NCBI GenBank assembly: GCA_963827165.1
Contig: CAWGZR010000002.1
Coordinates: forward strand, 1 to 59,785
Reading direction: 5' to 3'
DNA: 59,785 bases
From: Candidatus Bathyarchaeota archaeon
GTDB taxonomy: Archaea; Thermoproteota; Bathyarchaeia; Bathyarchaeales; Bathycorpusculaceae
The notes under the pieces: model-generated
The model's input: the letters and a program-made list of their open reading frames with translations, nothing else
Databases searched by the model: none
Told to the model about the DNA's origin: nothing
Position numbers and translations under genes: made by a program
In this document: positions 1 through 59,785 of the stretch, one piece after another
Position numbering within the stretch: position 1 is the first letter of the stretch
How the letters are laid out: each line of letters begins with the position of its first letter

Positions 1-267
1 CTGCTCGTAGAATCATCCCCTTATACCGGGTCAACCACGGCCCAGCCTACTGCTGAAGCTACAGCGTCTCCAACGCCGGCGTCTTCGTCTTCAGCAGGGA
101 CACAAACAACTGCAACTCCCGCAAACTCTTTATTGACCTACGGAGCCGTCGCAGCCGTTGTAATTGTTGTAGCAGCGCTCATAGCTTTGACAATGATGAG
201 AAGCAGACGAAAAAGCAGCCCCTCAGCGCCTCTGCCACCACCGCCTCCTCCACCGCCACCACCATAA
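1..267 (+). CDS. 3' end of a membrane-anchored surface protein (S/T/P/A linker, TM helix, basic stop-transfer, poly-Pro tail); partial
   Basis: Frame 1 is open to TAA at 265-267: ...TATPANSLLTYGAVAAVVIVVAALIALTMMRSRRKSSPSAPLPPPPPPPPPP*; followed by a T-run. Confidence 0.8.
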   Translation: MLVESSPYTGSTTAQPTAEATASPTPASSSSAGTQTTATPANSLLTYGAVAAVVIVVAALIALTMMRSRRKSSPSAPLPPPPPPPPPP

Positions 268-328
268 ACCATTTTTTTTCAAAAAGTACTTCTTTAAGTC
301 TTTTGCAGCCAAGTGGGTTGCGAATTAT

Positions 329-1514
329 CTAAATTTTTGCATGAATCTCCACTATGTCGCCGTCTTCTAAGATGAAGCCTAATCCGACCTTTTTGGGGCT
401 GAACGGTAAACGCTTCGCCCAAACCATCGCAAACATGAAGTTCTGCACAAATTCCTTATGAATGTTCTTAGCTAAATCGTTGATTGTTGCGCCATGCTTG
501 AGGACGAAGGGGTGAACCGTATCCTCTCTTGAGCCTGGCTCCTTGGTGTAAACGCGAATAACTTTCAAACTTTGTAAAGAGTGCCCGCCCCAACTCGTCA
601 ACTCCTGTTTTTTGCTCGCATGACATTGCAACGATTGGCAATTTTCCATTCACGTACTGTTTTAGAATTCGAAGATTTGCTGGTGCGCCTTTTAGATCAA
701 GTTTGTTGGCTACAATCACGGCGGGTTTATACGTTGTTGTCTCAAAAATGGCGTCTTCCACGTCGTCGAGCCGCACGTCCCCGCTGATTCTAACTATCGC
801 ATCGTTCATTTTGTAGCTGCGAAGCAAATCTTCTACATCTTGCATACTGCAATCTAGGAGTTTGCCGATAAGAATAACCCTTAAAGCTGCACCAGCGTGG
901 CGGCGGTCAATATCCACTTTTCCACTGGGCTTACTTACCAGGACGCGACTTTTTTCCAATTCAGCCAAAACCAAATCCAACTGCTCAATTGGATCACGTG
1001 ACAAATCAACCATCAAAATCACGCCGTCAGCATTGCGCGCTAAACCAAGCGTGACATGACCTGCTGCACGCCCCCCTGAACTGCCTTCCATCACGGCGGG
1101 TGCTTCGACAATTTGAAACTGCACATCGGCGTAACTCATTATGCCTGGCACTGGTTCATGAGTGCTGTAGGGTGTAGGTGTAACAACCACTTTTGAATTT
1201 GTTGTGGCAGTCATTAAACAGCTTTTACCTACGTTAGTCATGCCGATCAAAGCTATCTGCGCTGAACCTTCTTTTTCAACAAAGAGTTTTGGTCCGCCGC
1301 TGCTTTTGCCTGTGCCCATGCGCTTCTTCTTGTCCAAGTCAGCGCGGATTAGCGAGATCTTCCTATTCATTTCGCCACGTAGTTTCATGGTTCCTTTGTG
1401 ATGAGGAACGTACTTTAGGAACTCAATCATGGCATCCATTTTTTCTCTAGGCGTATGAGCAGCTTCAACTAACTCCCATTTATCCATCGCTTCAGGCGGC
1501 AAATTAGTCGGCAT
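329..1514 (-). CDS. DRG/OBG-family GTPase with C-terminal TGS domain; one frameshift near 574
   Basis: MPTNLPPEA start, G1 GMTNVGKS, G4 NKLD; TGS domain (IRVYTK...LEDGDIVEIH) lies in the 329..649 frame. Confidence 0.9.
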
Positions 1515-1717
1515 ACAAACTTCGGAGATACAATCAGCAAGACGACTTTAAGACTATTTCTAATCTAACCCTTCAAAATGCGCCTGAAAAAACTTTAGGG
1601 ACTCCAACTTAGGCCATAGTTCTGGTGTCTCTAAACATTTAGTTTTAAATATGCTTGCTTGATTAACTTTCTATTGAAGCATTCAGCCTTTTCATCAATT
1701 AGGTTTAGGAAGATTTT

Positions 1718-2989
1718 ATGGTGAAGATACGAGTTAGCCCCAATGTTCTAACTGTGCTAGGAAGTATTGCGGTGCAGGTGCCATTAGCTATTTTTCTGGG
1801 GCACGCCTACGATGAAACCTCATTCATGGATGCAGGGTACCTGGTAAGCGCAGGGTTGAACCCTTACCAAACTCATTTAATAACAATTTTTGCCCCTCAC
1901 ATGATAGGATTTAACCCTATTATTGGGGATCCGCCCCTGTGGCCTTTGCTCTTAGGTGCAATATACAAATTGTCCTACAACATCATCCCGAACATTTTTC
2001 TGTACAATTTTGCAATAAAGCTACCAGTTATAGCCGCCAATGTAGGCTTGGCATTCCTCGTCAGAAAAATGCTGCGGCAGCAAGGTGCATCTGAACAAAA
2101 AATCCAGTTTGCATGGCTTTTTTTGCTGTTCAACCCCTTCGTGCTTCTAACAACCGCTGCCTGGGGGCAATTTGACACTCTTATAGCCTTACTATGTGTC
2201 GCTTCACTTTATCTTTTAAGCAAAGGTATGATAAAAGGAAGCGCACTGCTGCTTTCTTTAAGCGTTGTCTTAAAACCCGTTGCTTTTCCGCTTCTTGGGC
2301 TGCCTCTGCTTTTTACCCCGAAGGAACACTGGTCCAAAATGATGCAGTATATTCTGATTTCGGCTGCGGTAATAGTGATTTTATGGATTTTGCCGTTCTT
2401 TCCTCTCGGTTGGTCAATGCCTTCTTCGAGCGGCCAATTAGCATCATATTTCACGAGGGCCGGTGGCATGACACCTTTTAACATTGTTGAAATCTTAAAG
2501 GACACCGTTACGATTCCATCTGGACTAGAACTTTTGGGCTACATTTGGATACCTGCCCTATTATTGGGTTATTACTTGGTTTACCGCGACCCCCCAAAAA
2601 CATTCAACGAATTAACCCAGAAGGCAATCGGATTAATGCTTATCTTTTTCCTAACTTACTCATGGCTCTCTGAACCATACGTCAACGTCGTAATCGCGTT
2701 GGCTCTTTTGGCTTTGCCCTTAACCCAGATTAATTTCCGCAACTTCCACTTTCTATGGGTAATCACACTGGTCTTCATGATTCTCACGACTAATTTTGTT
2801 CAACTCTTCTACCTTGTCTCCCCACAATCTCTTATTTCAACAGCAATTCAAATTGAACACAACGTCAGAGATTGGAGGCTCATCGCGCGATTTGTGACCG
2901 TTATTGTTTGGCAGGTTTTTGCTTGGATGTTAGCCATCAAAATCCTTTTAGTTAAGAAGTTTAAGACGCAAATTAGCACAGTGGGTTGA
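1718..2989 (+). CDS. Polytopic GT-C fold glycosyltransferase (GT87/PIG-M-like)
   Basis: Many TM helices; GHAYD loop, NPY, PPLW, KLPVI and FNPFVLLTTAAWGQFD motifs. Confidence 0.7.
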   Translation: MVKIRVSPNVLTVLGSIAVQVPLAIFLGHAYDETSFMDAGYLVSAGLNPYQTHLITIFAPHMIGFNPIIGDPPLWPLLLGAIYKLSYNIIPNIFLYNFAIKLPVIAANVGLAFLVRKMLRQQGASEQKIQFAWLFLLFNPFVLLTTAAWGQFDTLIALLCVASLYLLSKGMIKGSALLLSLSVVLKPVAFPLLGLPLLFTPKEHWSKMMQYILISAAVIVILWILPFFPLGWSMPSSSGQLASYFTRAGGMTPFNIVEILKDTVTIPSGLELLGYIWIPALLLGYYLVYRDPPKTFNELTQKAIGLMLIFFLTYSWLSEPYVNVVIALALLALPLTQINFRNFHFLWVITLVFMILTTNFVQLFYLVSPQSLISTAIQIEHNVRDWRLIARFVTVIVWQVFAWMLAIKILLVKKFKTQISTVG

Positions 2990-4159
2990 TTATTTTTTTA
3001 TTACTTCAAATGTTTTGGGTTTTTTCAGGATGGCAATTATCGGTGTGAGACACTCAATTATGCCAATAACTACCGAAGATATTAGGGTCAAGAAGTGGAA
3101 GCTTATTCTTCTTTTCAACGGGAGATATTTCCCATTCAGGTACGCTCCGACTTGATAGCTTAACAGCCACATCAGACTGGTTGCTGTGAAGAAAACTCTC
3201 AAGAACCATGGGATGTTTTGGAATATGAAAAATGTAAAGATTGATGCAATCCCCGAAAACAGCCCAGATGTCCAGATCAAAGCTCTAAAGCATTGCCTGA
3301 TTTTCTCGCCTCTTTCAAAAAATTTCAGATTCATGATTAAACCGTAGAACCATCTTCGGCGTTGCTTGACTAAATCTTTGAGGTTCAGTGGGCTCTTTTC
3401 TTCGACTACTCCACCGTGCCAACCAAAAACGTCCGGTCCAAACTTGGAGCGCGCGTTGATAGCGAATAAAGTGTCTTCAGCCAGGGTTTTTCCGTTTGTC
3501 CACCCGACTTGGTCTTCTATGTCGCTTCTTACTAAAAGGTTTGAACCGTGGATGTATGCTGGCTTTCCGCCGCTCATCATCGATAGGCATTCAAAGCAGC
3601 AGAAGGGTCTAAGTGTGTCCATCAGGTTTGAAACCTTGATTTCTTCTTTTGCCTGTACTGGATAAATAATTAAGCCTTCGCTTATCGGCTTAGGGGTTCC
3701 CTCCAAGTAGCAGAGTATGCTGCACAAGGTCTGTTTTGTGATTAAGCTTTCATCGTCTAGATGGTAAACGTAGATGTCTTTGTCACTTTTGTTTTCTGCT
3801 CTTCGAACTTCCACCGCGTATTGAAGTGCTCTGCCTTTATGGATTGCGTTGCAGCTGTAGCTCGGCGGAACAACGATTGTTCTGCATCCCTCAAACTTTT
3901 CCTGCATATCCGTAACTGCCCACAACTCATACTTCTTGTACTCAATTTCAGCACAAACCTCATTTACACGATTAATCGTTTCTTGGACTATTCCCATATT
4001 CCCTTTGGTAGTTACTTGAAAAATGATTCTGGGAGTTCCGAATCTTTCTTTTGCCGGTTTCGCCATCAGTTTGGAGTGTTGGGATATTAGGTAAAAGTAG
4101 AATCTGATGAAAAGGATTGATGAAAGAACCCAAATCAGCCAGAAGTAATTCCAAAGCAA
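2990..4159 (-). CDS. GT2 membrane glycosyltransferase, egghead/Bre-3-like
   Basis: KGRALQY, HLDDES, LAED, EEKSP and QRRRW motifs; N- and C-terminal TM helices. Confidence 0.8.
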   Translation of the reverse strand: MLWNYFWLIWVLSSILFIRFYFYLISQHSKLMAKPAKERFGTPRIIFQVTTKGNMGIVQETINRVNEVCAEIEYKKYELWAVTDMQEKFEGCRTIVVPPSYSCNAIHKGRALQYAVEVRRAENKSDKDIYVYHLDDESLITKQTLCSILCYLEGTPKPISEGLIIYPVQAKEEIKVSNLMDTLRPFCCFECLSMMSGGKPAYIHGSNLLVRSDIEDQVGWTNGKTLAEDTLFAINARSKFGPDVFGWHGGVVEEKSPLNLKDLVKQRRRWFYGLIMNLKFFERGEKIRQCFRALIWTSGLFSGIASIFTFFIFQNIPWFLRVFFTATSLMWLLSYQVGAYLNGKYLPLKRRISFHFLTLISSVVIGIIECLTPIIAILKKPKTFEVIKK

Positions 4160-4344
4160 AATCTTTAACTCCGCCAGTTGCTAATCTTTAAAATAGGTTA
4201 GCGACCGTTGATTATAACAAAGCAGTTAACATTCAATGTTAGCGTGACTATGTTATTAAATATTAAGGTCGAGCAAAGGCTTGGAAGCTCTTTGTGCAGG
4301 CAAGCAATTTCTGCTTCTTGGTAAATAGCTTAAGAGGTGTTGAT

Positions 4345-5211
4345 TTGAGTTTTTCCGCCAGCGATCAGAACTTGGCTTTAGTCAAAGAGAGAGCAGTGAT
4401 TACTGTCCAGGTTACTGACCGACTGTCCGCGAGGCTGTATGAAGACAGCTATCCCCACGTTATGGAAACCGCGGCTCTTCAGAAGGGACTTGTATTGGTG
4501 CTTGACGGCGAAGAATTAATCGAGGAAGGGCTCGGTTTTGGGGCTCCTGTCGTTAAATACCTTGACAAAACCTATTTTTCCAGTTTAGCAGAAATTTCAC
4601 TGAAGAAAAACCCTTCTAGCACCACTTTAAGCAAGAGATACATTATGGACACCGTTTCCAAAAAGAAATTTTGGCGAGCAACCTACATCAATGATAGTGT
4701 TTACTCTTCCGTAAGAAAGACCTTCGAAAAAGCATACGTATCCAAAAAGGAGCTGTCGCCTTTCTTCAACGCAGTCATGGAGCTTCGACAAATAGCTAAA
4801 ATAAAAACAGAATTCATAAGATTGAAACCCAGAGGCGCCATAACCGTGACCTATGATGTCAACCCACAACTTATCAACGTCAGCGTTGATTTATCAAATT
4901 TATCCCTGTCGGCTTGTGAAGAAATCTTGGTTCTTAATGAGCAAGGCGCAACAACTTTTGAGAGATATAGTGACAGCGGCGGACTGAAGTTGTTCAGAAG
5001 AGGAATCGGCGCATGGGATTCAGTGACAGCTGACTGGGCTTCACTGGGTAACATCATGGGGGGTTATTCTTTTAGCCTGCAACGAATTCAGGGGGCGGCG
5101 TTGTTTAGAGGTTGGGAGAGGACGAGAAACCGTTTTTCATGGGCGGGATTAAGTTACTCGATGGCGCCCGGCAAGGAGCGTTTGAATTACTCGATTAGAT
5201 TTAATGTTTAG
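4345..5211 (+). CDS. Hypothetical protein (soluble, beta-rich)
   Basis: Long ORF 4294..5211; TTG at 4345 follows a GAGGTG RBS. Confidence 0.7.
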   Translation: MSFSASDQNLALVKERAVITVQVTDRLSARLYEDSYPHVMETAALQKGLVLVLDGEELIEEGLGFGAPVVKYLDKTYFSSLAEISLKKNPSSTTLSKRYIMDTVSKKKFWRATYINDSVYSSVRKTFEKAYVSKKELSPFFNAVMELRQIAKIKTEFIRLKPRGAITVTYDVNPQLINVSVDLSNLSLSACEEILVLNEQGATTFERYSDSGGLKLFRRGIGAWDSVTADWASLGNIMGGYSFSLQRIQGAALFRGWERTRNRFSWAGLSYSMAPGKERLNYSIRFNV

Positions 5212-5218
5212 TGCGCGG

Positions 5219-5515
5219 TTAGGGTTCAACCATTTCTTTTTCGGGTTCGGTTCCTTCTAATCGTTGCCGCAGAGTGTAGACGAAGGCGATGAACCAGAAG
5301 GCAACGCTTACCCAGCCTAGTATGAACCCGACGGTGTTGTCCAGCAAGTAGTACGCGATTTGAAAGCCGACCAAGGAAACGAAGGTGAGGAACGAACCTG
5401 TGATACTGTATCCTCTCAGCGCGTTGCGGTTTTTGATGACGGCTCGCAACATGAGCAGCAGGGCCGTGAAGTTGATGATGCTAGCGATGCTAAGAGCCAA
5501 GTTTGCAATGTTCAT
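5219..5515 (-). CDS. Small three-TM membrane protein
   Basis: ATG at 5515 after GAGGGG; three hydrophobic segments. Confidence 0.7.
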   Translation of the reverse strand: MNIANLALSIASIINFTALLLMLRAVIKNRNALRGYSITGSFLTFVSLVGFQIAYYLLDNTVGFILGWVSVAFWFIAFVYTLRQRLEGTEPEKEMVEP

Positions 5516-5643
5516 TGATCTCGTTTTTCCCCTCTGCACACTGGCTTTGCTTAACTTAAGACTTGCGCCGTATAAGCAAGCCCTGACGTGCAAAACTCCT
5601 TAAATGCAATCGTGCCAATATGCTATTAGGAAGAGGGGATAGG

Positions 5644-5793
5644 ATGAATCAGAAAAAAATGATTTCGCATGAATGTGACGGGTGTGGACGGCAAGAGCCA
5701 TGCATAAGAAGTTACCGCAGGGTTTCGTTTGGAGAACAAGTTTTCTGCCCGGACGGAACTGTTCACTTGGTCGATGAATCAAGCCTCGCATAA
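5644..5793 (+). CDS. 49-aa Cys/His metal-binding micro-protein (not in ORF track)
   Basis: MNQKKMISHECDGCGRQEPCIRSYRRVSFGEQVFCPDGTVHLVDESSLA*; GAGGGG RBS, TTAAAT upstream. Confidence 0.7.
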   Translation: MNQKKMISHECDGCGRQEPCIRSYRRVSFGEQVFCPDGTVHLVDESSLA

Positions 5794-5893
5794 AAAACCG
5801 TAAAAACACGTTCGTTGTTACTTTTTTCGTTCTGGTTACCCATTTTTTTAGCTTGTCGCTAAATATCGCTGGGTTGTTTGTGGAGTAATGGAA

Positions 5894-6409
5894 TTATCTG
5901 GTAGAGGTCAGAAACCCCATGCCAAGAAGCCTGTTCCATTTGCCCGCAATCCAAAGCTTGTTCCTTAACGCCTCTGTCGCCACGAGTATTTCGCCCAACT
6001 GCTTTAATTGCTCCCCATCCGGAGAAAACTTTGATTCACAATCTTTGCTCAAAATAACAAACTTCGTACCGTGACCGCAGACCAATTTGACTTTTTCAAT
6101 TTCGTCATATGTGTAAAAACAGCTTTTTTTGCTAAGCTTTAAAATCTCGTCTAAAGACCAGCCTTTTATTTTTTCATCAATCGATTCGCTGCGTGTTTTT
6201 TCCGTGTACGGTGCCACGGGAGCTGGAACGCCAAATGCTGAAGGCATGTAGGAGAGCGGCTCTTCGGTTTCGGATTCAAAACGCTCTGCCTTACCCAGGC
6301 ATGCAATCGCAACACGCCTATCAGTAAAATAAATATCGTACCTCGTTCGAACATCAACCGGCAAAACTACGTCTTTAACGATTCCCAAAACCTTTTCAGA
6401 ACCTAACAT
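5894..6409 (-). CDS. Hypothetical protein, possibly PH-like fold
   Basis: 171-aa ORF with YDIYFTDRRV and YDEIEKVKL patterns. Confidence 0.65.
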   Translation of the reverse strand: MLGSEKVLGIVKDVVLPVDVRTRYDIYFTDRRVAIACLGKAERFESETEEPLSYMPSAFGVPAPVAPYTEKTRSESIDEKIKGWSLDEILKLSKKSCFYTYDEIEKVKLVCGHGTKFVILSKDCESKFSPDGEQLKQLGEILVATEALRNKLWIAGKWNRLLGMGFLTSTR

Positions 6410-6497
6410 ACATCGAGCCCTCGTTAGATGGTTCTTGTATTCGCTGATTCATAAGGTTTCTCATAGTTTATGCTTTTGCTTCAATTTGAAAATAAAC

Positions 6498-6575
6498 TGG
6501 TGGACGAGCCGGGATTTGAACCCGGGACCTCCACGATGCCAACGTGGCGATCATACCAGACTGATCTACTCGCCC
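6498..6575 (-). tRNA. tRNA-Ala(GGC), intronless, CCA encoded
   Basis: Cloverleaf GGGCGAG...CTCGTCC-A-CCA with G3:U70 identity pair; anticodon arm CCACG-TTGGCAT-CGTGG; T loop TTCAAAT. Confidence 0.97.
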
Positions 6576-6739
6576 GAACTATGTGGCGTCTAAACTTTAG
6601 ACGTGTCGTTTAATAAGCGTTTCTTATCCGCTTGCGAAAAAGAAGCCAAAGGATCGCATTGAGCGCTTGCTTGCATTGTGATGCGGCGTAACTTTTTATA
6701 ATGCAAACGCAAATAGAGAAGCCAGATCAGGTGCCACAT

Positions 6740-7792
6740 ATGCCCAAAGTCAAAGTTGCGTTAATCGGCGTTGGTAACTGCGCCTCAGCCTTCATCCAAG
6801 GCATCCAGTACTACCAGAAATTCAGCAAACCCGAAGAGTTCGTTGGGTTACGGAACCCAACTTTGGCAGGATTAAGCTCCAAAGACATCGAGGTTGTTGC
6901 TGCTTTTGATGTTGACGACCGCAAAGTTGGGAGGGATGTGTCTGAAGCCATTTTTGCAGTTCCAAATAATGCGCCAAAGGTTGCAGATGTGCCTTCATTG
7001 AGCGTTAAAGTTAGCAAAGGACCGTTGCTTGACGGTTTAGGGCAATCAAGTAAAGCCATCGTGCAGGTCAGCAATGCACCTGACGTTGATGCAGCAAAGG
7101 CTCTCAAGGCGGCGGGGACCGAAGTTATGGTTAATTTGCTTCCGAGCGGAGCCTCAAAAGCCACTCAGTGGTATGCGGAACAGGCTTTGGCGGCAGGATG
7201 CGCTTTTGTGAATGCGACGCCCAACTTCATCGCCAGTGACGCTGCCTGGGCAAAACGGTTCAGCGATGCAAAGCTCCCCCTAGTCGGCGACGACTTGGTG
7301 GATCAGGTCGGCTCAACAGCATTGCATAAGACGCTTCTCAAACTGCTTAGCGACAGCGGCGTAAAAATCGATGAGACTTACCAGCTTGATGTCGGAGGCG
7401 GAACAGAATCCGTTGATACCATGGATCGAAGCCGAGACGCAAAACGCCAAATAAAAACAGAATCGGTAGCTGCTTCAATACCATATAAAGCGGAAGTCGT
7501 GGCTGGTTCTACTGACTACGTTGATTTTCTACAAAACAAACGTGACAGCTACTTCTGGATAAGCGGCGTATACTTCTGCAATGCACCCATGAAAATCGAC
7601 CTCAAATTCCAAACCGTTGACGCGCCAAACGCTGGCAGCGTGCTCTTCGACGTAGTCCGCGCGATGAAACATGCATTGGACAAGAAACTTAAAGGAGCAA
7701 TTGAACCCGTCTGTGCTTACGCATTCAAACGTCCGCCGCAAATTGTTCCAATGGAAGTTGCGGAAAAGGAATTCGCGAAATTCATCGCCTAA
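6740..7792 (+). CDS. ino1: myo-inositol-1-phosphate synthase
   Basis: IGVGNCASA, AFDVDDRKVG, GDD, YQLDVGG and DAPNAG motifs; ATG at 6740 follows GGTG. Confidence 0.93.
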   Translation: MPKVKVALIGVGNCASAFIQGIQYYQKFSKPEEFVGLRNPTLAGLSSKDIEVVAAFDVDDRKVGRDVSEAIFAVPNNAPKVADVPSLSVKVSKGPLLDGLGQSSKAIVQVSNAPDVDAAKALKAAGTEVMVNLLPSGASKATQWYAEQALAAGCAFVNATPNFIASDAAWAKRFSDAKLPLVGDDLVDQVGSTALHKTLLKLLSDSGVKIDETYQLDVGGGTESVDTMDRSRDAKRQIKTESVAASIPYKAEVVAGSTDYVDFLQNKRDSYFWISGVYFCNAPMKIDLKFQTVDAPNAGSVLFDVVRAMKHALDKKLKGAIEPVCAYAFKRPPQIVPMEVAEKEFAKFIA

Positions 7793-7892
7793 AACTCATC
7801 ATTGGAACCAGACTTTTTCTTGTCGCTTCCGAAAATATTGTTTAACAAAAGTATTATATCTGAAAACCGCGAACTCATACTTGGTCTGTTTG

Positions 7893-8552
7893 ATGCGGAA
7901 AGTAGTTGCGGCAATGATGATTGTTGTTTTCATTTTTATTTCGATTACAGCTGTGAATGCTCAACCGGCAGTTGGTGTAAAGCCAGGTAACTGGGTTGAG
8001 TACTCCGTTAAAACCACAGGCGCTGTTCCCGCAGCTCAAGATTTGACATGGGCTAAAATTGAAATTACAGACATAGAAGGAGAAGCATTTCATGCTAATT
8101 TTACAGTGAAATACGTCAATGGGACAATAATGAGTGCTGATAGGTTCTTCAATTTTTCCGCTGGGAACGTTCAAGCTTGGATTATCATACCGGCAAACCT
8201 TAGTCAGGGCCAAACCTTCTATGATTCATCAATAAACACTAACGTGGCCATCCAAGGTCAAATCCAAAAAACCGTCGCGGGTGCAACCAGAACAGTCACA
8301 TTCACAAACAGTAGTTTGGGCGGTGTTCAAAGAAACAAGGAATGGGATAAAGCCACGGGTTTCTACATCCAAAGCGCTGACAATCTAGGAAATTACACCG
8401 TTAACGCGCAAGCGATTGCGACAAACATTTGGAGCCCACAAATACTGGGATTGAACCAAAACACGTTCTACACGATTGTCGCAACCATCATCGTGATAAT
8501 TGTCGTTATTGCTATGATAGCTGTAATTGTTCATAGAAAGAAAAGGAAATAG
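7893..8552 (+). CDS. Secreted, C-terminally anchored protein
   Basis: Signal peptide, VGVKPGNWVEY and WDKATG motifs, C-terminal TM plus RKKRK. Confidence 0.8.
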   Translation: MRKVVAAMMIVVFIFISITAVNAQPAVGVKPGNWVEYSVKTTGAVPAAQDLTWAKIEITDIEGEAFHANFTVKYVNGTIMSADRFFNFSAGNVQAWIIIPANLSQGQTFYDSSINTNVAIQGQIQKTVAGATRTVTFTNSSLGGVQRNKEWDKATGFYIQSADNLGNYTVNAQAIATNIWSPQILGLNQNTFYTIVATIIVIIVVIAMIAVIVHRKKRK

Positions 8553-8582
8553 TCCATTAAGAGCGGTGTTCAGACTTGGCAG

Positions 8583-9683
8583 TTAAAGTTTCGCGAGTTC
8601 CCCTATTACTTTCTCTCTGAACCCGTTTTGTTTTAGCGTGTCTTTGAGGTAGTTTACGGTTTTGACGGGAGTCGGGTCCACTCCTCGCAGAACCGCAAGG
8701 TAAACGCTTGAGAAGTCACCTATCAGAATTGTTGACAGCATCCGCTCCAACCGGCTTTTGCCTTGAGCCTGAACTTCAAGGATATCAACGTCCTCCTGCT
8801 CCATGACTTCCTTTGTAATTTCAATTCTGCTTTGAATCGCAGTTGGCTCTTCAGGGTCTCTTAGGAAAATCGCTGAAAAGGCTTTGGCGAGTTCGCCGGC
8901 CCGTTCCCAGCCTACAATCTCGTTATGGTTGAGCTCGCTGAAAACATCCCATTTCGCTGGAACCTTGCTGTTTTCGTTGAATTGCTGCTTAAAGCGCAAG
9001 GCTACACAGCGAAGTATGCCGGACCCGTAAATGATAGGCGAAGTTGCTCCTATGTTTAAGGCTAAGGCTTTGGCGTAGTTTTCAATTGTGGGCTTTTCAG
9101 GTGCGTTTGATTGGCTTATTTTCTCAAGAAGGATTATTGCTTCGGAAAGCTCTTTTGAGGCGCCTTCAACTAAACCTGATTTCTCCATGTAAACTAGAAG
9201 GGGAACGAACATGTAGGGAAGCGCCGCGCGAGGAGGCATTCCACCTGGAACCCGAAGGTAACGCACACCCAATCGTTCTGCGTTTTCGAGCAAGGCGCCG
9301 CCGCTGCTTACGCAGAAAATCATGCATTTCCGTTTCAGAGCGTCAAGATAGGCGCTGAGAGTTTCCTCTGTGTCGCCTGAGTAGCTGGTTATGAAAACGA
9401 GGGTTTTTTTGCCCGCGTACTCTGGCAGCTCATATTCCCTGTTGACTTCAATTGGCACGGCAGTCTGGTTTTTTGCCCAGTCCTTGAGCAAATCGCCTCC
9501 GATTCCCGAACCACCCATACCCGCGACGACAACGTTTTCGGGTTTGGGATAACTTACTTTAATTTTGTCAGCTAACGCTGCAGCCTCGCGGTAAAGCTTC
9601 GCAGAGTTAACACAGAAATTTATCATGCCGCTTCCATCAACGGACTTGATGTTTTTCAAATCATCTAAAAGGGAACTTGCCAT
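8583..9683 (-). CDS. Bifunctional phosphoglucose/phosphomannose isomerase
   Basis: GMGGSGIGG, SYSGDTEET, PRAA, NENSK and ELNHNEI motifs. Confidence 0.93.
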   Translation of the reverse strand: MASSLLDDLKNIKSVDGSGMINFCVNSAKLYREAAALADKIKVSYPKPENVVVAGMGGSGIGGDLLKDWAKNQTAVPIEVNREYELPEYAGKKTLVFITSYSGDTEETLSAYLDALKRKCMIFCVSSGGALLENAERLGVRYLRVPGGMPPRAALPYMFVPLLVYMEKSGLVEGASKELSEAIILLEKISQSNAPEKPTIENYAKALALNIGATSPIIYGSGILRCVALRFKQQFNENSKVPAKWDVFSELNHNEIVGWERAGELAKAFSAIFLRDPEEPTAIQSRIEITKEVMEQEDVDILEVQAQGKSRLERMLSTILIGDFSSVYLAVLRGVDPTPVKTVNYLKDTLKQNGFREKVIGELAKL

Positions 9684-9764
9684 TTTCTTGCTCCTCCAGT
9701 AACCCGCAATTTTATATCCTAACCTGCCTTTTAAGCTCAACGCAAACGATTATCGACCAAGCGG

Positions 9765-10637
9765 ATGGGAGCCAAAAAATTCATGGATAAAAAGAAGTTT
9801 TCAATCGCCATCCCCGCATCAACGATTTCGGATACGCCTCATCTTCGAGAGAAAACAGCGAAGATAGGGTTGATTGGGCGGGCAGCAGCGATTTTCAGGA
9901 TTGACGAAATCATCGTGTACCCGGACAACCCTAAAACTAACCAGGTTCGTGACACAGAGTTCATAGCGCTTCTGCTTCGTTACTTGGAGACTCCTCAATA
10001 CCTGCGTAAAAGTCTCTTTAGACTGGAGCCGAACCTGCAGTACGCTGGAATTCTGCCGCCCCTACGCACCCCTAATCATCCTGTAAGCGGCAAAACACGA
10101 GATTTGAAGGCTGGAATGTACCGTGAGGGCTTGGTGCAGTCCAAAGTTAAGGATGGGTTGCTTGTGGACATAGGTATTGAGCAACCTGCGATTTTGAGGG
10201 AGACACAGTTTGCCGTGGGCGAGCGTTTGACTCTTCAGGTTGTTAACGTGGGCGAACGCGTTGAAGCGCAGACGGTAAGCCGCGACGATGTTGATGTATA
10301 TTGGGGTTTCAGGGTTCAAGTGGAGCGCAAGCCGTTTGGGCAGATGGTTTCAGGCGGGGGCTTTGACCTAAAGATTGCCACGGCAAAACTCGGCGAAAAC
10401 TTCAAAAATGTTGCGGACAGAATCGGCGAGAAATGGAGCCGCGCCCAGCATATTTTGGTTGCGTTTGGAGCGCCATCACGAGGCTTGCATGAGATCGCAA
10501 AAGATGAGGGCGCCAGACTTGAGCGAATCGTTGATTTCGTCGTAAATACCATACCTGCCCAAGGCACGGCAACTGTTCGAACTGAAGAAGCTCTAATGGC
10601 TTCACTGGCAATTTTCAACGAACATTTTAGCTATTGA
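9765..10637 (+). CDS. SPOUT-class RNA methyltransferase (DUF171/C9orf114 family)
   Basis: SIAIPAS, IGRAAAIFRIDEI, YLETPQYLRK and QGTATVRTEEA motifs. Confidence 0.92.
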   Translation: MGAKKFMDKKKFSIAIPASTISDTPHLREKTAKIGLIGRAAAIFRIDEIIVYPDNPKTNQVRDTEFIALLLRYLETPQYLRKSLFRLEPNLQYAGILPPLRTPNHPVSGKTRDLKAGMYREGLVQSKVKDGLLVDIGIEQPAILRETQFAVGERLTLQVVNVGERVEAQTVSRDDVDVYWGFRVQVERKPFGQMVSGGGFDLKIATAKLGENFKNVADRIGEKWSRAQHILVAFGAPSRGLHEIAKDEGARLERIVDFVVNTIPAQGTATVRTEEALMASLAIFNEHFSY

Positions 10638-10674
10638 AATCCCCAAAACTAAACTTCAGATAGCCCGTTTTTCT

Positions 10675-11256
10675 TTAGACCTTGTTCTCTTTTAGTTGCC
10701 TGTATCGGAAGCAAAACGTCAGGTGGTCGTTTACTAAACCGGCGGCCTGCATGAAAGCGTAGCATATTGTAGGTCCAACAAACTTGAAACCCCTCTTCTT
10801 TAGGTCTTGGCTCATTGCTCTCGACTCATCTGTTTCCGCAGGCACTTCTGCAAAGCTCTTGAAAGCGTTTTGGATTGTTTTTCCGCCTACGAAACGCCAG
10901 ATGTAAGCATCGAAGCTGCCGAATTCCTTTTGTAGCAAGAGGAATTTTTCGGCATTGTTTATGGCGGCTTTGATTTTTAGTTGATTACGAACGATGTTGG
11001 ATGTCGTCATCAGGCGTTCAACATTAGCGGCTGTGTATTTTGCGATTTTTTGTGGGTCAAAGTTGTCGAAAGCTCTTCTGAAGTTGTCTCTTCGCTGAAG
11101 TATAAGCAGCCAGGTTAGGCCTGCTTGAAAACCGTCGAGGACTAAATATTCAAAGAGTTTGTTGTCGTTATGTACTGGGAAGCCCCATTCCTCATCATGA
11201 TATTTAATGTAAAGAGGATCGGTTGTTTCCCAACATCTTCTCAGCGTTGAATCCAT
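10675..11256 (-). CDS. tag: DNA-3-methyladenine glycosylase I
   Basis: YHDEEWG, FQAGLTW, GFKFVGPT and MQAAGLVNDH motifs. Confidence 0.95.
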   Translation of the reverse strand: MDSTLRRCWETTDPLYIKYHDEEWGFPVHNDNKLFEYLVLDGFQAGLTWLLILQRRDNFRRAFDNFDPQKIAKYTAANVERLMTTSNIVRNQLKIKAAINNAEKFLLLQKEFGSFDAYIWRFVGGKTIQNAFKSFAEVPAETDESRAMSQDLKKRGFKFVGPTICYAFMQAAGLVNDHLTFCFRYRQLKENKV

Positions 11257-11351
11257 AAGAGTGGATTATCAGGTTGTGGTTCTTAAGTTTAATCCAGATC
11301 TAATCGCGGTAACAGTCGGATGCTTTTTCATCCTTTTGGCTAAACAAATAA

Positions 11352-12524
11352 ATGCGGCGCTTACTATTTGCTCCATCTATGCCCTCTCTTGACCTCGCAA
11401 TGCCCATTGCACTGCTAGTTGTAGTTACCGTTGCCATGCTGCTTAACAAGCGTGTTTCTGGCAAGCTGCAGTCAACTATTGAAGAAAAAGAGTTGAAGAC
11501 AAGAGATGTGATCTTACTTATTGTCTTCATGGCAATCATCATTTCAGCAATAGCAGTAACAGCAACGTATGACCCTGGCGCAGTCTTCGAAAACATCCTC
11601 TTAATCTTTTTCCTGTCAGCCTACACCATGCTGCTATTCACGATTTCCTACGTCTTTTCCAGTCTCCCAAAGATCAGAGCCCAGTTGTTTTCAGTCGGCT
11701 TCGCTGTTGCAAGCGTAGCGGCTGGCGTTGTTTGCCTTTTAGCTCCATTTCATGATGGATATACAATCTACCGTGCAGTTGCATTTTTCAGTTTGGCTGG
11801 TTTCTGCTTTGCAGTTTCAGTTTATGCTGGGAAAGATAAGTCGCTTAAGGAGCGGTGGTATGTGGCTGTTCAGCCTCCAGCAATATTTGTGATGCTGTTT
11901 GTGTTCTTCAACTTCATCAATAACGCCGGAACAAGGGCGGTTTGGGCGCCGTATCTTATGGATGTTTTCGGGTTAACCTTTGCAATTTTAATAATTCTTT
12001 ATCTTAGCTCGCTTTTCAGTTGGAAAACCGTCGGGCTCTTCGCAGTTCTCCTAACAGCCATGGATGTGATTCTGGTCATCGGGACACCAGCGATGGTTAC
12101 AGCGGCAACTTCCTTTACTTCACTCGGACTTCCAGTGTTGGTATGGCTGCCCAATATTCCCCTTATGACTCAGGCAGGCGCCTACTTATTCAGGGGCCTC
12201 GGACTAGGCGACTTCTTCTTCGCAGGAGTACTGATCGTTCAAACACTCAACAAATTCGGCAGAAAGACCGCCCTTACAGCTGCCTTGGCAATCGCTGTAG
12301 CATTCGGAATTTGGGAAGCATACTTAGGTGACATAATCAACGGTTTGAAACCTATTCTTGGACGAGACATCGGCGGGTTCCCTGGAACTGTTATGATAAT
12401 CAGCGGTTGGGCACCCATCATCGGGTGGAAACTTCTCAGCGAACGCAGAAAGAACGCGAAAATGCCAATTGTTAATATGCCCTCGAAAGCTTCCGAAGAA
12501 CCAAGCAACTTGCCGATACAATAA
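11352..12524 (+). CDS. Presenilin/signal peptide peptidase-like intramembrane aspartyl protease (A22)
   Basis: Polytopic; TM aspartate in AMDVIL, GLGLGDF (GxGD) and PAL-equivalent FPGT. Confidence 0.8.
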   Translation: MRRLLFAPSMPSLDLAMPIALLVVVTVAMLLNKRVSGKLQSTIEEKELKTRDVILLIVFMAIIISAIAVTATYDPGAVFENILLIFFLSAYTMLLFTISYVFSSLPKIRAQLFSVGFAVASVAAGVVCLLAPFHDGYTIYRAVAFFSLAGFCFAVSVYAGKDKSLKERWYVAVQPPAIFVMLFVFFNFINNAGTRAVWAPYLMDVFGLTFAILIILYLSSLFSWKTVGLFAVLLTAMDVILVIGTPAMVTAATSFTSLGLPVLVWLPNIPLMTQAGAYLFRGLGLGDFFFAGVLIVQTLNKFGRKTALTAALAIAVAFGIWEAYLGDIINGLKPILGRDIGGFPGTVMIISGWAPIIGWKLLSERRKNAKMPIVNMPSKASEEPSNLPIQ

Positions 12525-12697
12525 CTTCTTCTGGCCTTAAGAATCCTAACACTTGGCTTGATTAGACATGCAATCGTTGTTTGTTGAACTTATTGTTTAA
12601 ATCTTCTCGCATTTTAGTTATGCGAGCGTACAATACATCCTGTTCAGACCCATTACTCTGTATTCACCAAAAAAATTGTGGGTTTAAATTGTAAAAA

Positions 12698-14947
12698 TTA
12701 GTATTTCGCATCTAGTTGTTTTTGGAGCTCTTTTATTTTTCGTTGTCTAGTTATGCTGCCTGCTCTTACCGCCAGAAAGACCCCTGATCCCGCTGCTGCA
12801 ATTATAATCACGAGTATGATGATTGTTTCCGTTATCTGCGAACTGTTGATTTCACTAACGCTGCCAGTTACAATGTTTACTTTCATTGTTAACGCTTGAC
12901 CTGTGTAGTCGATTGTTGCGTTTGTTGCTGGGTACCCTTCTTTGACAAATTTGAAGTTATATTCTCCCGTTATTGCGTTTTTGAAGGTGACGTACCCTGA
13001 TGAGTTTGTAACGTCGATTAATGCAGCCATTCCCGCAGGTTGGCTTGTTGAGGAAACCAAGGTGTTGCTTAGTGGTTGATTGTTTGCATCTTCAACTAGC
13101 CAAGTTATTGACCCTGTACTATTGGCTGTGGCTGTCGGGGTTAGGGTTGGAGTTGGCGTAATGGTTGGTGTTGGCGTCGGAGTTGCGGTAGCGTTGGGTG
13201 TTGGAGTGGGCGTCTGCGTGGGAGTGGGTGTTGGTGTTTGTGAAGGTGTTGGGGTTTGTGTTGGCGTTGGAGTTGGCGTAACAGCCGCCAAAACTGCAAG
13301 TTGCTCGGTGGCTTGGCCGCTAAAGTATCCGGTCTTGGCAACGTTCGCTGTAATAGCGCAATTTGATGCAGTGACCAAGTTTGGCGCTGTGAATGTTGAT
13401 TGGTAGGTTCCATTTCCAAAGTCTGTTGTGGTGCTGAATGTACCGCCGTTGTTTGATGAGAAGCTTACTGTTGCTCCGGATATTGGGATGCCATTGGCGA
13501 TTACTTGAGCTGTAATTGATGCGTAACCTGCACTGGCAACAGTTTGCGGGGTCGCTGTTTCTGTTATTTGCAGAGTAGGGTGGTCAATAAGATAGGTTGT
13601 TACTGTGCCTTGACCAGTAGTGTATCCTGCAGCTTGGGCTGTGATGGGGATTGACCCAGGAGCGTTAGTCACCGTTAAGATTGCTGTGGCTTGCGTATTG
13701 CCCGAGGGAATTGTCACTGTTGAACTGACTGTTCCTATCGTTGGGTTTTGTGAAAACAGATTGACACTTACGTCCTCTTCAAGGTTTTTTGCGGGTAGCC
13801 CTTGTGAGTCTTGAAGCTGCACAATAACAGCGGAATATGCTGCGTTATCGGCTGGAAGTGATGATGGTGCAACGTAGACAGCTAACTTTGGCGGAATAAA
13901 CTCTACTGTGCTTATTGACTGTGAGTCCGAACTCCAATCTGTTGCTGCTGCAACAATGGTTGTTGATCCAGCTGTATACGTAGAGTTGAAAGTGGCTACT
14001 GAGTAAGTTTGACCTGGTTCAATTTCTAAAGTCGAACCAATGTGCCCTATGTTTGTATCGGTTGAAATCAAATTGATGCCGACTACTGCAGACTCGCTTG
14101 CGATGTTTCCTGAACTATCCTGAAGTTCAACTGCAACTTGTGGATATGAGTTGTCGTCTGCCAGAATTGGGTTTGGTCCCACGAAGATCTTAAGATGTTT
14201 AGGACTAACTGGATTGATTGTTACACTTTTTGTTGTAATTGTCATCTGTCTAGATGCATATCCGTTTGCCAAAGTTGTGATGGTTGCGGCTCCTGGTGAG
14301 GTAGTTGTGAGGAAATTGGCTATTGCGTAAGTTTGCCCATATGGTATATTCACTGTAGGGTCAACAGTGCCAACACTGCTGTCCGAGCAGGATAATGTAA
14401 CGGTTACGCCATTTGGTGGTGCTCTTTGAGGTGATCCAGTTGAATCTTGTAATTGGATCATTATGGCTGGGTAGGTTCCTCCATCGGCCGGTAAGATTGA
14501 TGGAAATCCGTATATTGCTGTAGCCGACGGCAGTGGCGTGACTGTTGTTATGGTTGCTTGCTCCGTTGCGTAGCCTGTTGCGGAAACTGAGATTGTTGTG
14601 GTTCCTGGAGTTAGTGTTGTGTAAAAGTTTGCTGATGCGTAGGTTGCGTTTTTGAGTATAGTGATTGTCGGGTCTACTGTTCCAACATTGGTCAAAGAGG
14701 ACGATAGGCTTATAGTTGTATCTTGTAAGGCCCTAAAGGGTTGCCCGCTGGAATCGAGCAACTGAACGAAAACGCAGTTGTAAACATTGTTGTCAGCAAG
14801 CACGCTGGTTGGTGCAACATAAACATTAAGGACGGGATTACTTGCTGCAGCATGAGCAACGCTATTTAGGTTGAATGCTACAAACGCTGAAACTAATAAG
14901 ACGAAAACGATTGTTAAAGCTGCTACTTTCTTGGACATTTTCTTCAT
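12698..14947 (-). CDS. Cell-surface protein with tandem invasin/Ig-like domains, Pro-Thr linker and C-terminal TM
   Basis: Signal peptide; four repeats of P..L.AD...Y..V.VQL.DS.G.P; (TP)n linker at ~13135-13285; TM plus basic tail. Confidence 0.85.
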
Positions 14948-15318
14948 TCTTCCTTTAATTCTTCAATAGAGCCAGTTTTGTCTTCATTATCCTCTTTAGG
15001 TAACAAGTTTAGCACTCCAGTGTTTGCTTCCTGGCAAAGCGTACATGTAATATTTGATAATTCAATATGATAATGCCTAGCCGATTCTGCGCATTGCTTT
15101 ATTCGGCATTCACTAACTATCGGTATTTTGTTTTTCGCTTCATCGCGCAAAATGAAGAGGGCGCACTGTCCATTTACGGCAAACTGACAATTGGCTTTCT
15201 TTAACTCTCCAAAAAAAGTTGCGTTTGATAGTATCTCAACTAATGTCAAGACTTCTTGAGTCTTCTGTTCTTCGAGTTGGTCTATCCGCAAATGGAGTTC
15301 CTCTATTTGATTACCCAT
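14944..15318 (-). CDS. Hypothetical Cys-rich protein, translationally coupled to the Ig-domain gene
   Basis: 124 aa; N-terminal coiled coil, several Cys/His; stop overlaps the next start. Confidence 0.7.
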   Translation of the reverse strand: MGNQIEELHLRIDQLEEQKTQEVLTLVEILSNATFFGELKKANCQFAVNGQCALFILRDEAKNKIPIVSECRIKQCAESARHYHIELSNITCTLCQEANTGVLNLLPKEDNEDKTGSIEELKEE

Positions 15319-15356
15319 TTGTTATTTTTCTTCCAAGCGTTAATTACCGAAGTTGT

Positions 15357-15373
15357 CTTATATACTGCGAAAG
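15357..15373 (-). promoter_or_regulatory. TATA box with atypical upstream element (CTTTCGCAGTATATAAG)
   Basis: About 40 nt upstream of ATG 15318; matches the pilin and ATPase promoters. Confidence 0.65.
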
Positions 15374-15418
15374 GAATTTGGGATCGTGCGGGAGCGATTA
15401 CGATTTTTTCAAAAACAA

Positions 15419-16222
15419 TTAGATTTGTTTTGTTACAGTCAAGGCAAGAATAGCTGGCATGGAAGTTTTTGAAGATCCTTTCAGCTTTCTAATTCTCGCT
15501 TCATTTGTATACACGGTTCTAGCCGATATGTGGAATATTTCACCTATTTTTTCTTTCGAAATTTTTACTTTGTTGCTTTTGCAGGTATTGTAGAATGCGC
15601 CTGCTGCAAGACCAATTGGGTTTCCGCCCGATCTTTTTATTTTGCACAAAATTTCATCGGTTTTGAGAATTAGTTCTTTGTTTTCGGATATTTTGCCGGC
15701 ATATTCATGTAGGTAGTCGCTGGCTGTTTTTCTTTGGATTCTTAGCGGTTTTTTCTCGGCGTTTAAAGTTTTGTTGAGCAGCCACGTTTGCTTCATGACG
15801 GTTTTGCTGTCGAGGCTTAGCTGTTGGCTTATTTCTTTTATTGGCCGCATCTTGTTGTATTCTTTTAGTGTCAAGTGCATTAGGGCTGCTATTGTTGCTC
15901 GCTTGTTTTTTGAAAGTTTCTGTGATTTGGCTAATGCGTGGTTATGGTTTCTTATTGTGCGAGCTGCTTCTTCTCGGTATGGGTAATTAGGAATGTTTAG
16001 TTGGCAGGAGACTGCTCTTAATGTGGTTAGCCACTCTTTGAGTGTTTCTGAGTCTTCTTCATCCCAGTTTGAGTACCATGTCGGAGTCCACTGAGCAAAG
16101 CCCTTTACAATCGGCGTTTGATCTAAGACTAGTCCGCATCTGCTGCAGATTTTTTCTCCGTCTGGACCTTGTGGGAAGATTAATGCGCTGTTACATGTGT
16201 GGCTGTTCAGATTTTTCACCAA
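15419..16222 (-). CDS. tfb: Divergent transcription factor B (TFB/TFIIB) paralogue
   Basis: Zn ribbon (GEKICSRCGLVL), two cyclin repeats (GGNPIGLAAGAFY), C-terminal HTH; B-reader/linker largely absent. Confidence 0.85.
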   Translation of the reverse strand: MVKNLNSHTCNSALIFPQGPDGEKICSRCGLVLDQTPIVKGFAQWTPTWYSNWDEEDSETLKEWLTTLRAVSCQLNIPNYPYREEAARTIRNHNHALAKSQKLSKNKRATIAALMHLTLKEYNKMRPIKEISQQLSLDSKTVMKQTWLLNKTLNAEKKPLRIQRKTASDYLHEYAGKISENKELILKTDEILCKIKRSGGNPIGLAAGAFYNTCKSNKVKISKEKIGEIFHISARTVYTNEARIRKLKGSSKTSMPAILALTVTKQI

Positions 16223-16594
16223 TTGTTGCTTCTTTTTGATTCATCTAATTGAAATCCTATTGAATCATAACTCAAAGTGCTATTATTTGTTGCGAATAGT
16301 GTATTAATATCGGAAATTTATATTCTGAATTATATATTTTGAAATAAATATGCGGAGAATTTGTTTCCAGAAAGAACCAGTACCAAAAAATATCGAAAAA
16401 AGATGCAAATTTGAATTTTTGTTTTCCATGAGCGCGAAATCTTTGCGATCAGGGTTGAACTCAAAATGAAATGAATGAATATGATGCCGAGTTTGAGAAG
16501 ACACCCTGTTCTTGGCAGCATCAGCATTCAACGGGAACTATTTGTCGACAGATCTATGCGATAACTATCAAACCTAATACACGGGACGAAATTC

Positions 16595-16611
16595 GAAACG
16601 CAGTTTATAAG
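16595..16611 (+). promoter_or_regulatory. Pilin 1 promoter (GAAACGCAGTTTATAAG)
   Basis: TATA box followed by a leader with GGAGGTG RBS and ATG 16671. Confidence 0.7.
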
Positions 16612-16854
16612 GGAACTTCTTGAAGGGAATGTCAAATGGAAAGTTCAGCAGGGAGGTGTTTGATAAAAAAATGAATTTCAAAAGAATGATGAAAAACTCG
16701 AAAGCTATTTCACCAATTTTCGCTACCCTTATTCTTATTGCGATTGCAGTTATTGCCGGTGTGGTGGTTTACATGTTTACAAGCGGAACCTTAGCAACCA
16801 TGACAGCGGAGGAACAGCAGGACAAGAAAAAGTTACCGTGCAAGCAGCAAGCAT
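16606..16854 (+). repeat. Direct repeat copy 1 (~249 bp: TATA, 5'UTR and pilin N-terminus)
   Basis: Near-identical to 17554..17802. Confidence 0.95.
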
Positions 16855-17157
16855 TGTCGTTAACGACTTAAAGGTCTTACAAATAAAGTTTATCTTGAGC
16901 AAACAGGGCGGTCCAGCTGCAACTGTGAACAGCTTAATAATTAAAGACACTTCAGGAAATACTGTCGGTGTTATATCGGGCACAAACGCTTTTGGTAATG
17001 GCGTTAGTACCGTAGCCTTGACTTCTGGAATGCTGACTACTTCACTAGTACCACTCCAACAACGGGTCTAACTGTAGGCAGTTCATACACAATTACTGTA
17101 ACAACTGCAGCAGGCGGTAGTTTCGTTTCACCATCAGTCGTAGCAACTTCATCTTAA
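16671..17157 (+). CDS. Archaeal type IV pilin 1 (several indels in this sequence)
   Basis: Class III signal KNSKA/ISPIFATLILIAIAVIAG; ends ...YTITVTTAAGGSFVSPSVVATSS*; about 4 indels relative to pilin 2. Confidence 0.85.
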
Positions 17158-17542
17158 ATCAATGGGTTTTTCCACCCATAGCCTTTCTATTTTTACTTTA
17201 CAGGAAAACATCCGCTGTTAAAAATAGTTAATTTTTCTAATTAAAATAAATTAAATTCAACTAATGCATAGTCGAAAGGATGCGTAAAAAAGTAACAGAG
17301 AATATTTAAAAAAAATGGTCCCCAATGGTTTTGGCTCCTCGGTCTGATTTTTTTTCTCCTTTCAAAGTTTGTCATGTTCCAGACGTAGCAAAGTATTTCA
17401 ATGTGCTCTGAGAAATATGCCGCTATTTTAGGGCAGGCTATATCGAAGAAGGCCGTACACATTTTTGCTATTCATTAACTTTTTTGGAAATGGCAAGTTT
17501 TTGTTTTCTATAAACATCTTTATTCGTGATATATACTGGCGT

Positions 17543-17559
17543 GAAACACGGTATATAAG
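17543..17559 (+). promoter_or_regulatory. Pilin 2 promoter (GAAACACGGTATATAAG)
   Basis: Same spacing to ATG 17618 as in pilin 1. Confidence 0.7.
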
Positions 17560-17802
17560 GGAACTTCTTGAAGGGAATGTCAAATGGAAAGTTCATCAGG
17601 GAGGTGTTTGATAAAAAATGAATTTCAAAAGAATGATGAAAAATTCGAAAGCTATTTCACCAATTTTCGCTACCCTTATTCTTATTGCGATTGCAGTTAT
17701 TGCTGGTGTGGTGGTTTACATGTTTACAAGCGGAACCTTGGCAACCATGACTAGCGGAGGAACAGCAGGACAAGAAAAAGTTACCGTGCAAGCAGCAAGC
17801 AT
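17554..17802 (+). repeat. Direct repeat copy 2
   Basis: Near-identical to 16606..16854. Confidence 0.95.
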
Positions 17803-18101
17803 ATCTGCCGGCGGTAAAACAACAGTGTATCTTGAGCAGACAGGTGGCCCAGCGGCAACCGTGAACAGCATAATAATTAAAGAACTTCAGGAACCACAGT
17901 CGGTGTTATATCCGTGCACTGGTAGTTTAGCTCGCGAATGGTGGAACCGCAGGAAGCACCGTGGCCTTAACTTCAGGAACAATGTTCACTATTGTTGGTA
18001 CCACTCCATCAGGATTAGTTGCTGGCAGTTCATACTCAGTCACTGTTACCACTGCAGCGGGAGGAAGTTTCGTTTCATCCCAAGTAGTAGCAGTTACTTA
18101 A
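17618..18101 (+). CDS. Archaeal type IV pilin 2 (several indels in this sequence)
   Basis: Same N-terminus as pilin 1; ends ...YSVTVTTAAGGSFVSSQVVAVT*; about 3 indels in 17880-17935. Confidence 0.85.
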
Positions 18102-18716
18102 ACCCTTTGGGCTTTTTTCCCAATATTCCATTTTCTAACTTCAGCAAACATATTTTTTGGTCATTGTTTGTCAATTTTCCCTTCTGAAACAGGTCAATTT
18201 AACTATTGTCTCCAAAGAGACCAATGGTAAATAAAAACACTGCTAACATTTTTGCGGAACTAACCAAAATATCCCTGTGAAAGAATTAGAATCGAAAAAT
18301 GGTAAGTCGAACCACTTAAGCAATAGGTTTTCAGCGAGCCATTGATATTTAGAATAGGTCAAAATGTTTTTGATTCGTGTATTCCCTTAAGTTACTAAAC
18401 TTATCGCAAAAAGAAATTCCTATGAATTGACTGCTGCAAGTTTGAAGCTTGGATAGTGAATTTCGAAATAAAAAAAGGAACGTCGTCTGGTGTCAAATTG
18501 ATCGTCAAGTGCATGAGGATAATTTCCATTTCTAAAAAAACCTACTTTATTAATGAACTGTCGGAATGAACTGGCAGAAAGCGGTAGAATGCTGAGTACA
18601 GATCGAGAGTTGTCTGTGAAAACAGGGAATGAATTTCGAGTTTCCATTGTTTCTCTTAGGGTTAAGTCTATCTCAAGCTTGGCCTATCCAAAAATTAACC
18701 GGTGAGGAGTCAACAA

Positions 18717-19249
18717 ATGGTTAAACGCAAACATAACTTTAGGCCCTTTGGTAGGCGTGCTCTTAGTCCAATATTTGCCACAATGTTGTTAGCCGCAATC
18801 GTAATTGTTTTTGGCTCAGTCGCTTACTATTTTTCAAGCAATCTTACATCCACAGTAACAAACAATTATGCTAGCACCATGTCGAATAGTCAGCAAGCGG
18901 TTGCGGAGAGAGTGGGATTCGAATATGTGCAGCACAGTTCTTCGTCATTAACTGTTTACATAATTAATTGCGGAAGCTCCAATAACATACAAATCGACTC
19001 CGTGTTCATCTATGATTCAAACAATAACATTCAGGGAGATTATTCTGGTTCGCCAAGTCCAATTTCATATTTGTATCTATAGGCGGGAATGGCGCCTTAA
19101 TCAACGGGAACGGTAAAAGCCTTAACGTCGGACAGGAAGCATACTTTACCGTCACGTTAACTGGTTCCTCTCTAAACACTGGTTCTTCATACATTATTCA
19201 CCTTGTAACTAAAAGCGGGAGCAGTTTCAATTATGATTTCACGGCGTGA
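18717..19249 (+). CDS. Minor pilin-like protein; frameshift near 19075
   Basis: GRRA/LSPIFATMLLAAIVIV class III signal; continues in another frame ...SLNVGQEAYF...YIIHLVTKSGSSFNYDFTA*. Confidence 0.8.
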
Positions 19250-22200
19250 TTTTGGAAGGAACAGAAAAGGCATCGGCACAGTTTTCGGAATGGTATTTTT
19301 CATACTTATAGTCATGATTGTAATTGCAAGCCTTATGGTGATTCTAAACCAGAATACCGGTCTAGAACAAACCACAATCCAAGCAAAGCAGTTGGATTTG
19401 GATCGCTATACAGAACTTGAAACCGTATCAATCAATAACCCTGAAACAGCCGTATTAAATAACGTAGTCTATGTAAGCTGCTCAGTCTCGGACAATGGCA
19501 CGCTTCCGGTTGAATTGGATCGATTTTGGATTAGAGATGTAAATACAGGGACCGTCAATAATATAGCAGTAACTCCAAGCGTTACCCTGCAACCTGGAGC
19601 CAGCACTTATTATTTCAATTACCTTTCCATTGCTGGTTCATCGTATTCTGACCAGTTTATAATTTGGTTTGTTACAGCAAGAGGAAACAGCATCTCAGAC
19701 TATCCAAATATTAACAAATTTAATGGTATAATGTTAAGTGGATCATTCCCGGGAGTGGCTGACATGAACTCTACTTACCAAACTAACTCTACCCCCATGC
19801 AGTTGTCTCTTGTAACAACTCAACCTAATCAACTGATTTATGTAGTTGTATCTTATGACGATGGCAATACATTGTACACTCCTACCTCATCACCCAGCTT
19901 GACCTGGGCTTTGAGGGATGCGTCACAAACTACAGCCACCGCTCCATATTCGGGGGATAGTATTTTGAAAACCTTCTATGCTATTGATTCTTCAGTCGGT
20001 CTAGTAACGATCAGCATCCACTCAACTGCCGATGAATTAAGCGATTATTATTGTTCAGCACTAGCATTCGCAATTAGCAATGTAAACACTACTTCTCCAT
20101 TTGATGGTCCACCACTAGGTCAAGGGCCACAAACCTCCATAGGTGAATCTACTACGGTGCAAGATACAATCACTACTCATTACGCAAATGATATGATAAT
20201 AGGTGCCCTGGGAATCGACAATCTTAACCCTTCAATAACGCCGGGCGCAGGTTTCGCTCAAATTATGCCGGTGCAGAGTTCATACGGTGCCTCGGGAGAA
20301 GATAACGCTATGCCTAGATCCGTGTGGAGCGAATGGGCAATAATGAAGACACCTGTGAAAAACTTATCAGTAAATTGCTCTTTTACGTCATCGGAAAATT
20401 GGGCTGTAATTCTTGATGCTGTGAGATTGGTTGTGGTAGCTCCCCCCTCTCCAGTGGTTCTTTCCCCTACTATTGGTACAACTGGCCAGGTAGTTACTGT
20501 TTCAGGAACAGGTTTTGCGGCCAACTCTCAGCTTCAAGCTCTGTTTGATGCCACACCAATTCCTTTCAGCTTCACCACCGACGCCTCAGGCAATATCCCA
20601 TCTGGCGCCACCTTTACTGTCCCGCAAGGTGTGACACCTGGTTCTCACTTAGTCACCATCTACGACGGCAAGTACAATTATGGAAATGCCACTTTCACAG
20701 TCGTACCTTCAATCACAATAGTCAGCCCAGTGAGCGCAGCGGGCGTCGCTGGTTCAACTGTGACCATCTCAGGTTCCGCCTTTGCAGCTAATTCAACTTT
20801 GACTGCAACATTTGGCGGCGCCCCCGTAACAATAAGCGGGGTTAGCAGCACTAATTCCACCGGCCAATTTGTAAATGCGACCTTCACCGTTCCTTCACAG
20901 ACAGGCGGCAGTCAAAACCATAACATTTTCCGATTCCGCAATTCCAGCCCAAAACACTGCATCCATCACTTTTACCCTTAATCCAACAATCTCCATAAGC
21001 TCATCGACTGGCACTGTAGGATCAACAATCACAGTGTCGGGATCCAACTTTGCTGCCAGCTCAAAAATAACTGTGAAGTACGACGGGACAACATTGACGA
21101 CGAGTCCTGCAACAATAACAACTTCCGGTTCAGGTGCCATCCCTTCAGGCGTAACATTTACTATTCCTGCTTCAACAGCGGGCAATCATGCAATTACAGT
21201 TACAGATGCAAGCTCGAACGTTGGCTCTGCCTTTTACACCGTGACTCCAACAATTACCCTGAACCCAACAAGTGGCAACGTTGGCACATCAATTCTTGTT
21301 TCAGGAACAGGATTTGCAGGCTCATCAACAATTACAATAACCTATGATGGAGCTGTACAAATTTATTCAACTTCTAACAGCGTCGGCTCATTTAGTGCGT
21401 CATTTGCTGCTCCAGCTTCAAGTTCAGGTGTTCACACCATACAGACAACGGATGGAACCAACACTGGCGCTGCCACTTTTACCATAACGTCGCTCATCGT
21501 TTTGAATCCATCTTCAGGCATAGTTAGCTCGACCGTATCCGTTTCAGGTTCAGGCTTCACTGCTAATGCTCAAGTAACCATGACCTTCGGTGGTTCAGCG
21601 ATTGCTACAACACCCACGCCAGTTACAACGGGAAGCACCGGCTCTTTCAGTGCATCCTTTATTGTTCCCGCAGGTTCTATAACGGGTTCTATAGCAGGGG
21701 CAAAAACAATTCAGGCAAATGACGGCACAAACACGGCTTCTGCCGTATTCACTGTAATTCCAGCAGTCACCGTTAACCCAACAAGCGAAAACGTCGGCTC
21801 AACAATCACCGTTTCGGGAACAGGTTACGCCTCCTTAAGCCAAATGACAATTAAGTATGATGGGACAACTCAAACAACTTTGCCCGGAACAGTCACTTCA
21901 ACCAACTACGGCGCATTCAGTTGCACCTTCTTAGCGCCAGCTTCAGTCGCTGGGCTTCATACGGTATCCGCAACCGACGCCAGTACAAACACCGCGGCCG
22001 TCACATGCACTATTGTACCATCAATCACTCTTAACCCAACTTCTGGAGGTTACGGTTCAACTGATTACTATTTCGGGAGGCGGATTCGCTGCTTCCAAAA
22101 TCTATCACTGCCACCTTCAACGGATGCTCCTGTCACTCTAAGCGGCACAACAACTACAGGCGCCACCGGATCATTCACTGGCGCAACCTTCACTGTTCCA

Positions 22201-23958
22201 ATCTCAACAATAGGCGCACAGACCATTGTCGTCACTGACGCAAACTCGAACTCCGCATCCACCATCTTCACCGCAACTCCCGCAATTATCCTTCCTGCTC
22301 TCGGCGAATCAGGCACATCTATCTCTGTTACAGGCTATGCATTTGCGCCCAACTCAGCCTTAAAAGCAACCTTCAATGGATCTCCCCTTACCCTTACCGG
22401 CACAACAACCACGAGCGCCACAGGCTCTTTCAGTGGCTCAACCTTCATTGTTCCAACCATCTCGACGGGCCCAGAAACAGTTGTATTCTCCGACTCTGCA
22501 ACCCCAACTCCAAACACAGCCCAAGCCACCTTCACGGTTACAGTAGCGATAACAATAACCTCAAGTCAAGCTGGCGCAGGCTATATCCAAGTTGACGGCG
22601 TCGCTGTTACAACCCCCATCATCTTCCACTGGCTAACGGGCAACTCACATACAATATCAGCCCAATCTCCAGTGTCAGGCGGGACAGGCAAACAATATGT
22701 CTACACGAGCTGGAGCGATACTGGAGCACAAAGCCACACCTATGCAGTACCAAGCTCATCTGCAACTGTTACAGCTAGCTACAAAACACAATATCTACAA
22801 ACATTTGCTGGTTCTGGTCTTGCTGGTGATGCTACTGGGAACTTGGTTACTTTCACGGTTAGTGGTGGTTCGTATTCTGGTGCTACTAGTCCAATTGGCA
22901 TTTCTGGCGGTTCGATTTGGGTTGATAATGGTGCAACTGTCACCTATGCCTTTGTTAATCCTGTTACGAGCAGTGTAACTGGAAAGCAGTATCGGCTTAA
23001 CAGTGTTACCGGTTCAGCTTCCCCAATTACGGTTTCAGGTGCTAACACGTTAACAGGCAACTATGTGGTTCAATGGCAGGTAACATTTGCTTCTTCCGGA
23101 AGTGGAACAACAAATCCCTCGGGAACTAATGTTTGGGAAAATACAGGATCACTCTCGATATCTGCAACCCCAGGCACAAACTATCATTTCTCCTCTTGGA
23201 GCGCTACAACAGGAATAACAATTACGAGCTCAACATCTGCTTCGACAACAGCTACCATAGGCGCTTCTGGCACAATCACCGCAAACTTTGGGTTGAATCC
23301 TGCAATAGATGGTTCAGGAACAGGATCCGCCACTAGCGGAACCACATTCACAATATCTGCTTTCAGTACTTCAAATACTAACGATTTGATATATGTCTCA
23401 GTGACAAGTTACAACAGATATGTTAGCAGCATTTCAGGAACCGGCGGCCTAACCTTTGCATGTAGACAAAGTGCTGGCAATACTCTTACCTGGTCATATT
23501 CAAGCAACAATTACTACATTAGTACCTGGTACGTAGTCAAGCCTTCAACAGGATCAATAACAATAACTGTTACAATGTCCGGCTCTATAACCAGTGCAGC
23601 AGCAGTGGCATATGGTATCAGCAACGTTAACACGGTCTCTCCTTTCGACGGTGCCTACGCCACCGGTACTGGTACTGGAACATCAGCAACTGCTGCCAAA
23701 ACTACCTCTAATCCAAATGACATGATCATCGGCGCAGCAGGCGTTTCTAGTGGCACAAGTTCGTCCCCTGCACTCACTGTAGGCTCAGGTTTTACATCCG
23801 TTAACACGGCAACGCAGAACTCAGGAAGCTACCGCGTTGAGACCTCGGCTGAGTACCAGATATTGACTGCACCGCAAACCAACTTTGCGGTAGGCTACAC
23901 ATGGAGCGGTTCATATGGTTGGACAATGGTCGCCGACGCGATACAACCAGCCTCATAG
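19233..23958 (+). CDS. Giant (~1570 aa) pilin-signal adhesin with tandem IPT/TIG-like repeats; frameshift near 20915 and compensating pair near 22070-22110
   Basis: NRKG/IGTVFGMVFFILIV signal; repeated P.SG.VGS.ITVSG.GF...F.VP units; ORFs 19233..20981 and 20875..23958 join within one repeat. Confidence 0.85.
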
Positions 23959-23972
23959 TCGCGAGTTTGTAG

Positions 23973-23989
23973 CTTACACGGTTTATATG
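23973..23989 (+). promoter_or_regulatory. ATPase operon promoter (CTTACACGGTTTATATG)
   Basis: About 35 nt upstream of TTG 24024; same CRCRG-T-WTATA element. Confidence 0.65.
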
Positions 23990-24023
23990 GACTCTTAAGG
24001 AATGAAATCTTGGAGACGCTAAT

Positions 24024-25643
24024 TTGAAGCTTTGGAAACCAAAGGGTAAGCAGGAGCAGCAGCAAAAAACAGTGGATAGTTCCTCAGTTATAGATGAGGA
24101 TATCCCTGGCCCAACCGTAGAGGCTTCAACAGAAACTTCTGGGGTATCAGACGTCTCAGAATCATATAAGGAACATTATCCTCTCTTAATTCCATTCTCT
24201 TATGCGGCTATAGTTGAAAGCGCGAGAAACGATGTAAAATACTCGGTTTTGGAACCAACATTAACTGAATCAGACAAGCAGTCTTTGGCTGAGCTGAAAA
24301 ACATTCTTTGGGACGAGCTTACCGTTAATATAAAGAATCTAAAGGATCCTCAGGCAGCAGAAGATTTCTTAAAGTTTAAAGTTTTAGAAACAGCTGTGAA
24401 ATATCACATCAGCTTGGACAGCAAAACATTAGGCAAATATCAGTATTTTGTTGTCAGAGATTTTTTGGGCTACGGAAAAATTGATGGCATAATGCGAGAT
24501 GAGAACATTGAAGACGTCTCATGCGATGGCATTAATTCTCCAGTATTCGTTTGGCATCGCAAATACGAATCAATACCGTCAAACATAGTTTTTGAAACGT
24601 CACAAGAACTGGAAAACTTTGTTTTCAAACTCGCCTATCTATGTGGCAGGCACATTTCCATTGCGCAGCCAATCCTTGATGGAACGTTAAATAATGGTAG
24701 TCGAGCCCAAGTAACTTACGGAACAGAAGTCACCCCTAAGGGCAGCACCTTTACAATAAGGAAATTCAAAAAGAGCCCACTCACCATCACAGACCTAATA
24801 ATTTACAAGGCACTATCAACAGAAATTGCAGCTTATTACTGGTTCATAATAGAAAACAGGCACTCAGTTATGATTGGCGGAGACATTGGTGGAGGAAAAA
24901 CCTCGATGCTAAACGCCATCAGTCTATTCATTAGACCAACACTAAAGATAGTCAGTATAGAGGACACACAGGAAATACGTCTACCTCACCAAAACTGGGA
25001 AATGATGGTAACCAGGCAAGGCTTAGGCACCGGCGCAGGGGCAGTTGGAGAAGCTGGAATCGGCAGTATAAGCATGTTTGACCTACTTCGAGCAGCACTT
25101 AGGCAAAGACCTGACTTTATCATAGTGGGTGAAATTCGAGGTGAAGAAGCTTACGCATTATTCCAAGCCATGGCGACGGGACACTTAGGCTTAACCACCA
25201 TACACGCTGAGCATGTCCAAGGAGTCTTGCACCGACTAACAACTAAACCCATGAACATTCCGCACACTCAAGTCGAAAACTTGAATGCAATTTCAATCGT
25301 TCGAAGACTTGTCGTAAACAACGTTTCTTTAAGACGAACCATAAGCGTTTCAGAAATGGTCGGTTGGAATAAAGAAAAACAGGATTTTGAAATTCAAGAT
25401 ATATTCAAGTGGGATGCCGAAAAAGACATTTACGTAAAAGTTGGCAGGAGCCCACTTTTAGATAAAATAGCTGCCCAATGGGGGTATTCACCGGATGAAA
25501 TTGATGAGGAGCTAAAGATTAGACAAACTATCCTCGACTACATGATTAGAAAGCATGTGCGATCATACGAAGACGTTTCCAAATTGGTTCTAGATTACTT
25601 CTCAAACCCCGAACAGGTATACAGGAAAGCAAAAGTGAGCTAA
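24024..25643 (+). CDS. Type IV pilus/type II-IV secretion assembly ATPase (FlaI/TadA-like)
   Basis: IEDVSCDG, FTIRKF, Walker A GDIGGGKTS, SIEDT, LRQRPD, Walker B IIVGEIRG and TGH motifs. Confidence 0.95.
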   Translation: MKLWKPKGKQEQQQKTVDSSSVIDEDIPGPTVEASTETSGVSDVSESYKEHYPLLIPFSYAAIVESARNDVKYSVLEPTLTESDKQSLAELKNILWDELTVNIKNLKDPQAAEDFLKFKVLETAVKYHISLDSKTLGKYQYFVVRDFLGYGKIDGIMRDENIEDVSCDGINSPVFVWHRKYESIPSNIVFETSQELENFVFKLAYLCGRHISIAQPILDGTLNNGSRAQVTYGTEVTPKGSTFTIRKFKKSPLTITDLIIYKALSTEIAAYYWFIIENRHSVMIGGDIGGGKTSMLNAISLFIRPTLKIVSIEDTQEIRLPHQNWEMMVTRQGLGTGAGAVGEAGIGSISMFDLLRAALRQRPDFIIVGEIRGEEAYALFQAMATGHLGLTTIHAEHVQGVLHRLTTKPMNIPHTQVENLNAISIVRRLVVNNVSLRRTISVSEMVGWNKEKQDFEIQDIFKWDAEKDIYVKVGRSPLLDKIAAQWGYSPDEIDEELKIRQTILDYMIRKHVRSYEDVSKLVLDYFSNPEQVYRKAKVS

Positions 25644-25648
25644 ATAAA

Positions 25649-26530
25649 ATGAAGTTCGAACCTTGGACCTTAGCTTACCAGAAATTTGGGAAAAGATTGG
25701 AAAGGATTTATCCTCAATTTCAGGAGCTACATATTCAGCTTAAGAAGGGCGGCGTGCTAATTGCATTTAAGGCATATGTTGCCTTTATGGTGCTGCTTTC
25801 GATAGTTGCGTTTGTTGTAGCGCTTGGGGCATCCTTTGTGATTTTGCCTCTTTTGTTGAGGATCCCGTACCTATCTGGAATGAATTTTGTATTTAGTTTG
25901 TCAGCTGCATCTGTTGTGGCTTTGGTGACATTAATGGTTATGTATCTTTATCCAGGTATGAAAGCCAGTAACAGAAATGGGCCGATTGACAGAAATTTAC
26001 CGTACATAGCGAACTTTCTTACTCTCCTCTCAAGTTCAAATGTTCCACCAAGTGTCATTTTTGAATCGGTAGCAAAGATTGATACCCTAAAAGAGGCACG
26101 CTTAGAATTCAGCAACATCATTAGAGATATCCAAATCTTTGGTCAGGATTTGCTCACTTCAATTCTAGATAATGCCAAACTAACACCAAATGATCCCCTT
26201 CGAGAGCTGCTTATCGGTTACGTGGCTACGGTAAAAACTGGCGGAAATCCAACTGAATACCTCAAAGTTACATCTGGTCAAATAACTCAAGAAAGAATGA
26301 CTAAATTAGATTCAATGTTAGAATCGCTCTCTGCGATGGCAGAAATATACATCATGCTACTAGTCGCTGCTCCCCTGCTTTTCTCAGTTCTCTTCGTAAC
26401 GCTAGGCATGATAGGTAGCGGCGCAGTATTCGGCATGAGCATGGGAACCCTTCTTTATCTGATGGTTTACCTTGGAATCCCAATACTTGGCGGAACACTA
26501 ATTGTGATAATGTCCTCATTGGAGAAGTGA
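25649..26530 (+). CDS. Pilus platform membrane protein (TadC/FlaJ, T2SSF)
   Basis: IDRNLPY, FGQDLL and TGG motifs; TM helices; follows the ATPase. Confidence 0.9.
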   Translation: MKFEPWTLAYQKFGKRLERIYPQFQELHIQLKKGGVLIAFKAYVAFMVLLSIVAFVVALGASFVILPLLLRIPYLSGMNFVFSLSAASVVALVTLMVMYLYPGMKASNRNGPIDRNLPYIANFLTLLSSSNVPPSVIFESVAKIDTLKEARLEFSNIIRDIQIFGQDLLTSILDNAKLTPNDPLRELLIGYVATVKTGGNPTEYLKVTSGQITQERMTKLDSMLESLSAMAEIYIMLLVAAPLLFSVLFVTLGMIGSGAVFGMSMGTLLYLMVYLGIPILGGTLIVIMSSLEK

Positions 26531-27360
26531 CCACAATGAAGATGACCAACAAAACAATAAAACGGATGCAAATAATCTCAGCTATATCAGCAGTCATTTT
26601 CTTTGTGGTAGCCCTAGTATTCTATCTCACATCGCCAACTTTAGATTACATGATGGTCATTGCGATTTCGATTGGCGTAGTTCCTCCCAGCATAGGACAA
26701 GTAATACACAACAAATGGCGACTAAAAATTGAAAAAGCAATGCCTGAATTCTTAAGAGACCTAGCAACCGCCCAACGAACAGGTATACCCTTACAAATAG
26801 CCTTAGAACACGCTTCAAAACGAATGTATGGGCCATTAACTGACGAGCTCAAAATCCTTGTCGCACACATGAGTTGGGGCATGAACTTTAACGAAGCTCT
26901 AACAGAATTCGCTAATCGCTTGGAGTTACCTTTAGTCTCAAAAGCAACAGTTCTAATTAACGAAGCCGGAAAACATGGCGGGGACTTATGCGATATTTTC
27001 AACTCCACGGCAAAATACCTAGAGAACATGAATTCATGGAGTGAAAAAAGAAGAGTACAAACATTTCCTTACATAGCTATATTCTACTTTTCCGTTTTCA
27101 TGTTCTTGTTCATCATTATTGTAATTTCAAATATGATGTTTGCTCCTTTAGCTCACACAACCACAGGCACATCTTTCATAAAACCAATCTTAACCCAAGC
27201 CCAATCACGAAGATTATTCCTCCATGCTTCACTACTTGAAGCTTTGTTTGGTGGTCTCATAGCCGGAAAAATAAATGAAGACTCTTTTCTAGACGGGCTA
27301 AAACATGTGGCGATACTGGCAATTGCTACTGGAATAGCATTTTATCTATTCCTGCCTTAA
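26527..27360 (+). CDS. Second pilus platform membrane protein (TadC/FlaJ, T2SSF)
   Basis: IEKAMPEFLRDL, YGPLTDEL, SWG, GLIAGKI and GLKH motifs. Confidence 0.9.
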   Translation: MTTMKMTNKTIKRMQIISAISAVIFFVVALVFYLTSPTLDYMMVIAISIGVVPPSIGQVIHNKWRLKIEKAMPEFLRDLATAQRTGIPLQIALEHASKRMYGPLTDELKILVAHMSWGMNFNEALTEFANRLELPLVSKATVLINEAGKHGGDLCDIFNSTAKYLENMNSWSEKRRVQTFPYIAIFYFSVFMFLFIIIVISNMMFAPLAHTTTGTSFIKPILTQAQSRRLFLHASLLEALFGGLIAGKINEDSFLDGLKHVAILAIATGIAFYLFLP

Positions 27361-27416
27361 CAAATATTATTTAGTTTACATCGGATAAAGTCAGCAAAAA
27401 CTGAGGAAGCGCGTAT

Positions 27417-28628
27417 ATGAAAAAAAACCTGCTCGGCGATACCAAAATGGAAAGTGATAACGAACAAGCAGCGGTGAGCAAAATGTCGACAGAAAAGCCA
27501 GAAGCAGTTTTGACCTTAGGTTTAGATGACAAGATAGAACTTGAAAGAAAGGAAGCATACATTGAACCCAAAACACGCCAACTCCTAAGAGAACTAATTC
27601 AATGCGAAGAGAAATATCAAATAATCCCAAAATATAATCCAGGAGTAGGTTTCGTTTATCAAATAACGGAACAAAAAACAAATGCTCCTGAAACCCTCAA
27701 TATTTCAGAAGACTTCCTGGAGAATCTTGCAAGGCTAGATATACTTCACAAAGAGTTTTATGACTCGGTATCAGTTTGTCCAACTTGTCATTCGCCGATA
27801 ATAACGCTTCATAATCGGTGTCCCAAATGCAAAAGTCACAATATTGATAAAACAAGCCTAACCGAACATATCCTGTGCGGCTTCATTGATCAAAGAAACA
27901 ACTATGTTAACAACCGTTGCCCAAAATGCGGAGAGCGCTTGGTAGAAGGGCAATTTAGGAATATGGGCCGCTGGTTCGTTTGTAGAGATTGCAGTGAAAG
28001 GTTCGAGGATCCTGAATACGATGTAACCTGCCGAAGCTGCGGTAAAGGTTTCTTAATTAAGGAATCGCAACTAACAGAAATACCAAAGTTTTCTTTAAAC
28101 CTGAACAGGAAAAAAGAGATAAGACAGAACGTCGCCAGTTTGGAAAGCTTTAGAGAACTCTTGGCAGATTTGGGCTTTAGCGTTGAAATTCCGGGGTTGG
28201 CGATGGGTCAAAAGAGTGGAATGCAACACCAATTCAGCCTCATTGCTAAAAAACAAGTCAATGGCCAAGAAATAAATGTAGCTCTTGATCTCGCAGTTAG
28301 CGAACCAGAAGTTTCTTCTTCGCCGCTCATTCTCTATATCTACAAAACATCAGAAGTGAAAGTTGATATCCCGATTTTCGTCGCAATGCCTGTTCTAAAC
28401 GAAACAGCAAAGAAGATTGCTCAGGGTCATGAGATTCTACTCATAGAAGGATCACCTGACGAAAAAGAAGTAATAGAGAATATAAAATCTGAAATTGAAT
28501 CGCGAATCGACGCGAAATTAGTTGAACCAGGGATAAAGGAAAAACCGAAAAACAACGATGGACCGAGAAACTCGTTTATGGGTAAATTCGGGAAAATAGC
28601 TGATTTTGGAAAAAAATCAAAGAACTAG
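27417..28628 (+). CDS. TackOD1-like multi-Zn-ribbon protein with C-terminal restriction-endonuclease-like domain
   Basis: CPTC, CPKC, HILCG, CPKC, CRDC and CRSC motifs; then GQKSGMQHQFSLIA. Confidence 0.7.
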   Translation: MKKNLLGDTKMESDNEQAAVSKMSTEKPEAVLTLGLDDKIELERKEAYIEPKTRQLLRELIQCEEKYQIIPKYNPGVGFVYQITEQKTNAPETLNISEDFLENLARLDILHKEFYDSVSVCPTCHSPIITLHNRCPKCKSHNIDKTSLTEHILCGFIDQRNNYVNNRCPKCGERLVEGQFRNMGRWFVCRDCSERFEDPEYDVTCRSCGKGFLIKESQLTEIPKFSLNLNRKKEIRQNVASLESFRELLADLGFSVEIPGLAMGQKSGMQHQFSLIAKKQVNGQEINVALDLAVSEPEVSSSPLILYIYKTSEVKVDIPIFVAMPVLNETAKKIAQGHEILLIEGSPDEKEVIENIKSEIESRIDAKLVEPGIKEKPKNNDGPRNSFMGKFGKIADFGKKSKN

Positions 28629-28868
28629 ATTCTTTTGACTCTCTAGTTAGTTAATTAAAAATTCATCCGGAGGGCAAAAGATCTCTTAACTAAATTGTGT
28701 TTTTTGTCGCTATTCAAGAGTGCGCTTGATAATATATAGGACTTTTTGACCCACTCTGTTTTCAGATTCTTTTTGTGCAATTGAAAATAAAACGATTTAA
28801 AATGGAAAATCGCAGAAAATCAAGCACGTCAGAAATTTTTGCGGGATCCTGCGTTTATTGAAGTGTTT

Positions 28869-29303
28869 TTAGTGACAGAGAGCTTCGTAATTTTTGCGGG
28901 CTTTTTCAACGAATTCGTCAAACGATGTTTCCATTATGATCCATTCTGAAAGTGATCCCTCACATTCAGTCCATCTCACACTTGCTTGCACTTTCGAATT
29001 GAGATTTTTCATAAATTTGCGTTCAAGACGGCATGCGCCCAAGCCAAAGATTTTGTGAATTATACCAGAGAACTCCCCGATTCTTTTAGGGATATCATTC
29101 TTGTGTATGTTGAAATCTACTTCCAAGCGCTGATAAAGGGCGTTCTTAACCGGTTCACCTAACGAGGTCAATGCTTCATCAATTGATTGAACCAAGAAAA
29201 CATCGAATTGCTCCTGCCTTGAGCTCTCAGAATTCACACTTAGGTTTTCTAAGCTGGAGTAGACTACTTCCAATCCTTGGGTTTCTGTGAGTGGACCTGC
29301 CAT
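28869..29303 (-). CDS. NitrOD5/DUF3227-like signalling output-domain protein
   Basis: IDEALTSLGEPVKNALY...IP.RI..FS..IHKIFGLGA..LE pattern. Confidence 0.65.
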   Translation of the reverse strand: MAGPLTETQGLEVVYSSLENLSVNSESSRQEQFDVFLVQSIDEALTSLGEPVKNALYQRLEVDFNIHKNDIPKRIGEFSGIIHKIFGLGACRLERKFMKNLNSKVQASVRWTECEGSLSEWIIMETSFDEFVEKARKNYEALCH

Positions 29304-29668
29304 CGATTTGCCCTTCTATCACCTTTTAGGCTGCTCTTACAATTATAACCTTGTTAACCACAGATATTGATTTGAAATAACTATGGGTGTCTTATATATA
29401 AATATTTAAGATTCAAATTACCCGGGTGCGTAAGCAAAACAACAATACAGTTTAACGTACAAATAAATTATAACTAACAAAATTACAAAAAATAACTAAT
29501 AAATTGCCAATTATACGCAAATTGTTTGAAAGAGATTTGAACTTGAGCGTGTTTGTCTAGATCATTTAAACAGGTACAATAAAATATTAGAGTTTGCGTT
29601 TGACGTTTAAAATTCGATAACGCGAAAAAATTTAGTTGTGGGTAGAAAATCACCCATTAACGGCATGT

Positions 29669-29992
29669 TTACCCGAATAGGGCGCCTAATCCTTCTAACG
29701 CTGCTTCTTCTTTGGCTTTTTCTTCTTCAGCTTTCTTCTTCTTGTCTTCTGGAGCTGCGGCTGCTGGTTTTGCTTCTGAACCTGCTGGAGCTGCAACTGG
29801 TGCGGCTGCCATCATTGCTGGTGCGGCTTTAAGTGCCTCATCGATGTTTACTTCGCTAAGGGAAGCTACAAGCGCTTTGACTTGTATTGCGTCGACTTCT
29901 ATTCCGGCTGCTTTTAGAACGTTTGTTACTGAATCTTCGTTTATTTCTTTTCCTGCCTTGTGAAGGAGCATCGCTGCGTAAATGTTTTCCAT
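29669..29992 (-). CDS. rpl12p: 50S ribosomal protein L12/P1
   Basis: IYAAMLLH, Ala-rich hinge, C-terminal GLGALFG. Confidence 0.97.
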   Translation of the reverse strand: MENIYAAMLLHKAGKEINEDSVTNVLKAAGIEVDAIQVKALVASLSEVNIDEALKAAPAMMAAAPVAAPAGSEAKPAAAAPEDKKKKAEEEKAKEEAALEGLGALFG

Positions 29993-30269
29993 ACCTTTTC
30001 ACCTCTTCAACGGACTATTTTAACTTTTCACCTGGTCGCACCAGCCTCTTTATGATGCTGGTCGTTACCTTGAATTGGCAGTTGATTCTGCCATCTGATG
30101 CCGTTAGGAAAAAGACCCAATTACTTAAGTACTTTTCGCACATCACTTCACGGTGCCCAAAAGCGGTTTTCATCTGATTACTTTCGAAGAAGAAACGTTG
30201 GATGATAGCATTTTAACTCTAAAACTGGTGAAATGTTATAAACCCCCTTGACAGACATCATTTAAAACC

Positions 30270-31232
30270 GTGAAGCTTTTGCGTTTCAAAAACTCGCTTC
30301 CACCTTATTCGCGAAACAGCAAGGTTTTATTAACGATAGTTATCACGGGCCTAATAGTTTTCAACTTTTTTGTTTTGATATCAGCTTACCCTCAAACTTC
30401 ACAACTGGATGCGGGTGGAATGCTTGCAAAAGATTTTTCGGCATACTATACCGGCGCGTACAGGCTATGGCATAACCCTTCGGGTCTCTATACGCAGGGA
30501 ATACTAAACGATGGCGAAACAATCATAACGCCTCAACCGCAAGACTACAAATATCTTCCATCTTTCCTGATTCTGGCTTCTCCACTCCAGCTTCTAAGCT
30601 ACCACCAGGCCTTCGTCGCGTTTGACATTTTTCAATTTGCCCTCCTGCCCCTGATTGCGCTTCTATTGTATCAGCTGCTGCACAAAAAAGGGCTGATTGT
30701 GATTGGCGTTGTCTCGGCGATCGTTCTGTTACCCTTTCCTTTGCCACATTGGGGACCCCTTGCCACTTACCTCTGGCAGTGGGCTGATGGACAAGCAAAA
30801 GTCTTCGAAACATTCCTTTTCCTACTATCTTTCTACTTTGGGCTAAAAAATAAACCTCTCGCATCGGCGACAACTTTTGCCTTAGCCACTTTTGATCCCC
30901 GATTCGGCCTTCTCGCTTTGCCTCTGTTTCTTTACTACAATAAAAACAGCATGGTTTCTGCAGTTAAAGCCGGGTTTGCTGTCCTCGTCATATCAAACCT
31001 AATTCTCCTTAATCCTGCAACGGGCTTAGGGTTCTTAGACATGATTTTTAACCGAGGTTTAGGCACCACCTTGTATGCTTACGCTTATATTCCCTTGTTA
31101 ACACTGATTGCCTTGAACCTCGTTAATTTCAAGGAAATCATCGAAAACTTCTATGCCGTTCTCGAACGGGCAAGACTAAAAAGATCATGCGAAAAACTGT
31201 TTGAAGGAAACCCAAAACCACCAACACAATAG
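30270..31232 (+). CDS. GT87 (DUF2029) family membrane glycosyltransferase
   Basis: DFSAYY, YKYLPSF and GQ motifs; polytopic. Confidence 0.75.
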   Translation: MKLLRFKNSLPPYSRNSKVLLTIVITGLIVFNFFVLISAYPQTSQLDAGGMLAKDFSAYYTGAYRLWHNPSGLYTQGILNDGETIITPQPQDYKYLPSFLILASPLQLLSYHQAFVAFDIFQFALLPLIALLLYQLLHKKGLIVIGVVSAIVLLPFPLPHWGPLATYLWQWADGQAKVFETFLFLLSFYFGLKNKPLASATTFALATFDPRFGLLALPLFLYYNKNSMVSAVKAGFAVLVISNLILLNPATGLGFLDMIFNRGLGTTLYAYAYIPLLTLIALNLVNFKEIIENFYAVLERARLKRSCEKLFEGNPKPPTQ

Positions 31233-31332
31233 AGAAAATCGTCAAAAATTAAACTTTTTTCTTCATTGTTTGCCGGGTCTTTCATAAAACTTATCTTTAA
31301 GGCACGTCACATTACGTTGAACTCTTAAGGAC

Positions 31333-32313
31333 TTGGATATTATGGGAAACATAACGGTCGCCGTACTTGGCGCTTTAGGATACGCAGGAAACATCGGTAA
31401 AAAGGGAACATCGACAGACATAACATTTTACAATGTTAAGAAGGGCGAAGCAACGGTAACTCTTATCGAGCCTACACGATACCCCGAACGGTTAGCCCCT
31501 CTTTTCTACGCTCTTTCCCTCTCGAAAAAAGCCATTGTTGTGGTGGATCAAATAGACGCTACCTTCGGCGAATGCCTGGTCATGCTTCAATGCTCGGACA
31601 TCAAAAGCGGCTATTTCGTCCTAAGAAACTACATTCCAAAAGAAAAAATCCAGCCGCTCATAAAAGGAACTACTCTTGAAAAATTCGAATTTGTAAGCGA
31701 CGACTCAAACTTTCTGCGAGAGGCGCTGTTAACTGAAGCTTCGCAGCAAAAAACTACCGAGGTTCCAGCAGGACAGCAGGCGGTGGGAACTGTTCCCGTT
31801 GACCACTCCTTCAATGTCAAAGGAGTAGGCGTTGTCGTTCTAGGCGTGGTCGCTTATGGGGTAGTGCAGAAACATGAAGCCCTAAACGTTTTACCCGGCG
31901 TAAAGTCGGCGCTGGTTCGTTCGATACAGAAGCATGATGATGAATTTGATGTTGCCTGGGAAGGCGATCGTGTGGGGCTTGCACTTAAGAATATCGAGGT
32001 TGAAGATTTGGATCGGGGCGTTGTTTTGACAAATGACCCATCAATTAAGTCATCAGCCAAACTGGAAACGTCGGCGTCCCTCGTGACGTATTGGCAGACG
32101 CCCATTAAGCCAGGCATGGTTATGCATGTTGGTCATTGGACCCAGTTCATAACCGCCAAAGTCGAGGCTGCTGTAGATGCAGGCGACTGGCGAAACCCAA
32201 AGTTAACTTTGACGCTTGACAAGCCGCTTATTTATCGCCCCAACAGCAAAGCAATACTAATGTACTTAGAAGGCGTAAAACTCCGCGTTGCAGGAAATCT
32301 TACGGTACTTTAG
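31333..32313 (+). CDS. SelB-like/EF-Tu domain II protein (archaeal SelBL) with degenerate G domain
   Basis: GKKGTSTDIT, VDHSFNVKGVG, VRSIQ.HD and GDRVGLALK motifs. Confidence 0.85.
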   Translation: MDIMGNITVAVLGALGYAGNIGKKGTSTDITFYNVKKGEATVTLIEPTRYPERLAPLFYALSLSKKAIVVVDQIDATFGECLVMLQCSDIKSGYFVLRNYIPKEKIQPLIKGTTLEKFEFVSDDSNFLREALLTEASQQKTTEVPAGQQAVGTVPVDHSFNVKGVGVVVLGVVAYGVVQKHEALNVLPGVKSALVRSIQKHDDEFDVAWEGDRVGLALKNIEVEDLDRGVVLTNDPSIKSSAKLETSASLVTYWQTPIKPGMVMHVGHWTQFITAKVEAAVDAGDWRNPKLTLTLDKPLIYRPNSKAILMYLEGVKLRVAGNLTVL

Positions 32314-32364
32314 CTTGGCTAAATGAGAAATCGGTGAAAACCCTTCTAAAAGAGAAAAAACGTG

Positions 32365-32577
32365 CTATCGCGGGATGCTTTCTTCCCTATCTAAAGCGAT
32401 CTTCATTGTTAAGATCAGAATTGTGCAGAAGATGGTTAACGTAGCTACTGTAGTGCTCGGGATTGAATAATCGTAAGCCACCCACATAAGTGAATCCATA
32501 GCTGCATTGAAGATTTGGATAAGCAGCACGAACTTTACTATTTTCCACAGGGAATGAAAAGAAACCTGCGTACTCAT
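32365..32577 (-). CDS. Small two-TM membrane protein
   Basis: 70 aa, two hydrophobic helices, GGGGTAG upstream. Confidence 0.6.
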   Translation of the reverse strand: MSTQVSFHSLWKIVKFVLLIQIFNAAMDSLMWVAYDYSIPSTTVATLTIFCTILILTMKIALDREESIPR

Positions 32578-32860
32578 TGTCCACTACCCCAAAATCCGTT
32601 TCGACCCTTTAAAGGACGACAGAGAAGTAATCCTTTGCGTTGTAATAATGCTATGTTGTTGTAGCGTGTTAGCAACAAGTCGCTAAAAAAATGCCGTGGA
32701 AACTTTGAGGAGCGTTTTTTCAGAATTGTTCTTATTATTTTCAGAAGGATTATGTATTTAGTTCTTTTTTCTAAGTTTATTCCATATTTTTTCAGTTGGG
32801 AAACATGCTTCTAAAAGCCACTTTCCCCCTCAAGGTGCTGAGATTTTTTCTCAATTCAGA

Positions 32861-32945
32861 ATGTCAAATTTGGTCGAATAGTGTCAATTTATGTCAAATC
32901 ATGTCATTTTATGTCAATTTGCGTCAAATTATGTCAAATAAAGTC
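32861..32945. repeat. Degenerate 10-bp tandem array, consensus ATGTCAAWTT, 8 units plus a partial ninth
   Basis: atgtcaaatt tggtcgaata gtgtcaattt atgtcaaatc atgtcatttt atgtcaattt gcgtcaaatt atgtcaaata. Confidence 0.85.
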
Positions 32946-33145
32946 TCAACCTGCAACTGATCCAAGCTTCACAACAACAAAGCAACCCAAAACACAAACA
33001 AAAAAATTTGCGAAAACAAAATCTCATGCGCCACCAAAGACGCCAGCAAAAAAAGAAAGCTAAACACGTGCCCAACGAAAAGACAAGAAGGATCAAAGTA
33101 AATTCTTATTTGCAGCTTTGACGTACCTTTCTGTAGGACTTTGCA

Positions 33146-33610
33146 ATGAGCGATATTGAACTTAGGGTTTCAAAAATCAAGGATGGCACGGTAATTGATC
33201 ATATTCGTGGCGGTTATGCACTGGATGTTATTAAGATTCTGGGGATAACTGGTAAGGAGAAGCGGGTGATTACGATTGCCATTAACGTTCCAAGCAAACG
33301 TTTCGGAGCTAAAGACATCGTTAAGATTGAGGGTAGAGCGATAAACCCGCAGGAAGTTAATCGAATAGCTTTGGTTGCTCCTCACGCATCAATTAACATC
33401 GTGCGCAACTATAGAGTCGTTGAAAAAGTTGAAGTCAAGTTGCCCACCGCCATCGAAGGCATAATCAAATGCGTTAACCCATGCTGTGTAAGCAACAGCG
33501 ACGAACCTGCAGAACCAAAATTCTACGTTAAAAACGAGGAACCCCTAACCCTGAAATGCCACTATTGCGGCGTAACACTGCAACAAGCAGACATATTGCA
33601 GCAGCTTTAA
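33146..33610 (+). CDS. pyrI: Aspartate carbamoyltransferase regulatory subunit
   Basis: VSKIKDGTVIDHI, KDIVKIE, CVNPCC and CHYC motifs. Confidence 0.97.
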   Translation: MSDIELRVSKIKDGTVIDHIRGGYALDVIKILGITGKEKRVITIAINVPSKRFGAKDIVKIEGRAINPQEVNRIALVAPHASINIVRNYRVVEKVEVKLPTAIEGIIKCVNPCCVSNSDEPAEPKFYVKNEEPLTLKCHYCGVTLQQADILQQL

Positions 33611-34122
33611 ACCCCGCTTTTTTGGTTCAATCTTTCCTGAGCGGCATCGAACAGTTTTTTGAAATCGGCCTTATCCCAGAGTTGACCTTGATTTATTCTT
33701 GGGCATTCAATGGTGAAGTTGAACTCATGCGTTTTTTTATCTTCGTTGAATTTTAGTTCAAACGGGTAAAACATACAGATCAACGGCCGAATTTGGTAAA
33801 TGCCACATTGATTGTCCCTCAAGAAGACGCATTTGCCTTCGCCTGATTTTTTCATCTCGTAAATGTAAGGTTTCTTTCCTTCAACCTCGACTGAAAAATC
33901 ATTTATCGTCTGACCAATTTTAGATGCAATTTTTCCCGCTTCAGCTTTCAAAAGGAGAATGTGCCTCGTTTTCTGCTTTGTATCGCCGCAGCATAAGCCG
34001 CATTTGTTGCATTCAAACCGCACTTTGATGGGGTGCGTAAAATCTTCTTTGTCATTCTTTTCGTCTGGTTTGGCTTTCACTTTAAGTCCTAATGTTTTGG
34101 TTGTTTTTCCTGATTTCATCAA
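33607..34122 (-). CDS. YkgJ-family cysteine-cluster protein
   Basis: FECNKCGLCC, CVFL...CGIY..RP..C..YPF, CP motifs. Confidence 0.9.
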   Translation of the reverse strand: MMKSGKTTKTLGLKVKAKPDEKNDKEDFTHPIKVRFECNKCGLCCGDTKQKTRHILLLKAEAGKIASKIGQTINDFSVEVEGKKPYIYEMKKSGEGKCVFLRDNQCGIYQIRPLICMFYPFELKFNEDKKTHEFNFTIECPRINQGQLWDKADFKKLFDAAQERLNQKSGV

Positions 34123-34163
34123 AGCGCATCAAAACCTCGCCAGAACAAAACAGTTTGATTAAG

Positions 34164-35036
34164 CTAAACTGGCTTCGCCGATTTGAGCCCTTTTCTTTCG
34201 AGAAACGTATTCACTGCATCCATGAGAGCTTCGCAGGCGAACCATCTGTCTTCCCGAGATAGATCGGTCTCTAAGATCTCTATTTTCTTTTGCCAATCTC
34301 TCACCTGCTCGGCGATCGGCTGCTTCTTTGCAACGTACTCTTCCCTAATGTTCTTTTGCGATTCACTGAACTTCAACATGGCTAATTCAAGCTCTGTCTC
34401 TCGGGCATCGAGGTCCTGACTAGTTGTTATCTCCCTTTCTTCTCTCTGCTTCTTTGAGACGCCTCTGAAAATGCCTGTTTTCATTCGAAGAATATGATCC
34501 AAGTCTTCCTTGAGGTTGTCAATGTTGGTGTTGAGTCGTTTGATTTCACGGTTTTTTTGAGTTTTGATTTCCCTCATTTTGAAGGCGTATTCGGTGTTGA
34601 TTCTTTCAAGGTGGTTCCTGTTGGTTGAAAGGTTTTTGGCTGCGTCGTCGATGAAAGCCTCTTTTCGGCGTCTTTCTTCAAGATCAACCTTGAGGGCTGA
34701 AAGTATCTGTGAGCGCTCCTTTAGGAATTCCTCGTCGGCGTTTACATTTGGGTTTAACTCGAACTCGGACAAGATTTCTTCTATGTTTGCCAGCCAACGG
34801 TTGAAGTGCTCACTAAAAGGAGAGGAACCGAATTTCTGGGTTCCCAAGACGCCCAGTTCCTTGAGGGTTTTGTCCGAAATCTCTTTCAACGAAGCAACGT
34901 GCTTTGCCTCCTGTTTGACGTCAGCAGCCGGAGACCTGCGTTTCCGATCTCTGTCCTTTCCATACGGCGGCTTGTAACCTCGGCGAGCGGCTCGAGGCAA
35001 CTTTGGCTGCGGCTGGTCCCCCATGAGCAAAACCAA
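34164..35036 (-). CDS. Coiled-coil hypothetical protein
   Basis: 290-aa charged helical ORF. Confidence 0.75.
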   Translation of the reverse strand: MVLLMGDQPQPKLPRAARRGYKPPYGKDRDRKRRSPAADVKQEAKHVASLKEISDKTLKELGVLGTQKFGSSPFSEHFNRWLANIEEILSEFELNPNVNADEEFLKERSQILSALKVDLEERRRKEAFIDDAAKNLSTNRNHLERINTEYAFKMREIKTQKNREIKRLNTNIDNLKEDLDHILRMKTGIFRGVSKKQREEREITTSQDLDARETELELAMLKFSESQKNIREEYVAKKQPIAEQVRDWQKKIEILETDLSREDRWFACEALMDAVNTFLERKGLKSAKPV

Positions 35037-35101
35037 AGAAGAATATTGGCGCTTAATTATAAAACGCTTTACGGTCGAACACCAAAGTCTTTCAGAGAAA
35101 G

Positions 35102-35434
35102 CTAGGTTTTTTGCGTTTCTTCAGTGTTCCTTGCTCGATGTCCTTCGCCGTACTGGAAAGGTCGACCGAGGTTTTTAGCCAGTTTCTTGGCGAAAGCTTC
35201 ATCCATGTTAATATTGGGACAAGCTAATCTGCTGGCGTCCAAAACATAAAAGATCACGTCAATAAGCTCCTCGGCTATTTTTTCTTCAGGCAAACCCTTT
35301 TTCCACGCATCGCTTGCCTCGCCCAGCTCAATGAATGCGAAAAGCAGTTTTTTCGGGATATCCTCGGGCTTGTTGTAGAAACCTTTAGCGATCACTAAGG
35401 CTTCAATTTGCCTCTTCATTTCCTCCAAATCCAA
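35102..35434 (-). CDS. MazG-like nucleotide pyrophosphohydrolase
   Basis: ELGEASDAWKK...EELIDVIFY motif. Confidence 0.85.
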   Translation of the reverse strand: MDLEEMKRQIEALVIAKGFYNKPEDIPKKLLFAFIELGEASDAWKKGLPEEKIAEELIDVIFYVLDASRLACPNINMDEAFAKKLAKNLGRPFQYGEGHRARNTEETQKT

Positions 35435-35574
35435 CGTGATTCCCCAGACGCTTAGAAAAACCGCGGCTCTCTTATTTATACTTGAACCGTTGCCGCGGAG
35501 ACTTAACGGCTACCCTGTGACTGCTTGTGGACACCCACAAAATCTTATAATCTCCGTGATATTTAGGAAATATT

Positions 35575-35755
35575 TAGCAAAAGACCGAGTCGTTTGGCGG
35601 GTAAATCTGCTGTCATGATATGGCTCTGCTTTCGGATCTGCACTTATGGGGCTTAGGCTCCCAAAATGTGCGCTTCCGAGCATCCTTTTAGGCAGAAGAA
35701 TAAACTGCCAAACGGCACTTCAATTTAACAGCGATTCTCGTAATCATTTTTTCTT
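35575..35755 (+). ncRNA. Candidate structured non-coding RNA; ends approximate
   Basis: Nested stems with G-U pairs on the + strand (35589-35600/35705-35716), CTTATAA at ~35545, T-tract at ~35747. Confidence 0.5.
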
Positions 35756-35768
35756 TTAAATGCGAGCG

Positions 35769-37016
35769 CTATTTTTTGGGGCAAAGAAAAACTGTTGAAA
35801 AGGCTTCTTCTTTTAGGTAAGTGTCGGCTGCTTCCATTATGTTCTCGCTTGAAACTGCCTTCAGCTGGGCAATGTACTCTGCTAGCGATTTCTCACTTTT
35901 AAATTGAATTTCCATGTAAGCAAGTACATCTGACAACTGTGTCGGGTTATCCAATGCCCGAAGAATATCCGCTAAAATCTGGTTTTTGGCTCTCTCAACT
36001 TCATCTAAAGGCACTTTTTCAGTTCGCAGTTTGAACAATTCTTTGAAAATCAAATCCTTAGCTTTAGTAGTATTTTTGCTTTTCACGGCACAATTAATGT
36101 TTAAGTAACCCCAATCCACGCCGATGGTGTGATCCGATTGAACATCATACGTGATTGCGTGTTTTTCCCGCAGCTCAATAAATAGTCGGGAACTGGCGCC
36201 TCCGCTGAGAATTGCACTGATCAAATCCAATGCGGTTGCATCTTTGTGTTTTGAACAAACTGTTTTCACGCCAGCACATAGATATGTTTGGCTTAACCCC
36301 GCTTTCTTCTCGATGACGAGTGGTTTAGGATTAGCCGTTTCAATGGGGAGCGCCTTTTTTGAGGGCGCCTTCTCGGCGGTTTTGGTTTTGAAGTTTTTTA
36401 GGACCTTTTCATAAGTTTTTTCGGAGAGATTACCTGTCAGAATCATTATCATGTTTTGCGGGACATAATTCATTTCATGGGCTTTTTTGAGTTGGTCCAA
36501 AGTTAAGCTTCTTATGGTTTTTGGGAAGCCTCCAACTGGGCGCTTTATGGGGTGACTCTTAAACAGGCTCTTCAGCAGCAGCTCTTCAACCTTTTCCGTC
36601 GGGTCATCGGACGCTTCCGCAAGTTCATTGAGAATTGTTTTGCGTTCCTGGTTGAATTTTTCTTCCTCAAAATTATCGTCAAAAAGCAGCTTTGAAATCA
36701 CCGTGGAGTCTTCAGCCAATGTTTCCGGAAGAATATTCATTGTAGTCATCATATATTCCCGTTCCGTGTAGAAATCCAAGATTCCACCAGAATTCTCAAT
36801 GCCGCGAGAGAGGAGAATTCGTTCCGTAGAACCTCCTGCAAGCATGTGCTCAAGGAAATGTGCTGATCCAGCGATTTCTTCAGGCTCTTGATTTGATCCA
36901 TATTCAACAGCTATGGAAAGCTGCGTAGTATTCGCGTTTTCATGAGGAAAAAGTAGCACTGTCAAACCATTCGAAAGTACGCTTCTGCGCCAAAAAGTCG
37001 GAGTTTGCATACTCAA
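35769..37016 (-). CDS. M16 (pitrilysin/insulinase) family peptidase
   Basis: Inverted zincin HFLEH; SSRLFIELREK. Confidence 0.93.
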   Translation of the reverse strand: MSMQTPTFWRRSVLSNGLTVLLFPHENANTTQLSIAVEYGSNQEPEEIAGSAHFLEHMLAGGSTERILLSRGIENSGGILDFYTEREYMMTTMNILPETLAEDSTVISKLLFDDNFEEEKFNQERKTILNELAEASDDPTEKVEELLLKSLFKSHPIKRPVGGFPKTIRSLTLDQLKKAHEMNYVPQNMIMILTGNLSEKTYEKVLKNFKTKTAEKAPSKKALPIETANPKPLVIEKKAGLSQTYLCAGVKTVCSKHKDATALDLISAILSGGASSRLFIELREKHAITYDVQSDHTIGVDWGYLNINCAVKSKNTTKAKDLIFKELFKLRTEKVPLDEVERAKNQILADILRALDNPTQLSDVLAYMEIQFKSEKSLAEYIAQLKAVSSENIMEAADTYLKEEAFSTVFLCPKK

Positions 37017-37121
37017 AATCAGCGATCTCCTTCTAAAAAAGTTGATAGCTGCAGAGGCTGCTTTTTTATGTTTACTCGTTTTGTTTTTGTTCGCTTTCTA
37101 AGAGGAAGCGATGCAGAAACT

Positions 37122-37292
37122 ATGAAAGATCGGTTCAGCAAAAATAATCAAAATTCTTCTCGTAATATTGAGATTGTTGTTTTGGTCCATTCTGATAATT
37201 CGTTAGATCAAGAATCTGCATTTAGAAAATCAAGACAAATGCAAAACAACATGGACAGGCTGAATGCTTCTTCCTTTAGCACCTATCTTTAA
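37122..37292 (+). CDS. Possible 56-aa hypothetical protein
   Basis: MKDRFSKNN...STYL* after GAGGAAG; no recognised motif. Confidence 0.35.
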   Translation: MKDRFSKNNQNSSRNIEIVVLVHSDNSLDQESAFRKSRQMQNNMDRLNASSFSTYL

Positions 37293-37327
37293 AATCTGGT
37301 TTTCCCGTTATCTAAACTTGAGGCTGA

Positions 37328-37960
37328 TTGATTGTGGTTGATGCTTGGCGTGAACCTTACCATGTCGTGATTGAAGTTGAGAACAAGCAGTGTAGAATGG
37401 TTAAGAAGCTTGCTGGGTTGGGATTTGAGCATCTTAAGGTTGTTGACGTGCGTAGTTCTAGCAGTGGCTGCGTTAGGCATCTGATGGATGTTGGCGAGGA
37501 GCAGGCTAGGAGGGTTCCGCATGAACTTGCAACTAAAGGACATGTTGAAGGGAAATCTTCTGTTTGGGTTGAAAGCGAAGGCTGCCAAGTCTGCAACACT
37601 ATCCTATCACACGACGCTTTCTTGGTCAGCGGCAAAAGCATCCAAGGCAACGTCATCACCTACAGTTTCATGGTGCCAACTTTCGAAGCTTACAAGGGAA
37701 TAATTTCCGATCTTGAAAAAGCATGCGGCGCCGTGAAGGTTCTTAAAGTTGGTAAGTTCGAGCAGCAAATCGGGGTTTTAACTGAAAATCAGGAGAGGAT
37801 TTTCTGGCTTGCCCTGAAAAGCGGGTTTTTCGATTATCCCCGCAAAGTTGGCATGGCGGAGCTTGCGGCTAAACTTGAAATTAGTCCCGCGACACTGTCG
37901 GAGATTCTGCGAAGGGGAACAAGAAGGCTGCTTGAACATTACTTTAAAAGAGAACTGTAG
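37328..37960 (+). CDS. Transcriptional regulator with C-terminal HTH_10 (Bat-type) domain
   Basis: LTENQERIFWLALKSGFFDYPRKVGMAELAAKLEISPATLSEILRR. Confidence 0.9.
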   Translation: MIVVDAWREPYHVVIEVENKQCRMVKKLAGLGFEHLKVVDVRSSSSGCVRHLMDVGEEQARRVPHELATKGHVEGKSSVWVESEGCQVCNTILSHDAFLVSGKSIQGNVITYSFMVPTFEAYKGIISDLEKACGAVKVLKVGKFEQQIGVLTENQERIFWLALKSGFFDYPRKVGMAELAAKLEISPATLSEILRRGTRRLLEHYFKREL

Positions 37961-38197
37961 TCACCGGGTTTTTTTATTCTTTCTTTAGTCTAAATAGTAT
38001 TTTGAGCGACCGCTGAGTGGGATATTGTTTATTAAGATGGAAAACCATTTTTAGCATAACCCAAAAAGGGTCAGGGTCTTTGTCGGTCGAATTAAGTATA
38101 CGCTTGATTTGGGCTCGCAATGGCTTTGACGGCTTATCAGTTCGACTTTATATAAGGGTTGAAGAAAGCATTCATGTCAGAAATGGAGGAGTATTGA

Positions 38198-38595
38198 TTG
38201 GCTGGATCTAAAAAAAAATTCTTGTAGTTGACGACGACAAATCGATACTTAGAACGTTCACTCGAATTTTACAGAAAAGCGGCTACGAAATCGATGTTGC
38301 AGAAACCGGCAAAGAGGCCATTGAAAAAGCTGAAAATCAACATTACGATTTAGCCTTAGTCGACATTAGGCTTCCCGATATGGATGGGACTGACCTACTT
38401 GCAAAACTCAAGAAACAACTCCAACATACTGTGAAAATCATGATTACGGGTTTCCCATCGCTCGAGACAGGTGTAAAAGCGCTTGATGAGGGAGCAGACG
38501 CATACCTAGTTAAACCCGTTAAACCTCAAGAGTTACTTCTGCTTCTGGAAGAGAAACTGAAAAGCCGTGAAGCACCCTCGGAAATACGTAACTGA
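38198..38595 (+). CDS. Stand-alone response regulator receiver; frameshift in an A9 run at 38210-38218
   Basis: GGAGGAG RBS and TTG 38198; LVVDDD, DLALVDIRLPDMDG, MITG and YLVKP motifs. Confidence 0.88.
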
Positions 38596-38671
38596 AATTC
38601 GAAGGTTCACGGTCAACTAATTTTCTCGTTTGAACTTTAAGCGGAAAAACACATTAGTTGTTTTTGTTTTT

Positions 38672-41555
38672 TTACTCGATGTAGATTGCTGGTTGATTAG
38701 GCATCGCCATTGCTGCTCGATGCTTGGGGTCATAGAGTTCCATATCGGTTTCGCAATAGATTGACACTGCAGCTTTGAAGCGTTCTTGAAGGAAGCCCAC
38801 TGCCCCATCCAAGATTTCCTTTTCAGCTAAACCGTTGATCTTGAGCATGTTAGCTTTCCTCTCAGTAGGCAGCTTAGTTAGCGCCTTAATCATTCTTGGC
38901 ACTAAACCGGCAATGTCTTTCATGTGAGGTTTTAATTCTTTGTCAGATGCAAACTCCTTCATTAAATCATTCATTTTTGCTTCGCCAAGCAAGCTTTTGT
39001 CTACGATTTTGAGGTAAACCTGCATTTTCCAAGTAGTCGCAATGTAGAAACATATGCGTTTGGGCGTTATTTTGGTGGCTTTCAGTATGTTGGTTGTATC
39101 TTCGATAATGTCGATTATGAGGTTTTCCTGCTCTTCGGCGGCGACGTCGATTTTTTCTTCGTCACATTCGGGCCATTTTGCTACGCTGACAAAGCAGGTT
39201 TCCCCTGTTTTACTCCAAAGTTCCTCACAGATGAAAGGGGCAAAAGGGGCAAGCATTTTAACCCAAACCTTGACCGCTTCCGCTAACTCCATAGCCTCAG
39301 CCCTACCTTTCCTCTGTACATACCAGCGGATGTCATTCCAAGTTTCAAAAAGGGCAACCTGGAGAGCAGTGCGGGTTTTAAGTTCCTCAAGGCTTGCTGA
39401 GACTTCTTTGATTCTTCTTTGAAGCTTACTTTGCAGCCAACGCTCCATCACTGTGCCTTCTTTATGCTGACCTGAAGCAATTATTGCCGTTGCGAACCCA
39501 TTGAGAGCTTCAAACTTGGTTTTGAGGTCACTTACGTTTTCTGCCCGCCAATCAGGATCATCCATGCCTTCAGCGCCTAAAAGCAGGGCACATCGGGTTG
39601 CATCCGCGCCATATTTTTCCGTAGCGCCTTTCATCGTAATAAAATTACCTTTGCTCTTATGCATCTGTTTGCCCTCAACCATCAGCATGCCGTTTACGCC
39701 CATCGCTTTAGGCCAATGTTGGGGAGGAAAAAGGGCTGCATGGTGGAATATACAGAAAGTCAAATGGTTTGGCACTAGCTCTTTTGGCTGAGTTCCTCAA
39801 ATCAAACGGGTACCAGTAGAGGAATTCGCTTCGCATCGAATCAAGCAAAGAAGCGTTTATCCCGACTTCAGCTTCAAGCTGGGATGCTGTGCCGTTTCCA
39901 TAGAAAATGTAGTCAAAAACATTGGGGGTCAGAGATTGTGGTTTGATGTTGTTTTGTTTTATATGTTTGTTAATGGTGTAGAACGCCATGTAAACTGTGC
40001 TATCACTCAGGGTTTCAATTATCCAACCTTTGCCCCATGGGAGCGGTGTTCCGAACCCTGTTGTTCTGGCGCATGCCCATTCTCTTAGCCAATCAATAAC
40101 CGTGCAGAACGAGGGTTTAGCTGCCTCCGGGAAGGCAGTCATTTGATCTACTACTTTCTTCGCCAGCGCTTTCCACTGGGGGTCAGAGTAGTTTAGGAAC
40201 CATTGCTCGCTCAGAATCTTAACGATGCAGGGGGTCATGCAGCGGCAAACCACCTGCTCGGGCAAATCGTACATTTTGTCGGCGACGCCAAGCTTTCGTA
40301 ATTCAGCGATCAAAACGTCTTTTGCTTCCCGGATCGTTTTCCCAGCGTAGGGTCCACAGTTATCTTTCAAAATCCCTCCGTGAAACTCTTTTTTGTAAAG
40401 TTCTTTTGTAGCTTCATCTGCTTTAGGGTCATTCTGGTCTTTAACCCCCATCTTCTGAACGATTTCAACCGCTGGGAACTCGCCGAAGCCTTCAACCTTA
40501 ATAATTGAAATTGGCTTAATCCGCTTTACAATGGCTGGGTCGACGCCGAATTGGCAGAGAACCTCGGGTTTTTCCTGCAGGTCCTTTAGAGCAAGCCAAT
40601 CGTATGGTGCATGCGCGGGAACGCTATAGACGATGCCTGTGGCTGTTTTGGGGTTAACAAACCAGCCTGGCAAAATCGGGAATGTTTCCTTTGTGACAGG
40701 GTTTTGGAAGGTTTTGCCGATGAGTTCTTTTCCTTTAAATTGACTTTTTACTTTAACCTGTTTTTCTTGTTCTTTGAGTTTTTCTGAGGCTTCTTGGCTT
40801 ATTATCCAGTTTTCGCCGTTGACGTCTGCTTCAACGTAGTTTGAGTCGGGATTTATCCAAATGTTCGTTATACCATAAATTGTTTCAGGGCGAAAAGTTG
40901 CTGCAGGCAAATAGGTGTTGTTGTCTAACACGTATTTTATGAGAGTGTATTCTTCAGGGGTTACTCCTTCGCCTACTTGCCGGTCATGATCACCTGTTGG
41001 GCTCTGATCCTTAGGGCACCAAACCACCGGGTGCGTTCCTTGTGTAACGTAACCTTTTTCACGGAGGTTCTTGTATTGCCACTCGATGAATTTCTGAAAA
41101 GTCGGCATTACCGTAGTGAATTCACGGCGCCAATCAACACTGAAACCTATCCCTTTAGCTGCCTTACGCCCTTCGTCAGTATAGTACTGCGCCATGTAAA
41201 GTGGATCAACGAATTTTTTCAGTTCCGACTCCGGAACACCGTCGACCTCACGCAAAACCTTGACGAATGCTTCATCGCCACGCGCAACCCGCTGGCTCGC
41301 CCCCAGAAGCGGCTGACCCGTCCAATGCCAACCCCAAGGCCAAAGCACATTGTAACCCTGCATACGTTTGAAGCGTGCGTACACGTCAACCCGTGAAGCA
41401 GTAAAAGTGTGCCCAACATGCAAAGGGCCATTCATGTAAGGGAACGGAAAAGTTACCATAATCTTCTTTCTTTTCGGGTCTGGGTCAGCTTCGAAAACGT
41501 GGGCGGCTTCCCATTTGGATAGCCATTTCTGCTCGATTTCCTTGGTTTGGCTCAT
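38672..41555 (-). CDS. leuS: Leucine--tRNA ligase (archaeal type); +1 frameshift near 39783
   Basis: FPYMNGPLHVGH, GDHDR, ATFRPET, TLSDSTVY; KMSKS equivalent QMHKS in the second frame. Confidence 0.95.
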
Positions 41556-41778
41556 GAAACCTGTTGATTGAGGCGTTGGCTATTAAGAGTTTTGCTTTCA
41601 ATTTTTGCCTCATAGCTGGCTTTTTGGTACCAATCAGTAAAGGCGTGTTGCGTTAGAAAAGTGTCAAAACAATCCCAAACCGTTAACCCGCTGTTTGTTG
41701 GCTTCAAGAAAAATGGGCGGCTGACGTAAAAAACTCTTATCTACTTGTTTTTAGCTTACAGGGAAGCGGTGAAGATGT

Positions 41779-42156
41779 TTGTCAGAAGCTGAGACAAAAC
41801 TTAAGCAGGATCTCTTCGTTGAAATCAAAAACTTGGAGCAAAATCACACAGTAATCCGAAGTTTCACTTCAGGAAAAGACTACGACGCATTGGCAATAGG
41901 CGCTACACTTCAATCCTTCAAAGACAGCCTGAGCCGAGCAAGCGCGTTCGTCCTCGCCCTCTATAATCTTAAAGGTAAGCGAGTCAACATTCCTTGGGAG
42001 CCACTTTTCACAAGTTTGGATTACGCATTGGCGACCCTTGGCGTTTCTTCTTCGGCCAAACAGAAAACGGCCGTTCGGACGATTCTGGCGATGTCTGAAG
42101 AGCAAATGGAACAAGTTCTATCGTACTTCGCAGCCCTCAAAGAATCTTTAAAGTAA
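41779..42156 (+). CDS. Hypothetical helical protein
   Basis: 125-aa ORF, TTG start after GCGGTGA. Confidence 0.7.
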   Translation: MSEAETKLKQDLFVEIKNLEQNHTVIRSFTSGKDYDALAIGATLQSFKDSLSRASAFVLALYNLKGKRVNIPWEPLFTSLDYALATLGVSSSAKQKTAVRTILAMSEEQMEQVLSYFAALKESLK

Positions 42157-42259
42157 ACAAGAATTAGCCTTTTCCTTCGGGCATACCACCAATGATGAAG
42201 ATGCCCCAAACGCAGGTTGCATCAATGCCCTGCAAAGCGCTCTTGGAAGCTCATTTTAT

Positions 42260-42598
42260 TCACTTGTATTCTTCTAATAAATCATTAAGTTGAGCGAAAA
42301 GATCAAGGAACCGGTAACCTCTTTCAGTGATGACATATTTGTTAGTTTCGCTTTGAAGCAAACCTTGCGATGTTAAGGATTTGATTTGACTTTTCAGCTG
42401 TGAATAGTTCAGGTTTGCGTTGTACAAGATACTAGTTTTGCTTTTTTGTTGTTCGCAGTAAAGCAGGATTTCCGCCATGATTTCTAGTTTTCCTCTTCTT
42501 ACTCCCTTGCCGCTGCTCCAATCTCTTTGGTGTTTCAAGATTGCGAACTGGAGTTGCTGTGAGTTTAGCTTCACATTTCCCGGTAAATTGATTGGCAA
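42260..42598 (-). CDS. Winged-helix DNA-binding protein (HTH_45/DUF4364-like)
   Basis: RRGKLEIMAEIL, KTSILYNANLNY and YVITERG motifs. Confidence 0.88.
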   Translation of the reverse strand: MPINLPGNVKLNSQQLQFAILKHQRDWSSGKGVRRGKLEIMAEILLYCEQQKSKTSILYNANLNYSQLKSQIKSLTSQGLLQSETNKYVITERGYRFLDLFAQLNDLLEEYK

Positions 42599-42857
42599 GT
42601 TACTTTCCTCTTCCCTTAATTTGATTTATACATACATTTAGCACTTAAACGAATGTGATTGCGCATGGACAGCTACACCCAATCAAAAACCTCGATTGCC
42701 CCACTGACGCTTCTTAATTGAGGTTTTAACAAGAAAGGAACGTGCCTTCTCTACCGCTTGGTCTCATAGATAGCTCCAATATGCTCGAAGCAAGCACTTG
42801 TGTGAAGCTATAAGTAATTGTAGAACTTTACAACATTAGCGGATTTTAAGGAGAAAA

Positions 42858-43313
42858 TTGAATATGACAGTTTTGTCAAGACATGTAAGTGGCCAAACAT
42901 CAGTTGGGGCGGTAGAAGGTTTTTTTGACGCATTACGACGACACAACATCGATGATATGATGAGGTACTGCAACCCAAAGGGGCGGATTCGCATGGTGCC
43001 GCTTGGACGAGAAGGCGAAGGCGAAATTCAAACTGTAGGCAGAAAACTCTGGGGTAACATGATAGATGCGTTCCCGAATCTGACGAATAGCGTTGATTTT
43101 ATTTTTTCTGATTTGGATGGCCACGTATGTGCCGAGGTAATGATTTCTGGAACACAAAGCAAAGATTTTTGGGGAATCAAAAATGTAGGGCTGTCCTCTG
43201 AGATTTCACATGCTTTCCTCTTTGAAGTCGGAGAAGACGGACGGATTCAAAAAATAAGTGATTATTGGGATAGGGCAACAGAGTATAGGAAGCTTGGAAG
43301 CAGAGAGCTGTAG
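42858..43313 (+). CDS. SnoaL/NTF2-like (ester cyclase family) protein
   Basis: AFPNL, SGT, GRI...DYWD motifs. Confidence 0.85.
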   Translation: MNMTVLSRHVSGQTSVGAVEGFFDALRRHNIDDMMRYCNPKGRIRMVPLGREGEGEIQTVGRKLWGNMIDAFPNLTNSVDFIFSDLDGHVCAEVMISGTQSKDFWGIKNVGLSSEISHAFLFEVGEDGRIQKISDYWDRATEYRKLGSREL

Positions 43314-43339
43314 ACTGAGAGTTCATGTTTCCCAAAGGG

Positions 43340-43593
43340 CAACGTCGTGATAGGCGTTTAAACTATTGCTGTTGCTCCGCTGACTCCAAAATTACCCATT
43401 GTAGATTTTGCTCAGAAGTGCCTGGACGTCGCTGGGGTATTGGGTTGTCTGTGTGATGCTGTCGCCTATGCACGCAAATCGTGCTAAAGCTTGCGAGTCT
43501 TTTTGTGAACTCCTCAAAACAAAAGATAACCAACGCAGCCGATACTATCAAAATCAACACTAAAGCGGCTAATCTGGTTCTTGTCAACATCAA
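43340..43593 (-). pseudogene. Truncated, frameshifted remnant of a membrane-anchored SGNH/GDSL hydrolase
   Basis: Across three frames: TM anchor, RFACIGDSIT...YP, GNFGVSGAT; rest of domain absent. Confidence 0.7.
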
Positions 43594-43750
43594 CTTTCCC
43601 TTGAGAGTAACGATCGCCCATTATTTTGCGAAGACGGCTAAAAAATTAACTAACAAAACATCGCAAATTACGGAAACCAGATTAGGTCAAAGGGAGACTT
43701 AACACCTTAAATAATTAATCAGGGTTAGAACAGATGAGACGCGAAAAATC

Positions 43751-44176
43751 ATGCTTGAACGTTTGCTCCTTTACTCTGACGGAGGCGCAAGAGGTAACCC
43801 AGGACCCGCGGCAATAGCTTTCCTTGCTGTGACCGAGGCAGGGCAAATTATAAAGACGGATTCGCGTTTCATAGGCAAAGCAACCAACAACCAAGCAGAA
43901 TACAATGCTCTAATTGCAGCGTTGGAGTTCGCTAAAGCCTTCAAAGCAGAGGAAGTTACCTGTCACCTCGACAGCGAACTGGTAGGAAAACAACTCAAAG
44001 GCGACTACAGAGTTAAAAATTCAGAACTAAAAAAACTTTGGATAAAAGCTCAGGAACTTCAAGGCGGCTTCAAAAAAATATGTTTCATAAATGTCCCAAG
44101 AAGCAACCCCTGCATTTCTAAGGCTGACGAGCTCGTGAACAAAACTTTAGATGCAGAAGAAAGAAGGTTTTCTTAA
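43751..44176 (+). CDS. rnhA: Ribonuclease HI family protein
   Basis: DGGARGNPGPA, TNNQAEY, DSELV and ADEL motifs. Confidence 0.92.
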   Translation: MLERLLLYSDGGARGNPGPAAIAFLAVTEAGQIIKTDSRFIGKATNNQAEYNALIAALEFAKAFKAEEVTCHLDSELVGKQLKGDYRVKNSELKKLWIKAQELQGGFKKICFINVPRSNPCISKADELVNKTLDAEERRFS

Positions 44177-44225
44177 CTTAATAGTTATTACGAAGCGTGT
44201 GTAGAAAAGTTAAGGATGAAGAAAC

Positions 44226-44624
44226 ATGTTTGTTCACGCAAGTATCCGCACAAGCAACGTCGAGAGGTCAACTGATTTCTACGGGAAGTTTTTAGGGTTG
44301 AAAGTTTCAAGCCGACGTGAAATCAAAGCGACCAACTCCGAAATCGTTTTCCTTCAAGACCCAGAAGGCAAAGGATGCATACTTGAGTTAACGTTTTACC
44401 CCGACCAAAAGAAATTTACTCAGCCCGAGTATGAGGAGCGACTGTTCGACCATTTAGCGTTCACCGTCACGGACATCAACCAGACCGTGACTGCAATGAA
44501 AAAAGAAAAAGTGGTTGTTACCGATGAACCCTTCAAACTTGGGGCAGACGGACCGATAATAGCTTTTGTTGAAGACCCCGACGGAACCCTCATTGAATTG
44601 ATTCAGAGAGAGCCTAAAGATTAA
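44226..44624 (+). CDS. VOC/lactoylglutathione lyase family protein
   Basis: HASIR, LELT, HLAF and FVEDPDGTLIELI motifs. Confidence 0.9.
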   Translation: MFVHASIRTSNVERSTDFYGKFLGLKVSSRREIKATNSEIVFLQDPEGKGCILELTFYPDQKKFTQPEYEERLFDHLAFTVTDINQTVTAMKKEKVVVTDEPFKLGADGPIIAFVEDPDGTLIELIQREPKD

Positions 44625-44925
44625 TCATGATGTCGTTGCCTTGGACTTTGAGGTCGTATCTCGGTTCTCCTTTTTTGGTGGGCCCTTTAGTGAAATTTCC
44701 AGTTTTCAGGTCATAAGTTGATCCGTGGCATGGACAAACCACTGATTCGCTCTCGAGGCTTCCTTTTGATAGTAGGCAACCTCTGTGCATGCACTTATCT
44801 CCGATGGCGTAATAGTTGCCGTTTACGTTGGCAAGCAATATTTTCTCTTCGTTTACTATCAAACCCACCATGCTGTTTGGTTTAACATCGTTTGTTGAAG
44901 CTAGTTTTACAAATCCCATTGACAC
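44614..44925 (-). CDS. Rieske-type [2Fe-2S] ferredoxin
   Basis: CMH...CPCHGS motif. Confidence 0.93.
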   Translation of the reverse strand: MSMGFVKLASTNDVKPNSMVGLIVNEEKILLANVNGNYYAIGDKCMHRGCLLSKGSLESESVVCPCHGSTYDLKTGNFTKGPTKKGEPRYDLKVQGNDIMINL

Positions 44926-44958
44926 ATATATCGCCTCCTAAAAGTTGTTTTCAAAAAG

Positions 44959-45396
44959 CTATTCGTAGAATCTTGGCCTAACCTTTCGGCTGTACTCTTC
45001 AAGAGCCATAGATCTTTCTTCTTCTTCCTTGTCTTTGGCTTCAGCTTCTTTCTCTGCGGGTTGTGTGACTGATTTCTCGAAGTTTCCGTCGAAACCCTTG
45101 CATGTGCCTTCAAGAGCAACTACGTAATTTTTGAAGTCGCCGATTGTGCTTTCAGCTTGTCTATGGGAAGAGTGCACCTGTTCAGACAGCAGGAGAATTA
45201 GATCTTGAATGCTTCGAAGCGTAGGCTTGTCAGCTTCCGCTGATTGATCGTAAAAGCGTTGAAAAACACTTAGAAGATCCAAAAACATCCCATCTACTTC
45301 CCTGGTTTCTCGTTTAAGGATGTTTTCCGAAGTAAGCGATTTAGTTTTGAGCAAAACCATTAGATTCTTAAGAATAGCTGTGTCACAACTTGACAA
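44959..45396 (-). CDS. Hypothetical helical protein
   Basis: 145-aa ORF. Confidence 0.65.
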   Translation of the reverse strand: MSSCDTAILKNLMVLLKTKSLTSENILKRETREVDGMFLDLLSVFQRFYDQSAEADKPTLRSIQDLILLLSEQVHSSHRQAESTIGDFKNYVVALEGTCKGFDGNFEKSVTQPAEKEAEAKDKEEEERSMALEEYSRKVRPRFYE

Positions 45397-45537
45397 AACA
45401 AAAACCTGAAATTAACTATGCAAGGTGGATGAATTATATTTTGTGGTTAGGCTCCTTCAACCTTTTCAGTTAACCCTTGCGAATCTTTAAAAGGAAAAAA
45501 TTTGATTTTTAGATGAAACTTGTAGCCTGCAGCTCTT

Positions 45538-45735
45538 TTAGGTTGGGCTTTTTGGTTCGTCTTCGGATTTCTTTTCTTCGGTCATTAGTCTTGCTAAGCG
45601 GTAGGTTACGTAGGCTGAGAAGCTTCTAACGCCCCGTTTAATGGTATACTCGTCTTTAACTTTGAGCCATTCTTTGAAAAAATAATCGTAGACTTCTGCC
45701 TTCACAGTAATGGTTTTGTAGCCTTTCTTCGGCGT
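45538..45735 (-). CDS. Small ribbon-helix-helix-like protein, apparent ACG start
   Basis: (T/M)PKKGYKTITVKAEVYDYF...SFSAYV; GGGGCG RBS and CCTTAAAA upstream of ACG. Confidence 0.65.
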   Translation of the reverse strand, partial: TPKKGYKTITVKAEVYDYFFKEWLKVKDEYTIKRGVRSFSAYVTYRLARLMTEEKKSEDEPKSPT

Positions 45736-45857
45736 TATTCTTCGCCCCTGAAGAGAGTTATCGGACGTACTTTTAAGGTTTAAGTAAATGCCCGCTACAT
45801 GTACGGACATTTGTTTCACCATTTTAATTATATACAAGTTTAGGGTGAAATACCGAC

Positions 45858-46019
45858 ATGGAGTCGCTTCTTTTGAATGCAAACAAAAATAAACGAATCG
45901 CCGTCAGCTATGAAATTCATCAAGCCATCAAGAGAAACGCGAAAGAAGCCAACCGAACCATGACAGCATACATTGAATACTTAATAACCCAAGAAAAAGC
46001 CACTAAAGAAGTATCATAG
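45858..46019 (+). CDS. 53-aa ribbon-helix-helix-like protein (not in ORF track)
   Basis: MESLLLNANKNKRIAVSYEIHQAIKRNAKEANRTMTAYIEYLITQEKATKEVS*; GGGTGA upstream. Confidence 0.65.
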   Translation: MESLLLNANKNKRIAVSYEIHQAIKRNAKEANRTMTAYIEYLITQEKATKEVS

Positions 46020-46106
46020 CAGTCTACCCAAGCCTCGGGTATCCGAAGCCAAAGAAACTATTTTATGCTCACAAATTCGCGGCTAACCGCGAACCTCTAA
46101 GCCAGC

Positions 46107-46478
46107 TTATTTCAGCTTAGCATGTTCAGCTTTAAAGCCTGCGTTATAGGTTCTTTTTCCGCCTGCGTTGAGTACAAAGGTGACTTTTCCCTTGAAAAAA
46201 ACCCCTCTTAATCGACGCAGATCCTTTGTAATATCGGGCTCGGAGTCGTCAAACCAACACATTACGTAATGGTCCGCTGCGCCCTTTTCCGTGGAAAGAT
46301 AATCAGCGTCACCCATTAAAGTGAAGAAATCCTCAAGTTTTCCCTCCACCCCACTGCCTTCGACGCGGGAAACAGTTATTTCTTTAGCTTTAACAACAAC
46401 GAATGGGTCCACTTCGGGGCTTTCATCTCTTTCCCTAAAGATGCAGACAACAGGTTTTTTCCAAACAAACTGCGACAA
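46107..46478 (-). CDS. Hypothetical protein
   Basis: 123-aa ORF, TTG start after GAGG. Confidence 0.7.
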   Translation of the reverse strand: MSQFVWKKPVVCIFRERDESPEVDPFVVVKAKEITVSRVEGSGVEGKLEDFFTLMGDADYLSTEKGAADHYVMCWFDDSEPDITKDLRRLRGVFFKGKVTFVLNAGGKRTYNAGFKAEHAKLK

Positions 46479-46578
46479 AACCTTTTCCTCAAGTTACCCT
46501 TTCTTGCAAGTATTATATAATCGTATTGCACAGAGAGTTATCGAAAATTTAAATAGCGAACTTTCCTTCCACTTGACT

Positions 46579-47652
46579 ATGAAGACGTCTCTTAAAATAG
46601 GGTCCGCATGGGGCATCCCCATCGAACTGCACCTCACATTCATCCTCCTAATCGCGGTGGTGCTAGGACTCTCTGTCTACTACCATCAAATCTACTCGTT
46701 CATCCTGATAGTTTTCCTATTTGTCTTCGTGCTCTTCCATGAACTCGCCCACTCTATTGTTGCCAGGCGCTACAAGATCAAAGTCCGCAAAATCATCCTC
46801 TACCCAATCGGCGGAGTTTCAGAAATAGAGGAAATACCTGAAAACCCACATATAGAGTGGCGAATGGCTTTTGCGGGACCAGCCACCAGCCTGATAATGG
46901 GAGCCGCACTCATTGGCGTAAACTTCGTGTTGCCGATAAAACTGGTATTCGCCCCATCATCTGTGGTGTTTTCCACAGGGAACTTGCTTCTCGACCTCGG
47001 CTATCTCAACCTGTTGCTTGGCGCATTCAATTTGCTTCCTGCATTCCCCATGGATGGCGGACGTGTTCTTCGAGCGCTGTTGGCTGAAAGAATGAAGTTC
47101 ACCGACGCCACCAAATATGCAAGCTACATCGGCAGAGTCCTGGGAATCGGCATGGCAGTTATCGGAATACTGTTCCCGGCATACTTCCTTTGGATTGTGG
47201 TTGGCGTTTTTGTTTATGTAGGCGCCAGCGAAGAAGCAGAGCAAACTATTGTCTCCACCGCCCTAGCAAGCGTAAGGGTAAAAGATGTGATGCAGTCCGA
47301 AATCGGGTCCGTTCGCCCTGACCAAACCCTTGCGGACGCGTTCGAAGTCATGTTTCAATCCCGTTACCATGACGCGCTTGTCGAGAAGGATGGGGTTTTC
47401 CAAGGAGTCGCCACATGGACTGAGATAATCAAGATTCCTAAGGAAAAACGTGGAGACATAAAGGTTGAACAGATGCCTCTCACGAATATCTCAACTTTCC
47501 CCGATGAAGCCGTTTTCGAAGCGTACAAGTTGATGACTAAAGAAAAAATCGATTTGATGCCTGTCGTCGATAAAGCGGCGCCTACCAAGGTTGTGGGTGT
47601 TTTGACCAGTGAAGCTGTTGCCAATGCTTACGAGAAAGCCAAGAGCGGTTGA
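46579..47652 (+). CDS. Site-2 protease (M50) with tandem CBS domains
   Basis: HELAH, AFAGP and FNLLPAFPMDGGR motifs; CBS pair. Confidence 0.95.
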   Translation: MKTSLKIGSAWGIPIELHLTFILLIAVVLGLSVYYHQIYSFILIVFLFVFVLFHELAHSIVARRYKIKVRKIILYPIGGVSEIEEIPENPHIEWRMAFAGPATSLIMGAALIGVNFVLPIKLVFAPSSVVFSTGNLLLDLGYLNLLLGAFNLLPAFPMDGGRVLRALLAERMKFTDATKYASYIGRVLGIGMAVIGILFPAYFLWIVVGVFVYVGASEEAEQTIVSTALASVRVKDVMQSEIGSVRPDQTLADAFEVMFQSRYHDALVEKDGVFQGVATWTEIIKIPKEKRGDIKVEQMPLTNISTFPDEAVFEAYKLMTKEKIDLMPVVDKAAPTKVVGVLTSEAVANAYEKAKSG

Positions 47653-47756
47653 AGTCGTCTAAAAAGTATGTAATTTCTGCAATGGACAAACCCTATTATC
47701 CAAAAAATGCGGTAGGTAACTTTAGCAAACCTAACATTTACTTGAGTGGTAAAATA

Positions 47757-48320
47757 ATGGGAACAGAAATTCGAACGTTTAACTCACTAAAAGACCTTAC
47801 TGAATACTTGATGAATCAAACAGTTCAGTACAAAGCGTTGCATGAAGACTATAGCCAATGGCTCGGCACATTGCTTCGAGACTTAGAAAGCACCCATAAG
47901 AACGACGAATGGTTCCAAAAATCGGCCGCTCTCCAAAAAACCCTCAAATCCCAATCGAAAAAACCTGTGGAGTCAGCTGACAAAGGCAAGAAAGGCGGAA
48001 AAGGAAAAGAGGAAACCAGCTGTTGGGTGCAATCAGGCGACATACAAATTTCGTTCACGGAGCAGGGTCAGGCAGAAATCCTCTTCGAAGCCGTCGAGAA
48101 AATAAAGGTTAAGATTCAGGAAAACGAAAAGTTTAAATTTACTGTTCAGCAGCTTGCCCGCCTCGGGCTTGGAACAACAATCAGTTATATTGTTTACTTT
48201 GAAGAAGATGTCCCCAAAAAAATCGTGCTGAAACCCAAGGCAAACGCTAAAGGAGATGAAGCCTTCAAATTCATGGCAGAGCTCTCTGTGCCAGCATTTT
48301 ACAACTTCGCAAACCCTTAG
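47757..48320 (+). CDS. Hypothetical protein
   Basis: ORF 47649..48320; likely start MGTEIR at 47757. Confidence 0.7.
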   Translation: MGTEIRTFNSLKDLTEYLMNQTVQYKALHEDYSQWLGTLLRDLESTHKNDEWFQKSAALQKTLKSQSKKPVESADKGKKGGKGKEETSCWVQSGDIQISFTEQGQAEILFEAVEKIKVKIQENEKFKFTVQQLARLGLGTTISYIVYFEEDVPKKIVLKPKANAKGDEAFKFMAELSVPAFYNFANP

Positions 48321-48469
48321 CCCCTTTAGCTCCCCCACAAAAGTCGCAGGCGACACTGGCTACATGCAAAAGTTAAATATCGAAACACCAAAATGATGTA
48401 AAGAAGGAATAAACCGTAAACCCCCAGTACTCGGTCTCCGGAGTCATCGTTTCAGTTAATATCATTAGT

Positions 48470-48955
48470 TTGCACGCTGAAAGAGCCGGCGAGTACGCTG
48501 GAAAAGATGAACTTTTCTTTGATGTTAACGCGAAGCTGGAAGAACAGAAAAAAGGCACCAACGAAGTCCTGCTTAACTTTGAGTTGGCAATTTCCACAAA
48601 GCCAAACGTCGTCAAATACAACATTGCAGGCAACGTGAGCTTGATGGGCAAGCCAGACGATATCAAAAAGAAGTTGGAAGTTAACCCAAAAACAAAGATT
48701 CCGCAGTTGCTTTTCACAATCTACCAGCACGTCTTTAACTCGATCTACATGTTGTCGGCAAATTTGAACACGCCATACCCGCCTCCTGACCTGCTTCACC
48801 CAATGGCGGAAAAAATTCAAATAATATCCGGCCCGCCCCAGAACTCGTCTGCCCCAGAAAAAATCGAATCCGTCGTACCCCCTGCAGCTTCAGCGCAATC
48901 GCCGCAGCCTTCTGCGTCTGCACAACCAACCAAGAAGGAAGCGGCACCAAAATAA
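48470..48955 (+). CDS. Hypothetical protein, possibly SecB-like fold; true start may lie upstream
   Basis: Alternating beta strands, helix, PYPPP and P/S/A tail; frame open back to 48413. Confidence 0.7.
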   Translation: MHAERAGEYAGKDELFFDVNAKLEEQKKGTNEVLLNFELAISTKPNVVKYNIAGNVSLMGKPDDIKKKLEVNPKTKIPQLLFTIYQHVFNSIYMLSANLNTPYPPPDLLHPMAEKIQIISGPPQNSSAPEKIESVVPPAASAQSPQPSASAQPTKKEAAPK

Positions 48956-49131
48956 ACTAGATTGTCGGCTGCCGACCTGCCTCAAAATAGCCTTTTTAAA
49001 TGGTGCTGAGTTCCCAAAGGCATATTCTGTTTATGGAACATATTTCGATTTTAGGAATAGGCTGGAAATTAGAACAACCTATTAAACCGTTTTTCGCCAA
49101 CTTTGTTTCGGAGAAAGGAGAGGAAACATCT

Positions 49132-49344
49132 TTGGAGACCGCAGTAGCAACTTTGCTATTGGTAGTTGCGTCGGTGGTTCTTGCATGCTCAGTTGTAACT
49201 TATGCAGTCGCGACCATCGAGCATTCCGTGAACACCCCGAATATGCCTTGGGTAAATGACCTCAATAACACCGTGAATAAAATGATCGATCAGACCGGCA
49301 TTGGGAGCCAGGCAACGCCGCAGCTTCCGAACACTACACCGTAA
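49132..49344 (+). CDS. Small protein with pilin/FlaG-like N-terminal hydrophobic helix
   Basis: GGAGAGG RBS, TTG; METAVATLLLVVASVVLACSVVTYAV. Confidence 0.6.
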   Translation: METAVATLLLVVASVVLACSVVTYAVATIEHSVNTPNMPWVNDLNNTVNKMIDQTGIGSQATPQLPNTTP

Positions 49345-49464
49345 ACCATCATATTAGAATACAGCCTAGCCCCTTTTTTTGTTTGTGAGCCGTCCTTATT
49401 TTAAATGTGGTTTTTGAATTCATAAATCCTAAAATGGGGAAGTGGCAATTATGATTGAAGATTA

Positions 49465-49794
49465 ATGTCCACTACTGCAGGAGAAGAAATATCAAGGTTC
49501 GATGCGGAAAACGCCACAGCTCAGACAATGGATTTTCTGAAAAGGCTAGGGTACAAGCAAAGCTGGCAGCCGATGAAGGTTTCAATGGACGGAGAATTAT
49601 ATATCGTGGAGATGGCGGCTCAAAAACTATCAGCTAAAGTGCAGATAAACTCCAAAACCAAGGAGATAAAAGAATACGAGCTAACCGAAAGTGAGGCTCA
49701 AGGTAACTCTTTTTTGAACTCGAAAAAACTGTTGTTTATCGTGATCGGGGCTTCAGCAGCGATAGTTTTGCTTCAGTTTCTAGGCGTTTTTTGA
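49465..49794 (+). CDS. Hypothetical C-tail-anchored protein
   Basis: 109 aa with C-terminal TM. Confidence 0.7.
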   Translation: MSTTAGEEISRFDAENATAQTMDFLKRLGYKQSWQPMKVSMDGELYIVEMAAQKLSAKVQINSKTKEIKEYELTESEAQGNSFLNSKKLLFIVIGASAAIVLLQFLGVF

Positions 49795-49829
49795 ATAGAT
49801 TTTCGAGACTCAGAGTTTCATCTGATTGG

Positions 49830-50186
49830 TCATTTGGGTATGTACCTGTTTTTCTCAGAGAAATAATCCATCATTCGGGTATTTCGCAAGAACCTGGCTG
49901 AATGAGCCTTCCCTGCGGGAACAAGGTATTCGTCGCCTTTCCTGCAGAGTTGCGTCTTGCCGTCGATGGTTAATTCCATTTCGCCTTCAACAACTATACC
50001 CCACTGTGGGTAAGTGTGACTATGCGTAGGCATGTCTGCACTGTTTTTAAACTGGAAAAAAACGAGTTGGCTTGCCTCTGCTTGTAGAATCCACGCTTTG
50101 CCGCCCATGCAGGCAATCTTTGCTTCCGGCAGGCTTGTTATTACGTCGGGATAATCAGAAACCTTTGGAACCTTTGATTTACTCAA
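49830..50186 (-). CDS. Cupin domain protein
   Basis: PTHSH..QWG.V.EGE...GD...VPAG.AHSA motifs. Confidence 0.9.
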   Translation of the reverse strand: MSKSKVPKVSDYPDVITSLPEAKIACMGGKAWILQAEASQLVFFQFKNSADMPTHSHTYPQWGIVVEGEMELTIDGKTQLCRKGDEYLVPAGKAHSARFLRNTRMMDYFSEKNRYIPK

Positions 50187-50376
50187 GAGTTTTGCCTCCG
50201 CAAATATCAAGGGCTGAAATGTAGAAAAACCCTTTGATTGATTCCATATAGGTCTCGTTCTTCTTCTGGGATGCGAAGCCTTAAGGGTGAAGTTGTTGAT
50301 ACATGTTAGTAGTTAATCGAGTTTGGATTTGGTAGTCCGGGCTTTGATTGTAATAATTTGGGAATGGGCAAAGAAT

Positions 50377-50628
50377 ATGAAAATGTTTGAAGCGATGGTT
50401 TTTAAAAGAGAAATAGGTGCCAATTGCGGCGTAGACGTGACAATGATTGATACCCCTAATGATGGATTGGTATTGAGTATCGAAGAAGATTTAGTAAAAA
50501 GTAACAATCTTCTGTTCATAAGGGATTTTGTCAATCAACATAAACTATTCTTGTTACTGGACAGCGAACGCTACTTCATTTCTACAAGTGTCTTAGAGGC
50601 GTCGACCCAAATCGGGTGGGACAGCTAA
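50377..50628 (+). CDS. Hypothetical protein
   Basis: ORF 50323..50628, likely ATG at 50377. Confidence 0.55.
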   Translation: MKMFEAMVFKREIGANCGVDVTMIDTPNDGLVLSIEEDLVKSNNLLFIRDFVNQHKLFLLLDSERYFISTSVLEASTQIGWDS

Positions 50629-50648
50629 AACAGCCGTTGAGAACAGGC

Positions 50649-50816
50649 TCAGTCTTTAAGACTATTTGACATGGCGTTTTGGACTTGCTCCTCGTTGCCC
50701 TGTCGAGTTGCTCCGAAGTTCGGGCATTTATCGAGTTTATCATCGTAGACTGTGCCGCGTTAGGAGCACCGAATTTTCAGGTCGAGCCTTTCTGTCTCGA
50801 TTTTTTAAAGCGCCAT
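50649..50816 (-). pseudogene. Degraded small zinc-ribbon gene
   Basis: MAL*KIETERLDLKIRCS*RGTVYDDKLDKCPNFGA...; two in-frame TAA and two lost Cys. Confidence 0.45.
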
Positions 50817-50835
50817 CTTTCGTAAAGCCGTTTTT

Positions 50836-51147
50836 TTATATTTGATATTTTGGTCGTTTGGCTTCTTTTTCCCAGAAATGTTCGTCGTCAACCGTAATTA
50901 CTTGGACTTCAACCACGTTTTTTGGTGTGGTTAATGTCTTTCGTAGCTTAGTGGGTAATTCGGGTTTTGATAGAAGAGCCATTCTGGAAGCCTCTAAGCG
51001 TTCTGCAATGTACTCGGCTTTTTTATTAGCGTAGCCGCGATACTTTATGCTTTTTCCTTCAGTGATTGCCTGATCAAAGTCTTTTTTGCTGCATTGGATT
51101 AGCTTTTCGCAGTCTCGGATGAACCAGAAAGCAAGTGTCTTACTCAT
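50836..51147 (-). CDS. Basic hypothetical protein
   Basis: ATG at 51147 (MSKTLAFWFIRDC...). Confidence 0.6.
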   Translation of the reverse strand: MSKTLAFWFIRDCEKLIQCSKKDFDQAITEGKSIKYRGYANKKAEYIAERLEASRMALLSKPELPTKLRKTLTTPKNVVEVQVITVDDEHFWEKEAKRPKYQI

Positions 51148-51342
51148 TTTAATCGTCGGCAATAGGGTTAGGCAACTCTTAATTAACGTTGCCGTGGTTG
51201 ACAAAGATTAACGCCTCAGAAGTCGAATTTAAGTCAATCATACCAGATAACTAATCTGCTTCACACTAACCTGTTGGCCATCAGAGGCGTTTCAAAAGAA
51301 TTGGACAGGAAAAACAATTTCGAGAATCGGTAAAATTGTGGA

Positions 51343-51483
51343 TTAGCGTTTAAGGGTGAGAGTCAAGTAGTGGCCTTTGTGTTCATTCATCCTGTGTACT
51401 CTCAATTCTTCAGGATTATTAAATTTCGCTGTACATATTCTGCATTTAAACGCGGGTCCATAAATATGCTTGTTATCCAACAT
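51343..51483 (-). CDS. 46-aa C2H2 zinc-finger micro-protein (not in ORF track)
   Basis: MLDNKHIYGPAFKCRICTAKFNNPEELRVHRMNEHKGHYLTLTLKR*; GGAGAAGG RBS; TTTATAA upstream. Confidence 0.85.
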   Translation of the reverse strand: MLDNKHIYGPAFKCRICTAKFNNPEELRVHRMNEHKGHYLTLTLKR

Positions 51484-51903
51484 TAACTGTCAACCTTCTC
51501 CTTTGGCATTGCAAAAATTGCTTCTTACAAGACCATAATAAAATACAACCGAGTTCCTTATAAACCAACGAAAATTCGAGGTTAAAATGAACATACAGTT
51601 CTTCAGATTTTACAACAAGAAGCTGCGAAGTATTTCAATGAGTTCAATACTTGCCCCTACCTCTTCAATATTCTATTTTGGTTTTTGCGGTTTTAGCTAT
51701 TTCTTTTTTTCTTCTTCATTGGTGCTGTGGGCCAAAGTGCGAAATAGCTCATAACATTTGCATACTTAGACACATATACTTATAAGTGCGTATGTTCAGT
51801 TCTGCTTTTATAAATAAGCAACCCCAAAGCAGACAAAAAATGTCAAGGAAGCATGCAATTATTAAAAAAATCGCTTATTCAAAACAGGAACAGGTGACTA
51901 AAA

Positions 51904-52047
51904 TTGGGCCGTATTAACGTAGACATCTCAGATGAATTGGAAAAACAGCTAAGATTGAAGACTGTGGAGAAATTCGGCGGCAAGAAAGGCGACTTATCTA
52001 AAGCTGTCCAAGAAGCAGTAAGAGTTTGGATCAATATCAAACAATAA
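51904..52047 (+). CDS. 47-aa CopG/ribbon-helix-helix protein (not in ORF track)
   Basis: MGRINVDISDELEKQLRLKTVEKFGGKKGDLSKAVQEAVRVWINIKQ*; AGGTGA RBS. Confidence 0.85.
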   Translation: MGRINVDISDELEKQLRLKTVEKFGGKKGDLSKAVQEAVRVWINIKQ

Positions 52048-52250
52048 AGTCGCTTCCTCAAATACTGATAACTACATTATAGGAAGCCTATGTAAAGGGC
52101 AAGGGCAAGCCAGTTAGCCTGGAACATCCTCGTATGAGGGTTATGGGCAATCTAACTGGAAAGATCCCTTTGCAAAATTGACCCCTTAAGCTCAGCATAA
52201 TTGTTGCGAGCTTCAAAAAAATCGAGAATGTTCACAAAATAAATAGTTGG

Positions 52251-53249
52251 ATGGAGTTAGAAAATATGAGTACAACCCAAATTAATGTACCTGAAGATGT
52301 ACAAAAAACTAATCAGCACTTAGTTGAGAAGTGCCCAGAATGCGCAAGCAAAAATTTGGTTCATGACTATGACTCGGGCGAAACCATCTGTGGTGACTGC
52401 GGTCTTGTTTTGTATGAGCAGATGATGGATAAGGGCCCAGAGTGGCGTGCGTTTACTGCAGAAGAGAAAACCTCGAGAAGTCGCGTCGGCATGCCCACAT
52501 CATATTCAATTCATGATAAAGGATTATCTACTGCTATTAGCCAAGTTGATAGAGATGCGTTTGGAAGAAAACTACCATTAGCCACTAGGTTGCAGATGTG
52601 GCGTCTTAGGAAATGGCAAATACGCAGTCGAGTACACTCATCCATCGACCGAAATTTGGCACAAGCAATGGCTGAACTTGAACGTTTATCCAGCAAAGTT
52701 TCCATCTCACCGCCAATAAGAGAGAAAGCAGCCGTCGTTTACAGAAAAGCGCTGGACAAAGGCTTAGTCCGTGGAAGGTCAATCAACGCCATCGCCGCAG
52801 CCTCACTTTATGCTGCTTGCCGAAAAAGCGGATCACCCAGGACTCTTCGCGAAGTGGCCGAGGCTAGTCTTGTTGATAGGAAAGATGTTGCAAGATGCTA
52901 CAGGCTGCTTCTACAAGAGCTTGATTTTCATATGCCCCTCTCTGACCCAATGACGTATGTCTCAAAAATTGCAGAGAAAACAGGAATATCGGGCAAAACA
53001 CAAGGCGCAGCAATAGCAATACTTAGGATAGCTAAGCAAAAAAGAGTTTCAGCAGGAAAAGACCCTATGGGTTTAGCTGCCGCCGCACTCTATATCGCAT
53101 GCTTACAGAATAGCGAAAAACAAACGCAAAAAGACATCTCTGAGGCAGCTGGAGTCACCGAAGTTACAGTTAGAAACAGATACAAGGACCTAATGAAACG
53201 GCTGCACCTTGAAACACCTGATAAGAAACTTGTTCCAAGTTTTCTTTGA
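52251..53249 (+). CDS. tfb: Transcription initiation factor IIB (canonical)
   Basis: CPEC/CGDC ribbon, GPEWRAF B-reader, RLRKWQ, GRS, GKDP, VTEVTVRNRY. Confidence 0.97.
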   Translation: MELENMSTTQINVPEDVQKTNQHLVEKCPECASKNLVHDYDSGETICGDCGLVLYEQMMDKGPEWRAFTAEEKTSRSRVGMPTSYSIHDKGLSTAISQVDRDAFGRKLPLATRLQMWRLRKWQIRSRVHSSIDRNLAQAMAELERLSSKVSISPPIREKAAVVYRKALDKGLVRGRSINAIAAASLYAACRKSGSPRTLREVAEASLVDRKDVARCYRLLLQELDFHMPLSDPMTYVSKIAEKTGISGKTQGAAIAILRIAKQKRVSAGKDPMGLAAAALYIACLQNSEKQTQKDISEAAGVTEVTVRNRYKDLMKRLHLETPDKKLVPSFL

Positions 53250-53923
53250 TTTTTCCGTATTTTTTGTCATATTCAAGAGAAGCACTTATTTTGCTCCTCA
53301 AAGAATTTTGTGCGAATTTATCCGATATTTTTTATTTGTAAGAACCGTCCAAATGCGAGGTACGTAAGTTTGATTTGAAGTTCGGTTCACCGCACTTTTA
53401 GATTTCAATAGACGCCGGTTCCATAAATGTTATCTTGGTTTGCCTAATAGGATTCAATATAGTATTCCCGTTTTAATTTGCTTGCAAAAATCTCATATGT
53501 CTGTTGATATGAAGAGCTGGGTTCACATCGGTAAGGGGGCGGATTTCAAAGTTCTGGTATTTACTAATGGATTATTTTTTGTAAGTTTGTGTTAACTTTT
53601 TTGGCTACTAAGGCAACATGGATAAGGGTGGCATGATACTTTGATAGTGTAGGAGGGTAACTAAAAATAAAAAGCAAAACTAAAAACAAACCTGATAATG
53701 AGAAAAAACCAAACCAAACTAAAAATAAAGGAAAAAAGGAATGGAAGCAGAGATAAAAAAAAAAATAGAATTTCAATATATCCTCCATTAGACGCGAAGT
53801 TAAAGCTGAAACGTCCAGTTCCTGCTTCTTTTGGGCGCTTGGCATTTTGAACTTTATTCTTTCTAATTTGTAAGGACAAAGTAAATACGCCGGTCTCTGA
53901 ACCTGAAACGGTTCAGAAATTTG

Positions 53924-54001
53924 TGGTGGGGCTGGAGAGATTTGAACTCTCGTCTATAACGCCCGAGGCTACAAGCCTGGACCAAGCTAGCCGACAGCCC
54001 C
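53924..54001 (-). tRNA. tRNA-Pro(CGG), intronless, CCA encoded
   Basis: GGGGCTG/CAGCCCC-A-CCA; anticodon loop CTCGGGC; T arm GAGAG-TTCAAAT-CTCTC. Confidence 0.93.
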
Positions 54002-54090
54002 GTTTGCGTGGGCTTGGTTTTTTGGGGTCATAGAGTAATACCAGCTTAAGCTTTAAACTTTAGCGGTTAAGAAATATGGGTTGATGCCGT

Positions 54091-54693
54091 TTAGGCGGTG
54101 GTTAGGGCGGTTGCGGTCGGGGATGTGGCGGTTTGAGGTCGGATTAGAGGTTTTACGACTTGGCTGTGGTATAGCCTAGCACATATGCATAACGCTGTAG
54201 CTGCAATTGCAAGGAAGAAAGGCAATTCGAATGCTCCTGAAACCAAAGCGCTGACTGTGGCGCCCATAGTCCAGCTTCCCGGTACTGTGACTGTGGCGGA
54301 TCCATTTAATGGAAGGTACATGCCGAAGTGCCCCGCAATCAACAGAATTATGATGAGGATGGCAACGAAGCTTACAACTGAGTACAGCGGCTTTTTGTAT
54401 GAAAATCCCAAAAGTTGCTTAGCGTAGGGTTTTGTCGGGAACAATGAGTAAATCAGCATAATTATGCCTGACGCTGAGAATGTCAGGATTGTAATAAGAT
54501 TAAGCGCCCAAATCATTGGTATCGCGAATTGGGTACCGAAAATGCCGAAGTTTGTATTTACTGGGGATGCGTTGATTTTTATGAGGTTTTGTCCAATAGT
54601 TAGTTGCCACCAAGGTTCGTAGAAGGAAATTGCAAGCATTACCAACGTGACTATGCCGGCTGCGAATCCAATCCAGTTTATCTTGCGAGCCAC
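54091..54693 (-). CDS. Four-TM membrane protein
   Basis: Hydrophobic helices, PWW motif; directly follows the upstream gene. Confidence 0.8.
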   Translation of the reverse strand: MARKINWIGFAAGIVTLVMLAISFYEPWWQLTIGQNLIKINASPVNTNFGIFGTQFAIPMIWALNLITILTFSASGIIMLIYSLFPTKPYAKQLLGFSYKKPLYSVVSFVAILIIILLIAGHFGMYLPLNGSATVTVPGSWTMGATVSALVSGAFELPFFLAIAATALCICARLYHSQVVKPLIRPQTATSPTATALTTA

Positions 54694-55305
54694 TTAGGTT
54701 CCTCCTGAACTTAATGCCGAGCTTTCAAGACTTGAAATTGATCCAGCATCGATGTGTGGGATGTTCACGTATACTCCGCCAACATCAACGTTTACGTTGT
54801 CCAAAGCGATGTTTAGGGTTCCGCTTTGATATTGGGCCGTTAGTCGATTAACCATGTCAGGATTCAATTGTCCAATAGCTGTTATTATCGAGTTTGCCCC
54901 CGGAGCTATACTGATTGTTTGCGGTATAGAGACGTTTCCAATTTGAGTGCCGTCTTCTGTGACTACTTGGGCTGAGAGTTGGCTGAAGGTAAGTTCGGTG
55001 GCTAGGGGATTTGTGAAGTTGAAGGGGTAGCTAAAGGCGCCTGTTGTGGGGTCGTATTGCGGTTGGCCGACGGGTTGAGGAAGTTGGAAATTGGGGAGGG
55101 AAGGCAACGGGGACGCTTGGGTTCCGACGGCGGCTCCGTTGTTGCCGCTGTTGTTTTTGTTGTCTGCTCCATTCATTAGGCTCTGGATTTGAGGAGGAAT
55201 AGCAAGCCCCTCCAGATTGTCTTGGTAAATATAAACTTCAACTGCTAAAGGAACAATTATGATGGCGATTGAAAGGATTGTTAAAGCTAACTTTACTTTA
55301 TCCGT
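54694..55305 (-). CDS. Membrane-anchored protein (LEA_2-like beta domain), apparent ACG start
   Basis: Frame extends 43 codons upstream of the track ATG and encodes the signal anchor DKVKLALTILSIAIIIVPLAV; FTNPL motif. Confidence 0.7.
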   Translation of the reverse strand, partial: TDKVKLALTILSIAIIIVPLAVEVYIYQDNLEGLAIPPQIQSLMNGADNKNNSGNNGAAVGTQASPLPSLPNFQLPQPVGQPQYDPTTGAFSYPFNFTNPLATELTFSQLSAQVVTEDGTQIGNVSIPQTISIAPGANSIITAIGQLNPDMVNRLTAQYQSGTLNIALDNVNVDVGGVYVNIPHIDAGSISSLESSALSSGGT

Positions 55306-55607
55306 AACTTTGCCCCCGCTCTTACGTCTATTCAGCGCTTATGCCTTTTAATTATTTCGTAACAAAAATCTTAAGTCTTAATCAACGTTTGCAGCAAGAC
55401 ATTGCGTTGATTTTTGTTTTGGTTGTTTGGGGCTTGTATTGTTTGCAAGTCACATTTCAATTCGTTTTTTTGACGCAAAATGACTTATCCTATTTTTTCT
55501 GAACTCTCAGGGTGCGTTTGCTTTTGGATTGGAGACTTTGGTTGTATGGGGTGGTTTGCAGATTTATGTCGGGCTTGTTGATGAATGGACTTTTGTGGGG
55601 TTGGAGC

Positions 55608-55913
55608 TTAAAGTGTTAGTATTCCTTTGCGTCTCAGCGTGTCAGCTTGCGAGTGGGTGTAACGCCAGACGACGTCGCCGCGTTTGTCAGTTTGGAATTC
55701 CCATGGTGAAACAATAACGATGTCGCCTTCACGTATCCAGACGCGCCGTTTCATTTTGCCTCGGATCCTGCAAAGCCGTTCAGCGCCGTCTTGGCATTTG
55801 ACCTGGATTCGGTCGAACCCGAGCAACTTAACGACAACGCCTAAAACTTCGCCTTGCCCAGGATACGTCATTTCGCTAATTGCGCCTTCGCTTAGCACTT
55901 TTTTCTTTCCCAA
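55608..55913 (-). CDS. eif1a: Translation initiation factor aIF-1A
   Basis: CRIRGKMKRRVWIREGDIVIVSPWEFQ; TTG start MGKKK. Confidence 0.97.
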   Translation of the reverse strand: MGKKKVLSEGAISEMTYPGQGEVLGVVVKLLGFDRIQVKCQDGAERLCRIRGKMKRRVWIREGDIVIVSPWEFQTDKRGDVVWRYTHSQADTLRRKGILTL

Positions 55914-56067
55914 ACAGTGTAAACTCCGTCTGCTAGATAATTGAAAAACATTGCTTTTCATGCTTAAAAGCATGTTCATCGAACAATGCAGATTTAGCAA
56001 TCGGAAAATAGAAATTAAAGTTAGTTTGCCGCTTTGATGTTGGATGCAGGTTTAAATTATTCTGTCC

Positions 56068-56901
56068 TTGAATATGGTAACGGGAGATTCGCGGAAAGTG
56101 TCTTATGTCTTTAATATTCCCTATCGAAGCAACGTCAGACTCAAGCAGGTTATGGAGAGAATAAAAGAAGACAAGAAACTGCAGACTTACTGGAAATGCA
56201 GCAACGTGATGGCTATAGAACGTATGGGTTACACCGACCACGGCCCAACCCACGTGAAAATTGTATCCAACATCGCGTTGAAGATGCTGCGGATTTTGGT
56301 CGAGAAAAAACTAATTACCCCCAGTATAGTCGAAAACTACGATATGAAAAATGATGACGCGGAAGTTGTGGTTGTTTTGGCCTCAATCTTCCATGACTTA
56401 GGCATGATTGTACAACGCAATGGTCATGAAAAATACAGTGTAACCTTGGCTTTGCAGTTTCTGGACTGTTTGAAGCCGACTTACAGTGATGAAGAAGAAG
56501 CTATAATCACTTCAGAAGTTCTTCATGCCATTGTGGCGCATGAACAGCCACCCAGTTCCGATCCAACCCACAGAATACTGACCAAAGAAGCGGGGATAGT
56601 GGGCATCGCAGACGCTTTGGATATGGAGGCCGGAAGGGCAAGGATTCCATTTCAAGCAGGAAAAATAGATATCCACGCGGTTTCGGCACTGTCAATCGAG
56701 AAGGTCGAGGTTGAAGCAGTTGAAGGTGGGAAAAAACCAATCGAGATAAAGATCAAGATGTCAAATTCAGCAGGAGTTTTCCAGATAGATGAGCTTCTCA
56801 AACCCAGAATAATTTACTCGGGGCTTGAACAATTCTTCCACGTAATCGCTGAAATCACAGGTGAAAAAGAAAACAGAATCATTGAGAAATTCGAAATCTA
56901 A
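56068..56901 (+). CDS. HD-domain phosphohydrolase
   Basis: DHGPTH, FHDLG, H..H and ADALD motifs. Confidence 0.9.
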   Translation: MNMVTGDSRKVSYVFNIPYRSNVRLKQVMERIKEDKKLQTYWKCSNVMAIERMGYTDHGPTHVKIVSNIALKMLRILVEKKLITPSIVENYDMKNDDAEVVVVLASIFHDLGMIVQRNGHEKYSVTLALQFLDCLKPTYSDEEEAIITSEVLHAIVAHEQPPSSDPTHRILTKEAGIVGIADALDMEAGRARIPFQAGKIDIHAVSALSIEKVEVEAVEGGKKPIEIKIKMSNSAGVFQIDELLKPRIIYSGLEQFFHVIAEITGEKENRIIEKFEI

Positions 56902-57005
56902 GGCTCTCACCTGCGAAGCCCATTAAAGTTACCGCTGTCTTAATACGGGCTGAGCGAAGAGTAATTCTAGAGTCTTTGCAGAAGGCAAAGTTAGAGGCGA
57001 TTGGA

Positions 57006-58392
57006 ATGGCAACAAGAAAAGAGATTGATCCGTTAGGCGAGAAACTTATTCCTAAAGATGCTTATTTTGGCATTCAAACTTTAAGGGCGACTGAGAATTT
57101 CCCAGTTAGCGGAATCAAAGCGCCAATCGTCTTCATCAATGCATATGTGCTTGTCAAAAAAGCCGCAGCCACTGCGAACATGCAGTTGGGTTGTCTTGAT
57201 GGCGAACAAGGAAAAGCTATCATTCGGGCATGCGACGAAGTTTTAGCTGGAAAACTGATCGATCAGTTTGTCGTCGACGTCTTCCAAGCTGGGGCAGGGA
57301 CGTCGTTCAACATGAATGTTAACGAAGTTTTGGCTAACAGGGCTCTGGAAATCTTGGGCAAAGAGAAGGGCGACTACAAAACCGTCAGCCCCAACGATCA
57401 CGTCAACATGGGGCAGTCAACCAACGACACGTTTCCAACAGCGCTCAACGTCTCTATTCTTGCCGCGTTACAACCGCTACTTAAAGTGCTGGATGAATTA
57501 GCTGACTCGTTTGGAGAACTCGGCAGAAAATATGCCTCTGTCCTTAAGTCAGGTAGAACCCATCTGCAAGACGCCGTGCCGGTAACAATCGGTCAAGAAT
57601 TCTCAGCGTATAGTTCGGCTGTTACCAACGCTTGCCTAGAAACTTCGAGAAAGGCAGGAAAACCTTTATGGTGTTGCTTTAGGCGGCACAGCAGTGGGAA
57701 CGGGCGCCAACGCCCACCCAAAATACAAGCGCCTTGCCACATCCGAATTGGCGAAGCTAACTGGATTCCCGTTTAAGCCTGCCGAAAACACCTTTGAGGC
57801 GCTCCAAAGCCAAAGGGCGACGCAGACGGTTTCAAGCGCCCTAAAAGAGCTGGCGTTAGAGCTTATCAGGGTGGCAAACGATTTGCGCCTTTTAGCGTCG
57901 GGTCCTACAACTGGATTCAACGAGATTGTACTTCCGCCTGTGCAACCTGGCTCATCAATTATGCCGGGCAAAGTCAACCCCGTAATGGCTGAATGTCTGG
58001 ACATGGTCTCTTTTCAAGTGGTGGGAAACGATGCAGCGGTTTCCTATGCGGTTCAAGCTGGGCAAATGGAACTCAACGTTATGACGCCTATAATCATGTA
58101 TAACATGCTGTTCTCTATCCAAATCCTCAGTAACTTCATCCCTGCATTCACCAAGAAATGCGTCCAAGGAATAACAGTCAATGAGGCTCAGTGTAGCCAA
58201 TATTTGGAAAAGAACCCATCCTTAGCCACCTTGCTTTCACCCTACGTCGGTTATTTGGAAGCTGCGAAAATAGCCAAACAAGCCCAAGCTGAGAACCGTT
58301 CGGTAAAGGAAATTGTGTTGGAGAAAAAGCTGCTTAAACCAGAGGAAATCGACAAAATATTTAGCCGAAGAAACCTGCTTAACGAACGCTGA
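57006..58392 (+). CDS. aspA: Aspartate ammonia-lyase/class II fumarase; +1 frameshift near 57640
   Basis: QAGAGTS, NDHVNMGQSTND, GRTHLQDA and GSSIMPGKVNP motifs; aspA versus fumC not resolvable by eye. Confidence 0.85.
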
Positions 58393-58393
58393 A

Positions 58394-59740
58394 TCAACCT
58401 GCCGTGCCATAACCGCTGACAGTGACCACAGCATTTGTCGTACTGACGTTTGATTGGGCGTCAAACACTACGCCGATAACTACACTTTGTGACGGGAACA
58501 GTTGCAGCATTTGGTCGTTGCTAAGCCATGCCGAACCCGTGCTGTTGAAGACTTGTGTAATGGCGCTCGAGACGACGTTGTCGACGAGCAGGAGTCGAAC
58601 CCGCACTGTTATTGTTTCGCCGCTGGCTAAGACTCCGCCTACTTGTATTTTGGGTTCAAAGGCGACAATATTAAGGGGAACTGCTTGAATCGTTGCGTTG
58701 CTAGCGTACTGCCCGCTTACGCCGACTGGGACATTGATGTTTTGTCGCTCGAAGGCGCTGCCGACGCCTAAAATCCAGATGCTGTATGGGTTGTGAACGT
58801 TGGCTGTCCAGGCGCCTAGGAAGTTCACGTCGCCGTCCAATGTCGGGGCTGGGTTGCAGTCTTTCCCGAGATCCATTGCATACATGTTGTTGGGCGCATT
58901 TGTGAACGACTCGAAAACTACGCTGGAAAGCAAGGTCTGGTACATTGAACCGTCGACCAGAAGGCCGGTTTGATTGGTGTGCCCATCCTGCCCAGTCCAT
59001 ATCCTGATGTTCTGCATTTCGCTGTCAGAAAACTGGGCTCCAGATTCAACGTTGATTCCGACTGAGTTGTCGCGGATGTTGAAGAAGCATCGCTCTATGT
59101 CTGAGCTGGCGTAGGAGCCCGTCGCGTTGACTGTTGGTGTTTCGAAAACTATGCCTTCGGAAGCATTGATGAAATAGCAGTTGTCGATTTGGGTGTCTTC
59201 ACTCCACGTGTTTGTGTTGGATAAATCAATACCCTCTGAAGTATTCTCAAAGACCATGTTGGTCACGGTTGTTCCAAACGAGTTCTCAATTCGCAGAGTT
59301 CCATTGATCACCGTTAAGCCCGAAATCGTTGCGTATTGGGAAGTTGTGAAGTTATACCCATAAACGATTATTTTGTGTCCGTTTCCGATTATTGTTGCGC
59401 CATTCCCCACGATTTTAGCGTTGATTTTGTTGGAGACCAAAATGTCCTTGTTCAGGACATAGGTGCCGGCGTTAAGGTAAATTGAGAGTCCATGGGTTAA
59501 GGCTGAGTTGACCGCTGATGATATGCTGCCGGACACAGTGGTTAGTGAACCAGTCTGCATATTTTTTATTTGGTAGTTGTTGCCATTTTGGGAGACGACA
59601 AAATCGTACGCCACCGCATTTGAGTTAAAATTGGGTCGATTCAGAATCATGAAGGTGTTGAATGCTGATAGTGCAAGTACTGCTATGAGGATGATGGCGA
59701 GGACACGTTTAGAGATAGTAATTTTTGGTTTTTTTTGCAT
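58394..59740 (-). CDS. Secreted/anchored protein with right-handed beta-helix (pectin-lyase-like) domain
   Basis: Signal anchor; YLNAGTY, IVGNGATI, ISGLTV; Asn-rich repeats. Confidence 0.75.
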   Translation of the reverse strand: MQKKPKITISKRVLAIILIAVLALSAFNTFMILNRPNFNSNAVAYDFVVSQNGNNYQIKNMQTGSLTTVSGSISSAVNSALTHGLSIYLNAGTYVLNKDILVSNKINAKIVGNGATIIGNGHKIIVYGYNFTTSQYATISGLTVINGTLRIENSFGTTVTNMVFENTSEGIDLSNTNTWSEDTQIDNCYFINASEGIVFETPTVNATGSYASSDIERCFFNIRDNSVGINVESGAQFSDSEMQNIRIWTGQDGHTNQTGLLVDGSMYQTLLSSVVFESFTNAPNNMYAMDLGKDCNPAPTLDGDVNFLGAWTANVHNPYSIWILGVGSAFERQNINVPVGVSGQYASNATIQAVPLNIVAFEPKIQVGGVLASGETITVRVRLLLVDNVVSSAITQVFNSTGSAWLSNDQMLQLFPSQSVVIGVVFDAQSNVSTTNAVVTVSGYGTAG

Positions 59741-59785
59741 GTTAGAGGCTCAGACGGGTTTAGGTACATGTTAAGGGCATCGTTA

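What the first reader, a model, noticed from the sequence alone, without database searches (positions are those of the whole stretch)
15357..23989. Candidate sigma-like system: divergent TFB plus a shared non-canonical BRE across the pilus/adhesin promoters
Seen: four promoters in the locus align as WCRCRG-T-WTATAWG. They are CTTTCGCAGTATATAAG (15373-15357, minus), GAAACGCAGTTTATAAG (16595), GAAACACGGTATATAAG (17543) and CTTACACGGTTTATATG (23973). Other promoters inspected here have A-rich BREs (e.g. CAAAATCTTATAA, GAAAATTTAAATA). The two pilin promoters share ancestry, so there are about three independent instances. Established: TFB reads the BRE with its C-terminal HTH, and Sulfolobus TFB3 controls the ups pili, though TFB3 lacks that HTH. 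Inference: the embedded TFB paralogue is a dedicated initiation factor that recognises CRCRG and switches on the whole surface programme.
Basis: partly seen in the sequence, partly recalled or inferred. Interest (0 to 1): 0.85.

Follow-up and report, generated by a model that had tools for sequence, protein, structure and literature searches.

The report
Pilus-locus TFB paralogue with own promoters
A Bathyarchaeia pilus and adhesin gene cluster carries its own stripped-down copy of the general transcription factor TFB together with a promoter signature found nowhere else in the genome, which makes it a clean candidate for a sigma-factor-like switch in archaea.

Summary
In 30 related loci it reads W-C(-5)-N3-S, then TWTATWAG, then NN-AACT, then N5-AAT.AA. 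It sits before four to five transcription units: the orf124-adhesin operon, the pilins, a pilin-like/TIG operon and the ATPase operon. Only the C at -5 is invariant; CRCRG is not conserved.

A weight matrix built only from other genomes ranks this locus's sites 1 to 4 among 6.26 million positions. A strict 20-nt pattern hits 20 of 26 genomes that have the TFB paralogue and 2 of 94 that lack it. Two orthologous pilus loci that lack the paralogue and orf124 have no motif; one keeps an orf124 remnant, so it lost them.

The paralogue is a true TFIIB-family protein with a Zn ribbon, two cyclin repeats and an HTH whose recognition helix is altered. It lacks the B-reader/B-linker region. That it reads the motif, and whether it activates or blocks, is inference; no RNA data were available.

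The parts
12698..14947 (-). Adhesin-like surface protein, 749 aa, second gene of the orf124 operon
   Evidence: Pfam Invasin_D3 (77 bits), Big_1 and CarboxypepD_reg. It lies downstream of the TFB paralogue in 30 of 30 loci; orf124 lies between them in 29 of the 30 and is deleted in the G136 locus.
14944..15318 (-). orf124: small Cys/His-rich protein of unknown fold, first gene behind a signature promoter
   Evidence: No Pfam or NCBIfam hit. C44, C52, C71, C76, H82, H84, C92 and C95 are invariant in 44 homologues. No PDB fold match.
15340..15370 (-). Signature promoter of the orf124-adhesin operon. T1 of the TATA box is at 15364, C(-5) at 15369, AACT at 15354-15351, AATTAA at 15345-15340.
   Evidence: 22.6 bits, rank 3 of 6.26 million genome positions with a matrix built from other genomes. 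The same promoter is found in 29 of 29 loci that hold a detectable orf124, with T1 41-48 nt before the ATG.
15419..16222 (-). Divergent TFB paralogue (TFBL, 267 aa): Zn ribbon, no B-reader/B-linker, two cyclin repeats, HTH with an altered recognition helix
   Evidence: Orthologues at 62-86% identity in 26 of 120 genomes of the genus.
16300..16345 (-). Likely promoter of TFBL itself; a different class with an A-rich upstream region. Coordinates are approximate.
   Evidence: Read. Orthologues share a different conserved upstream element; the window copy looks shortened.
16598..16628 (+). Signature promoter of pilin 1 (T1 at 16604)
   Evidence: 29.7 bits, rank 1 in the genome.
16672..17157 (+). 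Pilin 1, a duplicate of pilin 2 with a broken reading frame
   Evidence: A 1-nt deletion near 16806 and later indels relative to pilin 2. The ORF is split into 16620-16871 and 16838-17071.
17546..17576 (+). Signature promoter of pilin 2 (T1 at 17552)
   Evidence: 27.8 bits, rank 2 in the genome.
17618..18187 (+). Pilin 2, 189 aa, with a class III signal peptide
   Evidence: TIGR02537 archaellin/type IV pilin N-terminal domain, 32.9 bits against a cut-off of 20. Pfam Pilin_N is weak.
18540..18570 (+).
   Evidence: 18.9 bits, rank 4 in the genome. The same class is seen in 23 of 24 orthologous genes scoring at least 4 bits.
18702..19082 (+). Pilin-like orf126; it stops early compared with its orthologues
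   Evidence: The region 19083-19232 is homologous to the C-terminal coding sequence of the orthologues.
19233..23958 (+). Two large IPT/TIG-domain surface proteins (582 aa and 1027 aa, overlapping at 20875-20981)
   Evidence: Pfam TIG. No promoter of their own; their upstream sequence is coding.
23976..24006 (+). Signature promoter of the ATPase operon (T1 at 23982). It has the same upstream AC..G and the same AATGAA at +20 to +25, but the block after the TATA box differs.
   Evidence: All 15 of 15 ATPase promoters examined share this form.
24024..28628 (+). Pilus assembly operon: T2SSE ATPase (539 aa), two T2SSF membrane proteins and a TackOD1-domain protein (403 aa)
   Evidence: Pfam hits.

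Best explanation
The locus is a self-contained transcription module. A lineage-specific TFB paralogue (TFBL) is encoded next to four or five promoters that share a non-canonical core-promoter signature.

Proposed mechanism:
- TBP binds the near-consensus TATA box (TWTATWAG).
- TFBL, not a housekeeping TFB, sits on the TBP-DNA complex.
- Its C-terminal HTH, with an altered recognition helix, reads the upstream element (W-C at -6/-5, S at -1).
- Its first cyclin repeat lies over the conserved G-NN-AACT just downstream of the TATA box.
- Its Zn ribbon recruits RNA polymerase.
- Because TFBL has no B-reader/B-linker, opening would depend on TFE and on the conserved A/T-rich AAT.AA block, which falls where DNA first melts.
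- The outcome is coordinated switch-on of pilins, adhesins and the assembly ATPase. TFBL itself is driven from a different promoter.

Shown: the signature, its restriction to this locus, its conservation, its co-occurrence with TFBL, and the domain make-up of TFBL.
For: 1. Specificity. A matrix built from 18 sites in six other genomes ranks the window's sites 1-4 of 6.26 million positions (29.7, 27.8, 22.6 and 18.9 bits). The next hits score 17.0 and lie inside genes.

2. Conservation. There are 70 sites of at least 16 bits in 30 loci (557 kb), and 67 of them lie within 400 nt upstream of a locus gene on the right strand. In the 22 loci not used to build the matrix, 19 of 21 orf124 genes, 15 of 23 pilin genes and 8 of 17 orf126 genes have such a site. 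Positions outside the scored window are still 96-98% conserved (A+20, A+21, A+25), while -4, +9 and +15 to +19 vary.

3. Co-occurrence. The strict pattern gives 41 hits in 120 genomes. Of these, 39 are in 20 of the 26 TFBL-positive genomes, and I counted 36 of the 39 within 5 kb of the TFBL gene. Two hits fall in 2 of the 94 TFBL-negative genomes. The reversed control gives 8 hits. Counting only genomes not used to define the pattern, 13 of 19 have a hit.

4. Natural loss. G109 and G115 keep intact pilus genes but have neither TFBL nor orf124. Their best site in 20 kb scores 4.8 and 8.8 bits. G109 holds a decayed orf124 remnant, so the module was lost there.

5. Geometry. The conserved blocks flank the TATA box on both sides and are asymmetric. 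This is where TFB's two cyclin/HTH domains bind (BREup and BREdown; PMC4581349, passages read). Pyrococcus TFB1 cyclin repeat I cross-links at -20 (PMC13502027, passages read).

6. Protein. The HTH helix reads IS.RTVY[ST]NE in 12 of 12 TFBL sequences, against VTEVT[VI]RNRYK in the 5 canonical TFBs of this genome. R235, T236 and N240 are invariant in all 49 aligned TFBL homologues, and V237 and Y238 are at least 90% conserved.

7. Precedent. [quoted passage not shown]
Against: - There is no binding, expression or TSS data; no RNA run holds the locus.
- TFBL lacks about 59 residues that in canonical TFB are needed for promoter opening (PMC13502027). It could occupy promoters without firing them.
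- orf124 co-occurs with TFBL in every genome examined and was lost together with it, so genomics cannot separate the two.
- G110 keeps a perfect ATPase promoter with no TFBL or orf124 found. However, its contig starts 3.5 kb upstream and its ATPase is sister to that of a TFBL-positive genome.
- G109 and G115 may represent a single loss event; the tree does not place them.
- The genomes are kin, so the counts overstate independence.
- Six of 26 TFBL-positive genomes have no strict-pattern hit, although looser matrix hits exist in the five of these six whose loci were scored (G084, G085, G087, G098, G130).
- In the window copy, the first Zn-ribbon Cys is a Ser.
Confidence: 0.48

Rival explanations
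1. TFBL reads the signature but acts as a promoter-specific block or decoy. It binds TBP-DNA at these promoters through its cyclin/HTH core. Lacking the B-reader/B-linker, it cannot support opening, so it holds the surface genes off until it is removed or out-competed.
For: About 59 residues of B-reader/B-linker are absent in all 12 aligned TFBL sequences. Mutations and deletions in these elements abolish opening and transcription in Pyrococcus TFB1 (PMC13502027, passages read). The co-occurrence and loss data fit a repressor as well as an activator.
Against: The promoters lack the A-rich upstream element of ordinary promoters, so they look like poor substrates for canonical TFB. A repressor would have little to repress. 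TFBL keeps a conserved Zn ribbon (C10, C26 and C29 invariant), which would not be needed merely to occupy DNA. Pyrococcus TFB2 shows that a divergent B-reader does not abolish function.
Confidence: 0.17
2. Another factor reads the signature. This could be orf124 (a Cys/His-rich protein always next to TFBL) or an unlinked regulator binding over the TATA region. TFBL would then have a different job.
For: orf124 is present with TFBL in every TFBL-positive locus set examined and is lost together with it. A partial inverted repeat (AGT..ACT) brackets the TATA box, as at an operator for a dimer.
Against: - orf124 has no recognisable DNA-binding fold.
- The strongest positions, C(-5) and AAT.AA at +20 to +25, have no symmetric partners.
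- When -1 is C instead of G, +13 stays C, so the 'palindrome' does not covary.
- The TackOD1 protein of the ATPase operon is kept in the loci that lost the motif.
Confidence: 0.2
3. No dedicated reader exists. The shared sequence is a strong core-promoter 'cassette' inherited with a horizontally moving locus and used by housekeeping TFBs. TFBL is a passenger.
For: The locus is patchy (26 of 120 genomes) and sometimes present in two copies. The genome already has 5 canonical TFBs and 2 TBPs.
Against: - Specific positions stay invariant across four promoter classes and down to 52-57% TFBL identity, while neighbouring positions drift.
- The signature decays where TFBL and orf124 are lost although the structural genes remain.
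- Nothing similar exists at any other promoter of the genome.
Confidence: 0.1
4. The resemblance is chance plus one duplication.
For: The pattern was defined after the fact from four sites, and two of them are a duplication.
Against: Observed 4 against about 0.5 expected per genome, all within 8.6 kb. A matrix built independently and the 120-genome scan find the same sites.
Confidence: 0.01

Closest known systems
Pyrococcus furiosus TFB2 (alternative TFB with divergent B-reader/B-linker)
   Same: Both are TFB paralogues with a Zn ribbon and a cyclin core but without conserved B-reader/B-linker sequences. TFB2 still initiates, weakly, and is helped by TFE or pre-melted templates (PMC13502027, passages read).
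   Different: In TFBL the region is missing rather than divergent (about 59 residues). Its HTH recognition helix is changed. It sits inside a small target locus that has its own promoter signature. I read of no distinct promoter element for TFB2.
Sulfolobus TFB3 and the ups pili
   Same: A TFB paralogue tied to expression of a type IV pilus operon. A short non-palindromic promoter motif is needed (PMC5817253, abstract; PMC6101591, passages read).
   Different: [quoted passage not shown] It is thought to work in trans with TFB1, and its motif lies upstream of the core promoter. TFBL is the reverse: it has a full DNA-binding core, and the motif lies within the core promoter. TFBL is not TFB3-like by domain content.
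Sulfolobus acidocaldarius TFB2 (cell-division regulon)
   Same: A TFB paralogue occupying a defined set of promoters, including its own. The authors report a distinct promoter architecture (bioRxiv 10.64898/2026.09.06.749720, abstract and passages read).
   Different: There the BRE looks similar to that of TFB1 and only the BRE-TATA spacing differs. Here the upstream element has a different sequence (C at -5, not A-rich), downstream blocks are conserved too, and the TFBL promoter itself is of another class. Their figure S5E and supplementary data could not be seen.
Haloarchaeal TFB/TBP expansions
   Same: Multiple TFBs are proposed to act like sigma factors, with differing genome-wide binding (PMC3261711, passages read; PMC7289017, passages read).
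   Different: Those are full-length TFBs with large overlapping regulons. The main text of PMC3261711 does not mention a BRE (0 occurrences of the term in my search of the text). Here one truncated paralogue pairs with four or five promoters in cis.
Human Brf2 (TFIIB-related factor of Pol III)
   Same: [quoted passage not shown] This is a precedent for a BREd-like reading such as G-NN-AACT.
   Different: Brf2 is eukaryotic, works with Pol III and has extra C-terminal and redox-sensing parts. There is no evolutionary link beyond the family.

Membership tests
TFB/TFIIB family (for the 267-aa protein) | N-terminal Zn ribbon (CxxC ... CxxC) | tested here: met
   The ribbon aligns with that of the canonical TFBs. 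C10, C26 and C29 are invariant in 49 homologues. In the window copy the first Cys is Ser (S-H-T-C).
TFB/TFIIB family (for the 267-aa protein) | B-reader and B-linker between the ribbon and the cyclin core | tested here: not met
   An alignment gap of about 59 residues against the 5 canonical TFBs of the same genome. Only PEW...LKEW remains. The model is low-confidence at residues 35-48.
TFB/TFIIB family (for the 267-aa protein) | Two cyclin-fold repeats | tested here: met
   The family profile matches 1d3u_B and 1ais_B over residues 61-236 (E 2.4e-6) and human TFIIB (E 3.3e-7). Foldseek returns TFIIB, TFB and Brf chains at every rank from 1 to 32.
TFB/TFIIB family (for the 267-aa protein) | C-terminal helix-turn-helix that contacts the BRE | tested here: met
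   The HTH aligns with that of Pyrococcus TFB, but the recognition helix differs: RTVY in place of VTVR (VTIR in one). Which of these residues touch bases is recalled from the TFIIB literature and was not checked in a call.
TFB/TFIIB family (for the 267-aa protein) | Reaches the curated family score | tested here: not met
   Pfam TFIIB 20.7 bits against 23.6; Zn_Ribbon_TF 19.6 against 29. NCBIfam NF001658 42 bits against 384, whereas the canonical TFB in the window scores 424.
Archaeal BRE/TATA core promoter | 8-bp A/T-rich TATA box at promoter distance from the gene | tested here: met
   TWTATWAG; T1 lies 41-48 nt before the orf124 start codon and 58-77 nt before the pilin start codons.
Archaeal BRE/TATA core promoter | A-rich BRE next to the TATA box | tested here: not met
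   C(-5) is 100% and A is never seen at -3 in the 18 training sites. Ordinary promoters of this genome have 41-47% A at -6 to -3. PMC7289017 (passages read) describes the BRE as A-enriched.
Archaeal BRE/TATA core promoter | Transcription start about 22-27 nt downstream of the TATA box | not testable with these tools
   No RNA run holds the locus.
Sulfolobus TFB3-type factor | Short protein lacking the cyclin/HTH DNA-binding core | tested here: not met
   TFBL has both cyclin repeats and the HTH. TFB3 lacks them (PMC6101591, passages read).
Archaeal type IV pilus locus | T2SSE ATPase, T2SSF membrane protein(s) and pilins with a class III signal peptide | tested here: met
   T2SSE 109 bits; two T2SSF proteins at 51 and 68 bits. 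Pilin N-terminal domain TIGR02537 at 32.9 bits against a cut-off of 20. A prepilin peptidase was not searched for.

The most novel reading that the evidence does not exclude
TFBL and its promoters form an orthogonal initiation system in an archaeon. A TFB with no B-reader/B-linker nevertheless directs RNA polymerase to promoters defined by their own BREup-like and BREdown-like elements plus an easily melted block. The factor and its cis elements travel together as a portable pilus/adhesin module. That would be the clearest archaeal counterpart of an alternative sigma factor with its own -35/-10 code.
Probability: 0.35. Interest if true: 0.85.

Novelty: new variant of a known kind. Interest (0 to 1): 0.72.

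Why it matters
Whether archaeal TFB paralogues select promoters by sequence, as bacterial sigma factors do, is a long-standing question. The known cases give broad overlapping regulons (haloarchaea), a trans-acting fragment (TFB3), or only a spacing difference (Sulfolobus TFB2).

This case offers one small factor, a handful of short promoters in cis, a defined invariant base (C at -5), downstream blocks, and natural loss variants. Everything needed for a gel-shift or in vitro transcription test fits on one plasmid.

It would also show what a TFB can do without a B-reader/B-linker, and how uncultured peat and soil Bathyarchaeia control surface adhesion.

Tried and rejected
- Unseeded and seeded EM motif discovery on 2138 upstream regions drifted to low-complexity motifs and was dropped. 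I used hexamer anchoring instead.
- Gene calls are from my own crude dicodon caller (3289 genes), because no gene finder was available. Distances to start codons are approximate.
- RNA evidence: no RNA holder was listed for window 14900-19300. Read laying was not used, so TSSs could not be mapped.
- Complex prediction on TFBL plus orf124 gave no answer (score 0.00). This is evidence neither way.
- orf124 gave nothing in Pfam, NCBIfam, the protein atlas or PDB fold search.
- The ATPase tree could not place the two TFBL-less loci because the forks are open. Loss versus gain rests only on the orf124 remnant in G109.
- G136 looked like a case of TFBL without orf124, but other orf124 copies exist in that genome. 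It was rejected as a dissociation.
- The idea that the signature is a palindromic operator was considered and ranked low, because the repeat does not covary and the strongest positions are asymmetric.
- The second pilus locus of this genome, on contig C1, has no such promoters.
- No integrase or tRNA flanks the locus.
- The residues of TFIIB that touch BRE bases are recalled. My search found no open paper naming them.
- Literature: searches found no paper on a Bathyarchaeia TFB paralogue or on this promoter signature.
Full report
**What is there.** The window is a whole 59.8-kb contig of a 3.13-Mb, 14-contig genome. Public names for close homologues identify it as a Bathyarchaeia archaeon.

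Between 12.7 and 28.6 kb lies a type IV pilus and adhesin cluster:
- On the minus strand: a 267-aa TFB-like gene (TFBL, 15419-16222), a 124-aa Cys/His-rich gene (orf124), and a 749-aa Ig-domain adhesin.
- On the plus strand: two pilin genes (the first with a broken frame), a pilin-like gene, two large IPT/TIG proteins, a T2SSE ATPase, two T2SSF membrane proteins, and a TackOD1-domain protein.

The neighbours are housekeeping genes. No integrase or tRNA flanks the cluster.

The four strings are at the stated positions.
- WCRCRGTWTATAWG occurs four times in the genome, all within this 8.6-kb stretch. Twelve Markov-3 genomes gave a mean of 0.5, and 100 window shuffles gave 0.00.
- The shorter core has 11 hits against 5.75 simulated. 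Of the seven outside the locus, five lie inside genes and two are intergenic.
- Ordinary promoters of this genome are A-rich at -6 to -3 and have C at -5 in only 14% of 173 TTTATA sites.
- The two pilin promoters belong to one duplication, so there are three independent instances.

**The signature is larger and different in detail.** TFBL orthologues (62-86% identity) occur in 26 of 120 genomes of the genus. I fetched 29 further loci.
- Every locus keeps TFBL followed by the adhesin. orf124 lies between them in 29 of the 30 and is deleted in the G136 locus. Most loci have the pilus genes alongside.
- Aligning the upstream regions gives one architecture before four gene classes: W at -6, C at -5, three variable bases, S at -1, TWTATWAG, two variable bases, AACT at +11 to +14, five variable bases, and AAT.AA at +20 to +25.
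- The ATPase class (15 of 15) has the same upstream part and the same +20 to +25 block, but a different stretch directly after the TATA box.
- A fifth window site at 18546 belongs to the pilin-like class.
- In 55 distinct sites from 22 loci that played no part in building the matrix, C(-5) is 100%. A+20, A+21 and A+25 are 96-98% although they were not part of the score. Positions -4, +9 and +15 to +19 vary freely.
- CRCRG is therefore a local spelling: position -3 is T in 60% of sites.
- More distant loci (TFBL 52-57% identical) still carry AC..G-TTTATA promoters.

**Specificity and co-occurrence.**
- A matrix made from 18 sites of six other genomes puts the window's sites at ranks 1 to 4 of 6.26 million positions. 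The next hits (17.0 bits) lie inside genes.
- The 30 loci hold 70 sites of at least 16 bits, 67 of them correctly placed before locus genes. The rest of this genome holds three.
- A strict 20-nt pattern scanned over all 120 genomes gave 41 hits. Of these, 39 are in 20 of 26 TFBL-positive genomes, and I counted 36 of those within 5 kb of TFBL. Two hits are in 2 of 94 TFBL-negative genomes. The reversed control gave 8.
- Leaving out the seven genomes used to define the pattern, 13 of 19 TFBL-positive genomes have a hit.
- These genomes are kin, so the counts are not independent trials.

**Natural loss variants.** ATPase orthologues of at least 78% identity also occur in six genomes with no TFBL hit.
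- Two of them (G109, G115) have complete loci in which the adhesin directly faces the pilin gene, with neither TFBL nor orf124.
- Their best matrix scores over 20 kb are 4.8 and 8.8 bits. The ATPase promoter is gone and the other promoters are degraded at the conserved positions.
- G109 keeps a decayed orf124 fragment at the expected place, so this is a loss.
- The two may share one event; the tree is unresolved.
- G110 keeps a perfect ATPase promoter with no TFBL found. Its contig begins 3.5 kb upstream, and its ATPase is sister to that of a TFBL-positive genome with strong support. An assembly gap is the simpler reading, but I cannot show it.
- G082 has orf124 at a contig edge.

**The protein.**
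- TFBL falls below the Pfam and NCBIfam cut-offs. Even so, its family profile matches Pyrococcus TFB and human TFIIB across both cyclin repeats, and its model (pLDDT 77.8) finds TFIIB, TFB and Brf chains at every rank from 1 to 32.
- Aligned with the five canonical TFBs of the same genome, it has the Zn ribbon (first Cys replaced by Ser in the window copy).
- It lacks about 59 residues of B-reader and B-linker.
- Its recognition helix reads IS.RTVY[ST]NE where canonical TFBs read VTEVT[VI]RNRYK. R235, T236 and N240 are invariant in 49 homologues, and V237 and Y238 are at least 90% conserved.
- That the replaced positions are the base-contacting ones is recalled from the TFIIB literature, not checked.
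- The genome also has two TBP genes.

**How it most likely works.**
- The conserved blocks lie on both sides of the TATA box and are asymmetric. This is the footprint of a TFB core: the second cyclin/HTH on BREup and the first on BREdown (PMC4581349). Pyrococcus TFB1 cyclin repeat I cross-links at -20 (PMC13502027).
- With the TATA box placed conventionally, AACT falls at about -20 to -17. AAT.AA falls at about -11 to -6, inside the initially melted, A/T-rich region (PMC7289017).
- I therefore favour TFBL as a dedicated initiation factor for these promoters (0.48).
- The missing B-reader/B-linker is the main doubt. These elements are needed for opening, but Pyrococcus TFB2, where they are divergent, still works weakly and is rescued by TFE or pre-melted DNA (PMC13502027).
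- The same data fit TFBL as a locus-specific block (0.17), another reader such as orf124 (0.20), or no special reader (0.10).
- orf124 gave no fold or family clue.
- TFBL's own promoter is of a different conserved class, which suits a two-step cascade.

**Comparison and novelty.**
- The nearest cases are Pyrococcus TFB2, Sulfolobus TFB3 with the ups pili, Sulfolobus TFB2 with its division regulon, haloarchaeal TFB expansions, and human Brf2.
- None of them combines a B-reader-less but DNA-binding TFB with a distinct core-promoter code restricted to a cis-linked mini-regulon.
- I found no paper on it.
- I rate it a new variant of a known kind.

**Limits.**
- There is no expression or binding data.
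- Gene calls are crude.
- Sites were picked by best matrix score, which biases the scored columns.
- The genomes are related.
- The loss test may rest on a single event.

Noticed in passing
window 16672-17157: Pilin 1 is a duplicate of pilin 2. Its sequence is identical to pilin 2 from the TATA box for 36 nt downstream and near-identical through the rest of the 5' leader and the N-terminus, but it has a 1-nt deletion near 16806 and later indels that break the frame. It is either a pseudogene or an assembly error.
   Followed up: partly
window 18702-19232: The pilin-like orf126 stops at 19082, whereas its orthologues continue to the start of the next gene. The remaining 150 nt are still homologous coding sequence, which suggests a second broken gene in this copy of the locus.
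   Followed up: no
window 27417-28628: The last gene of the ATPase operon carries a TackOD1 'output' domain (85 bits) with zinc-ribbon hits. It is a possible signalling or regulatory protein and is conserved even in loci that lost the TFB paralogue.
   Followed up: partly
window 52251-53249 and genome contigs C3, C5, C11, C12: The genome encodes five canonical full-length TFBs (one in this window) and two TBPs besides the divergent paralogue. That is a large basal-factor set for a non-halophile.
   Followed up: partly
loci L041-L073, about 100-130 nt upstream of the TFBL genes: The TFB paralogue's own promoter region carries a separate, strongly conserved element (GAATTC..TTCTYAAG before a TTATAAG-like box). 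The window copy seems to have a shortened version. Its reader is unknown.
   Followed up: no
G109:C6:62845-62964 (L048 about 12846-12965): A decayed fragment of orf124 with two stop codons lies between the adhesin and pilin genes of a locus that lacks the TFB paralogue. This marks a deletion of the regulatory pair.
   Followed up: yes
L073 9700-9900 (G136): orf124 is reduced to a 14-codon stub, yet its signature promoter is intact and now sits directly before the adhesin. Other orf124 copies exist elsewhere in that genome.
   Followed up: yes
L076 and L101: Two contigs carrying this archaeal locus belong to a genome bin titled as a Cytophagales bacterium. They are probably mis-binned.
   Followed up: no
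genome contig C1 about 16300-21300: A second type IV pilus locus (ATPase 46% identical) has no TFB paralogue and none of the signature promoters.
   Followed up: partly
window 15419-16222 (residue 7 of the protein): In the window's copy, and in its closest relative, the first cysteine of the Zn ribbon is replaced (S-H-T-C or N-H-K-C), while most orthologues have CxxC. The nearby histidine might substitute.
   Followed up: no

Follow-up and report, generated by a model that had tools for sequence, protein, structure and literature searches.

A derived TFB paralogue in an accessory pilus locus of Bathyarchaeia and a TATA-flanking motif common to the pilin promoters of the locus

Whether the multiple TFBs of archaea act as sigma-like readers of promoter classes has been hard to settle; the promoter signatures of individual paralogues are usually faint. 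Bacterial alternative sigma factors, for example FliA/sigma-28, serve the late genes of surface organelles. In archaea, Makarova, Koonin and Albers had described TFIIB homologues in pilus loci by 2016 (PMC4858521), and their paper names them as the commonest predicted regulators in type IV pilus (T4P) loci. The same text describes a TFIIB variant, arCOG05559, from the T4P subclade 4D of Pyrobaculum and Thermoproteus, which shares an operon with a T4P-type ATPase and a membrane protein (PMC4858521), and the sections of PMC4858521 and PMC13705601 that deal with the 4D systems with a TFIIB homologue propose that a T4P-like system was repurposed there. P. furiosus TFB2 has a divergent reader and linker and initiates transcription, with poor DNA opening that is partly rescued by TFE, according to the sections of PMC13502027 on this factor, and it is linked to heat shock in the corresponding part of PMC6101591. 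Sulfolobus TFB3 is truncated, is without the B-finger and controls the Ups pilus among other genes (relevant parts of PMC6101591 and PMC6101594).

Here we describe a TFB-like gene, TFBL, from a stretch of 59,785 nucleotides of Bathyarchaeia DNA, which as a whole is called the window below. One conserved cluster unites this derived TFB paralogue, a presumptive regulon (pilins and an adhesin operon) and a sharp, locus-restricted motif that flanks the TATA box, and one related locus without TFBL is also without the motif. Reading the sequences, we give a probability of roughly 45% to TFBL being a dedicated, sigma-like initiation factor of an accessory pilus/adhesin cluster in Bathyarchaeia. A handful of recombinant proteins and short DNA probes would allow a direct test of the sigma-like question here, and a role can be proposed for two gene families that had no annotation in uncultured Bathyarchaeia from peat and soil. 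The gene and its parts are as follows.

15419..16222, minus strand: TFB-like gene TFBL, an open reading frame of 267 aa, supported by profile, fold and dN/dS
16127..16204, minus strand: zinc ribbon, residues 7-32, S-H-T-C ... C-S-R-C-G-L-V, aligned to canonical CPEC...CGDCGLV
16049..16126, minus strand: linker stretch, which keeps PTW (PEW in the family), with 58 canonical residues unmatched
15758..16048, minus strand: first cyclin repeat, residues 59-155 (five AlphaFold2 helices; 1ais_B alignment; dN/dS 0.10)
15467..15724, minus strand: second cyclin repeat, residues 167-252 (five AlphaFold2 helices)
15500..15559, minus strand: rewired helix-turn-helix (HTH), residues 222-241, SKEKIGEIFHISARTVYTNE (BLASTP, family and profile alignments)

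TFBL starts with TTG, with a GTG one codon on, and its database copy (P0001) has 266 aa. The zinc ribbon and both cyclin repeats are present, most of the B-reader loop and strand and of the B-linker is gone, and the recognition helix is rewired. When the family is aligned with 15 canonical TFBs (hhalign), TFBL residues 6-252 match canonical residues 27-322 over 232 columns at a probability of 99.9 and an E-value of 3.4e-32, and the family profile recovers human TFIIB (5e-7) and P. woesei TFB (4e-6) with hmmsearch. The AlphaFold2 model has five helices in residues 59-154 and five in 167-252, and its best structural matches are the P. woesei TFB core 1ais_B, which is the top Foldseek match (E 1.8e-6), and 1d3u_B. 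VIA-align aligns 183 of 193 residues with 1ais_B at a Z of 14.4, a value to be read against the high background of helical repeats, given that cyclins reach 12.6. The second repeat matches yeast TFIIB chain 5fmf_P with a Z of 11.9 and an rmsd of 1.8 over 88 residues, and the first opens with ETLKEWL, the counterpart of the RLRKW that ends the B-linker helix. An earlier note, made from the letters of the window, had called the gene a TFB paralogue that retains both cyclin repeats, and both claims are confirmed: TFBL descends from TFB, the general initiation factor, as a lineage-specific derivative.

TFBL scores below all three curated thresholds for the TFB family: 20.7 bits against 23.6 for the TFIIB repeat (PF00382, only one repeat being seen), 19.6 against 29 for the zinc ribbon (PF08271) and 42.2 against 384 for NCBIfam NF001658. 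The canonical TFB at window positions 52251-53249, besides which the genome has four more, reaches 137.6, 62.5 and 424 with the same models. Hence one could see in TFBL a cyclin-fold protein recruited to pilus assembly, as a structural part or a regulator, with no role in transcription, a reading for which the closeness of cyclins to TFIIB in the fold comparison (Z 12.6 vs 14.4) also speaks, as does the precedent discussed in parts of PMC4858521 and PMC13705601. However, the sequence kinship is specific to TFBs (the GE-IC-xCGLV ribbon, PEW and an HTH at the TFB position), the sequence has no signal peptide or membrane segment, and the motif of the locus is centred on the TATA box, which is what a TFB-type factor would read. 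We therefore consider a role outside transcription very unlikely.

TFBL has 349 homologues, the best 120 of which are 62-100% identical to it. The family is under purifying selection, with a median pairwise dN/dS of 0.17 (194 of 435 pairs with 0.05<dS<1.5) and values of 0.22 for the ribbon, 0.16 for the linker, 0.10 for repeat 1 and 0.18 for repeat 2. Relaxed selection is thus not borne out, and a decaying, pseudogene-like paralogue is ruled out. A quick IQ-TREE phylogeny joins the family in one clade (SH-aLRT 100) with a stem of 1.62 and short inner branches; its placement among the TFBs, where many branches are long, is without resolution in this tree, and we therefore claim no donor lineage.

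Profile alignments recover an ungapped pairing of the HTH SKEKIGEIFHISARTVYTNE with the canonical TQKDISEAAGVTEVTVRNRY, in which BLASTP instead sets a gap of three residues. A canonical helix of the type T-E-V-T-V-R-N-R-Y has become S-A-R-T-V-Y-T-N-E, and the change is conserved in the family: among 25 TFBL-family sequences, R235, T236, V237 and N240 do not vary, with conservation of 90% or more at Y238 and E241, and the pattern [IV][SPT]xRTVxxN[ES] is found in 100 of 112 assessable homologues. The rewired HTH that had been read from the window alone is therefore real, and its new helix characterises the family. R235 (formerly V) and Y238 (formerly R) stand at what we take to be two base-contacting (BRE) positions of TFB/TFIIB. 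An altered DNA specificity had been proposed together with the rewiring; the conserved swap at these two positions and a specific locus motif that borders the TATA box on either side point to it indirectly.

In the zinc ribbon, S7-H8-T9-C10 of TFBL aligns with canonical C28-P29-E30-C31, and the ribbon of the window copy (S-H-T-C...C-S-R-C) has three Cys and an adjacent His, the first zinc Cys being absent. An assembly error is ruled out by the same state in the database copies P0002-P0004 and others. The HTC form of the first knuckle, as first described, is thus correct for the TFBL of the window but not for the family, in which it marks a minority sub-lineage: among the best 120 of the 349 homologues, 95 have CxxC and 15 xHxC, with 8 N-termini too short and 2 other forms. 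All 15 Cys-less knuckles have His at the next position, compared with 18 of the 95 CxxC forms, which suggests that the xHxC ribbons may keep their metal binding. The ribbon core G-E-x-I-C-x-x-C-G-L-V is invariant or nearly so in the family; AlphaFold2 confidence is low for residues 1-50.

With the boundaries of B-reader and B-linker taken from the relevant part of PMC13502027, the hhalign comparison leaves 58 canonical residues without a counterpart in TFBL (about 73-100, 103-115 and 123-139). The deletion proposed in the earlier note is accordingly correct for these residues and too sweeping for the ends of the segment, which survive as islands: PTW at TFBL 47-49 (PEW in the family) corresponds to canonical PEW 63-65 within the B-reader helix, and LKEW at 61-64 to LRKW 119-122 of the B-linker helix. 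The linker is nearly invariant, and its Trp-rich stretch P-x-W-x-S-N-[WYF] is found in 108 of 112 assessable homologues; pLDDT is <50 for residues 35-48.

Archaeal repressors usually act at the TATA box, and a protein without B-reader and B-linker could equally be an inert occupant. TFBL would then bind TBP-TATA at the motif-bearing promoters as a promoter-specific repressor or placeholder, which is consistent with the deletion of the canonical DNA-opening parts (hhalign; relevant part of PMC13502027), with a motif that overlaps the TATA box and with a pilus locus that is accessory (11 of 61 genomes of the genus) and probably tightly controlled. We regard this as unlikely, given that a pure competitor would have no need of a polymerase-recruiting ribbon or of PEW, both of which are under purifying selection (0.22 and 0.16), and that the constant His wherever the first Cys is lost (15/15) points to metal binding being kept.

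The genes around TFBL are those of a pilus/adhesin locus.

12698..14947, minus strand: 749-aa surface protein (Pfam) with signal peptide, Ig-like (Invasin_D3/Big_1) repeats, Pro/Thr linker, CarboxypepD_reg domain and C-terminal membrane anchor
14944..15318, minus strand: small124, a previously unannotated, Cys/His-rich protein of 124 aa whose open reading frame adjoins TFBL
16671..17071, plus strand: type IV pilin gene 1, from open reading frames, with a class III signal-peptide N-terminus like that of pilin 2
17618..18187, plus strand: type IV pilin gene 2, supported by tblastn and by arch_flag_Nterm (34.2 bits; cut-off, 20)
18702..19082, plus strand: third pilin, with a weak UpsA/UpsB likeness below cut-off
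19233..23958, plus strand: two large IPT/TIG-domain proteins (19233-20981 and 20875-23958; Pfam), likely pilus-associated adhesins
24024..27360, plus strand: pilus machinery (Pfam, NCBIfam), with a FlaI/PilB-type ATPase (24024-25643) and half-size platform proteins (25649-26530 and 26527-27360)
27417..28628, plus strand: TackOD1-domain protein with a double zinc ribbon (Pfam, 85 bits), at the end of the locus

Pilin gene 1 is split over two frames in the window (16620/16671-16871 and 16838-17071), and contigs of three runs have an extra A behind 16807. The likeness of pilin gene 2 to its orthologues is confined to about the first 95 residues, and one low-depth contig has indels in this gene. 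The linkage to a pilus locus is conserved, as a survey of 32 related Bathyarchaeia loci confirms: small124 is the gene that directly follows TFBL in 30, the Ig-repeat surface protein lies downstream in 29, pilins of the type IV class lie within 10 kb in 24 and TIG proteins in 25, the ATPase is seen in 16, a count limited by the 10-kb flanks and by contig ends, and the TackOD1-domain protein in 7 within the 10-kb flank. TFBL itself is an accessory gene, tied to this one gene cluster and present in 11 of the 401 genomes sampled across the class. Within the genus, of which 61 genomes were compared, the 11 that have TFBL are exactly those that have small124, and each of them also has an orthologue of the FlaI/PilB-type ATPase at 79% identity or more.

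New compared with the known association is a motif common to the pilin and small124 promoters, AC-N3-G-TWTATAAG-NN-AACT, which flanks the TATA box. The motif scan places it in the window at four sites.

15352..15364, minus strand: TATATAAGACAAC, about 44 nt upstream of small124
16604..16616, plus strand: TTTATAAGGGAAC, upstream of pilin gene 1
17552..17564, plus strand: TATATAAGGGAAC, upstream of pilin gene 2
18546..18558, plus strand: TTTATTAATGAAC, upstream of the third pilin and the TIG operon

Scanned as TWTATWARNNAAC, the motif has only these 4 matches in the window, all within 15352-18558 and each upstream of a gene, compared with a chance expectation of 0.40, and none of 100 shuffles reaches 4. 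There are 14 matches in the 3.13-Mb genome and 70 in 555 kb of related loci. Of 55 pilin starts, 43 have the strict motif upstream, as do 25 of the 30 small124 starts, compared with 1 of 139 other gene starts of the loci and 0 of 30 TFBL starts, and the promoter of TFBL in the window is degenerate relative to that of other loci. G is found at -1 in 57 of 71 motif sites, compared with a fraction of 0.24 in generic TATA-like sites of the genome, a crude set of 173 sites from ATG-started open reading frames of at least 150 aa that serves as background only; these generic sites have A at -4/-3. The core GT...AC of the motif forms a short inverted repeat, and one class of promoters has the perfectly palindromic GTTTATTAATAAAC. 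A hairpin or cruciform with covariation was dropped after column shuffles, in which, beyond the fixed GT...AC, one mirrored pair is marginal (reached by 8 of 1,000 shuffles) and the others are not.

One complete orthologous pilus locus (G422) is without TFBL and small124. It has no strict motif, and its pilin promoter reads AGT where the other loci have AAC. That this locus retains its pilus genes without TFBL and without AAC fits the loss of an activator-promoter pair better than that of a repressor, although this control is a single case.

A palindromic motif class would also suit a dimeric regulator, and the motif would be attributable to the strictly co-occurring small124, or to another factor, as well as to TFBL. 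TFBL could then be a partner of that reader, or an adaptor linking it to TBP and RNA polymerase; it could also act as co-activator beside canonical TFB in the manner of TFB3. Besides strict co-occurrence and adjacency, the similar sizes of the two families (368 homologues of small124 vs 349 of TFBL), a long N-terminal helix that suits a dimerising protein, eight invariant residues (six of them Cys, two His), tails rich in lysine in many members, the dyad character of the motif and its presence in the promoter of small124 itself, which would suit autoregulation, all speak for small124 as the reader. However, its own promoter and the overlap of its stop with the start of the surface-protein gene suggest a role with that protein, for example in folding or export. 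Searches of Pfam, PDB sequences and the ESM Atlas gave small124 no credible family or fold match, DNA-binding or other, and its AlphaFold2 model is unreliable (mean pLDDT 56) and too poor for a fold search. The flanks of the motif show no covariation beyond the fixed GT...AC, and TFBL retains a conserved HTH of its own. Taken together, we think it quite improbable that small124 or another factor reads the motif in place of TFBL.

If TFBL is the dedicated initiation factor of the cluster, its two cyclin repeats would sit on TBP, of which the genome has two, at the TATA box of the structural-gene promoters, namely the pilin promoters and the promoter of the operon of small124 and the Ig-repeat surface protein. 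The rewired HTH of repeat 2 would read the upstream flank AC-N3-G and repeat 1 would lie over the downstream flank NN-AACT, an assignment of flanks to repeats that we presume from the TFB/TFIIB-TBP-DNA crystal structures. The zinc ribbon (H/C-x-C...C-x2-C) would recruit RNA polymerase. Given that the B-reader loop and strand and most of the B-linker are gone, DNA opening would have to rely on something else, with TFE, the PEW/LKEW remnants or the AT-rich start region as candidates; the different promoter-opening mechanism suggested by the earlier note may exist, as judged from the deletion in the protein sequence. The outcome would be a switch for late pilus genes in the manner of sigma-28, with TFBL itself expressed from a differently built promoter. 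That TFBL reads the motif, binds TBP and RNA polymerase, and activates where it might repress, is what we infer.

A more specific proposal, which we hold to be rather unlikely, is that TFBL is a natural minimal TFB that, together with TBP, reads a bipartite element (AC-N3-G upstream, AAC(T) downstream) and initiates with neither a B-reader loop nor a B-linker strand, possibly helped by TFE or small124. If true, this would give a promoter-class-specific, sigma-like archaeal factor with a readable promoter code, and DNA opening would have no strict need of those TFB elements.

With FliA/sigma-28, TFBL would have in common, if the initiation-factor reading holds, a dedicated factor, a private promoter signature and the structural genes of one organelle; the protein family and the promoter logic are different, making this an analogy and not a membership. 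With canonical archaeal TFB (P. woesei TFB, P. furiosus TFB1) it has in common the ribbon, PEW, two cyclin repeats and an HTH ending repeat 2, and it differs in the 58 residues gone, the changed recognition helix and its status as an accessory, locus-tied gene. The arCOG01981 TFIIB homologues also combine a zinc finger with two cyclin domains inside T4P loci; the passages of PMC4858521 on these homologues report this as a general association, with no mention of Bathyarchaeia, a B-reader/B-linker deletion, a 124-aa partner or a promoter motif. Our literature search, which took in passages of PMC4858521, found no report of a pilus-linked TFB in Bathyarchaeia. The arCOG05559 variant, as described in the main text of PMC4858521, has a single cyclin domain, no pilins in its locus and a link to RPB8, whereas TFBL has two repeats and a complete pilus locus. 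In P. furiosus TFB2 the reader and linker are divergent, as far as the relevant sections of PMC13502027 and PMC6101591 describe it, whereas TFBL has lost about 58 residues outright and is pilus-linked, which TFB2 is not. TFBL is also distinct from TFB3, as originally claimed: it keeps both cyclin repeats and the HTH, which TFB3 lacks according to the TFB3 sections of PMC6101591, and, in a further difference, it is encoded in the very locus that it presumably controls.

We consider it highly probable (roughly 85%) that TFBL, the TFB-like protein of the window, works as a dedicated, TFB-derived regulator of the pilus and adhesin cluster. Its genome holds five canonical TFB genes, two TBP genes and a single copy of the TFBL family, as follows.

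15419-16222, minus strand: TFBL ORF, TTG start (next codon GTG), 267 residues
C5:120963-121511: canonical TFB
C11:176812-177363: canonical TFB
C2, window 52251-53249: canonical TFB
C3:158668-159219: canonical TFB
C3:280731-281279: canonical TFB
C3:164238-164753: TBP
C12:90082-90597: TBP

Four of the five canonical TFBs form a tight recent cluster. TFBL (266 aa in its database copy) falls below the cut-offs of the Pfam TFIIB repeat (20.7 bits, cut-off 23.6), the Pfam TFIIB zinc ribbon (19.6, cut-off 29) and the NCBIfam TFB model NF001658 (42, cut-off 384), whereas the canonical TFB at 52251-53249, to which it is 24% identical (BLASTP E 2e-8), scores 137.6, 62.5 and 424 bits. When a 25-sequence TFBL family alignment was compared with 15 canonical TFBs (hhalign), residues 6-252 paired with 27-322 at probability 99.9 and E 3.4e-32; by such profile methods, the TFB ancestry is beyond doubt.

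In the AlphaFold2 model of TFBL (mean pLDDT 77, with residues 1-50 poorly modelled), 59-154 and 167-252 each contain five helices, bearing out the claim of the earlier note that both cyclin repeats are kept. The top structural match is the P. woesei TFB core in its TBP-DNA complex; 1ais_B gave a Foldseek E of 1.8e-6 and a VIA-align Z of 14.4 (rmsd 11.1, 183/193 residues aligned), and 1d3u_B a Z of 13.7. The rmsd is high because the inter-repeat angle differs in the free TFBL model, and, taken by itself, the second repeat superposes on yeast TFIIB with an rmsd of 1.8 across 88 residues. Cyclins follow closely (Z 12.6); the fold says ‘double cyclin’ and the sequence says ‘TFB’. A non-transcriptional role of TFBL is very improbable.

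The rewired helix-turn-helix described earlier was recovered by both HMMER and hhalign as an ungapped pairing with the canonical TFB, and the new recognition helix, I-S-x-R-T-V-Y-x-N-E, is a conserved trait of the family. The proposed deletion of B-reader and B-linker stands in part: 58 canonical residues have no counterpart in TFBL, but two islands are kept. In the available text of PMC13502027, the B-reader of P. furiosus TFB1 consists of a helix (40-47, with W44), a loop (48-58) and a strand (59-64), and its B-linker of a strand (71-76) and a helix (84-98). On this map TFBL lacks the reader loop and strand, the linker strand and part of the linker helix. The surviving islands are PEW (window: PTW), which represents the conserved reader-helix Trp, and LKEW, which corresponds to the LRKW end of the linker helix and leads directly into the first helix of the cyclin core. 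Across the family, the Trp-rich linker is almost invariant. The first zinc knuckle, previously noted as HTC, reads S-H-T-C in the alignment, with Ser in the first Cys position. Among the best 120 of 349 homologues, 95 have CxxC, 15 xHxC and 2 another form (8 called N-termini are too short to judge), and His occupies the next position in 15/15 Cys-less against 18/95 CxxC forms, counts that come from related sequences and hence carry no statistical test. In place of the Cys these forms have S, D, R, H, Y or N. This looks like repeated Cys loss on a C-H-x-C background, with His likely serving as substitute zinc ligand in the Cys-less ribbons.

The 349 homologues come from a word-indexed search; the best 120 are 62-100% identical, 235-304 aa long and, where named, labelled Bathyarchaeia ‘hypothetical protein’ or JGI ‘TFIIB/Brf1’. 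An exhaustive search of 50%-identity representatives returned one full-length TFBL representative plus fragments, then ordinary TFBs from E 5.7e-9 upward. In a quick tree built by maximum likelihood from 60 rows, the family forms a single clade (SH-aLRT 100); its stem measures 1.62 substitutions per site and its inner branches 0.03-0.15, and it has no settled position among TFBs. This tight family is under purifying selection: the dN/dS check suggested earlier gave a median of 0.17 (pairwise Nei-Gojobori; 30 coding sequences, 194/435 pairs with 0.05<dS<1.5). By part, the values are 0.22 for the ribbon, 0.16 for the linker, 0.10 for repeat 1 and 0.18 for repeat 2, and only the inter-repeat loop is higher (0.62). 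Related-strain contigs in two public soil runs cover TFBL with 29-32 substitutions and zero indels. Other archaea encode short TFB-like proteins of 257-262 aa (P0168, P0171, P0163, P0152, P0159) with short ribbon-to-core linkers and, in some, a degenerate first zinc knuckle; it seems that TFB paralogues have been shortened on several occasions.

A neighbourhood survey, also proposed in the earlier note, linked the TFBL orthologues to pilus loci. It covered 32 related loci from Bathyarchaeia MAGs (samples including peat, bog and palsa).

Neighbours of TFBL in the 32 loci (counts bounded by 10-kb flanks and contig ends)
124-aa Cys/His-rich protein gene, same strand, directly downstream (window 14944-15318, minus strand): 30/32
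Ig-repeat, membrane-anchored surface protein: 29/32
IPT/TIG proteins: 25/32
Class-III-signal pilins: 24/32
FlaI/PilB-type ATPase: 16/32
Split platform protein: 10/32
TackOD1 protein: 7/32

Relative to the three-gene cassette, the pilus genes are either upstream and divergent or downstream. TFBL is patchy, occurring in 11/401 sampled genomes of the class (the window's own included), in 7/40 sampled genomes of the genus and in single genomes of two other families. In a 61-genome genus sample, TFBL and the 124-aa gene occupy exactly the same 11 genomes, one of them with two copies of each. An ATPase orthologue (identity 79% or more) accompanies TFBL in 11/11 of these, and occurs without the pair in three further genomes: the G430 contig starts within the locus, the G437 ATPase lies on a fragment at a contig end, and in G422 a complete locus on a 71.5-kb contig truly lacks both genes. 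In one of the 11, G395 (C1:2220190-2231642), TFBL has two stops and the adjoining ATPase is in pieces with many stops, reflecting either whole-locus decay or error-prone assembly. Two short contigs with the archaeal cassette, DPLR01000222.1 (L019) and DPLR01000442.1 (L044), sit in a MAG labelled ‘Cytophagales bacterium’ and are most likely mis-binned archaeal DNA.

In the window, the two major pilin genes, at 16620-17071 and 17618-18187, each span two frames. An additional A follows 16807 in related-strain contigs from three public runs, and a contig of low depth shows three indels at 17883-17932; the frameshifts are thus no family trait but either specific to the strain or assembly errors in homopolymers. 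Because indels occur in the pilin genes, the IPT/TIG-domain ORFs at 19233-20981 and 20875-23958, which overlap by 107 nt, may represent a single frameshifted gene. The last gene of the locus (27417-28628) encodes a double-zinc-ribbon protein of the TackOD1 (‘thaumarchaeal output domain 1’) type, conserved in longer loci and a possible signalling input to the pilus system. Pilins 18702-19082 and 17618-17900 score 32 and 29 bits against the UpsA/UpsB models (cut-off 130) of Ups, the Sulfolobus pilus system under TFB3 control.

When the upstream regions of orthologous genes were aligned between loci with largely saturated synonymous sites, they revealed a locus-specific promoter signature that is new in this analysis. 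The pilin consensus is a.ACat.GTTTATAAGc.AACt..tggAAta; its TATA box precedes the ATG by about 65 nt, and the ribosome site is GGAGGTG. A separate promoter serves the 124-aa gene, tTttCTcAGTATATAAG..AACTt...cAATTAA..c.TGGATG, where the distance from TATA box to ATG is 41-48 nt, and the operon of the third pilin and TIG proteins has ATACCTAGTTTATTAATAAAC. They share the core G-T-W-TATWAR-NN-AAC(T), preceded at five to six bases by (A/T)C. In most loci the operon promoter is a perfect palindrome, (A)GTTTATTAATAAAC(T), matching the motif on both strands; the orthologous window site (18542-18560) reads CTTTATTAATGAAC.

The strict motif, TWTATWARNNAAC, occurs four times in the window (15352-15364, minus strand; 16604, 17552 and 18546, plus strand), every time upstream of these genes, against 0.40 expected from shuffles, 0/100 of which reach four; two of the matches lie at pilin genes that are duplicates. 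Across all 3.13 Mb of the genome there are 14 matches, none within 10 kb of its three other ATPase paralogues, whereas the 32 loci have 70 in 555 kb, about 28-fold the genome density. Within 200 nt upstream, the motif precedes 43/55 pilin and 25/30 124-aa gene starts, compared with 0/30 TFBL starts and 1/139 starts of other locus genes. G stands at -1 in 57/71 motif sites versus 24% of generic TATA-like sites in the window's genome, which favour A at -4/-3. In G422, the locus without TFBL, the strict motif is absent from 27.5 kb, and the pilin promoter, AAACGTGTTTTATAAACAAGT, has AGT in place of the others' AAC. In other loci (L020-L044) the promoter of TFBL itself carries a separate conserved element, ATGTGAATTCTGAGTTCTcAAGT, immediately before TTATAAG and about 50-75 nt upstream of the gene; degenerate in the window (16240-16340), it is a candidate site for a controller of TFBL. 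The 124-aa Cys/His protein, found wherever TFBL is in the genus sample, might instead be the true motif reader with TFBL as its adaptor; set beside the rewired helix-turn-helix of TFBL, this is quite doubtful.

In TFB/TFIIB-TBP-DNA structures, the second-repeat helix-turn-helix recognises the major groove immediately ahead of the TATA box and the first cyclin repeat touches DNA just downstream. A private TFB is the most economical reading, because the two conserved flanks of the motif sit at these contact sites and the recognition helix is rewired. TFBL, with TBP, would select the structural-gene promoters of the cluster, and its still-selected zinc ribbon would bring in RNA polymerase. With about 25 residues from ribbon to core, it could span the polymerase surface and would be unable to put a reader loop in the active-site cleft. 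With that loop missing, TFBL could also be a placeholder repressor, which we regard as unlikely; that TFBL is the activator or initiation factor of the cluster is put forward tentatively, at slightly less than even odds.

A full-text literature search (supplements aside) found nothing on the Bathyarchaeial TFBL family, its deletion, partner gene or promoter motif. TFIIB homologues of archaeal T4P loci are already known, and TFBL is a variant of them: in the available text of Makarova, Koonin and Albers 2016 (PMC4858521), the commonest predicted regulators of such loci are TFIIB homologues (arCOG01981) that combine a zinc finger with two cyclin domains, and Pyrobaculum/Thermoproteus have a variant with a single cyclin. 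The part available of a further source on these systems mentions a TFIIB-like factor for subsystem 4D only. What the TFBL case adds is a clean factor-promoter pairing. P. furiosus TFB2 offers a parallel: as described in the accessible portion of PMC13502027, it lacks the conserved reader and linker sequences and initiates weakly, helped by TFE.
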